Shown piece by piece: positions 1 through 64,000 of a stretch of DNA of 64,000 bases (the first letter of the stretch is position 1; each line of letters opens with the position of its first letter). The stretch comes from Verrucomicrobiota bacterium (GTDB taxonomy: Bacteria > Verrucomicrobiota > Verrucomicrobiia > Limisphaerales > AAA164-E04). The notes below the pieces were generated by a model that ran no database searches, was not told the DNA's origin, and saw only the letters and a program-made list of their open reading frames with translations. The translations under genes were made by a program, and so were the position numbers. The DNA lies in NCBI GenBank assembly GCA_047947115.1, contig CP170459.1, positions 4,256,001 to 4,320,000 on the forward strand. The letters run 5' to 3'.

Positions 1-453
1 AAGGTTGGAGTTGCTTGGTTGGGCGATATTCACAACCAATGTTCCCCAGAACGAATGCACAGCAAAAGAAGTGGCAAAGATCTACGGTTTGCGCTGGCGG
101 ATAGAAACCATTTTTAAGGCATGGAAAAGCCATTTTCGTATCACCGAGGTTCCTGACGGTTCTGCAGAGCAACTCCGGATAGTGGTTTGTGCACGACTCA
201 TTTTTATTACCGTTCTTACAAACTTGATAGAGCGTGACTGGCTTGCCCCGGGGCAGACTTGCAACGCGGCGCATTTGAGCATGTTGAAAGTGGCTGCTCT
301 ACTGGGAGATTACTTTTTGGCTCTGTGTTTTGAAGCGTGGAATGTACAAGTCAGCGATGCTATCCCTATACAAATGAGATACCAATGCAAATATGACAAA
401 CGATCTCGTCAAAACTATGAACAAAACCTCCTGGCTTTATCCTGACGCGCATG
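1..453 (+). mobile_element. IS4-family (IS231-like) insertion sequence, right end; truncated at the window start
   Basis: Transposase C-terminus runs into a putative right inverted repeat (reverse complement CATGCGCGTCAGGATAA, 437-453) that starts with the 5'-CAT end typical of IS231-group elements. Confidence 0.7.
5..445 (+). CDS. IS4-family DDE transposase, C-terminal part (5' truncated)
   Basis: WAIFTTN...YGLRWRIETIFKAWKS matches the IS4 YREK signature (Y-x2-R-x3-E-x6-K). Confidence 0.85.
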   Translation: MELLGWAIFTTNVPQNECTAKEVAKIYGLRWRIETIFKAWKSHFRITEVPDGSAEQLRIVVCARLIFITVLTNLIERDWLAPGQTCNAAHLSMLKVAALLGDYFLALCFEAWNVQVSDAIPIQMRYQCKYDKRSRQNYEQNLLALS

Positions 454-477
454 CGCAGTCGCGGGATCTTCGAGATG

Positions 478-607
478 TCACAGATTTACGCAGATATAGA
501 AGGAAGATCCATTCGAGTGGCAACTGAAAATTGGGACACTATTTGGTGAATCGCTTTGAAGAGATCAGATCTGGCTTGATACCCAATATCTACGTTCATC
601 TGTGTCA
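478..607. repeat. Imperfect inverted repeat of CACAGATTTACGCAGAT type
   Basis: tcacagatttacgcagata (478-496) pairs imperfectly with tatctacgttcatctgtgtca (587-607); the same motif recurs at 56437-56462. Confidence 0.5.
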
Positions 608-642
608 TGTGCTGATTCCTAATGGAATGATTACGGCTGAGG

Positions 643-1596
643 TCAATGCTGAGAAAACCGGACTTCCAAAGGGCGATGATCTGATCCCAAATCGGGACCC
701 CGGTTCAATGCGTGTATCGATATTTCTGGTTGAGCAAGAAACAGGTCAATCGGGATCCCCAAAGGCAATAAGCCAATGGGCCAGGTCGGCAATGACAGCA
801 TGGATGTCGGTGGGCAATAACTCAACTGATGTCGTTTCATCATCTGTCTGACCGGGTAATGCCACGGCGTGGCATTAAAGTCTCCCACGGCAACGAAAGG
901 ATGGCGCGTCTCGCTCATGGTTTCTGAAACCTGACGCAAGTAATCGTCTCGCAAACCCGTAAAACGATTTCCGATCGGCGGAACAGGATGTGCAACAAAC
1001 ACCGAAAAGGTTTTATTCATGTCATGCTCAACATCGAAGAGAATACAGGGCACGTCCCAATCCAATTTGAAGCGGTCTTTGAAGGGATATTTGCTATAAA
1101 CAGCCATCCCAAAATTATCATCACGTGGTTGCAGAACTTGATGTGGCCATCGTTCATGCAAGGGCGTCAATTGTTGCAACCACAAACGATTGACCTCACC
1201 GAGACATATGAAATCAGGATCCCGTTCTTTCAGATAATCCAACACTTCCGACTTGGATCTATTTCCCGTGTGGACATTAAACCAGATTAAGGAGTAGCTC
1301 GCCGAATTCGATGGCGCATCCGATACTCTGCTCCATGCCCACGGTTCCATTACCCCCACCTGCCAGGCAATCAACACCAACAACAAACCCATCGTCTTTT
1401 TCTGCCGCCACCAACAAGCAGGGATCACAGCGCTGGCCAGGAGAACCAGGAAATGAATTCGAAAGTGATCCACGAGAGCAAGCAACCAGAACCAGCGACC
1501 GGCGAACCCCATCAGGGTGAGGCTTAAAACGACACCCGCAATGATGACCGGGTAATCCTTCCATTTCATTTTTCGCTGCAGCAAACCTTTCGCCAT
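643..1596 (-). CDS. Endonuclease/exonuclease/phosphatase (EEP) family membrane protein
   Basis: N-terminal TM segments; FNV, LGE, VGDFNATPW, PID and GSDHRPL motifs. Confidence 0.85.
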   Translation of the reverse strand: MAKGLLQRKMKWKDYPVIIAGVVLSLTLMGFAGRWFWLLALVDHFRIHFLVLLASAVIPACWWRQKKTMGLLLVLIAWQVGVMEPWAWSRVSDAPSNSASYSLIWFNVHTGNRSKSEVLDYLKERDPDFICLGEVNRLWLQQLTPLHERWPHQVLQPRDDNFGMAVYSKYPFKDRFKLDWDVPCILFDVEHDMNKTFSVFVAHPVPPIGNRFTGLRDDYLRQVSETMSETRHPFVAVGDFNATPWHYPVRQMMKRHQLSYCPPTSMLSLPTWPIGLLPLGIPIDLFLAQPEISIHALNRGPDLGSDHRPLEVRFSQH

Positions 1597-1641
1597 TGTC
1601 TTACTTACCCCAAAAGGCTATACTGCGTTTCATTCGAATCC

Positions 1642-2325
1642 ATGGCAATGCTTGAAATCAAACAACTCAAAAAACGCTATTGCACACCGGAGAACAAACT
1701 CCATACCGTGCTGGACGTGCCTGCGTTTCAAATGGAAGCAGAGCAACAGGTGGCATTGTGCGGTGAAAGCGGCACCGGCAAAACGACCTTTCTGCATCTG
1801 ATTGCCGGCATCCTGTCAGCAGATGAAGGAGAAATCCTGCTCGACGGAACCGATCTTCACAAGCTTTCCGAAGCCAAACGCGACCGGCTCCGGGCCAATC
1901 AAATCGGCTATATCTTTCAAACATTCAACCTGCTGCAAGGTTATACCTGCCTGGAAAACGTGATGTTGGGCATGAGTTTCGGTTCGGGCGTTGACAAGGA
2001 CTATGCCTCACAATTGCTGATAAGAGTCGGTATGCAGGATCGCATGCATCATTACCCGCGACAACTCTCCACCGGTCAACAACAGCGCGTGGCCGTGGCG
2101 CGGGCATTGGCAAATCGGCCCAAACTGGTATTGGCGGACGAACCCACCGGCAATCTGGACACCACTCGCGCGGAAGAGGCCCTGCACCTCATTCGTGAAG
2201 CTTGTAAAGAAAACAAGGCGGCTCTCTTACTGGTCAGTCATGACTGGCATATTTTGAACGCATTCGAACACTGCCAGGATCTAGCATCTCTCAACAAAGC
2301 CACCAGGGAGGAGAAAAGAGCATGA
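1642..2325 (+). CDS. ABC transporter ATP-binding protein (LolD/MacB-like)
   Basis: Walker A GESGTGKT, signature LSTGQQQRVAVARAL, Walker B LVLADEPTGNLD, H-loop SHD. Confidence 0.95.
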   Translation: MAMLEIKQLKKRYCTPENKLHTVLDVPAFQMEAEQQVALCGESGTGKTTFLHLIAGILSADEGEILLDGTDLHKLSEAKRDRLRANQIGYIFQTFNLLQGYTCLENVMLGMSFGSGVDKDYASQLLIRVGMQDRMHHYPRQLSTGQQQRVAVARALANRPKLVLADEPTGNLDTTRAEEALHLIREACKENKAALLLVSHDWHILNAFEHCQDLASLNKATREEKRA

Positions 2326-3524
2326 TCCTAAAGATGGTATTCAAAAGTCTGCGGCAACACCTGTTGTCCACCACCATCACTTCCTTTTCGATCGCCCTGG
2401 CGGGCGGGTTGATTTTGTCTGTATGGGTGATCAAGGATCAATCCAACGCGGCTTTTACGGGAGTGAATGCGGGATTTGACGCCGTGCTCGGCGCTCGGTC
2501 TTCCAAGCTTCAATTGGTTCTGAACTCCATCTTCCACGTGGAAGCTTCACCCGGAAACCTCGCTTTGGAAGACTATGAAGACATCAAGAAACACCCGGGC
2601 GTGGAACACGCCATCCCCATCGCCGTGGGAGACAACTTCAAGGGCTTCCGACTGGTGGGGACACTTCCAGAACTCTTCACCGACACTGAATATAGTGAAG
2701 GTAAAAAGTACGCCACCTTGCCGGGCGGACGCTGGATGGATACAAGCCGTCGCGAGGCAGTGGTGGGAGGTTTCGCGGCGACACAACTGGGTTTAAAAGT
2801 GGGTGATACCTTTCATCCTTACCATGGCCTGCTATTCGACGAAGAAAAACAGCACGCCGAAACCTATGTCGTGGTGGGAGTGATGGAACTGACCAACACG
2901 CCCGCCGACCGGGTGATTTGGATTCCTCTGGCCGGACTCCAGAAAATGAGCGGACACGACCCCAAAACAGCCAACGATATCAGTGCGGTGCTTGTCAAAT
3001 TACGCAATCCCCAGGCTGGTTTCCGACTCGACCTGATGTACAACAAACAGGGAGATCGCCTGACGCTGGCCTGGCCCATCGACCAGATCATGGCCCAGTT
3101 GTTCTCGAAGATTGGTTGGTTCGATCGTGTTCTTGAGATGATCGCTTACCTGGTGGCGGTGGTCGCCGCCGGTTCGGTCCTTGCCGGGATTTACAACTCC
3201 ATGAACGAACGGAAACGAGACATTGCCATCCTGCGTGCGCTGGGGGCGGGACGCCGGGTCATTTTCGGTTCGGTCGTGCTTGAATCCACGGCGATATCCA
3301 TCATAGGCATGATCATGGCATTCGGAGTGTACGCCATCATCTTCAGCACGGCGGCGGCTGTCATACGCGTTCAAACAGGGGTTGTCCTCACATTGGGAAC
3401 ATGGCACCCGGCGTTGCTATGGACCCCATTGGGCATGATCCTGTTGGGAGCCATTACCGGATGTGTTCCCGCCATCAAAGCTTATCGCACCCATGTTGCC
3501 GAAAACCTGATCCCCGTGTCATGA
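2322..3524 (+). CDS. ABC transporter permease, FtsX/MacB family
   Basis: ATGA overlap with the ATPase; N-terminal TM, periplasmic domain, ERKRDIAILRALGA and C-terminal TMs. Confidence 0.9.
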   Translation: MILKMVFKSLRQHLLSTTITSFSIALAGGLILSVWVIKDQSNAAFTGVNAGFDAVLGARSSKLQLVLNSIFHVEASPGNLALEDYEDIKKHPGVEHAIPIAVGDNFKGFRLVGTLPELFTDTEYSEGKKYATLPGGRWMDTSRREAVVGGFAATQLGLKVGDTFHPYHGLLFDEEKQHAETYVVVGVMELTNTPADRVIWIPLAGLQKMSGHDPKTANDISAVLVKLRNPQAGFRLDLMYNKQGDRLTLAWPIDQIMAQLFSKIGWFDRVLEMIAYLVAVVAAGSVLAGIYNSMNERKRDIAILRALGAGRRVIFGSVVLESTAISIIGMIMAFGVYAIIFSTAAAVIRVQTGVVLTLGTWHPALLWTPLGMILLGAITGCVPAIKAYRTHVAENLIPVS

Positions 3525-4048
3525 GCAAAACCCATCCATATCCAACAGGCCTGTTCACTTGGCTCTTCAGTCTGCTCTGTCTGATTTGGACAGGTTGCGG
3601 GGATACATCCGATGTCGCCGAACATGATCACGATCACGGTGAAGAAGCCAACCACGCTCATGCAGGACACCACCATGATCCCCCTCATGGTGGCACGGTG
3701 ATCCGCCTGGGAGACGAACTTTACCATCTTGAATGGGTCAGGGACGAAGAAGCCGGTCTGATGCGATGTTATGTATTGGATGGTCACATGGAGCAATTTA
3801 TCCGGATCGATCAAACTGAAATCATTGTTCTGGTGAATGGCCCGGACGGAACCATGCTCCCCTGGAGCTTCGTCGCCGCGGAAAACCGGGCAACGGGTGA
3901 AACCATCGGCAACACCTCGGAATTCCAGGCACGCCTCCCCGAGTTACCCAATCAAAATAAGTTTGAAGGAACCATTCCGGAGGTCCATATTCAGGGTAAT
4001 CGATTTGAGAACATTGCTTTTCAGTTTCCGGAAGGCAACGAAGGCTGA
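3521..4048 (+). CDS. His-rich putative lipoprotein, possible metal-binding protein
   Basis: Start placed at ATG 3521 (ATGA overlap); lipobox-like WTGC; EHDHDHGEEANHAHAGHHHDPPHGG. Confidence 0.7.
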   Translation: MSKTHPYPTGLFTWLFSLLCLIWTGCGDTSDVAEHDHDHGEEANHAHAGHHHDPPHGGTVIRLGDELYHLEWVRDEEAGLMRCYVLDGHMEQFIRIDQTEIIVLVNGPDGTMLPWSFVAAENRATGETIGNTSEFQARLPELPNQNKFEGTIPEVHIQGNRFENIAFQFPEGNEG

Positions 4049-4090
4049 GAAAACGAACAAACAAGCGCTGCATTACTCATCTCCAACAAC

Positions 4091-4996
4091 ATGAAGAACA
4101 AGCACCACTCACCCCTTTCATTGATCACCACTTGTTTACTCGCGGCCCTGTGCCTGACATGGACCCTGTCGTCCGGATGCTCCAAATCCTCCGACACCAC
4201 AACGGAAGTGGCACAAGCGCCACAAGGAGAACCGATTCAGGGCGAACTGATTCAAGGTGATCCCATTGAGCCTGAACCAGCAGCCGTTTCAGCCTCTTCC
4301 ACTATTTCAGATGAAGGCAAAGTGGTTGATCCACAGCTATCCCCTGAACCTGAAAAAACGATCGGAAAAGCACCTGAGAAAGCCACGGAAGTCGTTAATT
4401 CGGACGAAACCGACAATACAACTCCTGTCCTTGAAGAGGAGAACGATCAAGAAACAACCATCGCACAACAATCGGCACCCAGCGAACCAGCCATAGAGGA
4501 ACTGTCAGCAGATACCGCTGCGGCCAAGCTCATTGAGAAACCCCTGGTCGCAACCACCCTGCCCGACGCAAATGGTTACCTTTCCGTCAGCTTCGACAAA
4601 CTGGCCTCTTTCGAATACCAGATGCCGGAGGACCTGACAGCCCCGGTGGCGGATGAAGAAGGAACCGTTTACAAAGAGCAGATTCCAGCCGACATCAAAG
4701 CTCTCAACGCAAAAAACATTTCACTCAAAGGCTTCATGCTGCCACTGAAGGTCGAAAAGGGATTGGTCACCGAAATGCTGATCATGCGCGATCAATCCAT
4801 GTGCTGCTACGGCACCGTCCCCAAGATCAACGAATGGGTCAGCGTCCGCATGGACGAACAAGGCGTCAAACCCATCATGGACGAAGCCGTGACCATCTAT
4901 GGAACGTTGCAAGTCGGTGAAGTCCTGGAAAACGGCTACCTCGTAGGCATCTACGAAATGGCCGGCCAGAAAATGGACGAGCCACAGGCAAATTAG
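4091..4996 (+). CDS. DUF3299-like lipoprotein
   Basis: Signal peptide with SSGC, acidic disordered linker, C-terminal GFMLPL...SMCCYGTVP...N domain. Confidence 0.7.
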   Translation: MKNKHHSPLSLITTCLLAALCLTWTLSSGCSKSSDTTTEVAQAPQGEPIQGELIQGDPIEPEPAAVSASSTISDEGKVVDPQLSPEPEKTIGKAPEKATEVVNSDETDNTTPVLEEENDQETTIAQQSAPSEPAIEELSADTAAAKLIEKPLVATTLPDANGYLSVSFDKLASFEYQMPEDLTAPVADEEGTVYKEQIPADIKALNAKNISLKGFMLPLKVEKGLVTEMLIMRDQSMCCYGTVPKINEWVSVRMDEQGVKPIMDEAVTIYGTLQVGEVLENGYLVGIYEMAGQKMDEPQAN

Positions 4997-5151
4997 GCCG
5001 GGCTTTTAGACCCCGAACACTAAAAGGGGTTGTTTTAAAATCCATTTATCTGACTACTTCGTGCCCTTCTTACTTCATACTATCCGCAAACACATTTGAC
5101 ATTCAGGTTGCTCTCCTGGCACCCGGCCCCAAAAAAATCTCCGAAAGCCTA

Positions 5152-5177
5152 GACAAATCCCCCTTCCCCATGCGTCT
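5152..5177 (+). promoter_or_regulatory. Candidate ECF-type (autoregulatory) promoter
   Basis: GACAAA-N15-CGTCT immediately upstream of the ECF sigma start codon. Confidence 0.35.
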
Positions 5178-5187
5178 TTATAAGTGA

Positions 5188-5703
5188 ATGGCGGGAATCC
5201 GGACATTGGAACAAATCTACGATGCGCACGCGGACGCTCTTTTTGCGTTTCTGATGTATGTGCTCGGTCATGAATCCGATGTGCGCGACGTCATGCAGGA
5301 TTTGTTCTGCCGAATCGCTCAGAAACCGGATCTGATCAGTCAAGCAATTCACGAACGTCCGTTCCTCATCCGCATGGCACACAGCATGGCCTTGGACAGT
5401 CTGAGACGCCGCGACGCTCGATCCAGAGCCCACAAATCATCTGGAGAACATGGCGAAACAAGCACGACACCTCAAACGGAAACAAGCGATGCAGCCGCGA
5501 TTGATACCGAATTAATAAAGGCCCTGAAAGCCTTGCCTGGCGATCAATCGACGGTGATTCATTTGAAATTGAAAGAAGAAATGACCTTTGAACAAATTGC
5601 CGAAGCATTGGACATACCACAAAACACCGCAGCATCCCGCTATCGCTACGGTCTGGAAAAACTCCGAACCCTGCTGAAACCCCTCTACGAAGAAATCAAA
5701 TAG
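5188..5703 (+). CDS. ECF RNA polymerase sigma-70 factor
   Basis: Region 2 (DVMQDLF...ALDSLRRR) and region 4 (MTFEQIAEALDIPQNTAASRYRYG). Confidence 0.92.
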   Translation: MAGIRTLEQIYDAHADALFAFLMYVLGHESDVRDVMQDLFCRIAQKPDLISQAIHERPFLIRMAHSMALDSLRRRDARSRAHKSSGEHGETSTTPQTETSDAAAIDTELIKALKALPGDQSTVIHLKLKEEMTFEQIAEALDIPQNTAASRYRYGLEKLRTLLKPLYEEIK

Positions 5704-5712
5704 TCCAGCACC

Positions 5713-6219
5713 ATGAAACCCTACGAACCTGAATCCAGCGAGGATCACCAGCTCAAAAAGTTGGAATCACATATCAAGGGCCTCCCCGAGCCTTCGCTTC
5801 CGCCGTCATGGAAATTAGACATCCTATCCACTGCCCAACAAAAAGCAGTTACCCTGCCCGCAACCGGGACCGAAGACCTGATTCAGGACAGACAACCAGC
5901 TTGGCTATCGATCCTTAGCGCAGGATTCAGGCTCATTACTCCCGTCCGCGCAACCATCGCAGCCATCTGGCTGTTCGCCCTTTGTGGCGCCAAATTCGAC
6001 ACCTGGCTGAACGGAACAACAGATCCCAACACCCCATCAAGCCACCCCGCAACTCCCTACACCAGCCTATCCGACCAACTCATGCAATGGGAAATGGCCG
6101 GACTGGAAGCAACCCTTCCAGAAAACGACACTGCCCCAACAAACCACCAGCAAACACCCCCAGGCCCCAGAAGCCACCGTAAGCAGAAAAATTCACCATT
6201 AACCCTTCACCATTCCTAA
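5713..6219 (+). CDS. Putative anti-sigma factor / single-TM protein
   Basis: Directly downstream of the ECF sigma; one hydrophobic segment (ATIAAIWLFAL). Confidence 0.5.
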   Translation: MKPYEPESSEDHQLKKLESHIKGLPEPSLPPSWKLDILSTAQQKAVTLPATGTEDLIQDRQPAWLSILSAGFRLITPVRATIAAIWLFALCGAKFDTWLNGTTDPNTPSSHPATPYTSLSDQLMQWEMAGLEATLPENDTAPTNHQQTPPGPRSHRKQKNSPLTLHHS

Positions 6220-6223
6220 TCCC

Positions 6224-8101
6224 ATGTCTCCTCTACAATTCTACTGTCGCCTCACCGAATGGCTCCTATCATGGGTCACCATCCTTCTGGTTGATCGGAA
6301 AAAAACATTTCCCTTAAAATGGGCACTCATTTTATGCGGTTCGACTATGATTGCCTGGCTGGCATGCATCAGCGCTTTCCTGATGAAGTGGCTACTTGCA
6401 AAAGAATGGAACAATGGCGTTTTATGGGGTAGAGGTTTTTGGTCCATACTGGCAGTAACAGGTTGCGCGTGTATTCTGTGTCATTGGGGATTCACCTACC
6501 ACTTTTGGAATCGGAGAGCTCGTAAACTTTGTCCATCCTCCCAGCAAAACTCCCCGCTCCCTGAATCACCTCGCTGGGTGTTTTGGGTATTAAGTTTCGT
6601 CTACTTACCAGTCTTCAGCATCCTAACGCCATTAGCGGCAGTATTAGGTGTGGAAAACATCTACGGTTCCTACCTCTGGCATAAAACACAGTCACAACTG
6701 GAACAAAAAGGAGAAAAAATCCAGTGGGTTCACTGGGCCAGTCAACCTGTTTCGGATGAAGACAATTTTGCAAGTCATCCCATTTTCTCAGCGGCTCAAG
6801 AGCAAGTAAACGACAAGGCAAAAACAGCAGCAGAACGTAACCTAGCTCGATCAAAAGCCGTAGAGATGCTGCAAATGCTCAACCGCCCTGAGATTTTAGC
6901 GCAGAAACATCATTTAAAAAAACACCCAAACTCAAGATCACGTCCATCGATGAAAAGTTGGGCATCGGCTTATAAGGAGGCCATTGCGAACCAAAAGACA
7001 CGGGGTAGTTCTGCTCCAATCGCTCTGGCTGAACTCCCCAAATACCCGGAAGCTCCTGAACAGGCCTCGGACCTTGAAGTCGTGGATGTTGCCCTCTCTA
7101 TTGCCGAAGATTTGCTCAAAGATATTTCTAATGCGAGTCGGCGCCCGCATTTTCGTTTATCATCAACAGGCGATCAACCTAACTTCGACAATCCTTTCCA
7201 AACTCTGTCGGTGATAAAGAAAATAGCCAATTTTCTTAACTTCCGATCCTGGCATTATCTGGAAACCAACAAACCAGACCAAGCAGCCGAGGACATTCTT
7301 CTATTGTTACGGATGGCAAAAAAGATTGATGATGATCCCTTATTGATTTCTCACCTTGTGCGGATAGCACTGACCGCCATAGCAAGGAATGACATTGAGG
7401 ATGGATTCCCCAAGCATCAATGGACTGAAGACGAACTGATCAAATTACAAAACGCCTTTGTGCAGCAAGATTTTCTACCATCAGTCCTGACGACCATCAA
7501 ACGAGAACGGGGCGTGGCTTCCCTCATGTTCGACCAGTGGATTCAAGGCAAAGGAATGTGGTTTGGTGCTGACGGATTTATGCCTATGAACTCACGCTTT
7601 GCCAGCCGAGTGATGCCCGGGTGGATCCGACAAACACAAGCTGCGTATTTGAACATATTACAGAATTGGTTGGATGTGACAGCACCCCAGTTGAATGCCC
7701 CGAACACACTACATGGTATTAACCTATTGAATTCTATCAATCCGGAAGTATTGATTCGCAAACACAGTTTCAACCCGCACTACAATATTGCCAATCTTGT
7801 CCTTCCATCAATCCATAAGATTTATGCCAAGACACTCCGCATTCAACAGATACGAGATCAAACCATCACCGCCTGCGCTCTCGAAAGATACTACCTCCAA
7901 CACAAAACCTATCCGCCTACCCTTCATGATCTGGTTCCCGAATACATCCCCCAAGTCCCCCTCGACATCATGGATCGGTCCGAACTGAAATACGAACGCA
8001 GTGAAGACGGAACATTTCGGCTATGGTCCGTTGGCCTCGATGGCGAAGACGACGGTGGGGATACAGAGAAAGACCGCGACTGGGTATGGCCAAGGGACTA
8101 A
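6224..8101 (+). CDS. Membrane-anchored hypothetical protein with pseudopilin/GspG-like C-terminus
   Basis: N-terminal TMs; ACALERYYLQHKTYPPTLHDLVPEY...FRLWSVGLDGEDDGG tail. Confidence 0.65.
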   Translation: MSPLQFYCRLTEWLLSWVTILLVDRKKTFPLKWALILCGSTMIAWLACISAFLMKWLLAKEWNNGVLWGRGFWSILAVTGCACILCHWGFTYHFWNRRARKLCPSSQQNSPLPESPRWVFWVLSFVYLPVFSILTPLAAVLGVENIYGSYLWHKTQSQLEQKGEKIQWVHWASQPVSDEDNFASHPIFSAAQEQVNDKAKTAAERNLARSKAVEMLQMLNRPEILAQKHHLKKHPNSRSRPSMKSWASAYKEAIANQKTRGSSAPIALAELPKYPEAPEQASDLEVVDVALSIAEDLLKDISNASRRPHFRLSSTGDQPNFDNPFQTLSVIKKIANFLNFRSWHYLETNKPDQAAEDILLLLRMAKKIDDDPLLISHLVRIALTAIARNDIEDGFPKHQWTEDELIKLQNAFVQQDFLPSVLTTIKRERGVASLMFDQWIQGKGMWFGADGFMPMNSRFASRVMPGWIRQTQAAYLNILQNWLDVTAPQLNAPNTLHGINLLNSINPEVLIRKHSFNPHYNIANLVLPSIHKIYAKTLRIQQIRDQTITACALERYYLQHKTYPPTLHDLVPEYIPQVPLDIMDRSELKYERSEDGTFRLWSVGLDGEDDGGDTEKDRDWVWPRD

Positions 8102-8111
8102 TTTAAAAAAT

Positions 8112-8253
8112 GGAGGGATCGGTTCCACCCGGTTCCCATACTTCCGCCTAAAGACATTCCTGAGCAAATAAGGTGGAACCCGGGAGGCCATGGGGTATAC
8201 GACCGGTTGCAGCATGTCCTTGAACAACGTATGGGAGTGTGTTCGCCCTAAGG
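8112..8253. repeat. GGAG-type REP-like palindrome within a long imperfect hairpin
   Basis: ggag-ggatcgg-ttccac-ccggttcc; ttcccatac/gtatgggag and aaagacat/atgtcctt arms. Confidence 0.4.
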
Positions 8254-8318
8254 AAAAAAGTGGGTGCAAAGCGGAATTTGCCCTCCGATTTTGTAAACCC
8301 AAAAAAAACACCTCAGAC

Positions 8319-9833
8319 TCACGCAAGCAGGTCTGTAATCACCGATGATTCACGGGTTATGGTGGTCAATCGTTTGTCGATGCCCTGGTGCCGGTAGGTG
8401 AGTCGTTTGTGGTCGATGCCGAAGCAGTGCAGCAGCGTGGCTTGGAAATCGTTAATGTGAACGGGATGGATCACCGGCGCCCACCCAAGCTCATCGGTCT
8501 CTCCATAAACATAACCAGGCTTCGTTCCTCCCCCGGCCATGAACATGGAGAAGGCATTAGGATGATGATCTCTTCCGGTCACCCCAGCGCGTCCAACACG
8601 GTTTTCACCGAGCGGGGTGCGTCCGAACTCCCCTGCCCAGACGACCAGTGTTTCATCCAGCAAACCGCGTTCCTTGAGATCCTTGATCAAGGCCCCGATG
8701 GGTTGATCCACACATCCGGCGTTGTATCCGAGTTCTGCATCCAGATTGGAGTGATGATCCCATGAGGCAAACATGATGTTCACAAACCGCACACCCCGTT
8801 CAACCAGTCTTCGAGCCAGCAAACAGTTGGCTCCGAAAGAAGCGTAATGCTTTCCGGATCCCACACGTCCTGATCTCTTCTCGGGTTCCTCCCGCTTCAC
8901 TCCATAAGCTTCCAGGGTGGATGAAGATTCCCCGGACAAATCACTTAATTCGGGCGCCGCCATCTGCATGCGAAATGCGAGCTCGTAGTTGGCGATGCGG
9001 CTGGCGATTTCCGGATCGTGCACCCTGTTCAAATGGGAACGGTTCAAGGCACCCAGCGCATCCAAGCCCTGACGTTCCAGCTCTTGAGGCAAGCCTGCCG
9101 GTCGCTCGAGATTCAGTATTGGCGCGCCCTGGTTTCGGAACAGAACCCCGGCATGAACCGAGGAAAGAAACCCGTTACTCCATAGAGTGGAACCACCACT
9201 GGGTCCTCTACCGGAACTCAACACCACGTAACTGGGCAGATCACGATTCTCTGTTCCCAATCCGTATGAAATCCAGGAGCCCATCGATGGCAATCCAAAC
9301 AATGCCTGACCACATTGCATCAGCAACTGTCCGGGATGATGATTGAACTGATCGGTGTGCATCGACCGGATCATGCAGATATCATCGGCACAACTTGCAA
9401 TATGAGGCACGGCATCGGAAAACCACATCCCGCTTTGACCGTGTTGCGAAAACTTGTGCGTGGTTCCCATGAGACGGGCGGTGTCCTTTTGAAGAAATGC
9501 AAACCTTACCCCTTCGGTCAGGGACGGAGGCAGTGGCTGACCATCCAACTGGTTCAACTTCGGTTTGTAATCAAACAAATCCAGTTGTGACGGAGCGCCC
9601 GCGTTGAAAATGAAGATACAGTTCTTTGCTTTCGCTGGAAAATGTGTGGCCCTGGGGCTCAGCGGATCTTGACCAGCCTGCTTGCCAGCCGCCATCAGAC
9701 CGGTTTCAGAGATCAAGCTCGAAAAAGCCAGCCCGCCCAAACCACTGGCGCCAGTCAGCAGAAAGTCTCTTCGGAGCATGCCTTCTGTGCCCGGTTTCTT
9801 TGTTTCTGTTTGCATCCGTTTCGTATCCATCAT
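8319..9833 (-). CDS. DUF1501 domain protein (Tat-exported)
   Basis: RRDFL Tat motif; FPAKAKNCIF, GAPSQLDLFDYKP, ARRLVERGVRFV, GEFGRTP, GRDHHP. Confidence 0.92.
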   Translation of the reverse strand: MMDTKRMQTETKKPGTEGMLRRDFLLTGASGLGGLAFSSLISETGLMAAGKQAGQDPLSPRATHFPAKAKNCIFIFNAGAPSQLDLFDYKPKLNQLDGQPLPPSLTEGVRFAFLQKDTARLMGTTHKFSQHGQSGMWFSDAVPHIASCADDICMIRSMHTDQFNHHPGQLLMQCGQALFGLPSMGSWISYGLGTENRDLPSYVVLSSGRGPSGGSTLWSNGFLSSVHAGVLFRNQGAPILNLERPAGLPQELERQGLDALGALNRSHLNRVHDPEIASRIANYELAFRMQMAAPELSDLSGESSSTLEAYGVKREEPEKRSGRVGSGKHYASFGANCLLARRLVERGVRFVNIMFASWDHHSNLDAELGYNAGCVDQPIGALIKDLKERGLLDETLVVWAGEFGRTPLGENRVGRAGVTGRDHHPNAFSMFMAGGGTKPGYVYGETDELGWAPVIHPVHINDFQATLLHCFGIDHKRLTYRHQGIDKRLTTITRESSVITDLLA

Positions 9834-9839
9834 GATTCC

Positions 9840-12197
9840 TCATTCTCTGGTCAGGAAGGCGTCCAGATTCAATATCAGTCTCGTTACATGAACCCATGCC
9901 GCTTGTTCATGGATGGCAACATTCCGGGCGTGATGAGGTCCAACCAATTGTTTGGCTTCATCCTCACGTTTTTCATACCAGGACCTTCCCGACTCCAACA
10001 ACTTCACCAGCGCTTCCGATTCCTCCGGTTCAGGTTGCCGATGTAAGGCAACAAGAAAGGCTTTTGAAATGCGATAGTGATCGCCGATCGTTTCAGTATC
10101 GGACAGCAAACGGACCGAAAAAGCCTGAGCGGCTTCGACGAACACTTCGTTGTTCAAGGTGGTCATTGCCTGGAGCGCGTTGTTGGACCGGTCCCGGACA
10201 GCTGTGGAAGCCGAGGCATCCGGGCAATCAAACACCGTCAGATTCGGATCCATGGCTGTACGCCTGAAAAAGGTATAAATACCACGACGGTATCGATCGC
10301 GTCCTGTGGATTTTTTGCGATAGGGAGTAAAGCTTTGACTTAACACCACATCCGGGATCGGAGGAAACACAGAGGGCCCACCGACATCGAAGCTCAACAA
10401 ACCCGACACCTGAAGTGAGATGTCCCGCAGAATTTCAGCTTCGACACGAAACCGGTTTTGCCGGGCAAACAGACGGTTGTCGGGATCGATATCCTTCAGT
10501 TCGGGGCGGTGGATGGAAGATTGACGGTAGGTATCTGATGTGACAATGAATCGAATCAGGCGTTTCAAACTCCAGCCTCCTTCCTTCATCCACCAATCTG
10601 ACAACCAATCCAGCAGCTCGGGATGTGTCGGACGGCTCCCTCGATTGCCAAAATCCTGTACGGTATCCACCAAGGGACGTCCCATCAGATGCATCCAAAC
10701 CTTGTTCACCATGACACGCGCCGTCAGCGGGTTTAAATTTGAAAACATCCAGTCCACTAGATCCAGACGGTTTGCCTGCGGATGAAAGGATGGATCACTT
10801 TGAAACGCACTCGGAACCGACGCACTGAGAGCTCCCTGTTGAAGGTCCGGACGCAGAAAATCTCCACGCAGCAGCACGAACGTTTCGCGGCGATCTTTGG
10901 TGCGTTCCCGCATGTGTCGTGTCAAGCCATTGGAAGCATCGAACCGGAACAACTTCACCAATTGCCCCACCGTTTGATTGTTCAAGTTCTTGTCGTGAAC
11001 CTGACGCTGCAGCATGTCCTGCAGTTGATCCTGTAGGGTTGCACGTTCTTTCAGAATGGCGTCCGCACCTTCAGGCGCTTCAGTAAGAAAGGACGCGTCA
11101 AAATCCATGTTGTTGAAATAGGCCACCAGGGAATAATAGTCCTTTTGGCTGAAATCATCGTATGGGTGATCGTGGCATTGAGCGCAACCGACCGTCAGTC
11201 CCAGCCAGGAAGAACCCACCATATTGACACGATCCATCACCCGTTTGACACGATCTTCCTCCGCATCGATTCCACCTTCGAGATTGAACTGGGTCTGCAG
11301 ATGCAGTTTGGTGGCGATCAGAACTGCGGGATCATCCGTTTCCAGCAAATCACCCGCCAGCTGAGAACGACTGAACTGATCAAAAGGCATATCTGCGTTG
11401 AGTGCTCCGACGACCCAATCCCTGTAGCGCCAGGCGTCTTCCTTGACGCTGTCTTTTTCATAACCCAAGGAATCCGCATAACGCGCTTCATCCAACCAGT
11501 GACGTCCCCATCGTTCTCCAAAATGAGGAGAGGTAAGTAGCGCATCGACATGTTGTTCATACTGCGAGTCTGAAACCAATTCACCGACACGGTTCAGCTG
11601 CGCCTCATCCGGAAGCAGCCCGATCAGATCCAAACCAAGTCGCCGCATCAAAACCGCCCCACCGGCTGAAGGCGACAAGTCTATTCCCTCCTCAGACAGT
11701 CGATGTTCGATGAAATAATCCACCGGATGTTTCCCCTTGGGCACCTGCGCTCTTGAAATGGATATAAAAGCCCAGTGAGATGGCCATTCTGCGCCTGAAT
11801 GAATCCATTCTTTCAGATCCTGGATTTGCTGAGCCGTTAAGGGATCATGTCCTTCAGGCGGCATTCTGTCATCCAAATCCCCGGACACAATGCGCTGAAA
11901 CAAAACACTATTGGCCGAATGACCGGGAACCAGCCCCGGTTCACCCGAGTCCCCTGGAGTAAGCATCATTTGACGTGAAAGGACACTGAATCCCGAGGAC
12001 TTCTTCACCCCGCCGTGACATTCGGCACAGTGTTCATTGAGGATAGGTTGGACGACGTGCTGAAAATCCGGACCGCCACCAGCCAACACATCAGGCGTTG
12101 CGAGAAAAACAACGAAACACAACAACCCGACAACCGATCGGGAAACGCATCGGTAATGGAACAATCCTCTCAGATCGCAATCAACGGGCATGAACAA
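9840..12197 (-). CDS. PSD1/planctomycete cytochrome c protein (DUF1549/DUF1553)
   Basis: CAECH, RMPP, GERWGRHWLD, GCAQCHDHPYD, NPLTARVMVN, HPELLDWL. Confidence 0.92.
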   Translation of the reverse strand: MFMPVDCDLRGLFHYRCVSRSVVGLLCFVVFLATPDVLAGGGPDFQHVVQPILNEHCAECHGGVKKSSGFSVLSRQMMLTPGDSGEPGLVPGHSANSVLFQRIVSGDLDDRMPPEGHDPLTAQQIQDLKEWIHSGAEWPSHWAFISISRAQVPKGKHPVDYFIEHRLSEEGIDLSPSAGGAVLMRRLGLDLIGLLPDEAQLNRVGELVSDSQYEQHVDALLTSPHFGERWGRHWLDEARYADSLGYEKDSVKEDAWRYRDWVVGALNADMPFDQFSRSQLAGDLLETDDPAVLIATKLHLQTQFNLEGGIDAEEDRVKRVMDRVNMVGSSWLGLTVGCAQCHDHPYDDFSQKDYYSLVAYFNNMDFDASFLTEAPEGADAILKERATLQDQLQDMLQRQVHDKNLNNQTVGQLVKLFRFDASNGLTRHMRERTKDRRETFVLLRGDFLRPDLQQGALSASVPSAFQSDPSFHPQANRLDLVDWMFSNLNPLTARVMVNKVWMHLMGRPLVDTVQDFGNRGSRPTHPELLDWLSDWWMKEGGWSLKRLIRFIVTSDTYRQSSIHRPELKDIDPDNRLFARQNRFRVEAEILRDISLQVSGLLSFDVGGPSVFPPIPDVVLSQSFTPYRKKSTGRDRYRRGIYTFFRRTAMDPNLTVFDCPDASASTAVRDRSNNALQAMTTLNNEVFVEAAQAFSVRLLSDTETIGDHYRISKAFLVALHRQPEPEESEALVKLLESGRSWYEKREDEAKQLVGPHHARNVAIHEQAAWVHVTRLILNLDAFLTRE

Positions 12198-12233
12198 ACA
12201 CTAGCAAGTCACAGAGCTCATACAAGCCTTCTT

Positions 12234-12603
12234 CGGTAGGGCCGCGCTGCCACGCGGCCGCGAACGCGCATGCTGCTCACGAAAGTTCACAGCACCATGT
12301 GAACGCACCACCGGACACGCAGCAACGTGTCCCTACCTGACGCTCCCCGCCCGCCTCCGGTAGGGCCGCGCTGCCGCGCGGCCGCAAACGCGCATGCTGC
12401 TCACGAAAGTTCACAGCACCATTCGAACGCACCACCGGACACGCCGCAACGTGTCCCCACCTGACGCTCCCCGCCCACCTCCGGTAGGGCCGCGCTGCCG
12501 CGCGGCCACGAACGCGCATGCTGCTCACGAAAGTTCACAGCACCATGCGAACGCACCACCGGACACGCAGCAACGTGTCCCTACCTGACGCTCCCCGCCC
12601 CAC
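12234..12603. repeat. Three tandem 124-bp REPIN/BIME-like units
   Basis: GGTAGG at 12235, 12359 and 12483; each unit has GTAG-REP ggtagggccgcgctgccgcgcggcc and an inverted ggacacgcagcaacgtgtcc(c/t)acc-type partner. Confidence 0.9.
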
Positions 12604-12689
12604 CATGCGTATGGTCATTGACACGAATGATTCTAAACGTAATCCTACCTGCGCACCCTCCTTGGAGCATGTGATGCAAAGCATGCGAC

Positions 12690-13367
12690 ATGGAACAACT
12701 CAGATATAACGCTCACCGAACCACAGCTTTCACACTGATGGAACTGCTGGTGGTGATTTCAATCGTAGCCATACTGGGTGCACTGGCGTTGCCCGGCTTC
12801 CGAGAAGGAGGACAGCGCGTCAAAAGCGCCATTTGCTTAAACAACCTCAAGCAATGGGGATTGGCCACTCAACTTTACGCTCTGGAACATGACGACTGGC
12901 TTCCCAAAGATGGCGCCCCCAATGGAACATCAAAACGCCAAGGCTGGTACATCGATCTCCCCGCACAACTGGGCATACCGAACTATCACACCTTGGCCTG
13001 GCGAACAAATGCGGTTCAAAAACCACCGAAATGTCTCTGGATCTGCCCTGCCAATCGCACTCGAAGCAACGGAAACAATCTGTTCCATTACTGCCTAAAT
13101 GCACACGTCAATGGATCCGGCGTTGGGAACCAGATCAAGCTCAGTTCCATCCCATCCCCCGGGAAAACCATCTGGCTCTTTGACAATGGAAAGCGGGCCG
13201 CCGTGGCCCAGCACAACAATGTCCACACCAATCTGCATGCTGGAGGAGCACAATTTTCCTTTTTGGACGGGCATTCACAAAGGTTTCGAAATGGAGCATA
13301 CTGGGATTTCAAAATCGACAGAGGCAAATTAGATCACCCTGAACTCCATTGGATCCCTACGCGTTAA
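12690..13367 (+). CDS. Type IV pilin-like N-methylation domain protein with H-X9-DG motif (DUF1559-like)
   Basis: AFTLMELLVVISIVAIL, CLNNLKQWGLA, HAGGAQFSFLDGH. Confidence 0.9.
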   Translation: MEQLRYNAHRTTAFTLMELLVVISIVAILGALALPGFREGGQRVKSAICLNNLKQWGLATQLYALEHDDWLPKDGAPNGTSKRQGWYIDLPAQLGIPNYHTLAWRTNAVQKPPKCLWICPANRTRSNGNNLFHYCLNAHVNGSGVGNQIKLSSIPSPGKTIWLFDNGKRAAVAQHNNVHTNLHAGGAQFSFLDGHSQRFRNGAYWDFKIDRGKLDHPELHWIPTR

Positions 13368-13411
13368 TGAGCATTGCCCCGCGCAGCAATCACCCTTTAC
13401 CACAACCAACA

Positions 13412-13443
13412 TGTTGACGTTAACGTTATACTCAAGCTACATT
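13412..13443 (+). promoter_or_regulatory. Candidate sigma70 promoter overlapped by a LacI-like palindrome
   Basis: TTGACG-N18-TACATT; TGTTGACGTTAACG is a near-palindrome over the -35. Confidence 0.3.
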
Positions 13444-13534
13444 AGTTTCCATCACAAACGATACACCTAAACCTGTAAAACTGTCGTCCGGGTTAAAAAA
13501 AAGCCGGCGAATGAAATGAGCTGACACTTAAGGT

Positions 13535-16500
13535 ATGAAAAACAAGACTCAATCTAAAAAGTGGTTTCGCCTGCTGTGCGTGGGCCAACTGGTAAGCTGC
13601 ATGCTTGGTCATGCAGCTGTATTGGATGATTTCAATGACAATGCCAAAACAGACTGGACGGACTTTAGTTTTGTGGATGGATTTGGCCTGCCCACCGAAT
13701 CGGGCGGACAATTCAAATTCGAACTTCCCCCGGCAGGACAGGACATTTTTACAGCGGCCCAGAAGACCAGCCAGCTCTTTGAACTCAAGGACGGCCGCAC
13801 TATAGAATTCACAGTGGATGTGTTGGAATCCACCGGTGAGGACACCTTTGCTGTGTTGGCATTCATCCCCAATACCGGAGGTAACGGCCCGGGCACACTG
13901 GCTGGGTATGGATTGGCGAAAGATCCGACCGATGTCCTCATCACCAAAGGGATTCAGAAATACTTCATAGCAGACGACGGTGAAGGCGCCAGTTTGCAAA
14001 ATGAAAACATCCGTTTGTCCCTGACCATGACGGCAGCGGCAGGAAATGTTGAAGTCACCGGAAAAATCATCGACATCGCGAGTGACGAGATTCTATGGGA
14101 AAACACGATCGTGGACACACCGGCCAGCGACGTCATGACCGATGGCTCGGACGAACCTGCGGCTCCCTTTATTACGACCGGCTATTTCACCCTTTATTGC
14201 TACCAACAATTCAACGGAGCAACACCTTTGTATGCTCTCTCCTACGATAACGCCAGCGTCACCGTCACAGACGCCATTACCGAAACCTTGTTGGATGACT
14301 TTGATGACAACGCCAAATCGGATTGGAGCGATTTCACGTTTGTGGACGGATTCGGGCTTCCTTCGGAGGAAGGTGGCAGGTTTATCTTCGATCTTCCCGG
14401 CGCCGGGCAAGACATCTTTACTGCCAGTCAGAAAATCAGCCGTGAGATCACCCTTGCCGAAGGTCAGACAGTGGAACTGAAAGTTGATGTGGAGGAATCC
14501 ACAGGCGAAGACACATTCGCCGTGCTGGCATTCATCCCCAACACCGGTGGCAATAGTCCAGGGACTCTCGCCGGATATGGTCTTGCGAAGGATCCCACGG
14601 ATGTATTGATCACAAAGGGCATCCAGAAATATTTCATTGCCGACGACGGTGAAGGAGCCACCCTGCAGAACGAAAACATCACCCTTTCTCTAAAGCTGGA
14701 GGTTCGCGGCGGAAACGTGGAAGTTACCGGTTCGATCATCGACAAAGCATCTGGAGATGTCCTATGGCAACAAACCGTCATCGACACTCCAGCGGCAGAC
14801 GTCATGACCGACGGCACCGATGAACCCGCCGCTCCATTCATCACCAGCGGTTATTTCACACTATACTGCTATCAACAATTCAACGGCTCGGATCGGTATC
14901 GCCTCGTCTACGACAATGCCGTGCTGGTGGCTCCACCGGTACCTGACAAGATTGCACCAACCCTTTCAGACATCCACCCCGCGGCGTTTGCCAATTTCCT
15001 GCCAAACAACACCGTAGTGTCCTTTAGCGCGACCGACGATGAAGAACTTACAGACAGCAGTATGGCCATCACATTGAACGGAACAACCTATACCAGCGAA
15101 AATGGCTTGTCTGTTTCCGGCACGGGCAACACAAGGTCAGCAAGTCTTGGGAATCTGGAAATCAACACGGATTACACCGCCACACTCCAGGCAACCGATT
15201 CCGAGGGATCGACCACGACCCGCACTATCTATTTCGACACCTTTCTTTCATCGAACCGTATCATCGAAGCCGAGGATTATGATTTTGATGACGGACTTTA
15301 CATCAACGATCCCGAACCATCCTTCGAAGGCTTCTTCAGTCCAGAAGGCTACGCGCTGCAATTCGGCAGTGAGGAAATCGATTTCCATGACACACGCGAA
15401 AACGCCGATGCGGAGGATAACCCCTATCGCGAACCGGACGGTGCCCGCACCCAGCGATCCCGCGACATTGTGCGCGCCAAATTTTCCGCCAAAGGTGGAT
15501 CGGCCCAGGATGTGTATGATTACGACATCGGCGATATCGCTTCGGGAGAATGGATGAATTACACACGCAATTTCTCCGAAGGAAACTACTTGGTCTACCT
15601 CCGCGAATCCCTGTCGAACATGCACAACGGTGGTGAAAGCCGACTCGAGCTGGTCACCTCCGGAGCTGGAACAGAATCCCAGCAAACCCAGGTGCTTGGT
15701 TCCTTTCTGGGTGAACTCACCGGTTTTCAATACCGTAATTTCCCCCTGACGGATGGAACCGGCTCCCCCGTCATTCTACAGTTGGATGGCGTCACCACCC
15801 TCAGACTGTATCAAGTAACGGCCGACCCCGATGACGGCGCCCGCCTGTTGAACTACCTGGTATTTGTGCCGGTTCCGGATCCCGGATTGCAACGTGCCAC
15901 GGTGTTGGGATTGATTCCAAACAACGGATCCACAGTTCGCAGCGTCCAACCCACCATTGAGGCTTCTTTGGTCAACCGCGACACTTCGGTCAATGTGAAC
16001 ACCGTGCAATTAAGCATCAATGACGAGATCGTTCCCGCGAATATTACGGCCACTTCAAGTGGCGCCAGTATTTCATATACGCTTGCCGCCTTGCCTAAAT
16101 CCGGCGCGGTCAACAATGGTTCTATCAGCTTTACTGACAGTGACGGTGAGGAGATTACCAAGACCTGGACATTTACGGTGGAATACAGCAGCCTGGATCC
16201 AGCCAACGCCATCAGCGGCAACGGCACCACTTCGGGCATGAATGTCCGGGTTGTTCAAGCGCCTGCCGGATCGATCATGGAAAGCACTCTGGTCAGAGCG
16301 GAAGAACAGCTCAAACAAGACAGTTCCATTGAAATTGAGCAGGAAACGAGCATTGTCGACTCCACCATCAATTACAGTCAGAACGAACCAGGCAGCGCGG
16401 ACGGCCATTTCCCTGATGACGTCCAGTTCCCGGGTCTTGAAGAAGCATTTCACGCTGACTTTTTCACCACAGAGGTCACCACCTATTTGGATCTGAAGGC

Positions 16501-16981
16501 CGGCACCTATCGATTTGGTGTTCGCAGTGATGATGGCTACAAAGTGCAATGTGTGACGGACTTCAGCCAAGTGAACACCGCGCCCCTTGCTTTTTGGAGT
16601 GGTACAGCCAATGTCACTTACGATTTCGTAGTCGCAAGAAGCGGACTGTATCCCTTCCGCCTGGTTCACTATGAACAATCAGGCGGCGCACACCTGGAAT
16701 GGTTTGTTGAGGATCTTGATTCGGGGGAAAGGACACTGATCAATGCCGACAATTCGCCGATCAAAGCATATACAGAATTCGAGGCAGTCATGGAAATGGC
16801 TCCCCCTGTACTCCACGCACCGGTTCGGACCGCAAACAACCTGGAGATCACTTGGGATGGCGGCGGTGCACTCTATGCTTCCCCTTCTCTGGATGGACCA
16901 TGGACGGTAGTTTCCCAATCATCTCCAGCTACGGTCAATATTGAGGCATCTGGCAACAAGTTCTTCCGTGTCGAGCGATAG
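13535..16981 (+). CDS. Large secreted multidomain protein (duplicated beta-rich domain, CBM-like, PA14-like, C-terminal FFRV tail)
   Basis: Signal peptide; ~223-aa tandem repeat; IIEAEDYD...GEWMNYT (CBM6-like); YRFGVRSDDG...YEQSGGA (PA14-like); KFFRVER end. Confidence 0.75.
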   Translation: MKNKTQSKKWFRLLCVGQLVSCMLGHAAVLDDFNDNAKTDWTDFSFVDGFGLPTESGGQFKFELPPAGQDIFTAAQKTSQLFELKDGRTIEFTVDVLESTGEDTFAVLAFIPNTGGNGPGTLAGYGLAKDPTDVLITKGIQKYFIADDGEGASLQNENIRLSLTMTAAAGNVEVTGKIIDIASDEILWENTIVDTPASDVMTDGSDEPAAPFITTGYFTLYCYQQFNGATPLYALSYDNASVTVTDAITETLLDDFDDNAKSDWSDFTFVDGFGLPSEEGGRFIFDLPGAGQDIFTASQKISREITLAEGQTVELKVDVEESTGEDTFAVLAFIPNTGGNSPGTLAGYGLAKDPTDVLITKGIQKYFIADDGEGATLQNENITLSLKLEVRGGNVEVTGSIIDKASGDVLWQQTVIDTPAADVMTDGTDEPAAPFITSGYFTLYCYQQFNGSDRYRLVYDNAVLVAPPVPDKIAPTLSDIHPAAFANFLPNNTVVSFSATDDEELTDSSMAITLNGTTYTSENGLSVSGTGNTRSASLGNLEINTDYTATLQATDSEGSTTTRTIYFDTFLSSNRIIEAEDYDFDDGLYINDPEPSFEGFFSPEGYALQFGSEEIDFHDTRENADAEDNPYREPDGARTQRSRDIVRAKFSAKGGSAQDVYDYDIGDIASGEWMNYTRNFSEGNYLVYLRESLSNMHNGGESRLELVTSGAGTESQQTQVLGSFLGELTGFQYRNFPLTDGTGSPVILQLDGVTTLRLYQVTADPDDGARLLNYLVFVPVPDPGLQRATVLGLIPNNGSTVRSVQPTIEASLVNRDTSVNVNTVQLSINDEIVPANITATSSGASISYTLAALPKSGAVNNGSISFTDSDGEEITKTWTFTVEYSSLDPANAISGNGTTSGMNVRVVQAPAGSIMESTLVRAEEQLKQDSSIEIEQETSIVDSTINYSQNEPGSADGHFPDDVQFPGLEEAFHADFFTTEVTTYLDLKAGTYRFGVRSDDGYKVQCVTDFSQVNTAPLAFWSGTANVTYDFVVARSGLYPFRLVHYEQSGGAHLEWFVEDLDSGERTLINADNSPIKAYTEFEAVMEMAPPVLHAPVRTANNLEITWDGGGALYASPSLDGPWTVVSQSSPATVNIEASGNKFFRVER

Positions 16982-17023
16982 TCGGCAAACAAACGGATTC
17001 TGAACCGAATGATTTAATCAATC

Positions 17024-17062
17024 ATCCCCTTGAGCGCATGGATCGCTCGAGGGGATTTTTTT
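17024..17062 (+). terminator. Intrinsic terminator
   Basis: atcccct-tgagcg-catggat-cgctcg-aggggat followed by a T run, between convergent genes. Confidence 0.75.
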
Positions 17063-17072
17063 GCAGGTTCCT

Positions 17073-18104
17073 TTACCATTTTTGTTCCCAGGACTGGAAA
17101 GTTTCGGCGATGTCTTTACCGTAACTGCCATACCAACTGTAGCCGTTTCGACGTTCCATACCGATTTCATTGTAATCATATTTCTTGATGCCATCTCGAT
17201 CACAAAAGAATGGGCGATTGGTTTCGATTTCATAGAACCTTGCCCATAAAACGTCGGCATCCGGATCCCGAACAGCAACCCGCCCCACATCCGGCTTCTT
17301 TTCAAGTCGAATACCATGCACCTTAGACGCTGCATACCATTTCGCGCCGGAGCGGATGGCACGCTTTACGGCAGGATTGGGGTTATCCAGTTTCATGAGA
17401 AACCGCAGAATCCCGGCGCTTTCGCCACCGCTCAGGGATTCCAGTTCATACGACCTTGCAGGCCGTGGCTCAAACGTCGCTGCATCGTGTTGGGCACACC
17501 AGACAGTGAGTTTCCCATTCACTTTGATTTGACAATCCAAAATGCACTGAATCCCCTTTTCAATAGCCACTTGAATGCTGGCACGCTTTTCCTGACCGAC
17601 TAAATCATAAGTCGTTTCACCACACACTTCCTGCAAGAAATCCAGAATCCTTATCATTGAGTTGTCATTAAACGTGATATGTCGCGGGTAACCGTTCCCT
17701 GGCGGAAAGTATTGAGACCAACCACCAGTGGGATACTGCGCTTCAAGGATATGGTCCAACCCTTTCAAAAACCCATCACGAAACCGCAACTCATTGGATG
17801 CATTGAAAGCCCGGGCGAGAAAACGCAATTCACCGGTCGTTGCTCCGTTGTCGAATGTTCCACGGAGGTCTTTCTTTGCGCCATCATACGGTTTGGTGGC
17901 GGTGTCGCCATTCTTGGGCCAGCTGCCATGAGGTGATTGCCAGCTCAGCACGTTATCAGCGATCCGAATGCCTTCCTCCGATCGCATCCAATCGGCACTC
18001 TGCTGAGTGAACACAGATGGAACCGTCGCATGCGCCAAGGGCGCGCAATAAACGCCCAGTATCAACAACCAAGTTTGTGTTTTCTTTTTATTTTGAACCT
18101 TCAT
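17073..18104 (-). CDS. pelA: Pectate lyase, PL10 (PelA/Pel-15E) family
   Basis: GSWPKN, TFDNGAT, HITFNDNSM, WCAQHD, PARSYE, WARFYE, ERRNGYSWY. Confidence 0.9.
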   Translation of the reverse strand: MKVQNKKKTQTWLLILGVYCAPLAHATVPSVFTQQSADWMRSEEGIRIADNVLSWQSPHGSWPKNGDTATKPYDGAKKDLRGTFDNGATTGELRFLARAFNASNELRFRDGFLKGLDHILEAQYPTGGWSQYFPPGNGYPRHITFNDNSMIRILDFLQEVCGETTYDLVGQEKRASIQVAIEKGIQCILDCQIKVNGKLTVWCAQHDAATFEPRPARSYELESLSGGESAGILRFLMKLDNPNPAVKRAIRSGAKWYAASKVHGIRLEKKPDVGRVAVRDPDADVLWARFYEIETNRPFFCDRDGIKKYDYNEIGMERRNGYSWYGSYGKDIAETFQSWEQKW

Positions 18105-18129
18105 TTGAACCGTTCAACAACCAAAAGTT

Positions 18130-19581
18130 CTACTTCCTCGCATGGTAAAGTCGGTCCAAAACATTTCGAGTGATCTGTTCCACGACGGGATCCTTTCCAG
18201 CCAACCCATGCGCCCAATCCGTGCTACCGCAGGTAAAAACTGTTCCCCCTCGCGTATAAACTCCCAAAACAGCATGACCTTCCCGGCCATTCTCCCATTG
18301 ATCATACCACTGGCAATCATCGGGATGCCATTTGGCGGGAGCTGTGCCGAGGATCTGAAATGTTTTTGGAGTGCCATCCTTGAATGTAGGAACAGGCAAT
18401 CCATCTTTCCATTGCATCTCACACCCATCACATTCATACCCGACAATGGTATCCTGGCCACCAAAGGTATCGTCACGCTTCAATGATGTTTTGGCAAAAA
18501 CCCAATGATCCGGGCGATGCACAGTGTAAGCGCCGCTGCCCTCCATGTATTGTCCGTGACTGCGATGATAACCTCCCCAAAGAAATCCAACACCCGTCAA
18601 TGTGTTCTCTGGACGTTCCACCAAGTGGTGGCTCCATAGTGATGACAACAATCCATACTCTTCCCGAGCCTGATAAACGGGATCCGAATGGTAGTTTTGC
18701 TTCCAACACGTCGAGGCATGCCCGTCATCCTCATTACGTATCTGCCAACAACAAGTGTTCCCACTGAAAAAAGCCACGTTGCCACCCTTGCCGATGTAGG
18801 CCTCCAAGTGATCCCGCATGGGAGCCGACCAATATTCATCATGACCGACGCTGAGCACCAGATTGTAATGATCGAGCAGACCGGGATGAAACTCCAAATC
18901 ATTGTTTGCCGCGTAATCCAAAGCATACCCGCTGCTTTCGGCCCACTTCACAAACGCCTGTTCCCATCGACCAAACAAACTGCTCGGAGGACGTTCAAAG
19001 GAAACCCGATGCCCCTGATTCCCGGCTGTTCCGTGAAATCCATACAAACTGAAACCACCCCAATTGTTGTAGGCATTATAAGTGTTGGTGGAAAGCTGCA
19101 GAAGTATTTTGGTATCCCTCCCTGGATGAGCAGGACGAACAATAAAATAACAGGAACCTTCCGATTGCCTGATATTGCGCTGCACATACTTGCCCCCTCG
19201 ATCACGCACTCTAAACCGAACTTCATAATAACCGGATGATTGATCCTCAGGAATGGGAACTTCCACCGCAACAGGCCAACCACAGCCATGCGAGGAGGCA
19301 TTTTCCGGCACCGGATACTCCTGGCCTGCGATCCTCTCTCCGGTCCAAACTTTGGTTACCTCCCCCCCCAATCTCACGATTTCCGCCGAAAACTCCGCAG
19401 CGGATGTCGAGACATGCAAGGACAGGGTTTCACCCGGGGCATAGCTCACCTTCCCGGCATACCCTTCCACGAACAAAGGACGCGGTTCCTCAGAACAAAC
19501 CAGCAGGTGAAAACAAAACAAAACAGCGGCTTTGAAAACATTTGAAGCACTTACGGGACTTGGCATGCGAAAAAGTAACAT
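18130..19581 (-). CDS. N,N-dimethylformamidase beta-subunit family protein
   Basis: TYNAYNNWGG, VSFERP, SVGHDEYWS, FFSGNTCCW, GYECD; signal peptide. Confidence 0.8.
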   Translation of the reverse strand: MLLFRMPSPVSASNVFKAAVLFCFHLLVCSEEPRPLFVEGYAGKVSYAPGETLSLHVSTSAAEFSAEIVRLGGEVTKVWTGERIAGQEYPVPENASSHGCGWPVAVEVPIPEDQSSGYYEVRFRVRDRGGKYVQRNIRQSEGSCYFIVRPAHPGRDTKILLQLSTNTYNAYNNWGGFSLYGFHGTAGNQGHRVSFERPPSSLFGRWEQAFVKWAESSGYALDYAANNDLEFHPGLLDHYNLVLSVGHDEYWSAPMRDHLEAYIGKGGNVAFFSGNTCCWQIRNEDDGHASTCWKQNYHSDPVYQAREEYGLLSSLWSHHLVERPENTLTGVGFLWGGYHRSHGQYMEGSGAYTVHRPDHWVFAKTSLKRDDTFGGQDTIVGYECDGCEMQWKDGLPVPTFKDGTPKTFQILGTAPAKWHPDDCQWYDQWENGREGHAVLGVYTRGGTVFTCGSTDWAHGLAGKDPVVEQITRNVLDRLYHARK

Positions 19582-19596
19582 CCTATTCGTTTTGAA

Positions 19597-20934
19597 TCAA
19601 TCATGTTCCCCTGACACGACGGGCCGATGCCGTGGGATCTGTGCCCTGAAATCTCCCAGCCATGGCCAGAGCAGGCGTTGATTTAGATCCACTTCCTGTA
19701 CGCAAACCGTGCCCCAATCCCTGGCCTGGGCCATGACGCTGCCGTCCTGACCATACACAGCCGAAATCATCCAGTTGCGGGAAACATCTTCGTAAGTGCT
19801 GCTGACAAGGTAGACATGATTTTCGCATGCTCGTGCCCGTGCCAGTTCCGGATTGCATCCCCACACCGGCCAGGCGATCACTTCGGCACCTCGATTGCTC
19901 AGTTCACGGGCGACTTCCGGAAAAAAACCGTCGTAACACACCATCATCCCCACTTTACCGAAACGGGTTTCAAAAACGGGATAATCGTTGCCGGGAGAGA
20001 TGCCTTTATCAAATTCGCCATCGGGCAAGCATACCTTCCGGTATTTCCCCGCCACCTTGCCATCGGGTCCGATCAACACCGCCACATTGAACAATTGATG
20101 CCGGTCACGCTCGACCAGTCCGGCAACGATGTAGAGATCATGTTTCTTTGCCAGTGTGCCGAAATAGCCCGTTGAAGGTCCGGGAATGCGTTCGGCACTA
20201 TCCACGAAACTGGCACCCGTCCCCGCATAGGTCAAGGTTTCCCCCAAGACCACCAAATCAGCCTGCTGTCGCGCAGCATCTTCGATGAAAGGCGCATATT
20301 GTTGACATGCTTCCATCGAGGTCTTTGCCCCCCTTGGGCGGTGATGAACCGCAGCAAATTTCACTTTTCTGGGTTCGGGTATTTCCACGGCCGTCAATGA
20401 GATATCGCTCCATTCGATCTTTCCTCCGGGAGCCCATAACAAATGCAATTCCAATTGCGCTCGCGCCGTACCGGGCGGTACATCATAAACACCCGTCATT
20501 TCAAACCAACCGTCCGTGCCGGGTTCCGATGCTTGAGGATACTCAGGCTCAGGTGTGGCAATCACCCCTGTGGAATATTTGCCCACCACATTCGCCGGAC
20601 GTGCGACTACTTTTCCTTCTTGATCCAGCCATTGAATGCGAGATATCACACTCCGTCGGGGCACAGAGATGTCGGTGGCACGACACCAAACTGAGAAGCG
20701 ATAAAAACCCGAATCCTTCACAGCCACACTCTTCTGCCACCAGCCATGCAGGCCCTCACGTGAATCAGCTTGAATGACAAGCGCCCCCTTCCCTGCTTTT
20801 CCTCCTTCCGGATCAAACTGAAACTGAGGACGAATTTCATCCCTCGGCGCAACCGTCGCCCACCCATCAGCGAAAGAGGCTAGAACGATCAAACAAGTAA
20901 CAACACACCCTAAAGCAATGACAAACGATTTCAT
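19597..20934 (-). CDS. Carbon-nitrogen hydrolase (nitrilase superfamily) with N-terminal CBM-like domain
   Basis: E (LGET), K (YRKV) and C (MVCYDGFFPE) triad; signal peptide; start placed at MKSFVI. Confidence 0.88.
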   Translation of the reverse strand: MKSFVIALGCVVTCLIVLASFADGWATVAPRDEIRPQFQFDPEGGKAGKGALVIQADSREGLHGWWQKSVAVKDSGFYRFSVWCRATDISVPRRSVISRIQWLDQEGKVVARPANVVGKYSTGVIATPEPEYPQASEPGTDGWFEMTGVYDVPPGTARAQLELHLLWAPGGKIEWSDISLTAVEIPEPRKVKFAAVHHRPRGAKTSMEACQQYAPFIEDAARQQADLVVLGETLTYAGTGASFVDSAERIPGPSTGYFGTLAKKHDLYIVAGLVERDRHQLFNVAVLIGPDGKVAGKYRKVCLPDGEFDKGISPGNDYPVFETRFGKVGMMVCYDGFFPEVARELSNRGAEVIAWPVWGCNPELARARACENHVYLVSSTYEDVSRNWMISAVYGQDGSVMAQARDWGTVCVQEVDLNQRLLWPWLGDFRAQIPRHRPVVSGEHD

Positions 20935-21024
20935 ATGAGGAAGGCCCAATCATGACAAAACCAAAGAAGAAATCAAGGTTCCCTATGGTCAAAGCCAGCA
21001 TCAGGCGTCATTCAATCATTGAAG

Positions 21025-21082
21025 AAAACCTCAGACCGCATGAAGACGCCGGCGGGCCACACTTTGGCAAGTGCGGCTACTT
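21025..21082 (-). repeat. Single GTAG-type REP; partial copy of the 26156 unit
   Basis: gggccacactttggcaagtgcggctac is identical to the copy at ~26227. Confidence 0.75.
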
Positions 21083-21129
21083 GGGAAGTCACTCTTGTCC
21101 TGGAAAAGGCTCTCAGCTAGCATCCATTC

Positions 21130-24100
21130 ATGAACCTCATGCGCATTGTCCTGATAGGCGGTTTGTGGGCTACACTGCAGATTCCGGTCTCAAAGGCTCA
21201 GGATTTCGAACTCGGAGTGGCACAAGTGGACGTGACACCTGATTACCCGGTTCGATTGAGTGGATTCGGTTTTCGTCGGGATGAATCAGAAGGCGTCACC
21301 CATCGCATCTGGGCAAAAGCATTGTCCATCAAAGATCCGGTGAACGGTCCTGCCGTAGTGATCACAGTGGACAACCTGGGGATCCCGTCAGAAATGACTC
21401 AGGAGGTTGCCCGCCGATTAAAGCAGAAGATCGCCCTCCCCCATCAGCGTCTCTCGATCACCGCAAGCCACACCCACACCGCTCCCATGCTTACCCAGGT
21501 GGCTCCCACGCTTTTTGGAACACCCATTCCGACCGAACATCAAATGAACATTGATCGTTACACGCGGGAATTAACAGATCAATTGGAGGCAGTCGCATTG
21601 TCAGCCTTTAAAAACCTTGAGCCAGGACGATTGGAATGGGCAACGGGACAGGTAGGTTTCGCAAAGAATCGACGAACGAACGGAGGTCCAGTGGATCACG
21701 ATCTCCCCATGATGGTAGTGCGTGGCGAAACCAATGACGTACGTGGAATCTGGTTCAGTTATGCTTGTCACTGCGTTACCCTGTCCAATAACAAAATATC
21801 CGGTGATTGGGCCGGTTCGGCACAGATCGAAATCCAGAAGCACCATCCCGAAGCAGTGATCATGGCTTCGATCGGTTGCGGCGCCGATCAGAATCCGGAC
21901 TCAGGCGTGACCGGCGATAAAGTGGAAATTGCCGATGAACAAGGAATCCAGATCGCACAAGAAATCGAACGTCTTCTGGAACAACCTCTCGCCCCCATTC
22001 AAGGTCCTCTCAACATCCAGCTTAAAGGCATTCCTTTGGCATTCGAAGAACCCCGCACACGACAGGAATGGGAAGAACGGGCCAAACAGGACAACGCCAT
22101 CGGCCATCATGCCCGTGTGAACCTTGCGCGACTGGATCGTGGCGAGTCGCTGCCGAACCACATTGATTATCCGATCCAATCATGGGTCTTTGGAAATGAC
22201 CTTGCGATGGTATTTTTACCGGGAGAAGTGGTGGTGGATTACTCACTGCGACTGAAGAAGGAGTTTGATCCTCGTCGACTATGGATCAATGCCTACTCCA
22301 ATGATGCCCCCTGTTACATTCCCAGCGAACGCATTCTTACAGAAGGCGGCTACGAAGGAGGCGGCGCCATGATTTACTATGATCAACCCAATCAATTCGC
22401 TCCCGGACTGGAGCAACAAATCATGGACGTGATTCATGAGCAAATCCCAGAATCATTCAAAATTCCCGAAGGCACAGACGGTAGCACCCCCCTTCCACCG
22501 GAAGCTTCCCTGCGGTCCATTAAAATGCGTCCGGGGCTGGATATCGATCTGGTCGCATCCGAACCCATGGTTGTGGATCCCGTCGCCATTGATTGGGACG
22601 TGCATGGACGCCTATGGGTAGTGGAAATGAATGATTACCCTCTTGGAATGAGTGGCGCTTACGAACCCGGAGGCAGGATCAAGATCCTTCAGGATACCAA
22701 TCAGGACGGACATTATGATGAAGCCACCCTTTTCATGGACGGCCTTGCATTCCCCACCGGAGTGACCACATGGGGCAATGGCGCCTTGATCTCGGCCGCT
22801 CCAGATCTGATCTACGCAGAAGACACAGATGGTGACGGCAAAGCGGACAAGAAAGAAGTCTGGTACACCGGCTTTGCCACCGTCAATTACCAGGCACGAA
22901 TCAACAGCATCTCACTCGGTCTGGACAACTGGCTCTATGGCGCGAACGGTTTGATTGGTGGGGACATTCTCCCTGTAGCCATGCGCAGGCGTTCCGATGC
23001 GCATCAAAATCCCATCTCCATACGTCGCCATGACTTCCGCTTTGATCCTTGGTCGGGAACCTTCGAAACGGTATCAGGACTTACCCAACAAGGACGTGTC
23101 CGTGACGATTTCGGCAACTGGTTTGGCTGCAGCAATGGAGCACTGATCTACCATTTCCCGGTCGACACTTCCATTTTGAATCGTATCCCTTATCTCATAC
23201 CGCCTCCGGCACATCAATTCACCTGGAAAAACCCCGATCCAAACCGTCTTTATCCCATCAGTGACCCTCTGGAACGCTTCAACGATCTCGACCATTTGAA
23301 TCGTGTCACTTCCGCTTGCGGACTTGGTTTGTATCGCGACAGCTTGTTGGGGGCCGAATTTGAGGGCAACGCTTTCACTTGCGAACCCGTTCACAATCTG
23401 GTTCGGCGGACCATACTGGAAAGAAACGGGAATACTTTCTCAGGACGCAGAGCCGATGACGAACAGGATTCTGAATTCCTTGCATCAACGGATCAATGGT
23501 TTCGCCCCTCTCAAGTGCGGACGGGACCGGATGGAGCCTTATGGATAGTGGATATGTATCGTTTCCTGATGGAACATCCAATCTGGATTCGCCCCGACCG
23601 CCTGGCAAAACTCGATCCACGAGCCGGGGATTCAATGGGACGCATCTATCGAGTCTATCCAACCGGAAAGAGGCCGAAATCATTTCAAGGTCTTGCTTCC
23701 ACGAACATAACCCAATCTACAAAGACCGTCCAACTCAGCGTCGCAAATCTGACCCAAGCCATACAGAGTCCTAACGGAACCATCCGCGATTTGGCACATC
23801 AACATTTGATCTTACGCAAGGACCTTGATGCCGTTCCTGCATTGAAAAGTTCCGCGACGGATGATCCAGATCCGGCAGTCCGAGTTCAGAGCCTCTGCAC
23901 ATTGGATGGACTGCATGCGTTAACATCCGAACTGATCCAAAACGCTCTGAAAGACGCGCACCCCGGAGTGAGAGCATATGCAGCCCGATTGACGGAATCA
24001 CACCTGGGTGACAACGACGAACTCATCCCATTGCTTCTCTCACTGCTTGACGATCCGGACGTGCAAGTAAGAACCCGCGCCGTAACCGCACTATATGGGA

Positions 24101-26109
24101 TTCGGACAAAAGGCCTGAACACATCGACCGGCAGGGAAGCAGGCAAGGCCATAGGACGTTTTTTGCAAAAAAACTTAACAGATCCATATGCAACAAACGC
24201 AGCATGGAACTCCGCCATTCCTTTTCTTGATCTAATCGGACAGGTTCTATTGACATCAAGTGAAGAGGAAGTGGAATTACATGCCCTGCTACCAACGTTC
24301 ATTCAAACAGCTGACCACATGAAGAATAAGGATGTCATGTTTCAGATCGCATGGCATATCTGCAATGATGTCAATGAAGGGCAGATAACCTACAAGACAA
24401 TCTCCAGACTTGCGACTTACGGCAAAAATGCCAGCACCTGGAACCTCAAATACTGGGTGGACACCCGATACCCGGACTTTATCAAAACAGACATTTGCCT
24501 TGGTTTTCTGGAAATCCTGAAAAAAGCCAGGGAGTATGTCGTTGACGACAAGGTTCCGGTTAAAACTCGGGAAGAATGCGTTACTTTGCTGGGGTGGGAT
24601 CCCAGCAAACACCTCATTGATTTGGAGATTTTGATATCTTTGCTGGACAAAACCGACAACGAATCCATTCACGCGGAAGTCTACAAAGCATTCTCACGCT
24701 TTGACACTGATAACCTTCCTCGGAAGTTATTGAGCCGATGGAACCAGTCCAGCCCCAAAATCCGAAGATCCATGATTCAGGTCATGTTGCAACGAGCCAA
24801 CTGGACGCACGCCTTGCTGACTCATGCCGCGGAAACGCCTGGGGTCTGGCAGGAAATCCCGTCCACGCGCCGAAACGCACTTCTCCGTCATGTAGATTCC
24901 AGCATCCGTGACTTGGCCGCCGATTTGGAAAAAGAAGGATCTCATTCAGAACGGAGCATCGTTGTGTCGCAATTCGAACCTGCGGCCAAACTCGTCGGGA
25001 ATCCAGATCAAGGCAAGGAATGGTTTTCGCAACGATGTTCCACTTGCCATATGCTGGAGGGTATTGGAAAACCGGTCGGTCCGGATTTATTGGAATTGAC
25101 CGACAAATCTCCCGAGTCTCTCATGATTTCCATCATCGATCCCAATCGAGCTGTGTTGGATCAATACACCGTCTACGAGATCGAAACACAGGATGGGCGT
25201 TCTCTTTCGGGAGCCATCTCAGAGGAATCCAAAGCCGGAATCAGTTATAAAAACGCCAACGGAGACCTCGAGACCATCGCTCAAGACGTCATTCAATCCA
25301 TACGTGCCACAGGACTGTCCCTGATGCCTGAAGGACTCGAAGCAGGCATGAAACACCAGGACATGGCGGATTTGACCGCCTTCATCGCTCAAGCAAAATC
25401 CAGCAAGGAACCACCCCCACGCGATCCCGGGGTCATTGCCAAATATCTCTTAAACGACGAGATACCTCACAAGGAGCGTGAAGCAGCAACCAAAGTTCAT
25501 TACATGCTGGCAGTAGAGCTTGTTCGTGAAATGGTCCGCGACCTGCCAGTCGGCACACCTGAGGAATATAGAAGAATCCCCTGGATCTGGCGTTTATCCG
25601 TTCTGACCGGAAATGGCAATGACACCGATCGCATCCGACGCATGCTCGACCTCGCCCTTCCCCAGCCGAATCAACCTTTACACGATTGGCAAGCGGTCAT
25701 CATCGGCGGCGGCCTGATTAATGGCCTATCACAAAAGGATATTTGGACGAAACAACACCTGGAAAGTTTGACCGAAGGAGATCCTGATCTCGAAAACCGA
25801 TACAAACATGCCCTCATCCTCGCAGTCAACATGGCCGACAACGAAATGGTCCCATCCGGCACCCGCTACGATGCGCTGCGGATGGTAGCCATGCTCGAGC
25901 CATCGGATGCCATTCCACATCTTCAACGTCACTTAAATGCAGAAACTGAACAAGAACTTCAAATGGGGGCCATCAGTGGTTTAGCTGATATCAGACATCC
26001 TGAGGCTCTTAATGTCCTGAACACTTCGACACCAAACCTAAGCGAACCTAACCGCACCCTGGCGAGTAAAGGTATTGAAAAATTAAAGCAGCTCTTTGAC
26101 ATGAAATAA
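21130..26109 (+). CDS. Fusion of neutral/alkaline ceramidase-like domain and PVC-type heme-binding (CxxCH) dehydrogenase-like protein
   Basis: ASHTHTAP, YACHC, PGEVVVDY; then LVASEP...DPVAIDWD, GPDGALWIVD, HEAT repeats, CSTCH, SLMPEGLE. Confidence 0.85.
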   Translation: MNLMRIVLIGGLWATLQIPVSKAQDFELGVAQVDVTPDYPVRLSGFGFRRDESEGVTHRIWAKALSIKDPVNGPAVVITVDNLGIPSEMTQEVARRLKQKIALPHQRLSITASHTHTAPMLTQVAPTLFGTPIPTEHQMNIDRYTRELTDQLEAVALSAFKNLEPGRLEWATGQVGFAKNRRTNGGPVDHDLPMMVVRGETNDVRGIWFSYACHCVTLSNNKISGDWAGSAQIEIQKHHPEAVIMASIGCGADQNPDSGVTGDKVEIADEQGIQIAQEIERLLEQPLAPIQGPLNIQLKGIPLAFEEPRTRQEWEERAKQDNAIGHHARVNLARLDRGESLPNHIDYPIQSWVFGNDLAMVFLPGEVVVDYSLRLKKEFDPRRLWINAYSNDAPCYIPSERILTEGGYEGGGAMIYYDQPNQFAPGLEQQIMDVIHEQIPESFKIPEGTDGSTPLPPEASLRSIKMRPGLDIDLVASEPMVVDPVAIDWDVHGRLWVVEMNDYPLGMSGAYEPGGRIKILQDTNQDGHYDEATLFMDGLAFPTGVTTWGNGALISAAPDLIYAEDTDGDGKADKKEVWYTGFATVNYQARINSISLGLDNWLYGANGLIGGDILPVAMRRRSDAHQNPISIRRHDFRFDPWSGTFETVSGLTQQGRVRDDFGNWFGCSNGALIYHFPVDTSILNRIPYLIPPPAHQFTWKNPDPNRLYPISDPLERFNDLDHLNRVTSACGLGLYRDSLLGAEFEGNAFTCEPVHNLVRRTILERNGNTFSGRRADDEQDSEFLASTDQWFRPSQVRTGPDGALWIVDMYRFLMEHPIWIRPDRLAKLDPRAGDSMGRIYRVYPTGKRPKSFQGLASTNITQSTKTVQLSVANLTQAIQSPNGTIRDLAHQHLILRKDLDAVPALKSSATDDPDPAVRVQSLCTLDGLHALTSELIQNALKDAHPGVRAYAARLTESHLGDNDELIPLLLSLLDDPDVQVRTRAVTALYGIRTKGLNTSTGREAGKAIGRFLQKNLTDPYATNAAWNSAIPFLDLIGQVLLTSSEEEVELHALLPTFIQTADHMKNKDVMFQIAWHICNDVNEGQITYKTISRLATYGKNASTWNLKYWVDTRYPDFIKTDICLGFLEILKKAREYVVDDKVPVKTREECVTLLGWDPSKHLIDLEILISLLDKTDNESIHAEVYKAFSRFDTDNLPRKLLSRWNQSSPKIRRSMIQVMLQRANWTHALLTHAAETPGVWQEIPSTRRNALLRHVDSSIRDLAADLEKEGSHSERSIVVSQFEPAAKLVGNPDQGKEWFSQRCSTCHMLEGIGKPVGPDLLELTDKSPESLMISIIDPNRAVLDQYTVYEIETQDGRSLSGAISEESKAGISYKNANGDLETIAQDVIQSIRATGLSLMPEGLEAGMKHQDMADLTAFIAQAKSSKEPPPRDPGVIAKYLLNDEIPHKEREAATKVHYMLAVELVREMVRDLPVGTPEEYRRIPWIWRLSVLTGNGNDTDRIRRMLDLALPQPNQPLHDWQAVIIGGGLINGLSQKDIWTKQHLESLTEGDPDLENRYKHALILAVNMADNEMVPSGTRYDALRMVAMLEPSDAIPHLQRHLNAETEQELQMGAISGLADIRHPEALNVLNTSTPNLSEPNRTLASKGIEKLKQLFDMK

Positions 26110-26155
26110 TGAATATTCTTCCACGGATACATCACATTAAATCCATCCAGAACCG

Positions 26156-26423
26156 CCTGTTCTTCTCGCAGATCCTTCGACAGTAGTGGAAGTCTAAAAA
26201 AACTCAGGCATATGCATACGCCAGCGGGCCACACTTTGGCAAGTGCGGCTACTTATCTCTCCTTCAGAACCCCGTCCATCCTGTTCTTCTCGCAGATCCT
26301 TCGACAGTAGTGGAAGTCTAAAAAAACTCAGGCATATGCATACGCCAGCGAGCCACACTTTGGCAAGTGCGGCTACTTATCTCTCCTTCAGAACCCCGTC
26401 CATCCTGTTCTTCTCGCAGATCC
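26156..26423. repeat. Tandem 124-bp REP-containing repeat (two full copies plus a partial third)
   Basis: cctgttcttctcgcagatcc at 26156, 26280 and 26404; each full copy contains ccacactttggcaagtgcggctac. Confidence 0.9.
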
Positions 26424-26498
26424 CACGACTGCGGTGGCTGTCAAAAAAGTAAAGATCCCAAGCTTGATTCCCTGGCCATTCTCAACATTATCACCACC

Positions 26499-26930
26499 AT
26501 GCTGACACCATTTCACCTGGCCATTCAGGTAAGGAACATCGTGGAAGCCCGGGAATTTTATGGAACCAAACTCGGGCTCTCTGAAGGACGTAGCGCGGAC
26601 ACTTGGATTGACTGGAACATGTTCGGACATCAGGTCGTCACACACCTGAACCCGAATCTGGGTCCCACCGGGCGTGTCCCAAGCCACTGCAATCCCGTCG
26701 ACAAACACGCCGTTCCGGTGCCGCACTTTGGGGTGGTCTTGACGATCGATGATTGGGAAAGGCTGGCTGAGCGAGCTCGAACTTTTGTGGATCATTTCAT
26801 CATCGAACCTTACGTGCGATTCAAAGGGCAAACTGGGGAACAGTGCACCATGTTTTTCGAAGATCCATCAGGAAACGCTCTCGAATTCAAAGCATTCGCC
26901 GATATCAAATCACAGCTCTTTGCCAAGTAA
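26499..26930 (+). CDS. VOC/glyoxalase family protein
   Basis: MLTPFHLA, FYG, GHQVVTH, VPVPHFGVVL, DPSGNALEFKAF; start placed at ATG 26499. Confidence 0.88.
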   Translation: MLTPFHLAIQVRNIVEAREFYGTKLGLSEGRSADTWIDWNMFGHQVVTHLNPNLGPTGRVPSHCNPVDKHAVPVPHFGVVLTIDDWERLAERARTFVDHFIIEPYVRFKGQTGEQCTMFFEDPSGNALEFKAFADIKSQLFAK

Positions 26931-26934
26931 TTCC

Positions 26935-27327
26935 ATGAGTAAAAAGAAACGCATTGATACAGGCGGAGGCCAATCCCTTTCACAAAACCCTTTCGGAGCA
27001 TTGGACAATCTGGATCTGCCTTCAGGCCCCACCGATCCGATCCTCCCTTCAACTGAAAGCAAACGGAGCAAGCCAAACAAGAACCGCGGACGCGTGGACA
27101 TCATCCGTCAAAAAGCACATCGCGGCGGTAAAACAGTGACCGTCATCACTGCTTTCAAAGGTATCGGACTTCCCGAAAAGGAAGCGCTCGCCAAGAAGAT
27201 GCAAACTTCATGCGGCACTGGCGGAACAGTGAAAAACGGCAACATCGAAATCCAGGGCGATCAGAGAGAAAAAGTAGCCACCATCCTGGAAGAAGCCGGC
27301 TTCCGCCCCGTCTTCGCCGGAGGATGA
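26935..27327 (+). CDS. yciH: Translation initiation factor SUI1/YciH family
   Basis: RGGKTVTVI, CGTGGTVK, IEIQGD; start placed at ATG 26935. Confidence 0.88.
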   Translation: MSKKKRIDTGGGQSLSQNPFGALDNLDLPSGPTDPILPSTESKRSKPNKNRGRVDIIRQKAHRGGKTVTVITAFKGIGLPEKEALAKKMQTSCGTGGTVKNGNIEIQGDQREKVATILEEAGFRPVFAGG

Positions 27328-27377
27328 CATCCACCATTCGGCAAAACAGGTAAAACTTACAATCCCTGGCGCGCGCA

Positions 27378-27539
27378 GGTAGAATCCCGCGACTGCGTGG
27401 ATCCCTGGCGCGTGGCCTTGTGGCTCCCATGAACTGATCTGCCGGTCATTTTGCGAAGCCTTTGATATCCGATCTCCCCACATCCGCCTAGCTGTCGCTA
27501 GCGGGCGGACCGAGATCCCGATGATATCGGGAATCTACC
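27378..27539. repeat. Degenerate REPIN-like element with nested ATCCCG...CGGGA palindromes
   Basis: ggtag...ctacc ends; gaatcccgcgactgcg and atcccgatgatatcggga inside. Confidence 0.45.
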
Positions 27540-27554
27540 TTTAAAGCACGTTAT

Positions 27555-28931
27555 TCAATCCACTCGATAAAGATGATGACGCGTCCGTAAAAACAGCGAC
27601 TTGCCAACCACTGCCGGTGAAGCCATAAACCCGGGACCGCGGCGAGGGTCATCATTCGGCGCATCCTGAGCCAGTTCATTCGTCGCCACAATGTTCAGCG
27701 TGCGGCCTGGTTTGATGATGGTTGTGATTCCTTCCAGACTGAAGAAGTAAAGGTTACCATCCACATAAATCGGAGAGGCGCGGAATTTACCCCCCACCCG
27801 CTCTTTCCAAATCGTCTCGCCCTTAGCAGCATCGACGCAGGCAAGGAAGCTGTCATCCAAAGCCATGTATAGCAGGTCATCTACCAAAATAGGTGAAGCA
27901 TATTTCGGGAACAAATTTCCCACCTGCCAATTCATATGCGTTTGGTTCACGACACCCTTTCCGCCTGTTTTGACCGAACACATTTCAGCCCCCCGGCTGA
28001 ACCCTGTCACAAAAATGGCGTTATCCTTGTACAGCAGCGGGCGAGGTGCGGGCGAATACGCTTGATGATCCAGACGCCAAAGTTCCAATCCGGTCGAGGG
28101 ATCATATCCATAGGCCGCTTTGGCACCCACGCTGAGCATGATCGGTTTCCCCTGCACTTCCACCACTAGTGGAGTGCTGTGACCTTTACGCCAATCACCA
28201 TCCTTGACCATCTGGTTTTCAATATGTTCATCATTCCAAATCGCGGAACGATCCGTTTTCCAAACTGTTGCACCCGTATTTTTATTCAAGGCGGCATGGT
28301 ATTGATGATCGGCGCCGTCGAATGTCAGGATCAGTAAATCCTTGAATAAAACGGGCGATGAAGAAGCTCCCCGATAGTGCCAGCATGGCAAATCATCCCG
28401 TTTCCAAATCACTTCAAACGACTCCGCATCCAAACAGGCGGTTCCGAAACTTCCAAAGTGAACATAAGCACGCCCCTTCTCGACCACAGCGGAACAAGTG
28501 GCGTAACTATTATCCTTACTCCCATTCCCAAGGGATTGCGGATTGTCGCTCTGAAAAACCTTTTTGTTGGCCAGTATCTCCCCAGTCTCGGCATCGACAC
28601 AAATCACCCAGAAATCATGCCCATCCTCGGTGGCAGTGGTCAGCCAGACTCGCCCATCCATCACCACCGGTGAAGAAAGTCCCAGATGTGGAATCTCAGT
28701 CTTCCATCGGACATTTTCAGTTTCGCTCCAGTGTGTTGGCACCCCGTAGATCTTGTTGTCACCTTTTTCAGCCGCATAACCATCCCCCCATGGCCCCCGA
28801 AAATCCGGCCAGTTGTCTGCTGCTCGGCCTGTCGTTTTGGCAAACATCAAAAGAGTCATGGCACAACAGATGAAAAAACAAACACCTTTGGGAGGATGCA
28901 AGTTCGAACGTTTGAAGAAGAGGTTTTGCAT
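27555..28931 (-). CDS. PQQ-like beta-propeller (BamB-type) repeat protein
   Basis: DNWPDFRGP, RWKTEIP..GLSSPVV, repeated SSP/ASP blades; start uncertain (ORF extends to 29090). Confidence 0.85.
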   Translation of the reverse strand: MQNLFFKRSNLHPPKGVCFFICCAMTLLMFAKTTGRAADNWPDFRGPWGDGYAAEKGDNKIYGVPTHWSETENVRWKTEIPHLGLSSPVVMDGRVWLTTATEDGHDFWVICVDAETGEILANKKVFQSDNPQSLGNGSKDNSYATCSAVVEKGRAYVHFGSFGTACLDAESFEVIWKRDDLPCWHYRGASSSPVLFKDLLILTFDGADHQYHAALNKNTGATVWKTDRSAIWNDEHIENQMVKDGDWRKGHSTPLVVEVQGKPIMLSVGAKAAYGYDPSTGLELWRLDHQAYSPAPRPLLYKDNAIFVTGFSRGAEMCSVKTGGKGVVNQTHMNWQVGNLFPKYASPILVDDLLYMALDDSFLACVDAAKGETIWKERVGGKFRASPIYVDGNLYFFSLEGITTIIKPGRTLNIVATNELAQDAPNDDPRRGPGFMASPAVVGKSLFLRTRHHLYRVD

Positions 28932-29088
28932 GACAAAACCCTGACCGGATCCCGGAAAACTGTCAATCTCGGTTTCCTTGAACCAATGACAAATCACGCC
29001 AGGCGGAAACAGTGTCCTTATTAAAGCACGCACCATCCTGTGCGAAATGCCATTGAATTTCTTGTCGTTTTGACCATAGTGGTGGTTC

Positions 29089-31770
29089 ATGAAATTAAAA
29101 TCTGCATACCGCCGCGCTGCCGGTTGGCTGGGACTCGCCGCCGTGATGATCTCTCAACCGATCCTGAAAAGTGAAACGTCCCTGTTTGAGCAGGTTTATT
29201 GCACCAAACATGCCCATTTTCTGGCACCGACGGATTCACCCGATCACCGCAAATATGCTCCCAGCCGTTATGTGGATTTCCTGCATGTCAAGCTGGACAT
29301 CACACCGAATTTCAAGAAACGCACCGTTTCCGGCACCACGCATATCACCTTCAAACCGATCGCAAATGCATTGGACCAGTTGCGATTGGATGCCGTCGAG
29401 CTGACATTTGGAGAAATCAATGCCTCACACACCATCTCCGGCTGGCATGTTTCGGATGACGCAATCATCATAGATTTTCAAAACGCGATCCTTCCCGAGG
29501 AAGAAGCTTGGATCTCCCTGGAACACTCGGCCGAACCCAGTAAGGGCATGTATTTCAGAACCCCGGAAACGGGTTATAAGGAAGGCGAAGCCCATCTTTT
29601 CACACAAGGTGAACCGGTTGAAGCTCGTCACTGGTTTCCATCTTTCGATGCACCCAACGAAAAATTCACCACTGAAATCACCTGTCGGGTTCCCTCGGGC
29701 ATGGAAGTATTGTCCAACGGACATCTGACTTCGAAGGAACCTGTTCCCAACACGGATCTGACAGCATTCACCTGGTTACAGGACAAACCGCACGTGAATT
29801 ACCTCATCTCCGTCGTGGCGGGGTATTTCGTCAAAATCGAAGACCGTTACAAGAATATACCCATGGCATTCTGGACGCTGCCTTCTGAAATTGAACAGGC
29901 TCAGAATTCCTTTCAGGACACCAAGGCGATGATGGCTTTCTTTGAAGAGGAAATCGGCGTGCCATATCCCTGGGCCAAATACGATCAGATCTGCGTCAAT
30001 GATTTTGTCGCAGGCGGCATGGAAAACACCAGTCTGACTTCCCTCACCGACAGCACCCTTTTCACCTCCGACACGGAGAACCTGCGATCCAGCCAGGGGC
30101 TTGTCGCACATGAATTGGCACATCAATGGTTCGGCGACCTGGTCACGTGCAAGGACTGGAGCCACCTCTGGCTCAACGAAGGATTCGCCACCTTTTATGA
30201 CGCCTTGTTTGAAGAGCACAAAAACGGGCGGGATGCCTTTCTGTATCAGATGTATAAAAATGCAAGAGGCTTTGCAGGAAGCCACAGCGATGAAACGCCC
30301 ATTGTTCATCGGGCTTACAATCAACCCATGGACCAATTCGGCTACCGCGCCTATCCCAAGGGGAGCTGGATCCTGCACATGCTCCGCACACGATTGGGAG
30401 AGGACCTGTATCGCAAGTGCATTCAAACCTACCTGGAACGACACGCTTATGGAGTCGTGGTAACGGAAAACCTGAACGCAGTCATTGAAGAATTGTCGGG
30501 TCAGTCCTTTGACAGATTTTTTGATCAATATGTATTTCACGGAGGACATCCTGACCTCAGTCTTTCCTATTCCTGGGATTCCAAATTGAAACTGGCAAAA
30601 GTTTCCGTGAAACAGAATCAGAAAGTCGGGGACAAAGTCATGCTGTTTGAAATCCCGGCCACCATTCGTTTCAAAACCAGTGAAGCCGTGATCGACCACC
30701 CGATTACCATCCGAGAAAAATCGGAGGATTTTTACATCCCATTACCCGAAGCACCTGAAGTTGTGCGCTTCGATCCGGAATACACACTTTTGGCCAGGAT
30801 CAGTTTTTCAAAACCAACCCCGTTGGTATTGTCTCAACTCAAGGATGAATCGGATGTCATGGGACGAATCTTTGCGGTCAAGGATCTGGAGAAAAACAAA
30901 TCCCAAAATTCCGTCGACGCATTGAAAGAGCGGCTGAACAATGATCCATTTTACGGAGTTCGACTGGAAGTTGCGGATGCGTTGGGAAGCATGCATACAC
31001 CTGAATCCCTGTCCGCTTTGTTGGAATCCAGCGATCAGGATGATGCCCGGGTGCGGTATGCCATACAAAACGCCATGACAAGGTTTTATCATCCGGATGC
31101 CTATGAGGCTGCGAAACATGTCGTGGAATCAGAATCCAATCCCATGATTGTTAGTCGTTCCCTGAATGCCATAGGAAATTATGGAGATGTAGAAATCCCG
31201 GCGTTATTGCTTCGCTTCTTAAACCAACCCTCCTACCGCAATCGCCTGACTGAGGCAGCGATCACTGCGATGGGATCTCAGGATGATGCGGACTATGTCA
31301 TGCCCATTCTGAACACACTCATGAAGCGCAATCAGGAGTTCACAACGAGAGGTTATTCCAGCGCACTGTCCACCCTGGCCCAACTGAGCCGACATCTGGA
31401 AGACAAGTCCATGGTGTTGAGTTTCATCACGGGACATTTGCAGGATCCGAAGAACAATATCCGGCTCGGCGCCATCCGCGCTTTGGCCAAACTGGGAGAC
31501 TCAAGGGCCATCGTAAAATTGAATGGATGGCTGAGTGCGGATCCGGATTCAGCCGAACACAAAGCGGCACGAAGCACGATTGACACCCTCAATCGACAAA
31601 ATCAACCCGGCGATGATCTGCGAAACCTGCGCAACAAGATTCAAGAAATGGAATCGAGTCACAAATCCCTCGAAAACCAATTGGCCGATCTAAAAAACAA
31701 ACTGGAAGCGCTTACCATCCCTGCGGAGCCTTCCAAGGAAGGAAACAAAGAGGAATCCAAGGAAAACTGA
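29089..31770 (+). CDS. M1 family aminopeptidase with C-terminal HEAT repeats
   Basis: [14 protein letters not shown]...[16 protein letters not shown] and coiled-coil tail. Confidence 0.93.
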
Positions 31771-31772
31771 AC

Positions 31773-32282
31773 ATGGAAAACGATCAGAAAAACGGTGGAA
31801 CGCAACCCAGAGTGGGCATCATCATGGGAAGCGATTCCGACTGGCCCACCATGAAAGCTGCGGCGGAAGTGTGCACGCAATTTGGAATAGAATTTGAAGC
31901 ACGCGTCGTGTCCGCTCATCGCACTCCGCATGACATGGCGGAATATGGCGACAAAGCCCACGAACGAGGGTTGCAGGTCATCATTGCAGGAGCAGGAGGA
32001 GCCGCACATCTCCCGGGCATGGTGGCCAGTCATACGCCGCTCCCCGTTATCGGCGTCCCCGTGCAGAGCAAAGCATTGAATGGTCTCGACTCCCTGCTGT
32101 CCATTGTCCAAATGCCAGGAGGCATTCCCGTGGCGACGGTCGCCATTGGAAACGCCAAAAACGCTGGATTACTGGCCATTTCCATCCTGGCTTCACAAGA
32201 TCCCGGGCTTCAGAAAAAGCTCATGGATTACAAGCAGCAGATGGCGGAAGAGTCTCGCAAGAAAACTGCCAACCTGATCTGA
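31773..32282 (+). CDS. purE: N5-CAIR mutase
   Basis: [39 protein letters not shown]. Confidence 0.97.
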
Positions 32283-32418
32283 ACATTAAACGCTGATTCG
32301 AAGGAGCTTGAGATTACCTTTGCAGAGTTCCCTGGAAATGGGGAAACCACATGGAAAGCGCCTGGGATCCCGACTCGTCGGGATTTTACCTTTTGCTTGG
32401 GCATTCGAGGGCATTGAT

Positions 32419-34944
32419 TCAGGGTTTGCGGCGTTCAATCATGGATTTGACTCCGTCCACATCCAGGCGCTTTACGGGAAGCTCCCATCCAAGAGTGTCC
32501 CCGTTGGGTTGAAATCCGTTGCCGTCCACATCCACATAGATGGGATTATGATAGGCACAAGGTTTCCAGGAAGCCTGGGAACTGGTGCCATATCCAATGG
32601 ATAGATCTTCATTTTCCCCATACGCGACCACCATCAAATGGCTGTCTTCACTGAGTGGAACTTCAATGGTTTGTTCAAAAGCAATAAGTCCTTTCTGAAA
32701 CATGTCCGGATGTGAAGCGGCAGTATAGTTGAGTGAAGGAACCTTTCGACTGTTCACGAGCACCTGCACCCTATCAATCTTGATCCAGTCAGTGCATTGA
32801 ACCTTGACTTTCACTCTGATGGAACCCTGGGCTCGTGTGAAACCTCCGCTGATTTGACCATCCTCCGTTTCCACCTCCAGAAAGGGGCCCGTAGTCATCA
32901 TCATTCGACCCGCTTTGGCATTACGAACAATTTCCTGCCAGTCAATTTCAGAAGGATTGTCTGTTGAGGATGGCACGTAGCTCCTCCATCCACCGACTCC
33001 GTTGCCATGAACCGAATGGGCATCTGAAACGGCAATGCTCCACATCTTGCGTCCCGTATTGAGCAATTGTCGCCAGACAAATTCACGGTGATTTCTGACA
33101 ATCGGTTGCTTGTTGGCGGCCTCGGCGATGTAATAAGGCGCATCTGCAAGGATGTTCAATCCCCAAACCTCGGCGGCATCCACCATATTTTCGAGCCCTA
33201 CATACCCCAGGTCCGGGCGCCCGTCACCGTTTCGATCAACAAAATCCGCCACTGTATCAGGGTGATTGAGATGCACCCAGCGTTCTGCCATGGCCCCCTG
33301 GAAATCACGTAATACAATGGCATTAAGTCGCGGATCTTTCTGCCACTGCGGGGCACCATGGTCTTGCGTGAAAGGTGTGGGCGTAAATGGAAAGGCATTG
33401 AAATGCGCACCGGATCCGGTGAGTTCGAGCCCTGGAACACTTAGCATTTCCTGCGCTAATCCAAGTTTTTCAATATGAGGTGTCCAGTCGTATAAACGAT
33501 TGTGCTCCGTTGTCGGAACGAACTCCACCTGCTCGACGGCTAGGTTGATGATGCGATCATCAGTCTTGGTGTTGTTGTCTCCGCTTGGAGTCGAGTGATT
33601 GTGAAAATCGGTACTAACCCAACCGGTCGTATCCACCAGTCTTGTCAGCTGCCCCCCGAACTCCAAAGTGGTTTCAGGCCTAAGCTCAATGATCCTGCGA
33701 AGGTGACTGTATTCGATCCCGTGAGTGACGGTGATTTGATATTTTCCGGGCGTCACCTGAACACTGAACGCTCCATTTTCTGAATGGTATTGATCCACGC
33801 ATCCATGGGCTCGGTTTGCCGGTCCGAGATTGGGCGTTTTTGTATCATCCAATCCTTTGAATTGCACCTTGCAGGGAATAGATCGACCATGTGCATCCCG
33901 AATGTCAAAATCAATCTTTGCCGGAGCATTCATGGATGCCATCAATGGTGTGGAATCATTGGCTACAATGACAACATTTCTGGTCAGGGGGGATCGGCCA
34001 CGATCCTGAACCTCCACCTCGTATTCTCCAGATGGAAGCTGCAATGTAAACCGTCCGTCCTTGTCTGGATATGCGGTCAGAGCCGATTCCCCACGTTTGA
34101 GCGTCAGGGATGCCGTGCCAATACCACTGCCAGTCGAATCGCTGACAACACCGGTGAGTGTTCCAGCATCCGATTTTAATGTTGCGAGAAAACCAAATGC
34201 CTGGGCTGGCGAAGCACCCACCGCCACGGCCCTGGCCCACTCAACTCGTTGACCCGGCTCAATGCTGAGAGGTTCATCCCCAGGCATGATGCATCCATCC
34301 AAGTCCATCCACGCCGTTGCATATCCGCATTTATCGGCGGGATCAACGGAATCCCAAACGGTGATTCCCGCGACCTTTTTCTTGTCGTTGACGGGTTTCC
34401 ACTGATCAATGGGATCAAATGCCACAGTTTGGTCTGATTGATTATGCACATGTGTCGAGATGAGCAAACCATGCCAGTCATCTCTCAAACGGTAACGATG
34501 AACGATTTCCAATCCATCATTACTCGCAGCGGATACCAACACTTCAATGACAGCCTCCCCTGATTCCCCGGAATCCACCACCCTGACATAAGTTACCGGA
34601 CCACGCTGATTGGAGGGTGAGAAAACGGTGATTTGATCGTTGTCTGTGCCTCTGAGAGTCAAATCATACAAACAACCAGGACTGACAGCATCCCACCAGC
34701 CACCCATATCAGCCTTACGCAAGGGGGCATCACTGGAAATAACCGCTTCGATCAGATTATTCCGCATGAGAAAATCCCCTACAATGCCGTCAGCTTCTTT
34801 GCCACCGGGCAGCAAACCAGTTTGCGACTTCCCAATTTCAAGGGCTTCGGGAGAAGCCACAGACGACAGAACACTCAGTAAGAACAGAAAAACCGGAAGA
34901 AACGGAGATATATGAACACGCAAAGAGGAAGAAACGAATTTCAT
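32419..34944 (-). CDS. Secreted PHP-like (CehA/McbA-type) metallohydrolase
   Basis: DFHNHS, TEHN, HFNAFP, NHPD, SDAH; carboxypeptidase-regulatory-like domain; start uncertain. Confidence 0.8.
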   Translation of the reverse strand: MKFVSSSLRVHISPFLPVFLFLLSVLSSVASPEALEIGKSQTGLLPGGKEADGIVGDFLMRNNLIEAVISSDAPLRKADMGGWWDAVSPGCLYDLTLRGTDNDQITVFSPSNQRGPVTYVRVVDSGESGEAVIEVLVSAASNDGLEIVHRYRLRDDWHGLLISTHVHNQSDQTVAFDPIDQWKPVNDKKKVAGITVWDSVDPADKCGYATAWMDLDGCIMPGDEPLSIEPGQRVEWARAVAVGASPAQAFGFLATLKSDAGTLTGVVSDSTGSGIGTASLTLKRGESALTAYPDKDGRFTLQLPSGEYEVEVQDRGRSPLTRNVVIVANDSTPLMASMNAPAKIDFDIRDAHGRSIPCKVQFKGLDDTKTPNLGPANRAHGCVDQYHSENGAFSVQVTPGKYQITVTHGIEYSHLRRIIELRPETTLEFGGQLTRLVDTTGWVSTDFHNHSTPSGDNNTKTDDRIINLAVEQVEFVPTTEHNRLYDWTPHIEKLGLAQEMLSVPGLELTGSGAHFNAFPFTPTPFTQDHGAPQWQKDPRLNAIVLRDFQGAMAERWVHLNHPDTVADFVDRNGDGRPDLGYVGLENMVDAAEVWGLNILADAPYYIAEAANKQPIVRNHREFVWRQLLNTGRKMWSIAVSDAHSVHGNGVGGWRSYVPSSTDNPSEIDWQEIVRNAKAGRMMMTTGPFLEVETEDGQISGGFTRAQGSIRVKVKVQCTDWIKIDRVQVLVNSRKVPSLNYTAASHPDMFQKGLIAFEQTIEVPLSEDSHLMVVAYGENEDLSIGYGTSSQASWKPCAYHNPIYVDVDGNGFQPNGDTLGWELPVKRLDVDGVKSMIERRKP

Positions 34945-35017
34945 GATGAGAAGCATACTGCCCTGAGAAACCCACAAAACCAAGTCAATCCTGTGACAAT
35001 TTTCTCATATTTAGGAA

Positions 35018-35033
35018 TGGCATCAAGCTTGCG
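35018..35033 (+). promoter_or_regulatory. sigma54 (-24/-12) promoter
   Basis: TGGCAT-CAAGC-TTGCG with exact GG-N10-GC spacing. Confidence 0.65.
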
Positions 35034-35043
35034 TTCTATCAAA

Positions 35044-35286
35044 TGAGACAGGAACGGATAGTACGAACAAAACATAGCAATGAGGATCAAAGGAGAAAAA
35101 GACACAAAACTGTTCCGTCCATTTAGCTAGCCGACAAACCATCTAGCCATCCAAGTTGGACACCCAGCATACAAAAAACGGGGAATCGCACAGGTAGCCG
35201 CACCTACCTTCCTCGTCCGCACGCCAACTCACCGACTTGGAGTCGCGCGCACCGACTCCCATCTCTTCGGAGATGGGAGTTTCTTT
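35044..35286 (+). ncRNA. Candidate sigma54-dependent structured small RNA
   Basis: Lies between the sigma54 motif and a + strand terminator; several stems with G:U pairs; four CGCAC motifs; no convincing ORF. Confidence 0.5.
35255..35286 (+). terminator. Intrinsic terminator with cUUCGg loop
   Basis: actcccatctc-ttcg-gagatgggagt followed by ttcttt; U-tract on the + strand only. Confidence 0.85.
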
Positions 35287-35318
35287 AATTAAGCCAACAG
35301 AGGGCAAAGGTGAAACTT

Positions 35319-35717
35319 TCACCGGGATGATGCCGGAGTGGGTTGCTGGGGCACGATGTCCACCTTGCCTGTTTGAGGATGATAGGTTACCACCATTCCA
35401 TAAGGAGCAGTGGGTTCCTTGGCTAGCAGTCCCTCTCGAACCAAAACGGACAAACTCTCAGGATTGCGCCCCTCCAGAATCCGGTATTCCTGCAACGCCT
35501 TGTTCACCTGGGACAGTTCGAGGGTTTTATTGGCCATCTTGTTTGCGGTATTGACGGCGCCAAGATAATCGACCGGAGCGGTCAAAGGATTACCGGAAGA
35601 TTCACTGCTTTCCGCCTGTTTGCTGGTTTCCGGAGAAGTCACTGCTTCATCCTTTTTTCCACAGGCAGACAACAGAATCAGGCAAAGTAGCGAAAAGATT
35701 GATCCGATATGATTCAT
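35319..35717 (-). CDS. Hypothetical lipoprotein
   Basis: LLSAC lipobox; GNPLTAPVDYLGA; abuts the upstream AsmA-like gene. Confidence 0.7.
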   Translation of the reverse strand: MNHIGSIFSLLCLILLSACGKKDEAVTSPETSKQAESSESSGNPLTAPVDYLGAVNTANKMANKTLELSQVNKALQEYRILEGRNPESLSVLVREGLLAKEPTAPYGMVVTYHPQTGKVDIVPQQPTPASSR

Positions 35718-38700
35718 TTACTGGTCCTCTTTGGCAGGTTCTTCTTGCTGTTTATTGCGGGATCCCCCCAGCTGATTGAACAGTTTGAATGGGTTGACTT
35801 GCTGTAAGACCCCGCCTGGGGATTCCTGCTCACCTTCCTTTTTGGGATCACCCGCCCCTGCTTCTTCATTCTCTTTCTTACCGGAGTCACCTACCAGGAA
35901 ATTACCGACACCTTTGAGCGCATTGACCGCGCCCTCTCCCACATTAAGAGGCAATCCGGCAGTTGATTTCATGAGGAGTCCCGAAAGGACAAGTTTGTCG
36001 GTCTTGGTTTCTGGTTTACCGACGGTTCCCTGCAGGCTGACAAAATCCGGAAGCTTTACAAACGGTGCGTCTTTCGGAGCACTGTATGGAATAAGATTGG
36101 ATTTCCTGGCAATGGATCGCTCCAGATGAAAAGCGACAGGTAAATTCAACACACTGTTGGTCAGAACATTTGCCAGGGGTATATCCCCTCCTGTGTGCAC
36201 TTGAAACGCATCGGAAAGCACTTTGGTATCCTTCAACGAAAGCACCTGGTTCTGAACGCCTACATGGGCTTCCATGCCGGTTATCGGGGCCTTCATCAAC
36301 TCAGGCAAACGCAGGAGTGCCGTGATGGGGGTCATCAACAATCGAACCGTGGGACTGACCAGTTCAATATTGGCATCCGAATATTGCATGGACATGGAGC
36401 CGCTAAGATGCTGCTGCAGGGCGGGTTCCGTGAGCCCGGCCCCTGACCAGTCACCTTTGGCTGTCAGCAACCCGCTGACCTTTCCTTTGTTGGCCGGATC
36501 AAGGGTATCGGTGAGGGCCTGAACCGGAATGTTCTGAACGTCAAAGTTCAGAACATAACCCCAGTCGGGTTTGGTGAAATCCATGTGCAAGCTGGCCTGA
36601 ACAGGTGCGTCGTTCAACTGCATCGAAACCGGTTCGAGATGCAGGGTATTGGTTTGCCAGAGCATTCGCCCTTTGAATGCCTGCAAAGAAAGTTCTCGCA
36701 TGAACAGCTTTCCGATATCCAACTGGGCATCCAACTCCCCAAGTGGCACATCAAGCGGAGCCGGGTCCGCTGATTGAGACGCGGGCTCCGGGGTTGCGTT
36801 TTGCGCCTGCGGAGTGTCCGTGGTCGTCTCAGCATGAGCCGTCAAAAGATCCATGTAAGGCGTCAAATCCATGGAAGCCGAACTGAGGTTCACGGCTGCT
36901 TTCGATGCAATACTCAGTTGCATCGGCAGGTGACCGGAAAGTTTCAGGATGTTTCCCGCCTTCGCGGTTGGAGAAAGTTTCAGCGTTCCCTCACGTATGT
37001 CAAGCTGGTCAGCGGTCCACCCCAGATCCCAAACCAATTCTGTCATCAACTTGCGAATGTCTTTCGTTTCGGCGTCTTCATATTGTAGATTGGTGATATC
37101 GACCTTGCCCTGAAAGGAACTTTCCGCTGCAGGATCCAAGTCCAATTCCCCATTCAAATCCATCCCCACATCCTTGAACGGACCTTCGCCGGAATGAACA
37201 CCCAGAACAGGCTGTAACGCGTGACGATTGATGCCGTTGGACTGAATCTTGAATGCCCCCTTCAAGGAAGCAAGGTCCAGATCCCCGCTGAGCCCAATGG
37301 AACCACCCAGTTCGTATCCTTCTTTGAACGCTACCTGAGTATTACCGAGTCGAAATTTGTCTCCTTGCAAGCTGCCATCTGTCCCAAAGTCGACTGAGGA
37401 CCGTTGAAACTGAAGGCCGGCAAAACTCCCGGTGTAATCCGACAAGGCGGTTTGAACATTGCCTGACCATCCGTCTTCCTTTTGCTGCACACGTGCAGTC
37501 AATTTCCCGCTGCCTTTTTCCACCACCAATCCATCCACGGGAAGGAACGCGGACAGCAGAGGCAGGTCGCCACTGGCATCAAGTTGTAATTGCATTCCGG
37601 GTTTTTCAATATGGTAAGCGCCCGACCCTGAAGCGGAAGCAACCACCTCTTCAGAACCGTTGACCCATTCCATTTGAATCTGATCCAATATCAGCCTCGC
37701 AAAGTCTTGAATGGTAAAACCTGTTTCCACTTTGACTCGATGATTGGCCAGGATCTGATTGTTCACGGACAAATGTGCCTTCGTCAACTCGCCGCTGCCA
37801 CTCGCCTGAATCCGCTTCCCCTGCTGTAAAAAGGCAACATCCAGATTCCCGTTTACTTCTCCCTGTTGCACGACTCCTCCCAAAAGCGAATTCCAAGGAA
37901 CCAGATCCATTTGTTTAAGACTCAACTGGAACTTTGAATCCTGAAAATTTTGGCGGTTCAGCCCCCAGGATAAGGTCACCGGTTTATCAATGTTTCCTTC
38001 CAGCCAAGTTCGATTGTTGTTGGATGCACTGACACTCCATTCACGGATGTTGACAGATTCCTGATCGGCATCATAGTGAGCGACCATTTTCAGTTCCGTG
38101 TCCATTTTCGGCAGGGCCATTCCCTGCGTTTCCAAAGAAAAATCCTTGGCAGTCGTCACGGTGCTGAGGGCGATGTAACTCCCCCCCTTGGTCAGGGAAC
38201 AGGTCAAGGTGCCGTCGATGACCGTGTCACCAAAGTCCAATCCGGCAAGCGCTCCAGCCAGGTTCAGGAACTGACGATTCAGACCGGATAAAGCCAGTTG
38301 AAGATCGCCTTCCAAGGTATCGAATTTCATCGGCCCTGAAAGCTCGATGCTTCCCGCCGCTTGCCCGTTTTTAGAAAATCGAATCGAGGCTTCATCAATG
38401 GAATCGGGTTGAACCGTCAAGGCCATGGCACCTCCGACTCCTTTCAAATCCGCATAGTCCGTCGAAGTGGACCGAACCTCGATGGAACCGGAAAGGGAAG
38501 ATTTCTTTGGGAACAGATCTGCATTCAAGTCCAAGTCCCCTTTCAGCATCATCTGAGTTGACAGCAGTTCTTCTTCTTCATTTGAGCTGGCATTGAGGGT
38601 CGTCATCCGAATCAGCGATTCCAGATTGATGGAACCGGAAAGATCTTGTCCAACTCTTGAAACATGCGCTTTAGAAAGAGCTATTTCCACCTGACTCCCT

Positions 38701-39242
38701 CCTTGATTCGCACCTTCTTTTCGATAAACGATGGTTCCGTCGACCACCTTCAGGTCATTGAGATCCAATCTGGGAAGAGGTGCATCAGGGCTGGGCGGCA
38801 GGCTGTTCAACCAATCTGTCAGATTACTGCTCCCGTCCTCGCGTTCGGTGATGGTGACTTTGGGATTCTGCAGATGAAGCTGATTTAACTTGATCGTTCC
38901 GCCGATAATGTCCCCCAGGCTGTATTGAACAGTCGCCCGTTGAGCCGAAACCATGGTTTCCTGATCGGCGGGCGAAAAATCCAGATCCTCGATTTCAATG
39001 CCTGTCAGAGGACTGAAAGAAACCTTGCCAACAGTGACCTTGGCCATCATCGAGTTTTCCACCATTGGAAGCACGATGGATCGAACAAAGAACGAGCTTC
39101 CAATTACAAGATATACTCCAATCAGCAACAAACAGCCCAGTCCTCCAGCTATCGCCGCGCGCTTGGGCCAAGGATTTTTCTTCGTGTTTTCCGCAGAATT
39201 ATCTAAGCCAGATTTTGATGGATCGTGAGTCGAATCAGTCAT
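35718..39242 (-). CDS. AsmA-like family protein
   Basis: Single N-terminal TM, DGSSNL motif, long beta-rich body, AsmA-like C-terminus. Confidence 0.8.
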   Translation of the reverse strand: MTDSTHDPSKSGLDNSAENTKKNPWPKRAAIAGGLGCLLLIGVYLVIGSSFFVRSIVLPMVENSMMAKVTVGKVSFSPLTGIEIEDLDFSPADQETMVSAQRATVQYSLGDIIGGTIKLNQLHLQNPKVTITEREDGSSNLTDWLNSLPPSPDAPLPRLDLNDLKVVDGTIVYRKEGANQGGSQVEIALSKAHVSRVGQDLSGSINLESLIRMTTLNASSNEEEELLSTQMMLKGDLDLNADLFPKKSSLSGSIEVRSTSTDYADLKGVGGAMALTVQPDSIDEASIRFSKNGQAAGSIELSGPMKFDTLEGDLQLALSGLNRQFLNLAGALAGLDFGDTVIDGTLTCSLTKGGSYIALSTVTTAKDFSLETQGMALPKMDTELKMVAHYDADQESVNIREWSVSASNNNRTWLEGNIDKPVTLSWGLNRQNFQDSKFQLSLKQMDLVPWNSLLGGVVQQGEVNGNLDVAFLQQGKRIQASGSGELTKAHLSVNNQILANHRVKVETGFTIQDFARLILDQIQMEWVNGSEEVVASASGSGAYHIEKPGMQLQLDASGDLPLLSAFLPVDGLVVEKGSGKLTARVQQKEDGWSGNVQTALSDYTGSFAGLQFQRSSVDFGTDGSLQGDKFRLGNTQVAFKEGYELGGSIGLSGDLDLASLKGAFKIQSNGINRHALQPVLGVHSGEGPFKDVGMDLNGELDLDPAAESSFQGKVDITNLQYEDAETKDIRKLMTELVWDLGWTADQLDIREGTLKLSPTAKAGNILKLSGHLPMQLSIASKAAVNLSSASMDLTPYMDLLTAHAETTTDTPQAQNATPEPASQSADPAPLDVPLGELDAQLDIGKLFMRELSLQAFKGRMLWQTNTLHLEPVSMQLNDAPVQASLHMDFTKPDWGYVLNFDVQNIPVQALTDTLDPANKGKVSGLLTAKGDWSGAGLTEPALQQHLSGSMSMQYSDANIELVSPTVRLLMTPITALLRLPELMKAPITGMEAHVGVQNQVLSLKDTKVLSDAFQVHTGGDIPLANVLTNSVLNLPVAFHLERSIARKSNLIPYSAPKDAPFVKLPDFVSLQGTVGKPETKTDKLVLSGLLMKSTAGLPLNVGEGAVNALKGVGNFLVGDSGKKENEEAGAGDPKKEGEQESPGGVLQQVNPFKLFNQLGGSRNKQQEEPAKEDQ

Positions 39243-39263
39243 ACTGAATGTTTTTACAAGTCG

Positions 39264-40196
39264 TTAAGAGGACCTCTCCTTTTGTAACCAGTCTACATAA
39301 TCATGGATCCCCCGGTCCAGATCGAAAGCAGGCTGATATTCCAACTCTTTTCGGGCAAGCGAGATGTCGGCTTCGGTGAAATTCTGATAAAACGGGTATG
39401 GATTTTCGAAATAGTCCGGCTCCAGCTGTGTGCCCAGAGCTTTGTTCAGCCCCGCAACGATCTGATTGAATGATGCGGATGCACCTGATCCAATATTGTA
39501 AATCCTGGAATCCGGCGCCATCAAAGCCGCCAGCGTGGCAGCAACCACATCCTTCACGTAGACAAAATCACGCCGTTGCTCCCCATCTGTGAAAATACGC
39601 GGTCGTTTACCGGCTGCCATTTGCTGAAACAGTTGAAAAATCATGCTGGATGCGTGCCCTTTGTGAGCTTCTCGCGGTCCGTAAACATTGAAATAACGGA
39701 GTCCGACTATTTTCCAGGCCGGATGCTGCTGGTGATAATACCGTGCCAGATTGTCCAGCTGAACTTTGCTGAAGGCATAAACGTTTTGGGGAGAAGCATC
39801 GGTCGCCTCGGTCATCACCGATTGAGCCTTCCCATAGGTAGCGGCCGAGGAGGCATAAACCACCGGCGTTTGATCTCTTGAGGCCCAGTTTAACAGCATC
39901 CGGAAACTTTCCACATTGTCGCGGACCTGACGCAACTGATCGTGATCGGTCGTGTCCGTGATCGAGGCCAGGTGGAAAATGGCATCGAATGTTCCATCCC
40001 GGAATCGTTCGGAAAGTCTGAGTTCCGCCACATTCGACGCAATACAATCTCCTCTAAAGCCTTCCAGATTGGAGAAATGTCCGGACCGAAAATCATCCAC
40101 CACAACAATCCATGCATCCGGATAACGGTTTTGAAGTTCCAAAACCAGATTGGCCCCGATAAACCCGGCACCTCCTGTAACCAAAACGCTGCGCAT
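39264..40196 (-). CDS. hldD: ADP-L-glycero-D-manno-heptose 6-epimerase (extended SDR)
   Basis: VTGGAGFIGANL, YASSAATYG, YAFSK, LRYFNVYGPREAHKG, RDFVYVKD, YQNFTEAD. Confidence 0.85.
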   Translation of the reverse strand: MRSVLVTGGAGFIGANLVLELQNRYPDAWIVVVDDFRSGHFSNLEGFRGDCIASNVAELRLSERFRDGTFDAIFHLASITDTTDHDQLRQVRDNVESFRMLLNWASRDQTPVVYASSAATYGKAQSVMTEATDASPQNVYAFSKVQLDNLARYYHQQHPAWKIVGLRYFNVYGPREAHKGHASSMIFQLFQQMAAGKRPRIFTDGEQRRDFVYVKDVVAATLAALMAPDSRIYNIGSGASASFNQIVAGLNKALGTQLEPDYFENPYPFYQNFTEADISLARKELEYQPAFDLDRGIHDYVDWLQKERSS

Positions 40197-40289
40197 AAGT
40201 TTCCAAAATGCCCTGCAAATCAAAAAAATTCAAGCCAAGGCTGAAATCCCATTGCCTTGATGAACTTGAACCGCCTAGTCTGGACCCAC

Positions 40290-41537
40290 ATGAACACGAC
40301 AGCTCCGAAGTCGGCAACATTTCAAGTCAACGAAATCAACTACAACGTTCCATCATACCCGATCGCGGTCATATGTCTGGACGGATCGGCGGATGCGTAT
40401 CTGGACGCTGCCCTGGCCCGGGATGCCATGCCCAACCTAAAGCGCATCAGCGTGGAAGGTCATCGAGCCCAGGCACGCGGAGCGTTGCCATCATTCACCA
40501 ACGTCAATAACGCCTCCATCGTCACAGGTCGCCCCCCTTCTCATCACGGCATCTGTGGCAATTACTTTTTAAATCCGGACACAGGCGAGGAGGTGATGAT
40601 GAACTCCGCTTCCTTCCTCAGAGTTTCCACCATCATGTCCGCCGCTGCCAAAGCCGGACGAAAGGTCGGGGTCGTGACCGCCAAGGAAAAATTAAGAGAT
40701 ATTTTTGCGCATCAACTGGATGGCATTGCATTCTCATCCGAAAAAGCCAATCAGGCAACGCTGGAAAAACACGGTATCAACGATGTGGAAGAACTGGTTG
40801 GCAAACCCACCCCACATATTTACAGTGGTGAAGCCAGCGTTTACGTTCTCGAGGCAGGTGTAGCCCTGCTCCGGTCGGGTCGTTCGGATTTCCTGTATTT
40901 GTCCACCACTGACTACATGCAGCACACCTATGAACCTGAGATGCCGGAATCCATCGAGTTTTACCGTCAACTGGACAACGCCATCGGCGATTTACTGGCA
41001 TTGGGCGCACGAGTCGGGATCACGGCGGACCATGGTATGAATGCCAAGCAAAAGCCCGATGGATCACCCAACGTTATTTACCTCGAAACAGCTTTGAAGG
41101 AGACCTTCGGAGACGGTTTTGCCGTGATTCTGCCCATTACGGATCCGTATGTCGTCCACCACGGTGCCCTCGGTTCCTTTGCCGTGGTGCATTGCCCCGA
41201 AAACAGCAACATCGATCAAGTGGCAGCATGGTGCAGTCAACAGGATGGAGTCACCGAGGTCCTGGATAAAAAACTGGCAGCTCAAAAACTGGAGCTGCCC
41301 GAAGATCGCATGGGTGATCTGGTGGTCATGAGCGGCCGCGATGTGGTGCTCGGACGCACACCGGCACACCACGATCTCAGCGCACTCAAAGTGGGATTAC
41401 GTTCACATGGCGGAAGGTATGAAGAAATTGTCCCGTTTGTCTTTTCGCACCCGCTCAAAAGCGATTATCAGACCAGACTGCTGGGGGATCCCCGAAATTT
41501 TGAGATCTTCGATTACACCATCAACGGTTTGCAATAA
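40290..41537 (+). CDS. phnA: Phosphonoacetate hydrolase
   Basis: ICLDG, LPSFTNVNN, YLSTTDYMQH, TADHGMNAK, ILPITDPYVVHHGALGS, LRSHGG. Confidence 0.92.
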   Translation: MNTTAPKSATFQVNEINYNVPSYPIAVICLDGSADAYLDAALARDAMPNLKRISVEGHRAQARGALPSFTNVNNASIVTGRPPSHHGICGNYFLNPDTGEEVMMNSASFLRVSTIMSAAAKAGRKVGVVTAKEKLRDIFAHQLDGIAFSSEKANQATLEKHGINDVEELVGKPTPHIYSGEASVYVLEAGVALLRSGRSDFLYLSTTDYMQHTYEPEMPESIEFYRQLDNAIGDLLALGARVGITADHGMNAKQKPDGSPNVIYLETALKETFGDGFAVILPITDPYVVHHGALGSFAVVHCPENSNIDQVAAWCSQQDGVTEVLDKKLAAQKLELPEDRMGDLVVMSGRDVVLGRTPAHHDLSALKVGLRSHGGRYEEIVPFVFSHPLKSDYQTRLLGDPRNFEIFDYTINGLQ

Positions 41538-41570
41538 GCCTTTTCCCGAACTTATATCGATCAAAAAGAC

Positions 41571-42992
41571 ATGGCATCCACTCACCACAGTTACCTGGCA
41601 GGACAAGCGATTCAAAGCGATCGACACGTCGATGTATATAATCCATACAACAACGAACACATCGCCCAAGTCACAGAATGCTCAGCCGTCCACACACAAC
41701 AGGCCATCGAAAAGGCTTTGGGCCTTGGCACTCGCTTGACGCGCTACGAACGCTTTGAAATCCTGGACAAAACCAGAAGAGCGCTCCTGGCCGAGAAAGA
41801 ATCCTTTGCCAAACTGATCACTTCCGAAGCAGGTCTATGCCTCCGCGAAACACTTTACGAAGTCGGGCGCGCGTGCGATGTGCTTCAGTTCTCAGCCATG
41901 GAGGCACTCAAGGATGATGGACAGGTCTTCAGTTGCGACGTATCTCCACAGGGCAAGGCTCGAAAAATCTTTACTCTGAGAGAACCGTTAAACCTCGCGG
42001 TCGCGATTACCCCTTTCAACCACCCGCTCAACCAGGTCGCACACAAATTGGGTCCTGCCATTGCGGCCGGAACCCCCATCATTCTCAAACCTTCCGAAAA
42101 AACACCGCTGAGCGCGATCCGTCTGGCGGAGTTGTTATACGAAAACGGACTTCCTGGTGAAATGTTGAGCGTGCTCCTCGGGCCGACTCAGGAAGTTGCG
42201 GAGCCATTGGTCTTGGATGAAAGAGTGGAATTGGTCAGTTTCACCGGCAGTGTGGCCGTTGGAAAACACATCGCCAAAACCGCCGGATACAAGAAGCTTG
42301 TTCTGGAGCTGGGTGGCAACGACCCCCTCATCATTCTGGAAGATGCGGACCTGGAAATGGCCGTGCACCTGGCTTGTGAAGGAGCCTTCCGCAACTCCGG
42401 ACAACGCTGCACAGCGGTCAAACGCATTTTGGTTCAAAGATCCATCCTCGACACATTCACCAAAGCGTTTGTCAAACAAGCCGCCACATACACATCAGGT
42501 GATCCAAGTTCCATGGACACCCGGGTGGGGACGGTCATCGATGAGGCATCGGCTGAACGCTTGTCTCAAGCAGTTGAAAAAGCCGTCGCCCAAGGTGCAA
42601 AGGTACTCCTGGGTGGCGGACGTGAGGGAGCGTTGTTGGAACCCACCGTCATTGCCGACGTCCCGCGTGACGCCGACATGGTGACTTCCGAATCGTTCGG
42701 CCCCCTGGCCCCTCTGCTCGCTGTGGACGACATGGATGATGCCATTCGACTGACCAACTCCACACCTTACGGTCTTTCATCCGGCGTGGTGACCAACAAT
42801 ATGGAACAGGCGCTCAAAGCGGTGCGTGAATTAAAATGTGGAACGGTCAATATCAACGAAGTTCCCGGATACCGCATCGAATGTTCCCCATTCGGAGGCA
42901 TCAAGGACTCCGGTCTCGGCATCAAGGAAGGGGTCATCGAAGCGATCAAATGCATGACCACCGTAAAAACTTTCTCGCTCCCATGGGGGTAA
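41571..42992 (+). CDS. phnY: Phosphonoacetaldehyde dehydrogenase
   Basis: ALDH motifs (ITPFNHPLNQ, LELGGND, NSGQRCTA, ESFGP, PFGGIKDSG); adjacent to phnA. Confidence 0.85.
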   Translation: MASTHHSYLAGQAIQSDRHVDVYNPYNNEHIAQVTECSAVHTQQAIEKALGLGTRLTRYERFEILDKTRRALLAEKESFAKLITSEAGLCLRETLYEVGRACDVLQFSAMEALKDDGQVFSCDVSPQGKARKIFTLREPLNLAVAITPFNHPLNQVAHKLGPAIAAGTPIILKPSEKTPLSAIRLAELLYENGLPGEMLSVLLGPTQEVAEPLVLDERVELVSFTGSVAVGKHIAKTAGYKKLVLELGGNDPLIILEDADLEMAVHLACEGAFRNSGQRCTAVKRILVQRSILDTFTKAFVKQAATYTSGDPSSMDTRVGTVIDEASAERLSQAVEKAVAQGAKVLLGGGREGALLEPTVIADVPRDADMVTSESFGPLAPLLAVDDMDDAIRLTNSTPYGLSSGVVTNNMEQALKAVRELKCGTVNINEVPGYRIECSPFGGIKDSGLGIKEGVIEAIKCMTTVKTFSLPWG

Positions 42993-43078
42993 ACCCATCA
43001 CTCCACTCAGGTAAAAAGGCATTGCAAGAGCCGGTGTTCTGCGCGATTGATTGAATCACGAAAACCCTGGACCCATTC

Positions 43079-46000
43079 ATGCAACGATTCCTGACAACTG
43101 TTTCTCAGGGGGTGCGTTTCAACCCGAGGAAGCTGTCGTGGAGTGCTGTGTTGTGGTGTTTGTTATGTCTGTCAGATTTACATGCAAGCGAATCTTCCAG
43201 ATGGACACATTACCGCATGTCTGACGGACTACCCAGTGCCGGTCCGGCAGGCGTGACGATCAGCCCGAGAGATCGGGTCTGGATTCGCCACCTGGAAGCG
43301 AACACCATCACGGAATTGACCGGTTACGACATCGCCAGCCAGACTGTTCCAGAGGGATCGGCAAAGCGTGTTTATGAAAGCCGTTCAGCACAACTCTGGA
43401 CGACCTATGCGCGTGGCATCCGTCTATGGTCCAACAATTGGAAAAGTTTTCCCATTCAAGCCATCGCCACCGCATATCAGGGAGTCGTACAACAGCTCCA
43501 AAGCCCTGTCAGCCTGGTTCCCCTTCAGATCAACCAATGTCTCATCCTGGCAAACGACAGCATCCACTTGTTCAACGCCACCAGCTCACGGACAAAAAAG
43601 ATCATCGATCTGCGAATCGATGGTTGGCAGGAATGCTCGGCAATGATCGAATTGAGCCAGGGTGACGTGTTAGTCTCCGCACGCGGCGGATTTATCCGCT
43701 ACAAAGGACCGGCCAAAGACATCGAACAAGCCGATCCCGGATTCATCCGGCTCCCCGAATCCATCAGGCAATACAAACTCAGCAATCCATTGGAAAACCC
43801 GGGAGAGGTCATGACTTTCATTGGGGAAGCCACCGACAAGCCCCGTCTGGCAATCAAGTTTGACGGTTCACACTGGTCCTGGGCTACTGTTCCAGAAGAC
43901 ACGGTGCTGCGGACCTATTGGGAAAACGATGCAGGACATGGATGGGGAACAACTTATACCGGCATTTATCAAATAGACACACAGGCAGATCAAATCACTT
44001 CTTCAAATGCCCTGGAAGCCGGCCAGTTCTTCGATGTGGTTACGGACGGCAAAGGGAGCGCATGGATCGCCACCAGTGAGGGCCTGGTCCGTCAATCTCC
44101 AGCCTACTGGAAACCCATCTTCCCCGAGTTGGGTGAATCAAGTGTTTTTGACATGGTGGGTGATTCGAAAAGCGGATTGTGGATGATCACGGAAAACGAA
44201 CTGGTCCACTACGATGTAACAGGCCGTCGAACAGGCATAGCCTGGCCCCAGGACCTGGAAAACATCTTTACCCCCGGCAAAGGACTCTTCCTGCTGAACA
44301 ACGGCAAAATTGGCCTGAACATAGGACAAAGCCCGCTGATATACGATCCGGCTGAAGATCAATTCACCCCGATTCAAACAACCAATCCTGATCTTACCAT
44401 CCAACGGATACTGACCAAACTCGACAACGATTCCCTGCTGGTGTGGGCCGCGGGCGAATCGTCGGAAAACGCTCTGTTCTGGAACTATTCGGAAGGAAAC
44501 CTGACACCTTTCGATATCCCCATACCCGATGAACAAACCGAAACCGAATTTCTTTGGGCCACCGAACTGGTTTCAGCAGATGAAATATGGTTCGGATCAC
44601 ATCACGGAGTGGCTTATGCCAAGCGAAATCAATGGATCCAGTTCGCCCCCGAAGAAGGACTCGGATTAGACACACCCGGGCGGCTCCTTGAACTGAGAGA
44701 CGGCAGATTATGGCTGGGAGCCGGATCGCATGTGTACGAACTAAGAAGCAACCGCTGGGAAAGTGTTTATGTGACCTATGAAAAAATAAACGACATGCTG
44801 GAAGCCCGCGACGGCACGGTATGGGTAGCAACCAATAATGGCGTTCATCGATTTGTTCAGGAAACATGGCTCAGCCACAACACACAGGAAGGCCTCCCCA
44901 GCAACACGATCTACAAGCTCCACGAAAATGCGGCTGGAATCATCCGGGCAGCCACCACCCGAGGGGTGTGTCAATACAACCCGCAATTCGATCGAGATGC
45001 GCCCATGACCGATATTCGCATGGATGAAGTGGACAACAACAGAGTCCTCCGTAATGGATCCATCCTGCATTTTGAAGGGCAGGACAGATGGAATCACACG
45101 ACAAGCTCGCGCCTGCTCTTCTCATATCGCAAGGATAGCGAACCATGGAAACCATTTTCACATACCAATTGGATGGTTCTTTCCGACCTGCCAGCCGGCC
45201 CCCACCAGGTGGAAGTCAAAGCCATCGATCGCAACGGCAACATAGAAAACGCGCCACCTGTATTCCGGTTTGATTTCATCATTCCATGGCATGAAGACCC
45301 ACGACTCATGGGCATGACCATCGGAGCAGTCGTCGTCACCGTGCTCCTGGCCGGATTTGCCGTTAACCGCCACCTGCAACTCAAACGAAGCTACGCCGAA
45401 GTGGAACGAATCGTCGCCATCCGAACCCAAGAACTGGAACGCGCCAACCACGAACTACTCCAGGATCAGAAAATGAAGGCGCTGGGCACGCTTGCATCCG
45501 GTATCGCTCATGACTTCAACAGTATTTTGTCCATCATCAAGGGATCCGTCCAAATCATTGAATCCAATTCCAACGACGCCGAGAAAGTTCGAAAGCGTGT
45601 CGATCGCATCCATTCCGTCATCGACCAGGGAGCGGGCATCGTACGATCCATGCTGGGCTATGTCCGAAGAAAAAACGAACCTTCCCAACCCCACGATCTG
45701 AACCGCATCGCCCGTGAAGCCATTCAGTTGACCGAAGAAAACACAAGCAGTCATCGAATCGAATTTCTCGATCATCCCGGCATAGGTAAAGTGACCATCG
45801 TCCCAGATCTGGTCCGCCAAATCATGATCAATCTGATCAACAACGCCATGGACTCCATGGAATCGGAAGGGTGCATCCTGATTCGACTGGAAGAGTCGAG
45901 GGAACTCTCAGGGCATGTGGCATTGAAACCCAAACACCAGGCGCCCTATGCCGTCCTTCGCATTCAGGATTCCGGTGTCGGGATATCGAATGAGATCGTC

Positions 46001-46231
46001 ACACGTATTTTCGAGCCGTTTTACACGACAAAAGCATTTTCCTCGCGCCGTGGAACAGGATTGGGACTGTCGATGGTGTATGAAATGGCCAGAGAAATGG
46101 GAGCCGGTTTGAGTGTGTCATCCGCCCCCGGCAAAGGCAGCACCTTTTCCATCTACATATCCTATTCCGGTCAAGCCTCCTCCTTGCCTGAATCCCCCAG
46201 CACCGACGCCGAAGACTTTCGGACAAAGTAA
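43079..46231 (+). CDS. Sensor histidine kinase with beta-propeller and Y_Y_Y periplasmic region
   Basis: DGLPS repeats, TM, LASGIAHDFNS H-box, NLINNA, DSGVG, FEPFYTTK, GTGLGL; no receiver domain. Confidence 0.9.
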   Translation: MQRFLTTVSQGVRFNPRKLSWSAVLWCLLCLSDLHASESSRWTHYRMSDGLPSAGPAGVTISPRDRVWIRHLEANTITELTGYDIASQTVPEGSAKRVYESRSAQLWTTYARGIRLWSNNWKSFPIQAIATAYQGVVQQLQSPVSLVPLQINQCLILANDSIHLFNATSSRTKKIIDLRIDGWQECSAMIELSQGDVLVSARGGFIRYKGPAKDIEQADPGFIRLPESIRQYKLSNPLENPGEVMTFIGEATDKPRLAIKFDGSHWSWATVPEDTVLRTYWENDAGHGWGTTYTGIYQIDTQADQITSSNALEAGQFFDVVTDGKGSAWIATSEGLVRQSPAYWKPIFPELGESSVFDMVGDSKSGLWMITENELVHYDVTGRRTGIAWPQDLENIFTPGKGLFLLNNGKIGLNIGQSPLIYDPAEDQFTPIQTTNPDLTIQRILTKLDNDSLLVWAAGESSENALFWNYSEGNLTPFDIPIPDEQTETEFLWATELVSADEIWFGSHHGVAYAKRNQWIQFAPEEGLGLDTPGRLLELRDGRLWLGAGSHVYELRSNRWESVYVTYEKINDMLEARDGTVWVATNNGVHRFVQETWLSHNTQEGLPSNTIYKLHENAAGIIRAATTRGVCQYNPQFDRDAPMTDIRMDEVDNNRVLRNGSILHFEGQDRWNHTTSSRLLFSYRKDSEPWKPFSHTNWMVLSDLPAGPHQVEVKAIDRNGNIENAPPVFRFDFIIPWHEDPRLMGMTIGAVVVTVLLAGFAVNRHLQLKRSYAEVERIVAIRTQELERANHELLQDQKMKALGTLASGIAHDFNSILSIIKGSVQIIESNSNDAEKVRKRVDRIHSVIDQGAGIVRSMLGYVRRKNEPSQPHDLNRIAREAIQLTEENTSSHRIEFLDHPGIGKVTIVPDLVRQIMINLINNAMDSMESEGCILIRLEESRELSGHVALKPKHQAPYAVLRIQDSGVGISNEIVTRIFEPFYTTKAFSSRRGTGLGLSMVYEMAREMGAGLSVSSAPGKGSTFSIYISYSGQASSLPESPSTDAEDFRTK

Positions 46232-47574
46232 ATACAGCTGCTCACCAGACAAACCGTACCCAATGCGGCCATGAACCAGGTGAACCCCTTGAAAAATCCA
46301 AGCCTGGACATATCGCTTTGAGCCAGGTCCTTGTACAACTGAATCCCCACCGACCCGGTGTAACCGATGGCGTCTGCAACATAAATGGCAAACACCGCGG
46401 TTCCGACCACTCTGGTGGAAGCCATCATTCGATCGAACAACAACGATCCATAGGGCACATAAGCCAGGTAAGAACCAAGTCCGGTCAGGGTCAGCCACCA
46501 GAAACCGTTGATGATTTTCATTTCCAGCAGCATGGTACTGATCCCAAGCAACGCCACCCCACCGGTCATAACCGCATACGCGGCAATTAAACCGGCTCGG
46601 TTGTGGCGTATGGTGTTCAGCAAGGCCATGGACCCCATGACACCAAAAGCCACCAAGGTTTCGGTTCGGGAAATAATGGTTTGATTGTCCTCATAATTGA
46701 AACCGAGGTCGTCGAGAATTTCGACCATGTAATTATCCCGGAAATCACGATACGCGGTGAGAAAGAAATAAGCCACCATCAGGAACAGCAATCCTGGAAG
46801 AAAATGCTTCACGAACGAAACCCGTTTTCGCCCATCCATGGGCTTCCGCTCGGTTTTGGCGGCCATGTCTTTTGAATTCTGGGGCGGCAACTGATTCAGC
46901 ATCCAGACCGAAAGGAAAAACAAAGGCAGAAAATGCAAGCCAACCACAGCGGGCATCCATCCTTCACTCACTTCCCCCATGGAGCGTGCAACCATGGGCC
47001 CCAGGACCGGAAGATGATTCCACAGATCGGCGATCGAGCCGCTCATCATGGCCCTGCCGATATCCTTGACGATCCCGCTGGAGACAATGAATGAACAGCT
47101 CAGTCCTGCCAGAAGGATTTCAGAAGTACGCCGCCCTTCCAGATACCAGACAACCAACCCCCAAACCATCCCCAGAGGCAACCCATTGAAAAAGATCGCG
47201 GCAAACTTCCATTGAACAGGGGCAAGTCCAAACAAAAGCAAAGAAAACTCAGCCACCAGAATCAATCCAATCAAGGCCTTTGCACGAGCTGCCGGGTTTA
47301 TTTCAGAACAAACTTTGATTCCCACATACTTGCTGACCGCATACCCCAGAATCTGACTGATCACCAGAGCCGTCTTCAGGGTCACATCCGTTCCAAAGAA
47401 ACTCAGCCCATCAAAAGTCGCTGCAGTGAAAGGCTTTCGAAACGCATACATGCAGAAGTAAGTGCTAAAAGCAGCCACCACGGCAAAAAGGACAAAGACG
47501 AACTCGGGAGCCCCCGACAGCCATCGTGATAAAACACCAGACCGTCCCACACTGTTATCATTCAATTGGGTCAT
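46171..47574 (-). CDS. DUF5690-like multi-TM transporter (MFS-like)
   Basis: YFCMYAFRKPF, LEGRRTSE, RDFRDN, LFDR, ADAIGYTGSV; many TM helices. Confidence 0.75.
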   Translation of the reverse strand: MTQLNDNSVGRSGVLSRWLSGAPEFVFVLFAVVAAFSTYFCMYAFRKPFTAATFDGLSFFGTDVTLKTALVISQILGYAVSKYVGIKVCSEINPAARAKALIGLILVAEFSLLLFGLAPVQWKFAAIFFNGLPLGMVWGLVVWYLEGRRTSEILLAGLSCSFIVSSGIVKDIGRAMMSGSIADLWNHLPVLGPMVARSMGEVSEGWMPAVVGLHFLPLFFLSVWMLNQLPPQNSKDMAAKTERKPMDGRKRVSFVKHFLPGLLFLMVAYFFLTAYRDFRDNYMVEILDDLGFNYEDNQTIISRTETLVAFGVMGSMALLNTIRHNRAGLIAAYAVMTGGVALLGISTMLLEMKIINGFWWLTLTGLGSYLAYVPYGSLLFDRMMASTRVVGTAVFAIYVADAIGYTGSVGIQLYKDLAQSDMSRLGFFKGFTWFMAALGTVCLVSSCIYFVRKSSASVLGDSGKEEA

Positions 47575-47642
47575 AGGATTCGCGAAACCGGAGCATTCAT
47601 AAAACAAAAGTTCCCCTCATAAAAGCACATAAATCAACCAAA

Positions 47643-48154
47643 GTAACCGCATACACCAGAATGTGCCCCTCCCAACGCTCCCCCACGTAGCCGCATTCGC
47701 CAGAATGTGCCCCCCCAACGCTCCCCCACGTAGCCGCATTCGCCAGAATGTGCCCCCCCAACGCTCCCCCACGTAGCCGCATTCGCCAGAATGTGGCCCC
47801 CCAACGCTTCCCCACGTAGCCGCATTCGCCAGAATGTGGCCCCCCAACGCTCCCCCACGTAGCCGCATTCGCCAGAATGTGGTCCCCCAACGCTCCCCCA
47901 CGTAGCCGCATTCGCCAGAATGTGGTCCCCCAACGCTCCCCCACGTAGCCGCATTCGCCAGAATGTGGCCCCCCAACGCTCCCCCACGTAGCCGCATTCG
48001 CCAGAATGTGGCCCCCCAACGCTCCCCCACGTAGCCGCATTCGCCAGAATGTGGTCCCCCAACGCTCCCCCACGTAGCCGCATTCGCCAGAATGTGGCCC
48101 CCCAACGCTCCCCCACGTAGCCGCATTCGCCAGAATGTGGTCCCCCAACGCTCC
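47643..48154 (+). repeat. Tandem array of 12 x 43-bp GTAG-REP units
   Basis: Unit gtagccgcattcgccagaatgtggccccccaacgctcccccac; GTAG every 43 bp from 47687 to 48117, plus a degenerate first copy. Confidence 0.95.
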
Positions 48155-48157
48155 TCG

Positions 48158-48766
48158 CTAAACCATACACTCCAGCAACCGTGCCCCGAGCTGCTGCCGC
48201 CATTTATCTAGAAAAGTCCACTCGTGATAGATCAAGGTAAGCGAATCGATCCATTCATCAGGAACAGCTTGAACACGCTCATCCCAGGAAGATTCGTAAG
48301 TGGAAAGCCGTTTCATCAAAGTCGATTCATCCTGAAGAAGCAGCCCTTGAAGCTTCTCCATCTGACCTTTGATGGGTAGACTTTTTTTAAGAAAGATCAC
48401 CCTGCTCAATTCGCTGGCATCCTCTCCGGGTTTCTCCCTGAGCAAAGCATCTGCCTGACGCAACACTTCCCCCACCTCCATGAACCGATCCCCGACCGCT
48501 TCCGGGATTCGTTTCAAACTTTCCGGCGCCTCCCCCGTTAAAACCAGCAACAGGTGACGCAATCGTGTGGGCATTTTTGAAAGTTGCTTGAACGCTTCAT
48601 TGATCATGGATGCATCCAACTCCGTGTCATCCGACACATTCCTTGCGCGATCAGGATGAGCATTGGATGAAAGACGAAGGTAATTCTGTTTCAACACTTC
48701 CTCGTCCAAAAAAGGAGACACTGGAAGCTCAAGGCTCACAAAGTAATTTGGGTGTCCCATAGACAA
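48158..48766 (-). CDS. hscB: HscB-like J-domain co-chaperone
   Basis: NYF..L, HPD motif, INEAF...RLRHLL; directly downstream of an IscA-type gene. Confidence 0.7.
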   Translation of the reverse strand: MSMGHPNYFVSLELPVSPFLDEEVLKQNYLRLSSNAHPDRARNVSDDTELDASMINEAFKQLSKMPTRLRHLLLVLTGEAPESLKRIPEAVGDRFMEVGEVLRQADALLREKPGEDASELSRVIFLKKSLPIKGQMEKLQGLLLQDESTLMKRLSTYESSWDERVQAVPDEWIDSLTLIYHEWTFLDKWRQQLGARLLECMV

Positions 48767-48777
48767 AAAAGGACTAT

Positions 48778-49170
48778 TCAGGCACTGAAACTTTCACCAC
48801 AAGAACAACTCGTGGCTGCGTTTGGATTATTCACTTTGAATCCTCCATCCTGCAACGCATCCTTGAAATCCAATTCAGACCCTGTCACATAAAGAGCACT
48901 CTTGGGATCAACAACCACTTTAACCCCTTGGGATTCTACCAGAATGTCCCGATTGGCCGGACGATCCTGTAGATCCATCTTGTACTGGAGTCCCGAACAT
49001 CCGCCCCCCACCACCGCCACACGGAGGACGCCTTCCGGACGTCCCTGACGGGTCAAGAGCTTGGTCACCTTGTTCGCAGCGCTCCCCGTGAGTTTGATCA
49101 AGCGTTCATCTCCCTTGCGAAAGGAGATTTCGTCGGACTTTTTCTGAACTTTACCTGCGATCATTGCCAT
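48778..49170 (-). CDS. Fe-S cluster assembly accessory protein (IscA/ErpA/HesB family)
   Basis: GGGCSGLQY, NPNA, CSCGESF. Confidence 0.93.
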   Translation of the reverse strand: MAMIAGKVQKKSDEISFRKGDERLIKLTGSAANKVTKLLTRQGRPEGVLRVAVVGGGCSGLQYKMDLQDRPANRDILVESQGVKVVVDPKSALYVTGSELDFKDALQDGGFKVNNPNAATSCSCGESFSA

Positions 49171-49241
49171 GAGGTGGGGACACTAGCCCATACTTCAACC
49201 ATTTTCAACGTCCAAGAAAACAAAGTCTTCCCTTTTCCAGC

Positions 49242-49443
49242 GGTAGGGATGCGCTGCTGCGCGTCCGCCTACGTGTCCGCATCACGCCAGAACTTTTCAA
49301 ATATCCACAACACGCACCCGGCCCCGCGGCAGCGGGGCCCTACCCAAGCCGAAGACTCTCGGACTAAAGGCATTCAAAAGCCAACTGCACCGAGCGAACA
49401 CGCCACCGGACACGCAATCCCGATACAATCGGAATCCCTACCC
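49242..49443. repeat. REPIN (inverted GTAG-REP pair) plus a third interrupted REP
   Basis: ggtagggatgcgctgctgcgcgtcc (49242), ggccccgcggcagcggggccctacc (49320-49344), ggacacgca[atcccgatacaatcggaa]tccctacc (49408-49442). Confidence 0.75.
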
Positions 49444-49459
49444 ATAGAGATCCAAGTCA

Positions 49460-52400
49460 TCACGAACGTTTGCGGGGCCTCCCCGCCCTCAACACCCGCA
49501 ACGAAAATCCCCTCCCATTCTCATAAGGTTCCACCCGGGCGTTGACCTCCAGCACCGGATACCTCACCGTGGCCAATCCGTAACTCCGATACGTCGAGGC
49601 AAACAACTCCGTCTCCACCATCCCCGTCCAGTCCGCCAGGGTCAGGAATTTCATGGGCTCACCGGTAACCTGATGATGCAATCGCTGCTCAATCACCAAG
49701 CCACAGGTGGTGATTTCCTGTCCGATATAATGTCCCAGGCGTTTCACCGGACAATAGGTCTCCCACGCCACCTCCGGATGCAGATCCAGCAGATGACCCG
49801 ACACCGGGAACCCCAGAGCCTCGTCCTCCCATTCCAGACGCTGTTGCCATGAAGGCTCCTGCAACGTGGTTTTCGGCAAACGCTCCGTGTCCGGCGGCGG
49901 CAACAACCAGCCCTGATCCGGACATTCCCGATCCGAAAAAGTCCGGTTCAAAAACTGTGACACCCAGAACTGGGACGTACGCGTCTTGCCAAACGCATCA
50001 AATGCCCCCACACGAATCAAGCGTTCCATCTCATCCGCCAGCGGAAACACCCGCCGGTGGAAATCAGCCATCGAAACAAACTTTCCCTTCGCACGTTCGT
50101 TGACCACCCGTTGCACCGTTTGATCCGTCAGGCCCTTGATCGCGCTCAACGGCACGCGAATGCCCCGCTTCGCCAGGCGATGACGTTGTGATGTCTGACG
50201 GGACTCGGCAGGATCCCCCAAACGCTCCACCTGATAACCGGGGCCCGGGGCTTGGATCGAAGGCGGCAACAGAGGAATCCCCAGACGATCGCACTCCAGC
50301 ACATAAACCAGCGGATGATAAAACCCCTTCCCTTGCGTCAACACCGAGGCCATGAACTCGGCGGGAAAATAACACTTCATCCAGGCCGACTGATATGCCT
50401 CCACCCCGTAGGCCGTGCTGTGCGCCTTGCAGAACGCGTAGCCATTGAAGCCGCTGACCAGTTCCCACACCTCTTGAATTTTCTCCTCTCCATGCCCGCG
50501 CTTGAGCGCCGAGGCGAAAAACTCGCGACGAATCTCCTCAATCGTGGCCGCCTTCCGCTTATTCAACGCACGCCGCAGCACATCCGCACGCCCCGGTGGC
50601 AGCCCGGCAAACCGCTCGCTGATCTGCAGAATGTGTTCCTCATAAACGACCAGACCAAAGGTGCTCCGCAAACAATCGGCCAACGAAGGATGCGGATAGA
50701 CAGGTTCCTCCATCTTCTGATAACGGCGAGTGAAACGAAGTTTCTTCTGTTCATTGGCCGCCCCCGGGCGAATCACCGACACGATGGCCACCAGCCCGTC
50801 AATCTCCCGTACATTACACATCCTGCAGAGACTCACCATGGCCGGACTCTCGATATGATGCACCGCGCGCGCGCCGCCCCCGGCAATCATCGCCCAGACC
50901 TTCGGGTCCGTCCACGGATCGGTCTCCGGCGCTGCGATCGTCTCGGGAGGCCCATCTTCACCCGGCTGCATGATGCGCCACTGACATCGATCCAGATCCA
51001 TCCGAATCCCGCGCACCTGCAACATCTCCCCGACATCCCGCATCACCGACAAGCCGCCCTGGGCCAGGATATCCATCTTGACCAGACCGATTTCTTCCAC
51101 GGCATCCATGTCGAAATGCGTCGTCGGGTATCCCTTGTTCGCCTTGAACGTCGGGGTGAGATGATGCATCGGTTGACGGGACAACACCACGCCACAGGGA
51201 TGCATCTTCGGATAACGCGGAAACCCGTCCAGAAACTCCGCCATCCGCAAAGCCGTCGAATAGGGTTCTTCCTGGAGTGGCAGATCGCGGCATTCCTGAT
51301 TCCGGGCAATGAAGCTGCTCATGTCCCGCGCGCCTGCATAAGGAAACCGTTCGGTTACCCGCCGGATCTGATATTCCGAAACGCCCAATACCTTGGCGAC
51401 ATCCCCCATCGCTCCGCGTGATTTGTAGGTCGAAAAACCACCCACCACGGCACAGTATTTCTCACCGTATTTGCGGAAGATCAGGTCAATCACATCATCC
51501 TTCCGGTCATGAGGAAAATCCACATCGATATCCGGTAACTTGTGCAAGGCCATGCGGTCCTTGTTCAGAAAACGTTTAAAATACAGTTCAAACCGAATCG
51601 GACACACATCACTGATTCGAAGGCAATAACACACCAACGAATCCGCCGCGCTCCCCCGTGTGATCCAATGAATCCCCGCCGCCCGGCAATCCTGCAACAG
51701 ATTCCACACCACCAGGAAATATTCCTCGTAGCCCACATCATGAATGATCGCCAGTTCCTCCTCCACCTGACGTTGCACACGTTCGCGCCGGGACGCCGGA
51801 TAACGTTCCGCCAGTCCCTTCATCACCAGCTTGCGCAGAAAAGATCGCGGCGACGAACCATCCGGCGGACGGTAATCCGGAAACTGCGGCGGCCCCAACG
51901 GCATCTGGAAATCACGACAACGCTCTGCAATCTCCCGGGTGCGTTCAAACACTTGCGGATGCTCCTTCCACAAATCCCGCCAGGTGTGCATGACCGGATA
52001 ATGCAAGGTCCCGCTCTGATCCTTGTCGGGATGACGCTGCTTCAGCAAGGTCAGGGTGCGAATGGACTGCACCACATCGTATTTCCAATAATCTTTCGGC
52101 AAGGCATAATGCACCGGCGTCACCGCCACGACAGGACTCTGTTGATCGGCAAATTTTTTCAATACCCCGGGATGTTCCGCCCCGCGGTAAAACCGGTTTT
52201 CAAAAAAGGATTCAAGTCGGGGATCCTTTCCAATCGCGATCAAACCATCCGTCGGAACCGAAGCCAATTGATGCCGCGTCCAATGCCCGTGTCCGCTCAA
52301 ACGCCGGATCAGAGCCGTCGATTCCTGCGAGGCATCGGAAACCGGTTTCTTCCGCCCTTTCCGTCCGCGTTGCAAAGGCACGGGCGGCGGTTTCTCGACG

Positions 52401-54088
52401 GGTGATTTGGACGAAAGCAGTTGGCACAGGTTGCGGTAACCGGTTTCGTTCTGCGCATATAGCAGCAAGGGCTCGCCATCCACACCGATCTCCGCCCCGA
52501 TGACCGGTTGAATCCCCTGTTCTTTGGCGCATTGATAAAACGGCACCGCGCCATGCAGGTTCCCCTGGTCCACCATGGCCACGGCGGGTTGCTGTTGCTC
52601 GCAGGCCAAGCGCACGACATCCTCTACCGACAAGGCCGAGTTCAGAAAGGAGTAATAACTTTTGACGTTCAACGCCACCGGCGTCACCACACGACGACGC
52701 ACCGGGGTTGACCGGGAAACCGGTGCCCGATCACCGCGTCCAGCATCCACCGCATCCCCATAGCGGGATGCGCGCTCGGTCATGACTTGTCCCGTAGCCG
52801 GGGAGGGTGGATACACTCGTATCTGCCGTCCTGTGACGCCATCCGTTCGTTCGCGAGAAGGTTTTTCCGATTCTTCGCGTCCGGGGTTTTGTTCGTGTTG
52901 TTTGACCGCGTCCCGCAAAATGAAATCATGCCCACGCAGAATCGCACCGGGACCGCACCGACGCTTCAGATCATCCACGATCCGCGCCAGGCGACGGCGT
53001 GATTCACGTTGTTCGGAAGCACGGTCGAGGGTCAGTTCGCTGCGATAAAAACTGTCGTAAATATTGGACAACTTGAGCGACACCAAACGCAGACTCACCC
53101 GCCGCCGCCAGGCCTTGCGCAACAGGATGCCCAAGCGACCGTAGATATCGGTCTCCAGATCGGTGGGTTCCTCCAGACTTTCCCCGCATTGATCCTCCAT
53201 CATGTCGTTGTAACGCACCTTGACGGTCAGGGTGCGGACGCATTTGCCATCCGCACGCACCTTGGCCATGAGTGTGTCGGCCATGCGCCGCAAGGTGGCC
53301 TCAATGCGATCCTCATCGGTCTGATCTTCTCCGAACGTTTCCTGTTTCCCATACGACTTGGCCGGTGCGGATACCGCCACGATGGGGCGATCATCCACCC
53401 CGTCGGCATACTCCCGGATGCGCGGCGCAATGTTCCCCAGAATCAAATGCAACAGATCCGTCGAAGTCGCCGAAATCTGCCCGATCCGGGCCAACCCGGC
53501 GGCATTCAAACGCGACGCCGTCTTGGCTCCGATCCCCGGCAACCAATGGTTGGGCAGCGGATGCAGAAACGGAATTTCATACCCCTTCTCGATCTCCTGA
53601 AATGCGGCGGGTTTGTGCAGTTTGGACGCGATCTGGCTGATCAGTTTGTTCGTGCCGATTCCTTCGCTGACCGTAATTTTCAGCGATTGACCAATGGCTT
53701 TGCGAATGATCTGGGCGATTTCGGACGCCGGTTTGCGCACGCCGGAAAGGTCGAAGTAACCTTCATCGATCGAAGTGATCTCCACATCCGGCGTAAAATC
53801 ATAGGCATACGAAAACATCCAGCGGGAGAAGCGTTCGTATTTCTCGTAATCCCCCGGCAACAGAATCAGTTTCGGACACAACTTCCGCGCCTGTACCGTC
53901 GGCATCGGAGTATAAATCCCGAATTTCCGCGCCTCATACGACGCCGCGGCGATGATCCCCCTTTTCTCGCCCCCCACCGCCACCGGCTTGCCCCGCAACC
54001 GCGTATCAGACGCCTGCTCCACCGAAGCAAAAAAAGCGTCCGCATCCAAATGAACCATCGTTCGTCGCAATGGAGAAGCACCTGCCAT
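49460..54088 (-). CDS. Fused DNA polymerase IV (DinB, Y-family) and DnaE2-like DNA polymerase III alpha
   Basis: HLDADAFFASVEQ, SYEAR, SIDEGY, little-finger domain; linker; degenerate PHP, RGSAA, PDIDVDF, HPCGVV, KMDIL, FNGYAFCKAHS, OB fold. Confidence 0.92.
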   Translation of the reverse strand: MAGASPLRRTMVHLDADAFFASVEQASDTRLRGKPVAVGGEKRGIIAAASYEARKFGIYTPMPTVQARKLCPKLILLPGDYEKYERFSRWMFSYAYDFTPDVEITSIDEGYFDLSGVRKPASEIAQIIRKAIGQSLKITVSEGIGTNKLISQIASKLHKPAAFQEIEKGYEIPFLHPLPNHWLPGIGAKTASRLNAAGLARIGQISATSTDLLHLILGNIAPRIREYADGVDDRPIVAVSAPAKSYGKQETFGEDQTDEDRIEATLRRMADTLMAKVRADGKCVRTLTVKVRYNDMMEDQCGESLEEPTDLETDIYGRLGILLRKAWRRRVSLRLVSLKLSNIYDSFYRSELTLDRASEQRESRRRLARIVDDLKRRCGPGAILRGHDFILRDAVKQHEQNPGREESEKPSRERTDGVTGRQIRVYPPSPATGQVMTERASRYGDAVDAGRGDRAPVSRSTPVRRRVVTPVALNVKSYYSFLNSALSVEDVVRLACEQQQPAVAMVDQGNLHGAVPFYQCAKEQGIQPVIGAEIGVDGEPLLLYAQNETGYRNLCQLLSSKSPVEKPPPVPLQRGRKGRKKPVSDASQESTALIRRLSGHGHWTRHQLASVPTDGLIAIGKDPRLESFFENRFYRGAEHPGVLKKFADQQSPVVAVTPVHYALPKDYWKYDVVQSIRTLTLLKQRHPDKDQSGTLHYPVMHTWRDLWKEHPQVFERTREIAERCRDFQMPLGPPQFPDYRPPDGSSPRSFLRKLVMKGLAERYPASRRERVQRQVEEELAIIHDVGYEEYFLVVWNLLQDCRAAGIHWITRGSAADSLVCYCLRISDVCPIRFELYFKRFLNKDRMALHKLPDIDVDFPHDRKDDVIDLIFRKYGEKYCAVVGGFSTYKSRGAMGDVAKVLGVSEYQIRRVTERFPYAGARDMSSFIARNQECRDLPLQEEPYSTALRMAEFLDGFPRYPKMHPCGVVLSRQPMHHLTPTFKANKGYPTTHFDMDAVEEIGLVKMDILAQGGLSVMRDVGEMLQVRGIRMDLDRCQWRIMQPGEDGPPETIAAPETDPWTDPKVWAMIAGGGARAVHHIESPAMVSLCRMCNVREIDGLVAIVSVIRPGAANEQKKLRFTRRYQKMEEPVYPHPSLADCLRSTFGLVVYEEHILQISERFAGLPPGRADVLRRALNKRKAATIEEIRREFFASALKRGHGEEKIQEVWELVSGFNGYAFCKAHSTAYGVEAYQSAWMKCYFPAEFMASVLTQGKGFYHPLVYVLECDRLGIPLLPPSIQAPGPGYQVERLGDPAESRQTSQRHRLAKRGIRVPLSAIKGLTDQTVQRVVNERAKGKFVSMADFHRRVFPLADEMERLIRVGAFDAFGKTRTSQFWVSQFLNRTFSDRECPDQGWLLPPPDTERLPKTTLQEPSWQQRLEWEDEALGFPVSGHLLDLHPEVAWETYCPVKRLGHYIGQEITTCGLVIEQRLHHQVTGEPMKFLTLADWTGMVETELFASTYRSYGLATVRYPVLEVNARVEPYENGRGFSLRVLRAGRPRKRS

Positions 54089-54108
54089 ACTGTTCGCTTG
54101 AACAGTAT
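54087..54108. promoter_or_regulatory. LexA-type SOS box (TGTTC-N4-GAACA)
   Basis: ATACTGTTC-GCTT-GAACAGTAT, perfect 9-bp arms, touching the start codon. Confidence 0.8.
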
Positions 54109-54129
54109 CTGAACGACGAGCGGTGTCAA
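54102..54129 (-). promoter_or_regulatory. sigma70 promoter of the polymerase fusion
   Basis: TTGACA-N16-TACTGT on the minus strand; the -10 lies within the SOS box. Confidence 0.65.
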
Positions 54130-54130
54130 T

Positions 54131-54277
54131 TTAGGTTTTAGCTTTTAGGTTTTAGATGTTAGCTTTTAGCTTTTAGTTTTTAGCCGTTAGCCGTTAGCCG
54201 TTAGCCGTTAGCCGTTAGCCGTTAGCCGTTAGCCGTTAGTCGTTAGCCGTTAGTCGTTAGCCGTTAGTCGTTAGCTG
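54131..54277. repeat. Heptamer tandem array (TTAGNNN) x21
   Basis: Seven TTAGCTT-like units followed by TTAGCCG/TTAGTCG units, all in 7-bp register. Confidence 0.95.
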
Positions 54278-55307
54278 TCTTCCCATCTTCTCCACGTGAC
54301 AGAATACGATAGATTTTGGTGCGATTGATGCCCAGGAGTTTAGCTGCTTTGGACATATTGCCGTCCGCTTTGGTTAGGGCACGCCGGGTGAGTATGAATT
54401 CGGCTTCTTCCAGATTATCAGGCAATTCCGGATCAGCCCCATGGCTTCCACTCTCAGTTTCAACTTGAGACAGACCCTGTGCTTCACTCGGCTGCTGCAG
54501 TCGCAATTGCCTGGCATCGATAATACCTGCGGGAGATTCAATGGTGGCGCGTTCCAGGATGCTTTTGAGTTCACGAACATTGCCAGGAAATGCGTAATCC
54601 ATCAGCGCTTTCCAGGCATTTTCGCTCAGGGATGGTGTGATTCGCCCCAGTTCCACAGCAAAACGATGGAGAAAATGCGCAGTCAGCAGTTCGACATCCT
54701 CACGGCGTTCCCGCAAGGGCTGTAATTCAATTTCATCTCCCACTATAAAACCACGAGCTGCGCTCCTTTCATCCCCAAAGGCATCGATTGAAACTGATAA
54801 TGGATCTGAACCAACCAAATTGCCATTGATATAAAATTTAATGTCCTCAGGTCCAGCAACCGCCGCCACATGCATCCATTCCCCAATCCGGATATAATCG
54901 CGCATCGTCATACGATTTGTTCCTTGGGAAGTTAGGATAAAAAAATTAATGTCTGCCGTTCCATTTCCTCGATGGATACTAAAACCATCTTGACCGGAAA
55001 CGTATAAGAAAATGCTATCTTGTCCTGACAGATCATCCCACCGAACCCAAGTCTCAATCGTCAATGCTGACAAGGTTTTGAACACCTCATATCCACCGTT
55101 TTCAAGTTCGATGTAAGAATCGTCTTCCGAAAATTGAAGCACATGATTTGGCAAGATTTGGTCCTGCCCAAAGAGCGCAGTCGTGTGGGTTAATCCGAGA
55201 ATGAGGAAGGACAATGTTATCCACCCCCGCAATCCAAGCTGGATTGAATGACACACCGACAGAACGTCGCGTTTTGCTTCTAAGGTTTTCATGGACATTT
55301 CAAGCAT
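54264..55307 (-). CDS. Chimeric LamG/ConA-like domain plus C-terminal fragment of a sigma54 activator (lid + Fis HTH); possible deletion remnant
   Basis: LTIETWVR, GEWMHVAAV, FYING; then PLRERREDV, FPGNVRELK, GNMSKAAKLLGINR; no Walker A, GAFTGA or Walker B. Confidence 0.65.
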   Translation of the reverse strand: MLEMSMKTLEAKRDVLSVCHSIQLGLRGWITLSFLILGLTHTTALFGQDQILPNHVLQFSEDDSYIELENGGYEVFKTLSALTIETWVRWDDLSGQDSIFLYVSGQDGFSIHRGNGTADINFFILTSQGTNRMTMRDYIRIGEWMHVAAVAGPEDIKFYINGNLVGSDPLSVSIDAFGDERSAARGFIVGDEIELQPLRERREDVELLTAHFLHRFAVELGRITPSLSENAWKALMDYAFPGNVRELKSILERATIESPAGIIDARQLRLQQPSEAQGLSQVETESGSHGADPELPDNLEEAEFILTRRALTKADGNMSKAAKLLGINRTKIYRILSRGEDGKTAND

Positions 55308-55318
55308 GGATTTTCATT

Positions 55319-55334
55319 AGCAACCGGAATGCCA
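55319..55334 (-). promoter_or_regulatory. sigma54 (-24/-12) promoter
   Basis: TGGCAT-TCCGG-TTGCT on the minus strand, just upstream of the 55307 ORF. Confidence 0.6.
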
Positions 55335-55409
55335 AATAGTCTACCCAATTATTATCCAATAATAAAGAACGACTTAACAACAAATCCGCCATGCTTCCAT
55401 GTAAAACGG

Positions 55410-55449
55410 AGATGACACAAGTGTTCATATGTGAACACTTGTGTCATCT
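55410..55449. repeat. 40-bp palindrome (candidate enhancer site or terminator)
   Basis: AGATGACACAAGTGTTCA-TATG-TGAACACTTGTGTCATCT, perfect 18-bp arms. Confidence 0.85.
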
Positions 55450-55459
55450 GGATGTGATT

Positions 55460-55501
55460 TTAGCTCTTAGCTCTTAGCTTTTAGCAGTTAGCTTTTAGGT
55501 T
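55460..55501. repeat. Heptamer tandem array (TTAGNNN) x6
   Basis: ttagctc ttagctc ttagctt ttagcag ttagctt ttaggtt. Confidence 0.85.
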
Positions 55502-56526
55502 TTGGTGCTTCCTGTGTGGTAGGCGATGATGCGGGTTTGGGGGGGGAATGTGTTTTTGCGAACCAGGTCCATGAGTCCGAACATCATTTTGCCAGTGTAA
55601 ACAGGGTCCAGGGCCACGTTTTGTGTTTGCTCGAAAGATTGACAGAAGGCGCGTAGCGTTTCATCGGATTTCGCGTAGCCTCCGAAGTGGTAGCGTGTTT
55701 CTATCGACCAACGCTGTGCACCGATGGGGTGTCCTTCCAGGAGTCGCTCGACTTCTTTTTCAAGGAAAGCACCTCCTTTCAATGATGAAAAGCCCAGTGC
55801 GGTCACATCTTTTTGAGCGCCTGAGACGATCCCGGCCAAGGTGCCGCCTGTTCCGACCGAACAACACACATAGTCGTGAGGTGTGGTAAGGCGTTCGACC
55901 ATTTCCCGGGTTCCTTTCACAGCCAATGGCCACGATCCCCCCTCGGGTAGGACAAGACAGGGAGACCATTGGGTTTCCAATTGGCGGGTGAAAGCGGGAT
56001 CATGTTTTTGCCGATAACGTTCCCGTGAAATCCCCTCAAGATGCATTCCCCAACGTTGGGCCTGGGACAGCACCGGATTGAGCGCTCTGGCTTCATCACC
56101 TCGCACCAGCCCCACTGTTTTGAAACCGAAAAGGTGTCCGGCCCCCGCTACGGCAAGCAAGTGATTGGAATAGGCACCCCCGAAAGTCACCAAGGTGGTC
56201 TTCCCCTGCTCCGCAGCGTGGATGAGAGCATGCTTTAGCTTCCACCATTTGTTGCCGGCGATCATGGGGTGCAGCAAATCATCCCGGACCAGATCAATGG
56301 TCACATCACGCTCTTTCAACTCGAAAAGATCCACGCGATGCAATCGCAACGGTTTTCCCTGTGCCGCAAAGAAATCCCGAATACAACCTGTCCGTGGGTG
56401 ATCACATACAGGGGATAGGGATTTGCTTTTTTGAACCGCAGATTTCACAGATTTACGCAGATTTTTTTTATTAGTATTGAGATAATTTGAGTCTGCTTGG
56501 CAATGAGAGCTGACAGAGTCATGCAT
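55495..56526 (-). CDS. PLP-dependent ACC deaminase/D-cysteine desulfhydrase family protein
   Basis: RDDLLH..GNKWWKL, TFGGAYSNH, PEGG, GTGGT, LDPVYTGK, HTG; true start probably downstream of 56526 because the ORF N-terminus is repeat-derived. Confidence 0.85.
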   Translation of the reverse strand: MHDSVSSHCQADSNYLNTNKKNLRKSVKSAVQKSKSLSPVCDHPRTGCIRDFFAAQGKPLRLHRVDLFELKERDVTIDLVRDDLLHPMIAGNKWWKLKHALIHAAEQGKTTLVTFGGAYSNHLLAVAGAGHLFGFKTVGLVRGDEARALNPVLSQAQRWGMHLEGISRERYRQKHDPAFTRQLETQWSPCLVLPEGGSWPLAVKGTREMVERLTTPHDYVCCSVGTGGTLAGIVSGAQKDVTALGFSSLKGGAFLEKEVERLLEGHPIGAQRWSIETRYHFGGYAKSDETLRAFCQSFEQTQNVALDPVYTGKMMFGLMDLVRKNTFPPQTRIIAYHTGSTKT

Positions 56527-56625
56527 TGAACGTCATCTTAACACCCCACATACCGGTGATAATCTGGTAAATCTCGAAGATCCCACGAATGCGGTGGTGC
56601 GGATAAAAACCATACAACCAACGGT

Positions 56626-57558
56626 TCAGGATCGAGCAATCATTTGCCCTGCCATCAGTAAAGCCCCTACCGGCACGACATCTTCCCGCAATACAGCCTG
56701 CTTGATTTGAGGAGCTGGGAGAAACACTTTCATCATCCAATGGGGCAATTGATCAGCGACGCCTTGGATCAAGCGATCACCCATCAGGGAGAGTCCCCCT
56801 CCCAGAATGATCGCCTCCGGATGCATCAGGTGAACCACATGAGAAAGTGCAAACGCGAGGCTGCGCGTAGTTTCTTCAAAAATCTTTTCAGCCACTTCAC
56901 ATCCACCATCCAGAGCCTGATTCAAACAGGTCGCTTCGCCTCTGTTCCGATCACCAACCACTCTGGCGAGCAAGCTGTCAGGCCTATTCGTAATGGCTTC
57001 CCGAATGCGCCGATCCACCGCCCATCCGGAGCAAACCTCCTCCACGATCCGGCCGGACATATCCAGCCTGAGATGCCCTATCTCACTCTCTCCGGGGTGA
57101 GCTCCATGATAGATACCATTGTCCACAACCGCTCCACCACCCACCCCACTTCCAAGGGTGACGTAAAAGACCGGGTTAAAACCAATCCCAGCCCCTTTCA
57201 ATGCTTCCCCAAGGGCGGCGACGTTGGCGTCATTATCCACCACTGCCGGCAGCCCACTCAGATCCTGCAACCAGTTCTTCAATGAAAAATCAGCCCATCC
57301 TTCGATCTGATGGGAACAGGCCACCTTGCCGGTTGTTCGATCCAGCGGTCCGCCAAAACCAACCCCGATCCCCTGCACGGCGGCATGCTGATTCATCAAG
57401 CACCGGACCCCCTCCTCAACTTGCTGTCGGATACCGGCAGCACCCTGGTGGGGGTCCACCTCAAAACGTTTTCGGTCCAAAATTTCGCCATCTGACTGAC
57501 CACAGACGAGCTGCAACTTGGTTCCACCTATCTCGACACCTATGAAGTGAGCATTCAT
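56626..57558 (-). CDS. ROK family sugar kinase
   Basis: GVEIGGTK, DNDANVAALGE, TLGSGVGGG, EIGH, ILGGG. Confidence 0.9.
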   Translation of the reverse strand: MNAHFIGVEIGGTKLQLVCGQSDGEILDRKRFEVDPHQGAAGIRQQVEEGVRCLMNQHAAVQGIGVGFGGPLDRTTGKVACSHQIEGWADFSLKNWLQDLSGLPAVVDNDANVAALGEALKGAGIGFNPVFYVTLGSGVGGGAVVDNGIYHGAHPGESEIGHLRLDMSGRIVEEVCSGWAVDRRIREAITNRPDSLLARVVGDRNRGEATCLNQALDGGCEVAEKIFEETTRSLAFALSHVVHLMHPEAIILGGGLSLMGDRLIQGVADQLPHWMMKVFLPAPQIKQAVLREDVVPVGALLMAGQMIARS

Positions 57559-57641
57559 TGTATGTTTTTCAAAAGGGATATGTAACGGGGTGAGTCATAC
57601 GCCAATATAACCGCAATTGAGCAGAATCCCACCCGGAAATA

Positions 57642-58739
57642 TCAACGAATGTACTGAAACTCGATCTTGGACGGATCACTTTCCCCAAGCTGCATCAAGC
57701 CGGCATTACGATAGAGCCGGAAAGCGGACTCATGGATATCCAATCCCGCTTTATGCCGTTGACGATTGATTTCCATCAGGGACAGCACATCCAGCGCGAC
57801 GGGATCTTGACTGATGCGCAGTTCGTTCAACACCACTGAATATTGAAGAAACCCACGTTCTTCCCCCTGATATTGGCAGATCAGAGCATCCACGAGATTA
57901 AAGGCTATTTTATCGTAAAGCTCAGGCATGCTGCAGATTTCAGCCATGGATTCATGATATCGGCTCTCATCCACGGTGAACCGCAAATGATTATCCACCC
58001 CGGAAGTTGCCAGACCAACAACGTGCCCGTTCACACCGGCGAGGTAGTGATTGAGCATCGGATGGATCTGAATGATACGGGTCAGCTTCTGAGTCAACAA
58101 TTTCGAGACGTACGATTTACGCCCGATCCCCTCTCCGCTTGCCCCAAACTCATGATCGCCATAGACAAGATTACCCACCAAAGCCGCTTCATAGTAGGCG
58201 GATGGATCGTATCCATAGTCCGAACTTCCCTCGTAACCCACTCCCAACTTTTTGGCCAACTGATCGTATCCGGTTGCAACCAGCAAACCTTTGCGGCGGT
58301 CCCAGATAATGATCTGATCCTTCGGAAATCCGGTTCCCAGCAGACTTCGCACGACGGCCTCCACCACGGCGGGTCGTGTTCCGCTGACGCTGCCGGGATC
58401 GGAAAGCACCTTGATACCAACAACGTCCTTCGGTTTGACAAACATTTCCCAAGCCTCGACAACATCCTCTTTCAAGGCGTAGGCTTTCAACAAATCATCG
58501 AACATCCTGCGCACGACATCTGTTTTGGCCTGAAACCGGGCCACCGCCTGCTCATCCCGCACGGCCAGGACACGGGACTTTTTTTGAAGGTGCACGGGCG
58601 ATGAAGCTTCGGAGGCGCTCGATTTGATCGGTGCATGGGTCGTCAACACCAGCATCAACATCCAAAACATCAAAGCACAGCGATCCTTGGAAAACGTTGA
58701 GTTTCCTGCCCGGATGTCACTGTTTACACGTTCCGTCAT
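57642..58739 (-). CDS. DUF362-like domain protein
   Basis: DVVGIKV, IIIWDR, SQDPVALD; signal-like N-terminus. Confidence 0.6.
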   Translation of the reverse strand: MTERVNSDIRAGNSTFSKDRCALMFWMLMLVLTTHAPIKSSASEASSPVHLQKKSRVLAVRDEQAVARFQAKTDVVRRMFDDLLKAYALKEDVVEAWEMFVKPKDVVGIKVLSDPGSVSGTRPAVVEAVVRSLLGTGFPKDQIIIWDRRKGLLVATGYDQLAKKLGVGYEGSSDYGYDPSAYYEAALVGNLVYGDHEFGASGEGIGRKSYVSKLLTQKLTRIIQIHPMLNHYLAGVNGHVVGLATSGVDNHLRFTVDESRYHESMAEICSMPELYDKIAFNLVDALICQYQGEERGFLQYSVVLNELRISQDPVALDVLSLMEINRQRHKAGLDIHESAFRLYRNAGLMQLGESDPSKIEFQYIR

Positions 58740-58799
58740 TGCTTTTGAATTCTGTTTAGTGATAGTCTGAATCCTTTAAAGGGTCAACATTCGTCAGAG

Positions 58800-60629
58800 A
58801 TGAATCCAAATCCAACAGTCATTCAATTTGTCAATCCATTCCGATCCACCGGTCCACGGTGGATGAACGGCATTCTGTTCACCCTGATGGCGGTCTTGAT
58901 GCTGAGCGGTTGCACCCCTCCCTGGGCCGACGCCATGTTTGAAGGAAAGACGCAACTGGAGAAAGGTGAATTCAAGGACGCCATCAGTTCGTTCAAACAG
59001 GCCACCCGATTACAGCCTGAACTGGCCCGTGCCTGGAACTACCTTGGATTGGCCTACCATCAGGACAGGCAATTTGCAGAGGCAACAGCCGCCTATAACA
59101 AAGCCTACAACACTGACAACAATCTTGCGGAAGCTGTTTACAATATGGGATACCTTCGCCTTGAAACAGGCGTTTATGAGGACGCCATCCATTGGTTCAA
59201 AATTTACCAGATGCTGCGCCCCCAGTCCACTGCAGCCCTACCCTACCTGGCATTGGCGCACATTTCTCTCAACGAACTCGATGAAGCTCAGAAGCTTTAT
59301 GACTTGATTCTCAGGCAAGAGCCAAACGATCCCAAAGCTTATAATGGTATGGGATTGATCCAGCAACGGAAGGGCAATCCCAGAGAATCATACAACTACT
59401 TCCATACCGCCCTGGAACGTGATCCGGAATATACCCCCGCCATGTGGAACCAGGGCATCATCGCTTATCCGGCATTGCAACGCCCGGATCTGGCTGTCAA
59501 CAAGATGCGCCGTTTCACATACAAGGCGCCTCAATCCCCTCTTGCCCCAATCGCAAAAAGCATTGCGGAAGATATCGAAGCCCGTCTGTTCAAGAAACCG
59601 GAACCGATCGTCGAAGCTCCGCCTGCGGAACAACCCAAAGAACTGGGTGGAAAGACCACCGAGGAGATAGTTGCTCACAAAGTGGAAGAAACAACGCCCG
59701 CAGAGGAACCAACTCCTGCAAAAAAGGATGAAGAACCCACAACGCTGAAAACCGTTTCGGATCAGGAACCTGCGGAAGCATTGCCAAACAATGATATTCA
59801 ACCCGTCGCTCCTGAAATCGAGAAACCTCAAATCACCCAAAGGGAAGTGGAAAACCCAAAGCAGCCGGAAGTCAGGAAAACCACACCGGTGAAACCGCAA
59901 GAAAAGATTGAGACACCGACCGGCGAGCGCCCCACATCACAAACAAATGTGGTCATCAAAACGGCCATTCCTAAAAAGGAGGAATCCAAACCAACCATCA
60001 TCGTGGATATCCCCCGGACTGCCAACGACGATTCTCGTGCCGTCGTGGAAATGGAACGTCCCGTCATCGTTCCACCTTCGGAACCCGGCGTCACCCCCTT
60101 GCCTCAGGGAAGATCTTTCAAACCCTATCGGTATCTGCTGCCTGGAGCACCACTTGCCGGCAATCGTCAGGTGGCAGCCCCCTTGTTCGATCGGGCGAAC
60201 AGGGCACTCGAACGCTCGGATTACAATGAGGCAGTCACTCAATACGAACGCGCCATCTCAGCCGACCCTTCTTTCTTCGAAGCCTATTTCAACCTCGGCC
60301 TGGCCGCTCTGAGCGGAGGGAACGCTGAGAAGGCACTGCCCTCTTACGAATACGCTCTCGCCATCGACCCCCAGCATCGTGATTCCCGATACAACCTGGC
60401 CCTCGGTCTCATCCAGAAGGATCACTTGCGCGATGCCGCACGCGAATTGGAAACATTGCTGAAGGCCAATCCTGAGGACAAACCGGTAATCATGCGCCTG
60501 GGAGAACTTTACTCAGGACCGCTTCAGCGGCCGGTTCGCACACGAGAAGTCTATCAGCAATTGCTTAAAGCGGCGCCGACTCCGGATGAAGTGTCCACAG
60601 CCCGAAGCTGGCTGCACTCGAATCCCTGA
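58800..60629 (+). CDS. Tetratricopeptide repeat lipoprotein
   Basis: LSGC lipobox; two TPR arrays (AWNYLGLAY, AYFNLGLA) separated by a Pro/Glu-rich linker. Confidence 0.85.
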   Translation: MNPNPTVIQFVNPFRSTGPRWMNGILFTLMAVLMLSGCTPPWADAMFEGKTQLEKGEFKDAISSFKQATRLQPELARAWNYLGLAYHQDRQFAEATAAYNKAYNTDNNLAEAVYNMGYLRLETGVYEDAIHWFKIYQMLRPQSTAALPYLALAHISLNELDEAQKLYDLILRQEPNDPKAYNGMGLIQQRKGNPRESYNYFHTALERDPEYTPAMWNQGIIAYPALQRPDLAVNKMRRFTYKAPQSPLAPIAKSIAEDIEARLFKKPEPIVEAPPAEQPKELGGKTTEEIVAHKVEETTPAEEPTPAKKDEEPTTLKTVSDQEPAEALPNNDIQPVAPEIEKPQITQREVENPKQPEVRKTTPVKPQEKIETPTGERPTSQTNVVIKTAIPKKEESKPTIIVDIPRTANDDSRAVVEMERPVIVPPSEPGVTPLPQGRSFKPYRYLLPGAPLAGNRQVAAPLFDRANRALERSDYNEAVTQYERAISADPSFFEAYFNLGLAALSGGNAEKALPSYEYALAIDPQHRDSRYNLALGLIQKDHLRDAARELETLLKANPEDKPVIMRLGELYSGPLQRPVRTREVYQQLLKAAPTPDEVSTARSWLHSNP

Positions 60630-60635
60630 CCCATC

Positions 60636-62471
60636 ATGAGCGGTTTTATCGGCCCCGAATTGGTGGAGCAAATCCGGCAGGCAAGCGACATTGTCGAAGT
60701 CATCACTTCTTACATTCCGCTGAAACGGGCCGGTGTGTCTTTCAAAGCAAGGTGCCCTTTTCACAATGAAAAGACGCCGAGCTTTCATGTCAACCCGCAA
60801 CGTCAGACCTTTCATTGTTTCGGGTGCCATAAAGGCGGGGACGTGTTTACTTTCGTCCGCGAATACGAGAACCTGAGCTTCTATGAAGCCGCCGAACGAC
60901 TGGCGGATCGGGCCAAGATTGCCATTGAGGTCGTCCAGGATCCCAAAGCCTCCGAAAAGGCCGAAGCAAAAAAAATTCTCCTGAAAATCCATGAGGAACT
61001 CGCCCACCGATGGCATACGCTGTTGTTGAACGACGCACAAGGCCTTCCAGGTCGTGATTACCTGAAATCCAGAGGCGTAACGGAGGAAGCCATCAAACGT
61101 TTTCAACTGGGATATGCACCTCTCTCCTGGGACGACACACTGCGCTGGAGTCGCAGCCGCAAATATGATCCGGACCTGATCGAAAAAGCAGGCCTGATTG
61201 TCCGTAAACAGGAGGGAAAGGACTTTTACGATCGCTTTCGAGGACGTCTCATGTTTCCCATTCATGACCCACAGGGCCGGGCCATCGGATTCAGCGGCCG
61301 TGTGGTGGAGGGAGATGAAAAAGGAGCCAAGTATGTCAATTCCCCCGAAACCCTTCTATTTCGCAAAAGTGAAGTGATTTATGGTTTGGACAAGGCAAAA
61401 CGAGCCATTCTGGACGCCAAATCCGCCATCGTTTGCGAAGGTCAACTCGACCTCATCGCCTGCCACATGTCCGGTGTTAAAAACGTCGTCGCCCCTCAGG
61501 GCACCGCGCTCACAAAACGACATGCCCAGATTGTCAAACGTTACGCCGACGAGATCGTCCTGTGTTTTGACTCCGATCAGGCGGGAACAAATGCCGCTCT
61601 ACGCTCCATGGATGACTTGATCGAATCCGGTCTCAACCTGCGCGTGGCAAGTGTGCCAGCGCCGCATGATCCGGACAGCTATATCCGCGAACTCGGGGCT
61701 GATTCCTTCCGCCAACTGGTAGACAAGGCTGAAGGATTTTTTGACTTTCTATTGCAGAATCTCCGGAAGGCTCACCCTTCCGGCACCGACAAGGACCGTA
61801 TGGCCATCGTTCATGAAATGGGAAAAGCCGTCACGAAGACGGGCCATGCCGTCATGATCGACACTTATGCCCAGAAGACGGCCCATTTGCTCAACGTCGA
61901 TGTGGATTCCATTCGGGCAGAGTTCAAGCAAAGCCGAAGATCCCAACCCGAACCATCCGCTTTTGATGACGGACCTCCGATCGAAGACATCGACATACCC
62001 GAGGAACCCGTCGAGCCGTTGCCGGAATGTCCAGTGCAAGAATACTGGCTCATGAAACTGGTCCTGACAGAAGAAGAAGAAGAACCTTTGGAATGGTTGT
62101 TTGAACATTTGGATCTGCAATGGATCCGCCACCCGGTCGTGCGGGAAGTTTTGATCGCATCACTGGACGCACATGCGGAACACAAAAAACCCGATACAGG
62201 CACCATCCTCACCCAGTGCAGACGGGCGGGCGCCGATCGATTCATCACCGAAGCTGTAACCGAAGCCCGGGCCATACCCAGCAGGGATCGACAGTATGAA
62301 GAACTGGTTCGACGGTTGCGGGACAAATACATCGATCACGAAATCCTGATGAAGAAGAACCTTCTTTCATCCGAAGGGCTCAGTGATGATGATCAAATGG
62401 AAATCACCCGCGTCCTCATGGACCTCCGCCGCTTGAAAACTGAACCGTTGGGACCGATTGCCGACTCATGA
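60636..62471 (+). CDS. dnaG: DNA primase
   Basis: CPFHNEKTPSF...CFGC zinc finger, DRFRGRLMFPI, KYVNSPET, CEGQLD, FDSDQAG, DPD. Confidence 0.97.
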   Translation: MSGFIGPELVEQIRQASDIVEVITSYIPLKRAGVSFKARCPFHNEKTPSFHVNPQRQTFHCFGCHKGGDVFTFVREYENLSFYEAAERLADRAKIAIEVVQDPKASEKAEAKKILLKIHEELAHRWHTLLLNDAQGLPGRDYLKSRGVTEEAIKRFQLGYAPLSWDDTLRWSRSRKYDPDLIEKAGLIVRKQEGKDFYDRFRGRLMFPIHDPQGRAIGFSGRVVEGDEKGAKYVNSPETLLFRKSEVIYGLDKAKRAILDAKSAIVCEGQLDLIACHMSGVKNVVAPQGTALTKRHAQIVKRYADEIVLCFDSDQAGTNAALRSMDDLIESGLNLRVASVPAPHDPDSYIRELGADSFRQLVDKAEGFFDFLLQNLRKAHPSGTDKDRMAIVHEMGKAVTKTGHAVMIDTYAQKTAHLLNVDVDSIRAEFKQSRRSQPEPSAFDDGPPIEDIDIPEEPVEPLPECPVQEYWLMKLVLTEEEEEPLEWLFEHLDLQWIRHPVVREVLIASLDAHAEHKKPDTGTILTQCRRAGADRFITEAVTEARAIPSRDRQYEELVRRLRDKYIDHEILMKKNLLSSEGLSDDDQMEITRVLMDLRRLKTEPLGPIADS

Positions 62472-63413
62472 GCGGCGTCTCAACACAGCAACGAGATTAT
62501 CAGCCGCAAGCAAACCGGTGAGCACGGATTCCAAACCGTTGTAAGCCACCTTCAGCGGTGTCAGCAAAGGCGATTTCTTCAATCGATTGGTCTTTTTCAG
62601 CAATTGAGCCCGTTCCGCATCCGGAACTTCTGACCTGGGGCGCAAGGCATCCTTGATCAGTACCACTGGATTGAAGTGCATACTCGTCACCTCTTCCACC
62701 TCCCAGCCACCGATCCGATGAACCATGCGCCGCAACGCACGGGCTGAAAAGTAATTCAAATGCTCCGCCATGATATACCGGTAACAACTTCCCAGGCAAC
62801 GAATGGCCAGAGAATGCAAATTGGGAACCAGCAGGATGCAAATGCCATCCGGTTGTAGAAGGCTGGCCGCCTTGTGAAGAAATGCGTCAGGTTTCTCAAC
62901 ATGCTCCAACACAGCCCAAAAGGTGATGGCATCAAATCGCGGGCCGGAAGGTTCCCACTCCAGAAATGGTTCTCTGATCACATGGATTCCCTGACGCTCC
63001 GCCATGTTCAGAGCTCCTTGAGAAACATCCAGCCCCGTCAGGTCATAGGAACCGAACAAAGGCAGCCCTCGCAGGAATCCACCAGTGGAACAGCCCACAT
63101 CCAGAATTCGCCCCGAAGGCACCCAACGACGAAAGAGTTTCCATTCGCGTTGAAACCGGACCGGATCGTAATCGGATTGAAGTTTATCTTCGGAAAGATA
63201 AAACGATTCGGTCCGGTCTTCATAAAACTCGCCATTGACGAAGGCTATGGGCACTTCAGTGACATAAACCATACCGCAGGACTCACACTGCACAAAGCGT
63301 GTGTCCGCTTTCACCCATCTCTCAATCGATCGACTCTCCCTGCAAGCCGGGCAAGAGCGTTCGATCACCGAATGGGTTGCATCGATACCGTTTGTTTGTT
63401 TCGGTTTATCCAT
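62466..63413 (-). CDS. Class I SAM-dependent methyltransferase with N-terminal CxxC...CxxC
   Basis: CPAC, CESCG, ILDVGCSTG, FDAITFWAVLEH, VPN, EHLNYF. Confidence 0.88.
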   Translation of the reverse strand: MDKPKQTNGIDATHSVIERSCPACRESRSIERWVKADTRFVQCESCGMVYVTEVPIAFVNGEFYEDRTESFYLSEDKLQSDYDPVRFQREWKLFRRWVPSGRILDVGCSTGGFLRGLPLFGSYDLTGLDVSQGALNMAERQGIHVIREPFLEWEPSGPRFDAITFWAVLEHVEKPDAFLHKAASLLQPDGICILLVPNLHSLAIRCLGSCYRYIMAEHLNYFSARALRRMVHRIGGWEVEEVTSMHFNPVVLIKDALRPRSEVPDAERAQLLKKTNRLKKSPLLTPLKVAYNGLESVLTGLLAADNLVAVLRRRS

Positions 63414-63600
63414 GGCTGCCAACTTGTGAAATCCGTTTGGTGCAGATTGTCCCAAGAAAAGCCAAAAGTCGCTCAAAAAATGTTAACATCCCGACGAATC
63501 TGTTTGCCTAAGCTCGACAAATCCACCAGCATGCGATCACGTCTAAACCTAAACCAAAGAACCCTCAAACAACGCGACGCCATCGCTGAATCAGAAACAT

Positions 63601-64000
63601 ATGAGCACACCCTCCGACACCCCATCCGAACCCATGGACAACCAGGTAATGGAAGAATGGGATGAATTTGTAAAGGAACGATATCCGGAACCACCCAAAA
63701 CCAGTTCGGCAGCCGAAGACCCTACTGATTTCAACCCGACCGATCCCAACAAAAAGGAGGAAGCATTCCGTAACTACGCGGAAACCGTGCGCCCGAGCGT
63801 CCGCAGGTTCTACGAAGAAAACCACACGAAGCAAACCTACGACTTCGTGCGGGAAAAGAAGGGAACATTCACCCAATTCAACCGAAAGAAAATGGGGATT
63901 TGGGAAGCGGCGGAGTATTTAAACACCCTGGTGGACGACAGTGATCCGGACACCAACCTTTCCCAGTTGCAACACCTGCTGCAGACATCCGAAGAAATCC
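63601..64000 (+). CDS. Inositol oxygenase (MIOX) family protein, 3' truncated
   Basis: Manual translation gives FRNY...FYEENHTKQTYDFV...MGIWEAAEYLNTLVDDSDPD...QHLLQTSE; absent from the ORF track because there is no stop in the window. Confidence 0.85.
   Translation, partial: MSTPSDTPSEPMDNQVMEEWDEFVKERYPEPPKTSSAAEDPTDFNPTDPNKKEEAFRNYAETVRPSVRRFYEENHTKQTYDFVREKKGTFTQFNRKKMGIWEAAEYLNTLVDDSDPDTNLSQLQHLLQTSEEI

Follow-up and report, generated by a model that had tools for sequence, protein, structure and literature searches.

A candidate sigma54-type small RNA of a marine Verrucomicrobiota bacterium with a conserved 5' loop complementary to the translation start of a PEP-CTERM gene

The Locus and Its Genomic Surroundings

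The window analysed here is a stretch of 64,000 nt from a Verrucomicrobiota genome (G000) that consists of one contig of 6.08 Mb and is 95.8% complete. The public sequencing runs that contain this stretch are mainly estuary, seawater and marsh metagenomes. The element of interest lies between two genes of the minus strand, both of them outside the unit: a divergent gene for a metallohydrolase of the CehA/McbA family (32419–34983; NF038032, above cut-off) and a convergent gene for a lipoprotein-like protein of 132 aa (35319–35717), which stands behind an AsmA/DUF748 gene. A family search with the 132-aa protein gave no match, and no viral relative was found when we looked for one. A homologous element is present in one relative, G001; the other G and L labels used below denote compared genomes and loci.

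Among the known structured RNAs, tmRNA, the RNase P motif and a 6S-like RNA were located elsewhere in G000, and a search of this genome with the SRP RNA motif gave no match. The 6S-like RNA (L029; G000:C1:1157649-1157830, minus strand) scored 44.3 bits, just below the Rfam cut-off of 46.4. In G010, the place upstream of the hydrolase orthologue where G000 has the element is occupied, on the opposite strand, by what we take by eye to be an RNase P RNA look-alike (L165).

A Sigma54-Type Promoter and an Intrinsic Terminator Delimit the Predicted RNA

A preliminary description had proposed that the intergenic region encodes a sigma54-driven structured sRNA with repeated CGCAC motifs. This candidate stands: the unit is of sigma54 type, is predicted to read on the plus strand, is structured and non-coding, carries conserved CGCAC repeats and matches no Rfam family. 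The promoter sequence, TGGCAT-N5-TTGCG, is present at 35018–35033 on the plus strand, and the spacing from its −12 element predicts a +1 at about 35044. In G001 the −24 TGGCA and the −12 TGC are kept and 4 of the 16 bases differ. RpoN is encoded in G000, together with 12 matches to sigma54-activator domains, 8 of them strong. The strict sigma54 consensus occurs at 21 sites in G000, which is similar to the numbers for versions with wrong spacing (15–36); 13 of the 21 are intergenic, compared with 1–7 of the 15–36 control sites. With a looser pattern, 20 intergenic sigma54-type sites were found; several long, apparently secreted proteins are encoded behind them, as are what we take to be PII and glutamine synthetase.

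Nine nucleotides upstream of the −24 element there is a TCTCAT motif (35003–35008, plus strand), which is kept in G001 and which is also found 8–9 nt upstream at 2 others of the 20 intergenic sites of G000. It recurs 7–10 nt upstream of sigma54-type −24 elements in G000, G001 and G007, the sites being that of the window, G000:C1 near 1739050 and 1041150 (minus strand), and L302, L304, L305 and L306. TCTCAT could be a site shared for a regulator or a bending protein, and it possibly marks a subclass of promoters. A segment behind one sigma54-type site (G000:C1:1738674-1739000, minus strand) contains a signal-peptide-like frame that has no in-frame ATG and has ACG at its likely start, as well as an upstream ORF of 7 codons.

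The terminator had also been described correctly. It comprises a 12-pair hairpin (35254–35281) with a cUUCGg loop and a U-rich tail that is present on the plus strand only, and extends over 35254–35287. The hairpin is 96% identical in G001, where the U-tail is weaker than in G000. The predicted RNA would thus span 35044–35287 on the plus strand, about 245 nt. A search of the window against Rfam, 6S included, gave no match at gathering score and only chance matches at E values up to 10; the same search with the G001 homologue gave only chance matches at E up to 5. A promoter and a terminator of its own and a non-coding body, as judged from sequence and conservation, are what is expected of a trans-acting base-pairing sRNA.

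The Predicted Fold

The whole unit folds better than its shuffled versions (z = −3.5), but without the terminator z falls to about −0.5 on both strands: the body by itself is no more stable than shuffled sequence, and the terminator accounts for the significance of the whole-unit fold. In the predicted fold, the 5' domain (35047–35119) consists of a stem, 35047–35057/35110–35119, that closes a purine-rich loop of 52 nt. This stem, which encloses the A-rich part of the RNA, was absent from the stems listed in the preliminary description. A weak stem of five pairs follows in the G000 fold (35126–35130/35143–35147). The 3' domain (35150–35241) has an outer stem, 35150–35156/35235–35241, and then a large internal loop; its inner part is built of a stem (35179–35184/35210–35215), a 7-nt bulge, a second stem (35192–35197/35204–35209) and a hexaloop. 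A long stem proposed earlier, 35150–35159/35232–35241, is the minimum-energy form in G001, but not in G000, where it lies 0.1 kcal/mol above the minimum-energy fold.

Comparison with G001 left most of the pairs intact. The 5' stem (10 pairs) shows one double-sided change, two G-U-type changes and no broken pair; in the weak stem one pair is broken and another has a G-U change; and in the 3' domain the pair closing the hexaloop is changed on both sides. Among all 46 proposed pairs there are 2 double-sided changes, 5 swaps to or from G-U and 1 broken pair. The covariation check suggested for this structure did not reach significance, as 56 of 500 shuffles scored as high. The strand is another matter: the five one-sided changes are swaps between Watson–Crick and G-U pairs, valid on the plus strand only, and the cUUCGg hairpin with its U-tail lies on that strand, which favours transcription from the plus strand.

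Conservation and Distribution

A BLAST search over 61 relatives gave a single real match, the G001 homologue, which is 81% identical and lies at the same genomic place. G001 keeps the promoter, the stems and all four CGCAC motifs, the conservation in relatives on which the original proposal depended. Over the RNA, G000 and G001 are 78% identical, compared with 43–48% at the third codon positions of the neighbouring genes and 32% past the terminator. At the level of nucleotide identity, this shows the predicted RNA to be conserved above the neutral level.

Other searches added little. A covariance model built from the two sequences matched in 2 of 22 genomes of the family and in 1 of 151 genomes of the order, the latter being G000. 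In the synteny of 22 lipoprotein loci the element was found only in G000 and G001, and no copy was seen by eye at three other hydrolase loci. A pattern for the hairpin had no match in viral contigs; in metagenomes it matched 59 stretches, of which 2 were real, both of them G001-like. A seed pattern matched 22 stretches in species genomes, one of which was real and identical to G001 over the RNA. When the sigma54-site pattern was run over the family and 50 loci from about 100 matches were inspected, there was no homologue among the matches listed, and neither further seed-based patterns nor a promoter-extension pattern in five genomes revealed a new RNA. The element is single-copy in G000, and the RNA was found in only two species-level lineages, related and marine. 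Since all other searches for homologues were negative, the RNA appears to be young or fast-evolving.

Complementarity Between the 5' Loop and a PEP-CTERM Translation Start

Five segments of the RNA were compared with 4083 crudely called start regions of G000. The start region of a gene (G000:C1:424473-424937, minus strand) for a 154-aa protein, apparently with a signal peptide and with a PEP-CTERM tail that scored above cut-off, ranked first of about 4080 for the seeds of both species, with −31.7 and −36.8 kcal/mol. Two helices are predicted, separated by a 4x5 internal loop: 35054–35068 forms 15 Watson–Crick pairs with positions +9 to +23 of the mRNA, and 35073–35078 forms 6 Watson–Crick pairs with positions −3 to +3, which include the AUG. 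The costs of opening were 4.7/4.0 kcal/mol for the RNA and 8.8/6.8 kcal/mol for the mRNA. Given this antisense match, the RNA would switch off the surface protein, which is predicted to be among the most abundant of the cell, and because no Shine–Dalgarno-like run was seen by eye in the target leader, coverage of the AUG is a plausible way of blocking.

The bases of both helices are all kept in G001 (15/15 and 6/6). Within the loop, conservation is thus 21/21 for the paired bases, compared with 2/4 for the linker and 17/31 for the rest. The linker of G001 has, in addition, gained one base, and as its changes add one pair on each side, the G001 RNA would pair better (23 pairs). The predicted interaction gains weight from the exact coincidence of complementary and invariant bases and from their position over the start codon. 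Base-pairing sRNAs carry an accessible, conserved seed that matches a translation start elsewhere in the genome, a trait found here in two lineages only.

The statistical support is of uneven strength. A two-helix score of 21, as in G000, was reached by 5 of 1000 shuffles and by 8 of 600 stretches drawn at random from the genome, and the G001 score of 23 by 1 of 500 shuffles; the statistic was designed after the match had been seen, so the chance of a two-helix match, about 0.5–1%, is a post hoc figure. Duplex energy by itself was not significant (1 of 12 shuffled seeds was as good), and a perfect 15-nt match arose in 124 of 2000 shuffles of the whole RNA. In reciprocal BLAST searches with the target start region, the RNA locus was the best non-self match in G001 (E 0.015) and tied as best in G000 (E 1.3).

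The target orthologue of G001 has an identical site and agrees with the G000 gene throughout its first 13 codons, after which there are many changes. The first 38 codons of the partner gene in the same operon are identical as well, and the site is also found in three genomes of another genus (13–14 of 15 positions Watson–Crick, the rest G-U), in which the RNA was not detected. Conservation on the target side need not stem from the RNA, then, because the site is kept without it and the 5' end of the partner is equally invariant. Covariation between RNA and target is not available as support from the only two species-level lineages found.

The target operon (L008 1059-2204; G000:C1:424473-425618, minus strand) apparently consists of two genes, the PEP-CTERM gene being the second. 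The first encodes an uncharacterised protein of 212 aa, for which a family search gave no match and the Atlas gave only Verrucomicrobiota clusters. By the fraction of optimal codons, a proxy for codon bias calculated over the 4083 crude gene calls, the 212-aa partner ranked 1st and the PEP-CTERM gene 2nd, above an EF-Tu-like gene, which suggests a very high expression of both.

The CGCAC Repeats

Four CGCAC motifs start at 35187, 35199, 35218 and 35248, that is, within 66 nt, as reported initially. Such a cluster of CGCAC is unique in the 6.08-Mb genome on either strand. However, when all 1024 5-mers were considered, 1840 four-in-66-nt clusters were counted, with a median of 1 each; as comparable clusters are not rare, this one alone proves little. 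Each motif had been placed in a bulge or loop. This is clearly so for the first (35187–35191, in the bulge) and the second (35199–35203, in the hexaloop), which are conserved and have an unpaired probability of about 1.0 in both species. The third (35218–35222, on the 3' side of the internal loop) and the fourth (35248–35252, in the linker before the terminator) are kept in G001 but are partly paired in the G000 ensemble.

All four motifs are kept in G001 (20/20 bases), which has two extra copies and hence six; in the 3' half, about one 5-nt window in three is invariant between the two genomes. Short words of the CAC or GCAC type, displayed in loops, are frequent targets of RRM, KH and cold-shock domains. 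G000 encodes one RRM protein (RRM-1), three cold-shock proteins and two KH proteins of the KhpA/B type as candidates, and protein binding is our best guess at the role of the module. The single RRM gene (G000:C1:3644693-3644905), whose product has a Gly/Arg-rich tail, stands immediately upstream of a gene for a cold-shock protein (L031 1119-1758; G000:C1:3644311-3644950, minus strand).

The proposal of a protein sponge has to be weighed in its strong form, in which the main job of the RNA is to titrate a protein, as CsrB/RsmZ titrate CsrA, and the antisense match is due to chance or is a trace of origin. The fully kept motifs, the extra copies in G001 (given the conserved background of the 3' half), the two copies displayed in bulge and loop, and the available RRM, cold-shock and KH proteins speak for it. 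As the main function, however, the sponge found no support, as no titrated protein emerged. There was no match in the 95.8% complete genome for CsrA (PF02599; controls positive 3/14), and none in G000 for Hfq (PF17209; 5/14) or RapZ (PF03668; 7/14), nor was ProQ found in it. CGCAC was not enriched in the sense orientation of mRNA leaders (93 sense versus 99 antisense in 2801 leaders), and no cluster of it preceded the RRM and cold-shock genes. Moreover, just four to six sites on one single-copy RNA would be available, and the invariance of exactly the 21 complementary bases would be left unexplained. We consider a sponge as the main function improbable.

RNA Evidence and Other Readings of the Locus

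Six RNA runs contain about half of the sampled words of 34900–35400. The shares of words were 0.80–1.00 in 14 DNA runs and 0.47–0.63 in the 6 RNA runs, a comparison that is only a partial control. In all of four metatranscriptomes a contig starts at 35055 (three runs, possibly of one campaign) or at 35066 (one run), without strand information, and the cover at 34785–35054 is zero. These contigs extend through the convergent minus-strand gene. The element is the highest-depth piece in each RNA run, although contig depth cannot rank expression. Such a contig start is compatible with an RNA 5' end close to the predicted +1; as the contigs are strandless, it could also be the 3' end of a minus-strand transcript.

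According to such a minus-strand reading there is no plus-strand RNA, and the region is either the 3' untranslated end of the asmA/lipoprotein operon or the leader of the hydrolase gene. It would account for contigs that run from the element into the minus-strand gene, as well as for the lower raw folding energy of the minus strand (−84 versus −67 kcal/mol), and at this hairpin the operon itself lacks a terminator. Against this, folding z-scores slightly favour the plus strand (−3.2/−1.9 versus −2.2/−1.8), the five G-U-type changes work on that strand only, and a conserved sigma54-type site lies 11 nt before the contig edge. Furthermore, a seed read from the minus strand would copy the target rather than complement it, and the lipoprotein gene is followed by different sequence in 20 other genomes of the family. 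We hold this reading to be quite unlikely.

We give similarly little credence to a real sRNA with another main function, in which the CGCAC loops would be seeds aimed at further mRNAs, or further targets would exist for the 5' loop, and the PEP-CTERM match would be a relic of an inverted duplication. Seeds in multiple C-rich loops are known from sRNAs of Gram-positive bacteria (PMC12205990), and the target site predates the RNA. Still, of the four other RNA segments three stayed within the range of shuffled controls; the fourth, an anti-Shine–Dalgarno-like 3' strand, exceeded it (−39.9 versus −31.6 to −36.6 for controls) but is paired in the fold and thus inaccessible. A second site, on the operon partner, ranked 3rd in G000 and only 74th with the G001 RNA, and a neutral relic would not have remained identical at 21 of 21 positions.

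The CGCAC words could also be DNA sites of a DNA-binding protein. Across 151 genomes of the order, a triple-CGCAC pattern and its reversed control occurred at about the same frequency; 15 loci were inspected among the matches listed, with 132 more matches. At L086, L087, L088, L089, L090, L091, L092 and L093, from seven genomes of the same order, there are arrays of 4–6 direct CGCACA repeats, spaced alternately by about 10–11 and 18–19 nt and located 100–150 nt before a stretch that resembles a tRNA 3' end; a whole tRNA was present in 0 of 8 loci, and L090 has cargo of mobile-element type alongside. These arrays look like sites for recombination proteins at the ends of integrative elements. 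In G071 (e.g., L096) a 32-nt unit with three CGCAC occurs at at least 12 places and is probably a dispersed repeat. The similar word and the roughly similar spacing (12, 19 and 30 at our locus) speak for a link with the arrays. Against it, the element has no tRNA or att-like sequence, its CGCAC motifs lie inside stems with compensatory changes, and the arrays have no sigma54-type site. We therefore regard the DNA-site reading as very unlikely. Hardly credible, finally, is a leaderless ORF of 27 codons at 35043 as the product, an outcome raised from the start, since its ATG at the predicted +1 is conserved but G001 has a stop at codon 3, which contradicts this ORF as the product, and a one-base insertion further on.

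Comparison with Known sRNA Systems

The closest parallel is found in Bacteroides, a genus that lacks Hfq and CsrA (PMC13370968). The FopS sRNAs of Bacteroides thetaiotaomicron are described as base-pairing sRNAs that pair at the start codons of mRNAs for surface proteins and are counteracted by their RRM partner RbpB (PMC11697453). Our RNA would resemble FopS/GibS in its trans-acting pairing by the start codon of a cell-surface mRNA, in a host where Hfq was not found and an RRM-1 protein is encoded. FopS differ in having 14 paralogues of about 65–70 nt, a housekeeping promoter and a free 5' seed, whereas the RNA described here is about 245 nt long, has a sigma54-type promoter, and combines a two-part seed displayed in a loop with a domain of repeated motifs. 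It is also single-copy in G000, unlike the multicopy family that shares the R1 seed, as judged by copy number.

With the Qrr sRNAs of Vibrio, the RNA shares a sigma54-type promoter, an intrinsic terminator and predicted repression by pairing at the translation start. Qrr sRNAs are Hfq-dependent; here Hfq was not found, there is no Rfam match, and target and phylum are different. MicF, MicA and RybB are a further parallel, as sRNAs of an alternative sigma factor or stress that shut off an abundant protein of the envelope by pairing with the AUG and the first codons. They require Hfq and target porins, unlike this RNA, which has a PEP-CTERM target in a genome where no Hfq was found.

Other systems are more distant. 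The repetition of a short motif across loops and linkers is reminiscent of CsrB/RsmZ and of CrcZ, which is sigma54-dependent, but the motif is CGCAC instead of GGA or AAnAAnAA, a base-pairing seed is present, and neither CsrA nor Hfq was found. Nine GGA motifs occur at 35031–35300, mostly in stems, two of them in the poorly conserved part of the purine-rich loop; the element does not have the many conserved loop GGA of CsrB/RsmZ, and G000 has no match for their cognate CsrA/RsmA or for the Hfq on which CrcZ and Qrr rely. GlmY, a sigma54-dependent sRNA, is similar in being structured and of like size class, but RapZ was not found here and there is no Rfam match. The long hairpin with a central bubble of 6S RNA (RF00013) was not matched here, the sole 6S-like match of the genome lying elsewhere (44.3 bits). 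By this analysis, the RNA would work like FopS, Qrr and MicF-type RNAs while standing outside their families, and it lacks distinguishing traits of CsrB, CrcZ, GlmY and 6S.

Proposed Mechanism and Implications

Taken together, these results indicate that the element is probably a real sRNA that has not been described. We think it reasonably probable that this sRNA is young and sigma54-driven and that it represses a major coat protein by base-pairing without Hfq; its CGCAC module probably binds a protein. An enhancer-binding protein would activate the sigma54 promoter, and the RNA would be transcribed from the plus strand. Its 5' loop would pair over the AUG and then extend the duplex, opening four pairs of the 5' stem; as the complementarity suggests, the pairing would block initiation on the PEP-CTERM cistron, and the cell coat would be remodelled when the sigma54 programme is on. 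The least supported step is a further one, in which the 3' CGCAC domain might bind an RNA-binding protein that stabilises the RNA or replaces Hfq. A fuller scheme, for a two-module sRNA in a lineage without Hfq, CsrA or ProQ, is offered only tentatively: one module, the 5' loop, would silence the major coat protein with the PEP-CTERM tail, and the other, the CGCAC domain, would load or titrate an RNA-binding protein of eukaryotic type (RRM, cold-shock or KH) that takes the place of Hfq in a sequence-specific way, so that a sigma54 signal would be coupled to a swap of the coat.

The literature search, which had subscription papers and supplements outside its scope, found no base-pairing sRNA described for Verrucomicrobiota and none acting on a PEP-CTERM gene. 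It also found no description of this RNA, although supplementary tables of candidate RNAs, outside that scope, could contain the motif. If the proposed reading is true, it would provide a concrete sRNA–target pair in Verrucomicrobiota, with a reach limited to two related marine lineages, and the CGCAC repeats could serve as bait for a protein that supports sRNA action without Hfq. In Haft et al. (PMC1569441), PEP-CTERM genes outside Proteobacteria are said to lack a sigma54/PrsR site and to require other regulators. Under the proposed reading, sigma54 would act on such a gene indirectly and negatively, via an RNA.

Two observations concern other parts of the window. An ORF of 1542 aa (49460–54088, minus strand) is DNA polymerase IV-like at residues ~8–390 and then resembles the DnaE-type polymerase III alpha subunit at ~471–1524, and is apparently a fusion of two polymerases. 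On the plus strand, at 40257–42992, there are genes for phosphonoacetate hydrolase and phosphonoacetaldehyde dehydrogenase, both above cut-off.

What the first reader, a model, noticed from the sequence alone, without database searches (positions are those of the whole stretch)
49460..54088. Single-polypeptide two-polymerase mutasome: DinB/Pol IV with intact motifs fused to a DnaE2-like polymerase
Seen: one uninterrupted 1542-aa ORF. About the first 390 aa are a Y-family polymerase with intact catalytic motifs (HLDADAFFAS, SYEAR, SIDE). An ~80-aa Arg/Pro-rich linker (~52690-52920) follows, then a C-family alpha subunit with all three catalytic Asp (PDIDVD, KMDIL). Its PHP is degenerate (NVK in place of HxH), it ends after the OB fold, and it lacks the SRDFH-type tail. 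No imuA or imuB gene is in the window. Established: the canonical ImuA-ImuB-DnaE2 mutasome uses a catalytically dead Y-family ImuB as an adaptor that binds DnaE2 and the clamp. Inference: a covalent tether replaces that interface, and both active sites may work, giving an inserter/extender translesion machine in one chain. I cannot verify whether such fusions are already catalogued.
Basis: partly seen in the sequence, partly recalled or inferred. Interest (0 to 1): 0.88.

Follow-up and report, generated by a model that had tools for sequence, protein, structure and literature searches.

The report
Two SOS polymerases in one protein
One real, conserved gene of Verrucomicrobia joins two different DNA-copying enzymes, both with intact active-site residues, behind a DNA-damage-type operator; it likely works as a one-piece error-prone lesion-bypass machine, and databases name it but I found no paper that describes or tests it.

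Summary
Confirmed. Window 54088-49460 (minus strand) is one 1542-aa ORF: Y-family polymerase, variable linker, then a C-family polymerase. The catalytic acids of both halves are invariant in 120 of 120 aligned proteins, and both cores are under strong purifying selection. In the order, 57 of 63 matching genomes carry it in one long frame and none was seen split at the linker. The C half groups with ImuA/ImuB-less DnaE2B-type enzymes; the Y half is not ImuB-derived. Best reading: a covalent form of the predicted DnaE2B-PolY-RecA mutasome. Two-gene forms nest among fused ones in the class, so the tether is dispensable; insert-then-extend hand-off is untested. NCBI already names relatives 'fused DNA polymerase IV/DNA polymerase III subunit alpha'. 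Nine literature searches found no description, but the 2026 survey's supplement was unreadable. This scan noted the same fusion in seven other genomes. New variant of a known kind.

The parts
49460..54088 (-). Fused PolY-DnaE2B gene, 1542 aa
   Evidence: 120 full-length homologs listed
54087..54108 (.). Perfect 9-bp-arm palindrome (ATACTGTTC-N4-GAACAGTAT) over the start codon; likely LexA operator
   Evidence: 1 match in the window, 0.01 expected; a one-mismatch copy sits at the same place before the genome's own lexA
54124..54129 (-). TTGACA, likely -35 hexamer, 16 nt before TACTGT; same layout as lexA promoters of relatives
53054..54064 (-). Y-family core and little finger (aa 9-345); D15, D108, E109 intact; F20 at the steric-gate position (role recalled)
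53027..53038 (-). ELTL (aa 351-354), candidate weak beta-clamp motif; stand-alone relatives have QLxxF here
52922..53023 (-). RecA-N-terminus-like helix-Gly-strand arm (aa 356-389) ending in RGH, invariant in 120 of 120
52679..52915 (-). Variable, predicted-disordered linker (aa 392-470; 23-132 aa in homologs)
51884..52678 (-). PHP domain with metal ligands replaced (N474, K476, N483, P658); predicted non-proofreading
   Evidence: criterion
50279..51883 (-). C-family palm/thumb/fingers; D855, D857, D1006 invariant
49901..49915 (-). QGWLL (aa 1392-1396), candidate clamp motif at the place of the DnaE internal motif; Q and L invariant in 120 of 120
49469..49768 (-). C-terminal OB-type region (aa 1441-1540), 80% mean identity among homologs; no CTD, no SRDFH tail

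Best explanation
This is a single gene that fuses a Y-family polymerase to a DnaE2B-type C-family polymerase, both with intact catalytic residues, and it likely acts as a LexA-repressed, RecA- and clamp-recruited error-prone lesion-bypass machine in one chain. Shown: the fusion, its conservation, selection on both cores, the operator-like palindrome and the link to lexA. Inferred: DNA damage lifts LexA repression; the arm at aa 356-389 binds RecA as the matching motif is modelled to do in UmuC and other PolYs; ELTL and QGWLL could each engage the beta clamp. Most likely division of labour (untested): the Y site inserts opposite the lesion and the non-proofreading C site extends the distorted end or fills the gap, while the floppy linker keeps the two at 1:1 and speeds the switch. 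The fusion likely arose from a translationally coupled lexA-polY-dnaE2B operon and has likely been undone at least twice.
For: Catalytic D15/D108/E109 and D855/D857/D1006 invariant in 120 of 120. dN/dS against L093: 0.03 for the Y core, 0.02 for palm and fingers, 0.38 for the linker; similar against three more relatives where dS was not saturated. 72 of 80 GTDB loci fused, 2 broken inside the PHP domain, 6 cut by contig ends. 57 of 63 matching genomes of a 151-genome order sample have an open frame of at least 1348 aa, found with a C-half-only query. lexA lies on the same strand within 700 bp upstream in 70 of 72 loci. Here lexA is elsewhere, yet both genes carry the same promoter-operator layout. 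The tail aa 360-388 aligns without gaps to the RecA N-terminal motif (hhalign E 0.008; the best non-tail window scored 0.07). Table S2 of PMC6511836 scores the same motif in Opitutaceae PolYs at 94% DUF4113; stand-alone PolYs of that type are 45-47% identical to the Y half. Trees: C half in the DnaE2 radiation beside a Desulfosarcina lexA-iPolY-dnaE2 enzyme (SH-aLRT 96), apart from DnaE2A and DnaE1. The genome keeps a separate DnaE1 with intact PHP ligands. Two-gene relatives G005 and G004 have ATGA stop/start overlaps.
Against: No biochemistry, induction data or docking model; hand-off between the sites rests on analogy. hhalign probability for the RecA arm is only 5%, and a profile of the arm did not retrieve the genome's own RecA among 16,217 ORFs. 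ELTL and QGWLL both deviate from QL[S/D]LF. The strict TGTTC-N4-GAACA core (up to one mismatch) precedes lexA in only 11 of 70 loci, and its 17 exact genome matches (5.5 expected) include longer REP-like palindromes. Two-gene forms nest within the fused clade, so covalent linkage is not required. 88 of 151 order genomes had no match with this query.
Confidence: 0.6

Rival explanations
1. Both sites are active but work independently on different lesions or gaps; the linker only secures co-expression, 1:1 stoichiometry and shared recruitment, with no hand-off on one primer.
For: Linker length 23-132 aa at 8% identity, dN/dS 0.4-0.5, predicted disordered; two-gene forms persist; stand-alone PolYs of the same clade occur without an adjacent dnaE2 in six loci.
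Against: The fusion is kept in 13 of 17 matching genomes outside the order and almost always within it; RGH is invariant in the fused set but not in the stand-alone PolYs, hinting at a partner-specific role.
Confidence: 0.25
2. The Y half serves mainly as an ImuB-like adaptor (clamp and RecA binding) and the DnaE2 half does the mutagenic synthesis, as in the ImuA-ImuB-DnaE2 system.
For: In other DnaE2 systems the Y partner is usually dead (adaptor proteins lack the motifs).
Against: All Y catalytic and nucleotide-binding residues are invariant in 120 of 120 and the Y core has dN/dS about 0.03; adaptors lose them.
Confidence: 0.08
3. The protein is a backup or gap-filling replicase for stress or non-growing states rather than a lesion-bypass mutasome.
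For: The C half scores somewhat better against DnaE1-type models than against the error-prone model (622 vs 511 bits, both under cut-off); Streptomyces DnaE2 was not needed for UV mutagenesis (PMC3273824).
Against: PHP ligands lost, no CTD, intact DnaE1 present, tied to lexA, patchy distribution.
Confidence: 0.06
4. Assembly or frameshift artefact joining two neighbouring genes.
Against: Fused in 120 listed proteins and 72 of 80 independent loci, with linker indels that keep the frame.
Confidence: 0.01

Closest known systems
Predicted DnaE2B-PolY-RecA mutasome, active PolY type (Bacteroidetes, Cellulophaga algicola example; PMC6511836 passages, PMC12926913 section 19)
   Same: Two apparently active polymerases, RecA-NT-like motif on the PolY, no ImuA, ImuB or ImuB-C, SOS-type context.
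   Different: One polypeptide instead of two genes; Verrucomicrobiota PolY clade that the 2019 table lists as 'ungrouped'; relation to the Bacteroidetes enzymes not tested by tree.
ImuA-ImuB-DnaE2 (DnaE2A) mutasome
   Same: DnaE2-type polymerase with dead PHP, paired with a Y-family protein, behind lexA.
   Different: Y half catalytically intact, no ImuB-C, no ImuA, no SRDF[H/R] tail; only about 28% identical to DnaE2A of the same phylum; separate branch.
DinB / DNA polymerase IV
   Same: Fold and active site (best Foldseek hits are DinB-type, E 1e-31 to 1e-38).
   Different: Under all NCBIfam Pol IV cut-offs (best 252 vs 256 bits); carries a RecA-NT-like arm; fused; 34% identical to the genome's own dinB.
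NCBI product name 'fused DNA polymerase IV/DNA polymerase III subunit alpha'
   Same: The same architecture, on proteins 79% identical.
   Different: A name only; no function or paper attached in what I could see.

Membership tests
DnaE2B-PolY-RecA module | DnaE2 outside the DnaE2A clade, in a genome without imuA/imuB | tested here: met
DnaE2B-PolY-RecA module | Associated PolY with intact active site | tested here: met
   120 of 120
DnaE2B-PolY-RecA module | RecA-NT motif on the PolY | tested here: met
   E 0.008, low probability; published call on homologs; negative with a narrow profile, so moderate strength
DnaE2B-PolY-RecA module | Separate PolY and DnaE2 proteins forming a complex with RecA | tested here: not met
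   one ORF here, hence a variant; complex formation itself could not be modelled
DnaE2B-PolY-RecA module | Same clade as the Bacteroidetes PolY2/DnaE2B pair | not tested
   no named Bacteroidetes sequence was fetched
ImuA-ImuB-DnaE2 (DnaE2A) | Catalytically dead ImuB with ImuB-C domain | tested here: not met
ImuA-ImuB-DnaE2 (DnaE2A) | imuA in operon or genome | tested here: not met
   only recA found with these queries
ImuA-ImuB-DnaE2 (DnaE2A) | C-terminal SRDF[H/R] motif (about 77% of DnaE2) | tested here: not met
   0 of 120
DnaE2 (general) | Disrupted PHP site, no CTD, co-occurs with DnaE1 | tested here: met
DnaE2 (general) | Non-essential, error-prone, damage-inducible | not testable with these tools
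   operator and lexA linkage only
DnaE1 replicase | Intact PHP or epsilon partner, CTD, DnaE1 clade | tested here: not met

The most novel reading that the evidence does not exclude
A covalent polymerase tool belt: one chain whose two clamp motifs hold both clefts of the beta-clamp dimer, whose RecA arm switches it on at the end of a RecA filament, and whose Y and C active sites pass the same primer from insertion to extension. It would be the first natural bacterial enzyme with two working DNA polymerases of unrelated families, and a ready model for polymerase switching.
Probability: 0.3. Interest if true: 0.78.

Novelty: new variant of a known kind. Interest (0 to 1): 0.52.

Why it matters
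None of the 11 mutasome types in the main text of the 2026 survey is a PolY-DnaE2 fusion, and systems with two active polymerases are computational predictions only. A single chain with both sites makes a standing question directly testable: what each polymerase contributes, and whether insertion and extension are handed over on one clamp. It also appears to be a common SOS mutagenesis system in one order of soil and aquatic Verrucomicrobiota (63 of 151 genomes sampled). Natural fused and two-gene forms give a built-in comparison.

Tried and rejected
Reads across the linker: not available. Fourteen DNA runs hold 0.78-0.88 and six RNA runs 0.24-0.43 of the sampled words of 51500-54200; none was laid on the sequence, so this shows neither contiguity nor expression. 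A one-chain fold of aa 1-1060 (pTM 0.62) shows a disordered linker but cannot tell docking, and its Y core is poorly predicted (pLDDT about 40-70, against about 90 when folded alone). A narrow HMM of the RecA-like arm did not find RecA. The idea that lexA was deleted in place, leaving its promoter on the fusion, was not supported: upstream genes of lexA in relatives map elsewhere in this genome. One clade of fused proteins was rejected (AU p 0.0096, LG+G4, 17 rows, group named after earlier trees were seen). Names for the nearest unfused proteins: 9 of 10 clusters unnamed. Erill et al. 2016 on the Verrucomicrobia LexA motif is not held; I saw its title only and the TGTTC-N4-GAACA motif is recalled. 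The supplement of PMC12926913 was unreadable and could list such a fusion. Searches with no description of the fusion.
Full report
Observation. The ORF at 54088-49460 (minus strand) translates to 1542 aa without a stop. Pfam finds IMS and IMS_C in aa 14-343 and PHP, Pol III alpha, finger and HhH in aa 473-1371. The genome (one contig, 6.08 Mb, 95.8% complete) also encodes one DnaE1 with intact PHP ligands, one stand-alone dinB, one recA and one lexA. No imuA or imuB was found with six queries that did find ImuB in 2 of 3 control loci.

The fusion is real and conserved. All 120 best proteins listed carry both sets of domains and are 1388-1763 aa long; that search only admits proteins of 848-2699 aa, so I also looked at DNA. 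Of 80 GTDB loci, 72 are fused, 6 are cut by contig ends and 2 are broken inside the PHP domain, not at the linker. A C-half-only query matched 63 of 151 genomes of the order: 57 have an open frame of at least 1348 aa, 5 are cut by contig ends (one of them visibly fused) and 1 is frameshifted inside the PHP domain. All 7 same-genus genomes have the Y half in a frame of at least 1498 aa, one with an early break. In a 201-genome class sample 28 matched; outside the order 13 of 17 are fused. In a 301-genome phylum sample only the own genome and 5 others scored far above the DnaE1 background, so the system is patchy. Named relatives are mostly Verrucomicrobiota, often Limisphaerales or Pedosphaera.

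Both halves look alive. D15, D108, E109 (Y) and D853, D855, D857, D1006 (C) are invariant in 120 of 120 aligned proteins; 11 of 12 more distant fusions keep S-x-D-E and one was not inspected. Against the 95%-identical L093, dN/dS is 0.03 (Y core), 0.02 (palm, fingers), 0.03 (OB) and 0.38 (linker). The linker varies from 23 to 132 aa at 8% identity, its indels keep the frame, and it is predicted disordered. The Y half alone folds at pLDDT 89 and matches DinB structures. PHP metal ligands are replaced (N474, K476, N483, P658), which by the criterion in PMC12926913 section 14 means no proofreading.

What each half is. In a 157-row FastTree and a 36-row IQ-TREE the C half lies in the DnaE2 radiation, grouped (SH-aLRT 96) with a Desulfosarcina enzyme from a lexA-DUF72-inactive PolY-dnaE2 operon, and apart from DnaE2A and DnaE1. 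I call this DnaE2B-type from the definitions in PMC12926913 section 19; no Bacteroidetes reference was included. The Y half groups (97) with PolYs of two-gene relatives and with stand-alone verrucomicrobial PolYs, not with ImuB or the own dinB, though the outgroup branches are long.

(i) A perfect palindrome ATACTGTTC-N4-GAACAGTAT overlaps the start codon (54087-54108; 0.01 expected in the window), with TTGACA upstream. The own lexA has the same layout with one mismatch, and only three genome sites fit the 16-base core with up to two mismatches. The inner motif matches the Verrucomicrobia LexA box as I recall it; the paper was not readable. (ii) lexA lies directly upstream in 70 of 72 loci with enough flank (8 of 80 dropped: 6 without a Y half, 2 with short flank). 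In this lineage (window, L093) the operon has come apart and each gene keeps an operator. Operators vary across the order: the strict core precedes lexA in 11 of 70 loci and TACT-N12-AGTA in 25 of 70. (iii) aa 356-389 form a helix-Gly-strand arm that aligns without gaps to the RecA N-terminus (E 0.008, probability 5%; best non-tail window 0.07). The 2019 Table S2 assigns this motif to Opitutaceae PolYs at 94%. A narrow profile did not retrieve RecA. (iv) ELTL (aa 351-354) sits where stand-alone relatives have QLxxF, and QGWLL (aa 1392-1396; Q and L invariant) sits where DnaE1 has its internal clamp motif and two-gene G005 has QLSLF (consensus).

History. G005 and G004 keep polY and dnaE2 as two genes with an ATGA overlap, and G005 has an exact operator core upstream. 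In a 27-row tree a 100/100 clade holds 19 fused and 3 unfused rows, with G005 sister to two fused proteins (100/100); the fewest state changes is 3. Monophyly of fused rows was rejected in a smaller set (p-AU 0.0096). One old fusion plus at least two fissions is the simplest reading, but several fusions are not excluded. Either way the tether is dispensable.

Mechanism. Shown: architecture, conservation, selection, operator-like site, lexA linkage. Inferred: LexA repression and damage induction; RecA binding through the arm; clamp binding through one or both motifs; Y-site insertion followed by C-site extension. I put 0.6 on a cooperating two-site SOS mutasome, 0.25 on independent sites that are merely co-recruited, 0.08 on an adaptor-only Y half and 0.06 on a backup replicase.

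Known and new. PMC6511836 (passages, plus term search of its supplement; 'Verrucomicrobia' places 1-2 and 9-42 of 42 seen) and PMC12926913 (abstract, sections 5, 14, 19, passages; supplement unreadable) describe the two-gene active PolY + DnaE2B + RecA type as a prediction and mention no such fusion; the only 'fused' entry in the 2019 tables is ImuA-ImuB. Both used complete genomes, and the verrucomicrobial rows I saw in the 2019 tables include no member of this order. PMC3919608, PMC3273824, PMC3765255, PMC8565304 and PMC7739468 were read as passages only; the Streptomyces dnaE2-dinB2 'fusion' there is described as a 4-bp fusion of two genes in an operon, which I read as an overlap. Nine searches found no description; subscription journals are largely not covered. 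NCBI names the architecture. Seven earlier notes of this scan report the same fusion in other genomes; they agree with the reading I recorded before seeing them and are not independent evidence.

Verdict. A real, conserved, apparently unstudied single-chain variant of the DnaE2B-PolY-RecA mutasome. Interest 0.52.

Noticed in passing
window 54157-55479: About 1.3 kb just upstream of the promoter is absent from the 95%-identical relative L093. It is flanked by 7-bp tandem repeats (TTAGCYK type), has lower GC and holds a chimeric ORF (laminin-G-like domain plus only the lid and HTH of a sigma-54 activator).
   Followed up: partly
L065-L144, upstream of lexA: The palindrome before lexA keeps its position and outer ATAC/GTAT arms but its inner bases vary widely across the order (TGTTC, TGTAC, TATCC, TACTC, CGTAT types), suggesting fast change of LexA specificity; co-variation with the LexA recognition helix was not tested.
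   Followed up: partly
G000:C1 near 1341828-1394587; window 55410-55449: Longer REP-like palindromes contain a TGTTC...GAACA core and could confuse LexA-box scans in this genome.
   Followed up: no
window 47643-48154: Tandem array of a 43-bp unit, 11.9 copies, 97% matches; copies of a similar element occur at many genome sites (for related intergenic repeats).
   Followed up: no
L198 (G330), L197 (G418), L196 (G332), L070: Second or broken copies of the fusion behind lexA; in L198 lexA is followed directly by only the C-terminal 556 aa.
   Followed up: partly
aa 385-389 (window 52936-52922): RGHDF/RGHDL is kept in fused and operon-linked PolYs but not in stand-alone ones; it may be a DnaE2B- or RecA-contact element.
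   Followed up: partly
L150-L155: Stand-alone PolYs of the same clade, with QLxxF and the RecA-like arm, have no dnaE2 or lexA within the 14 kb fetched.
   Followed up: partly
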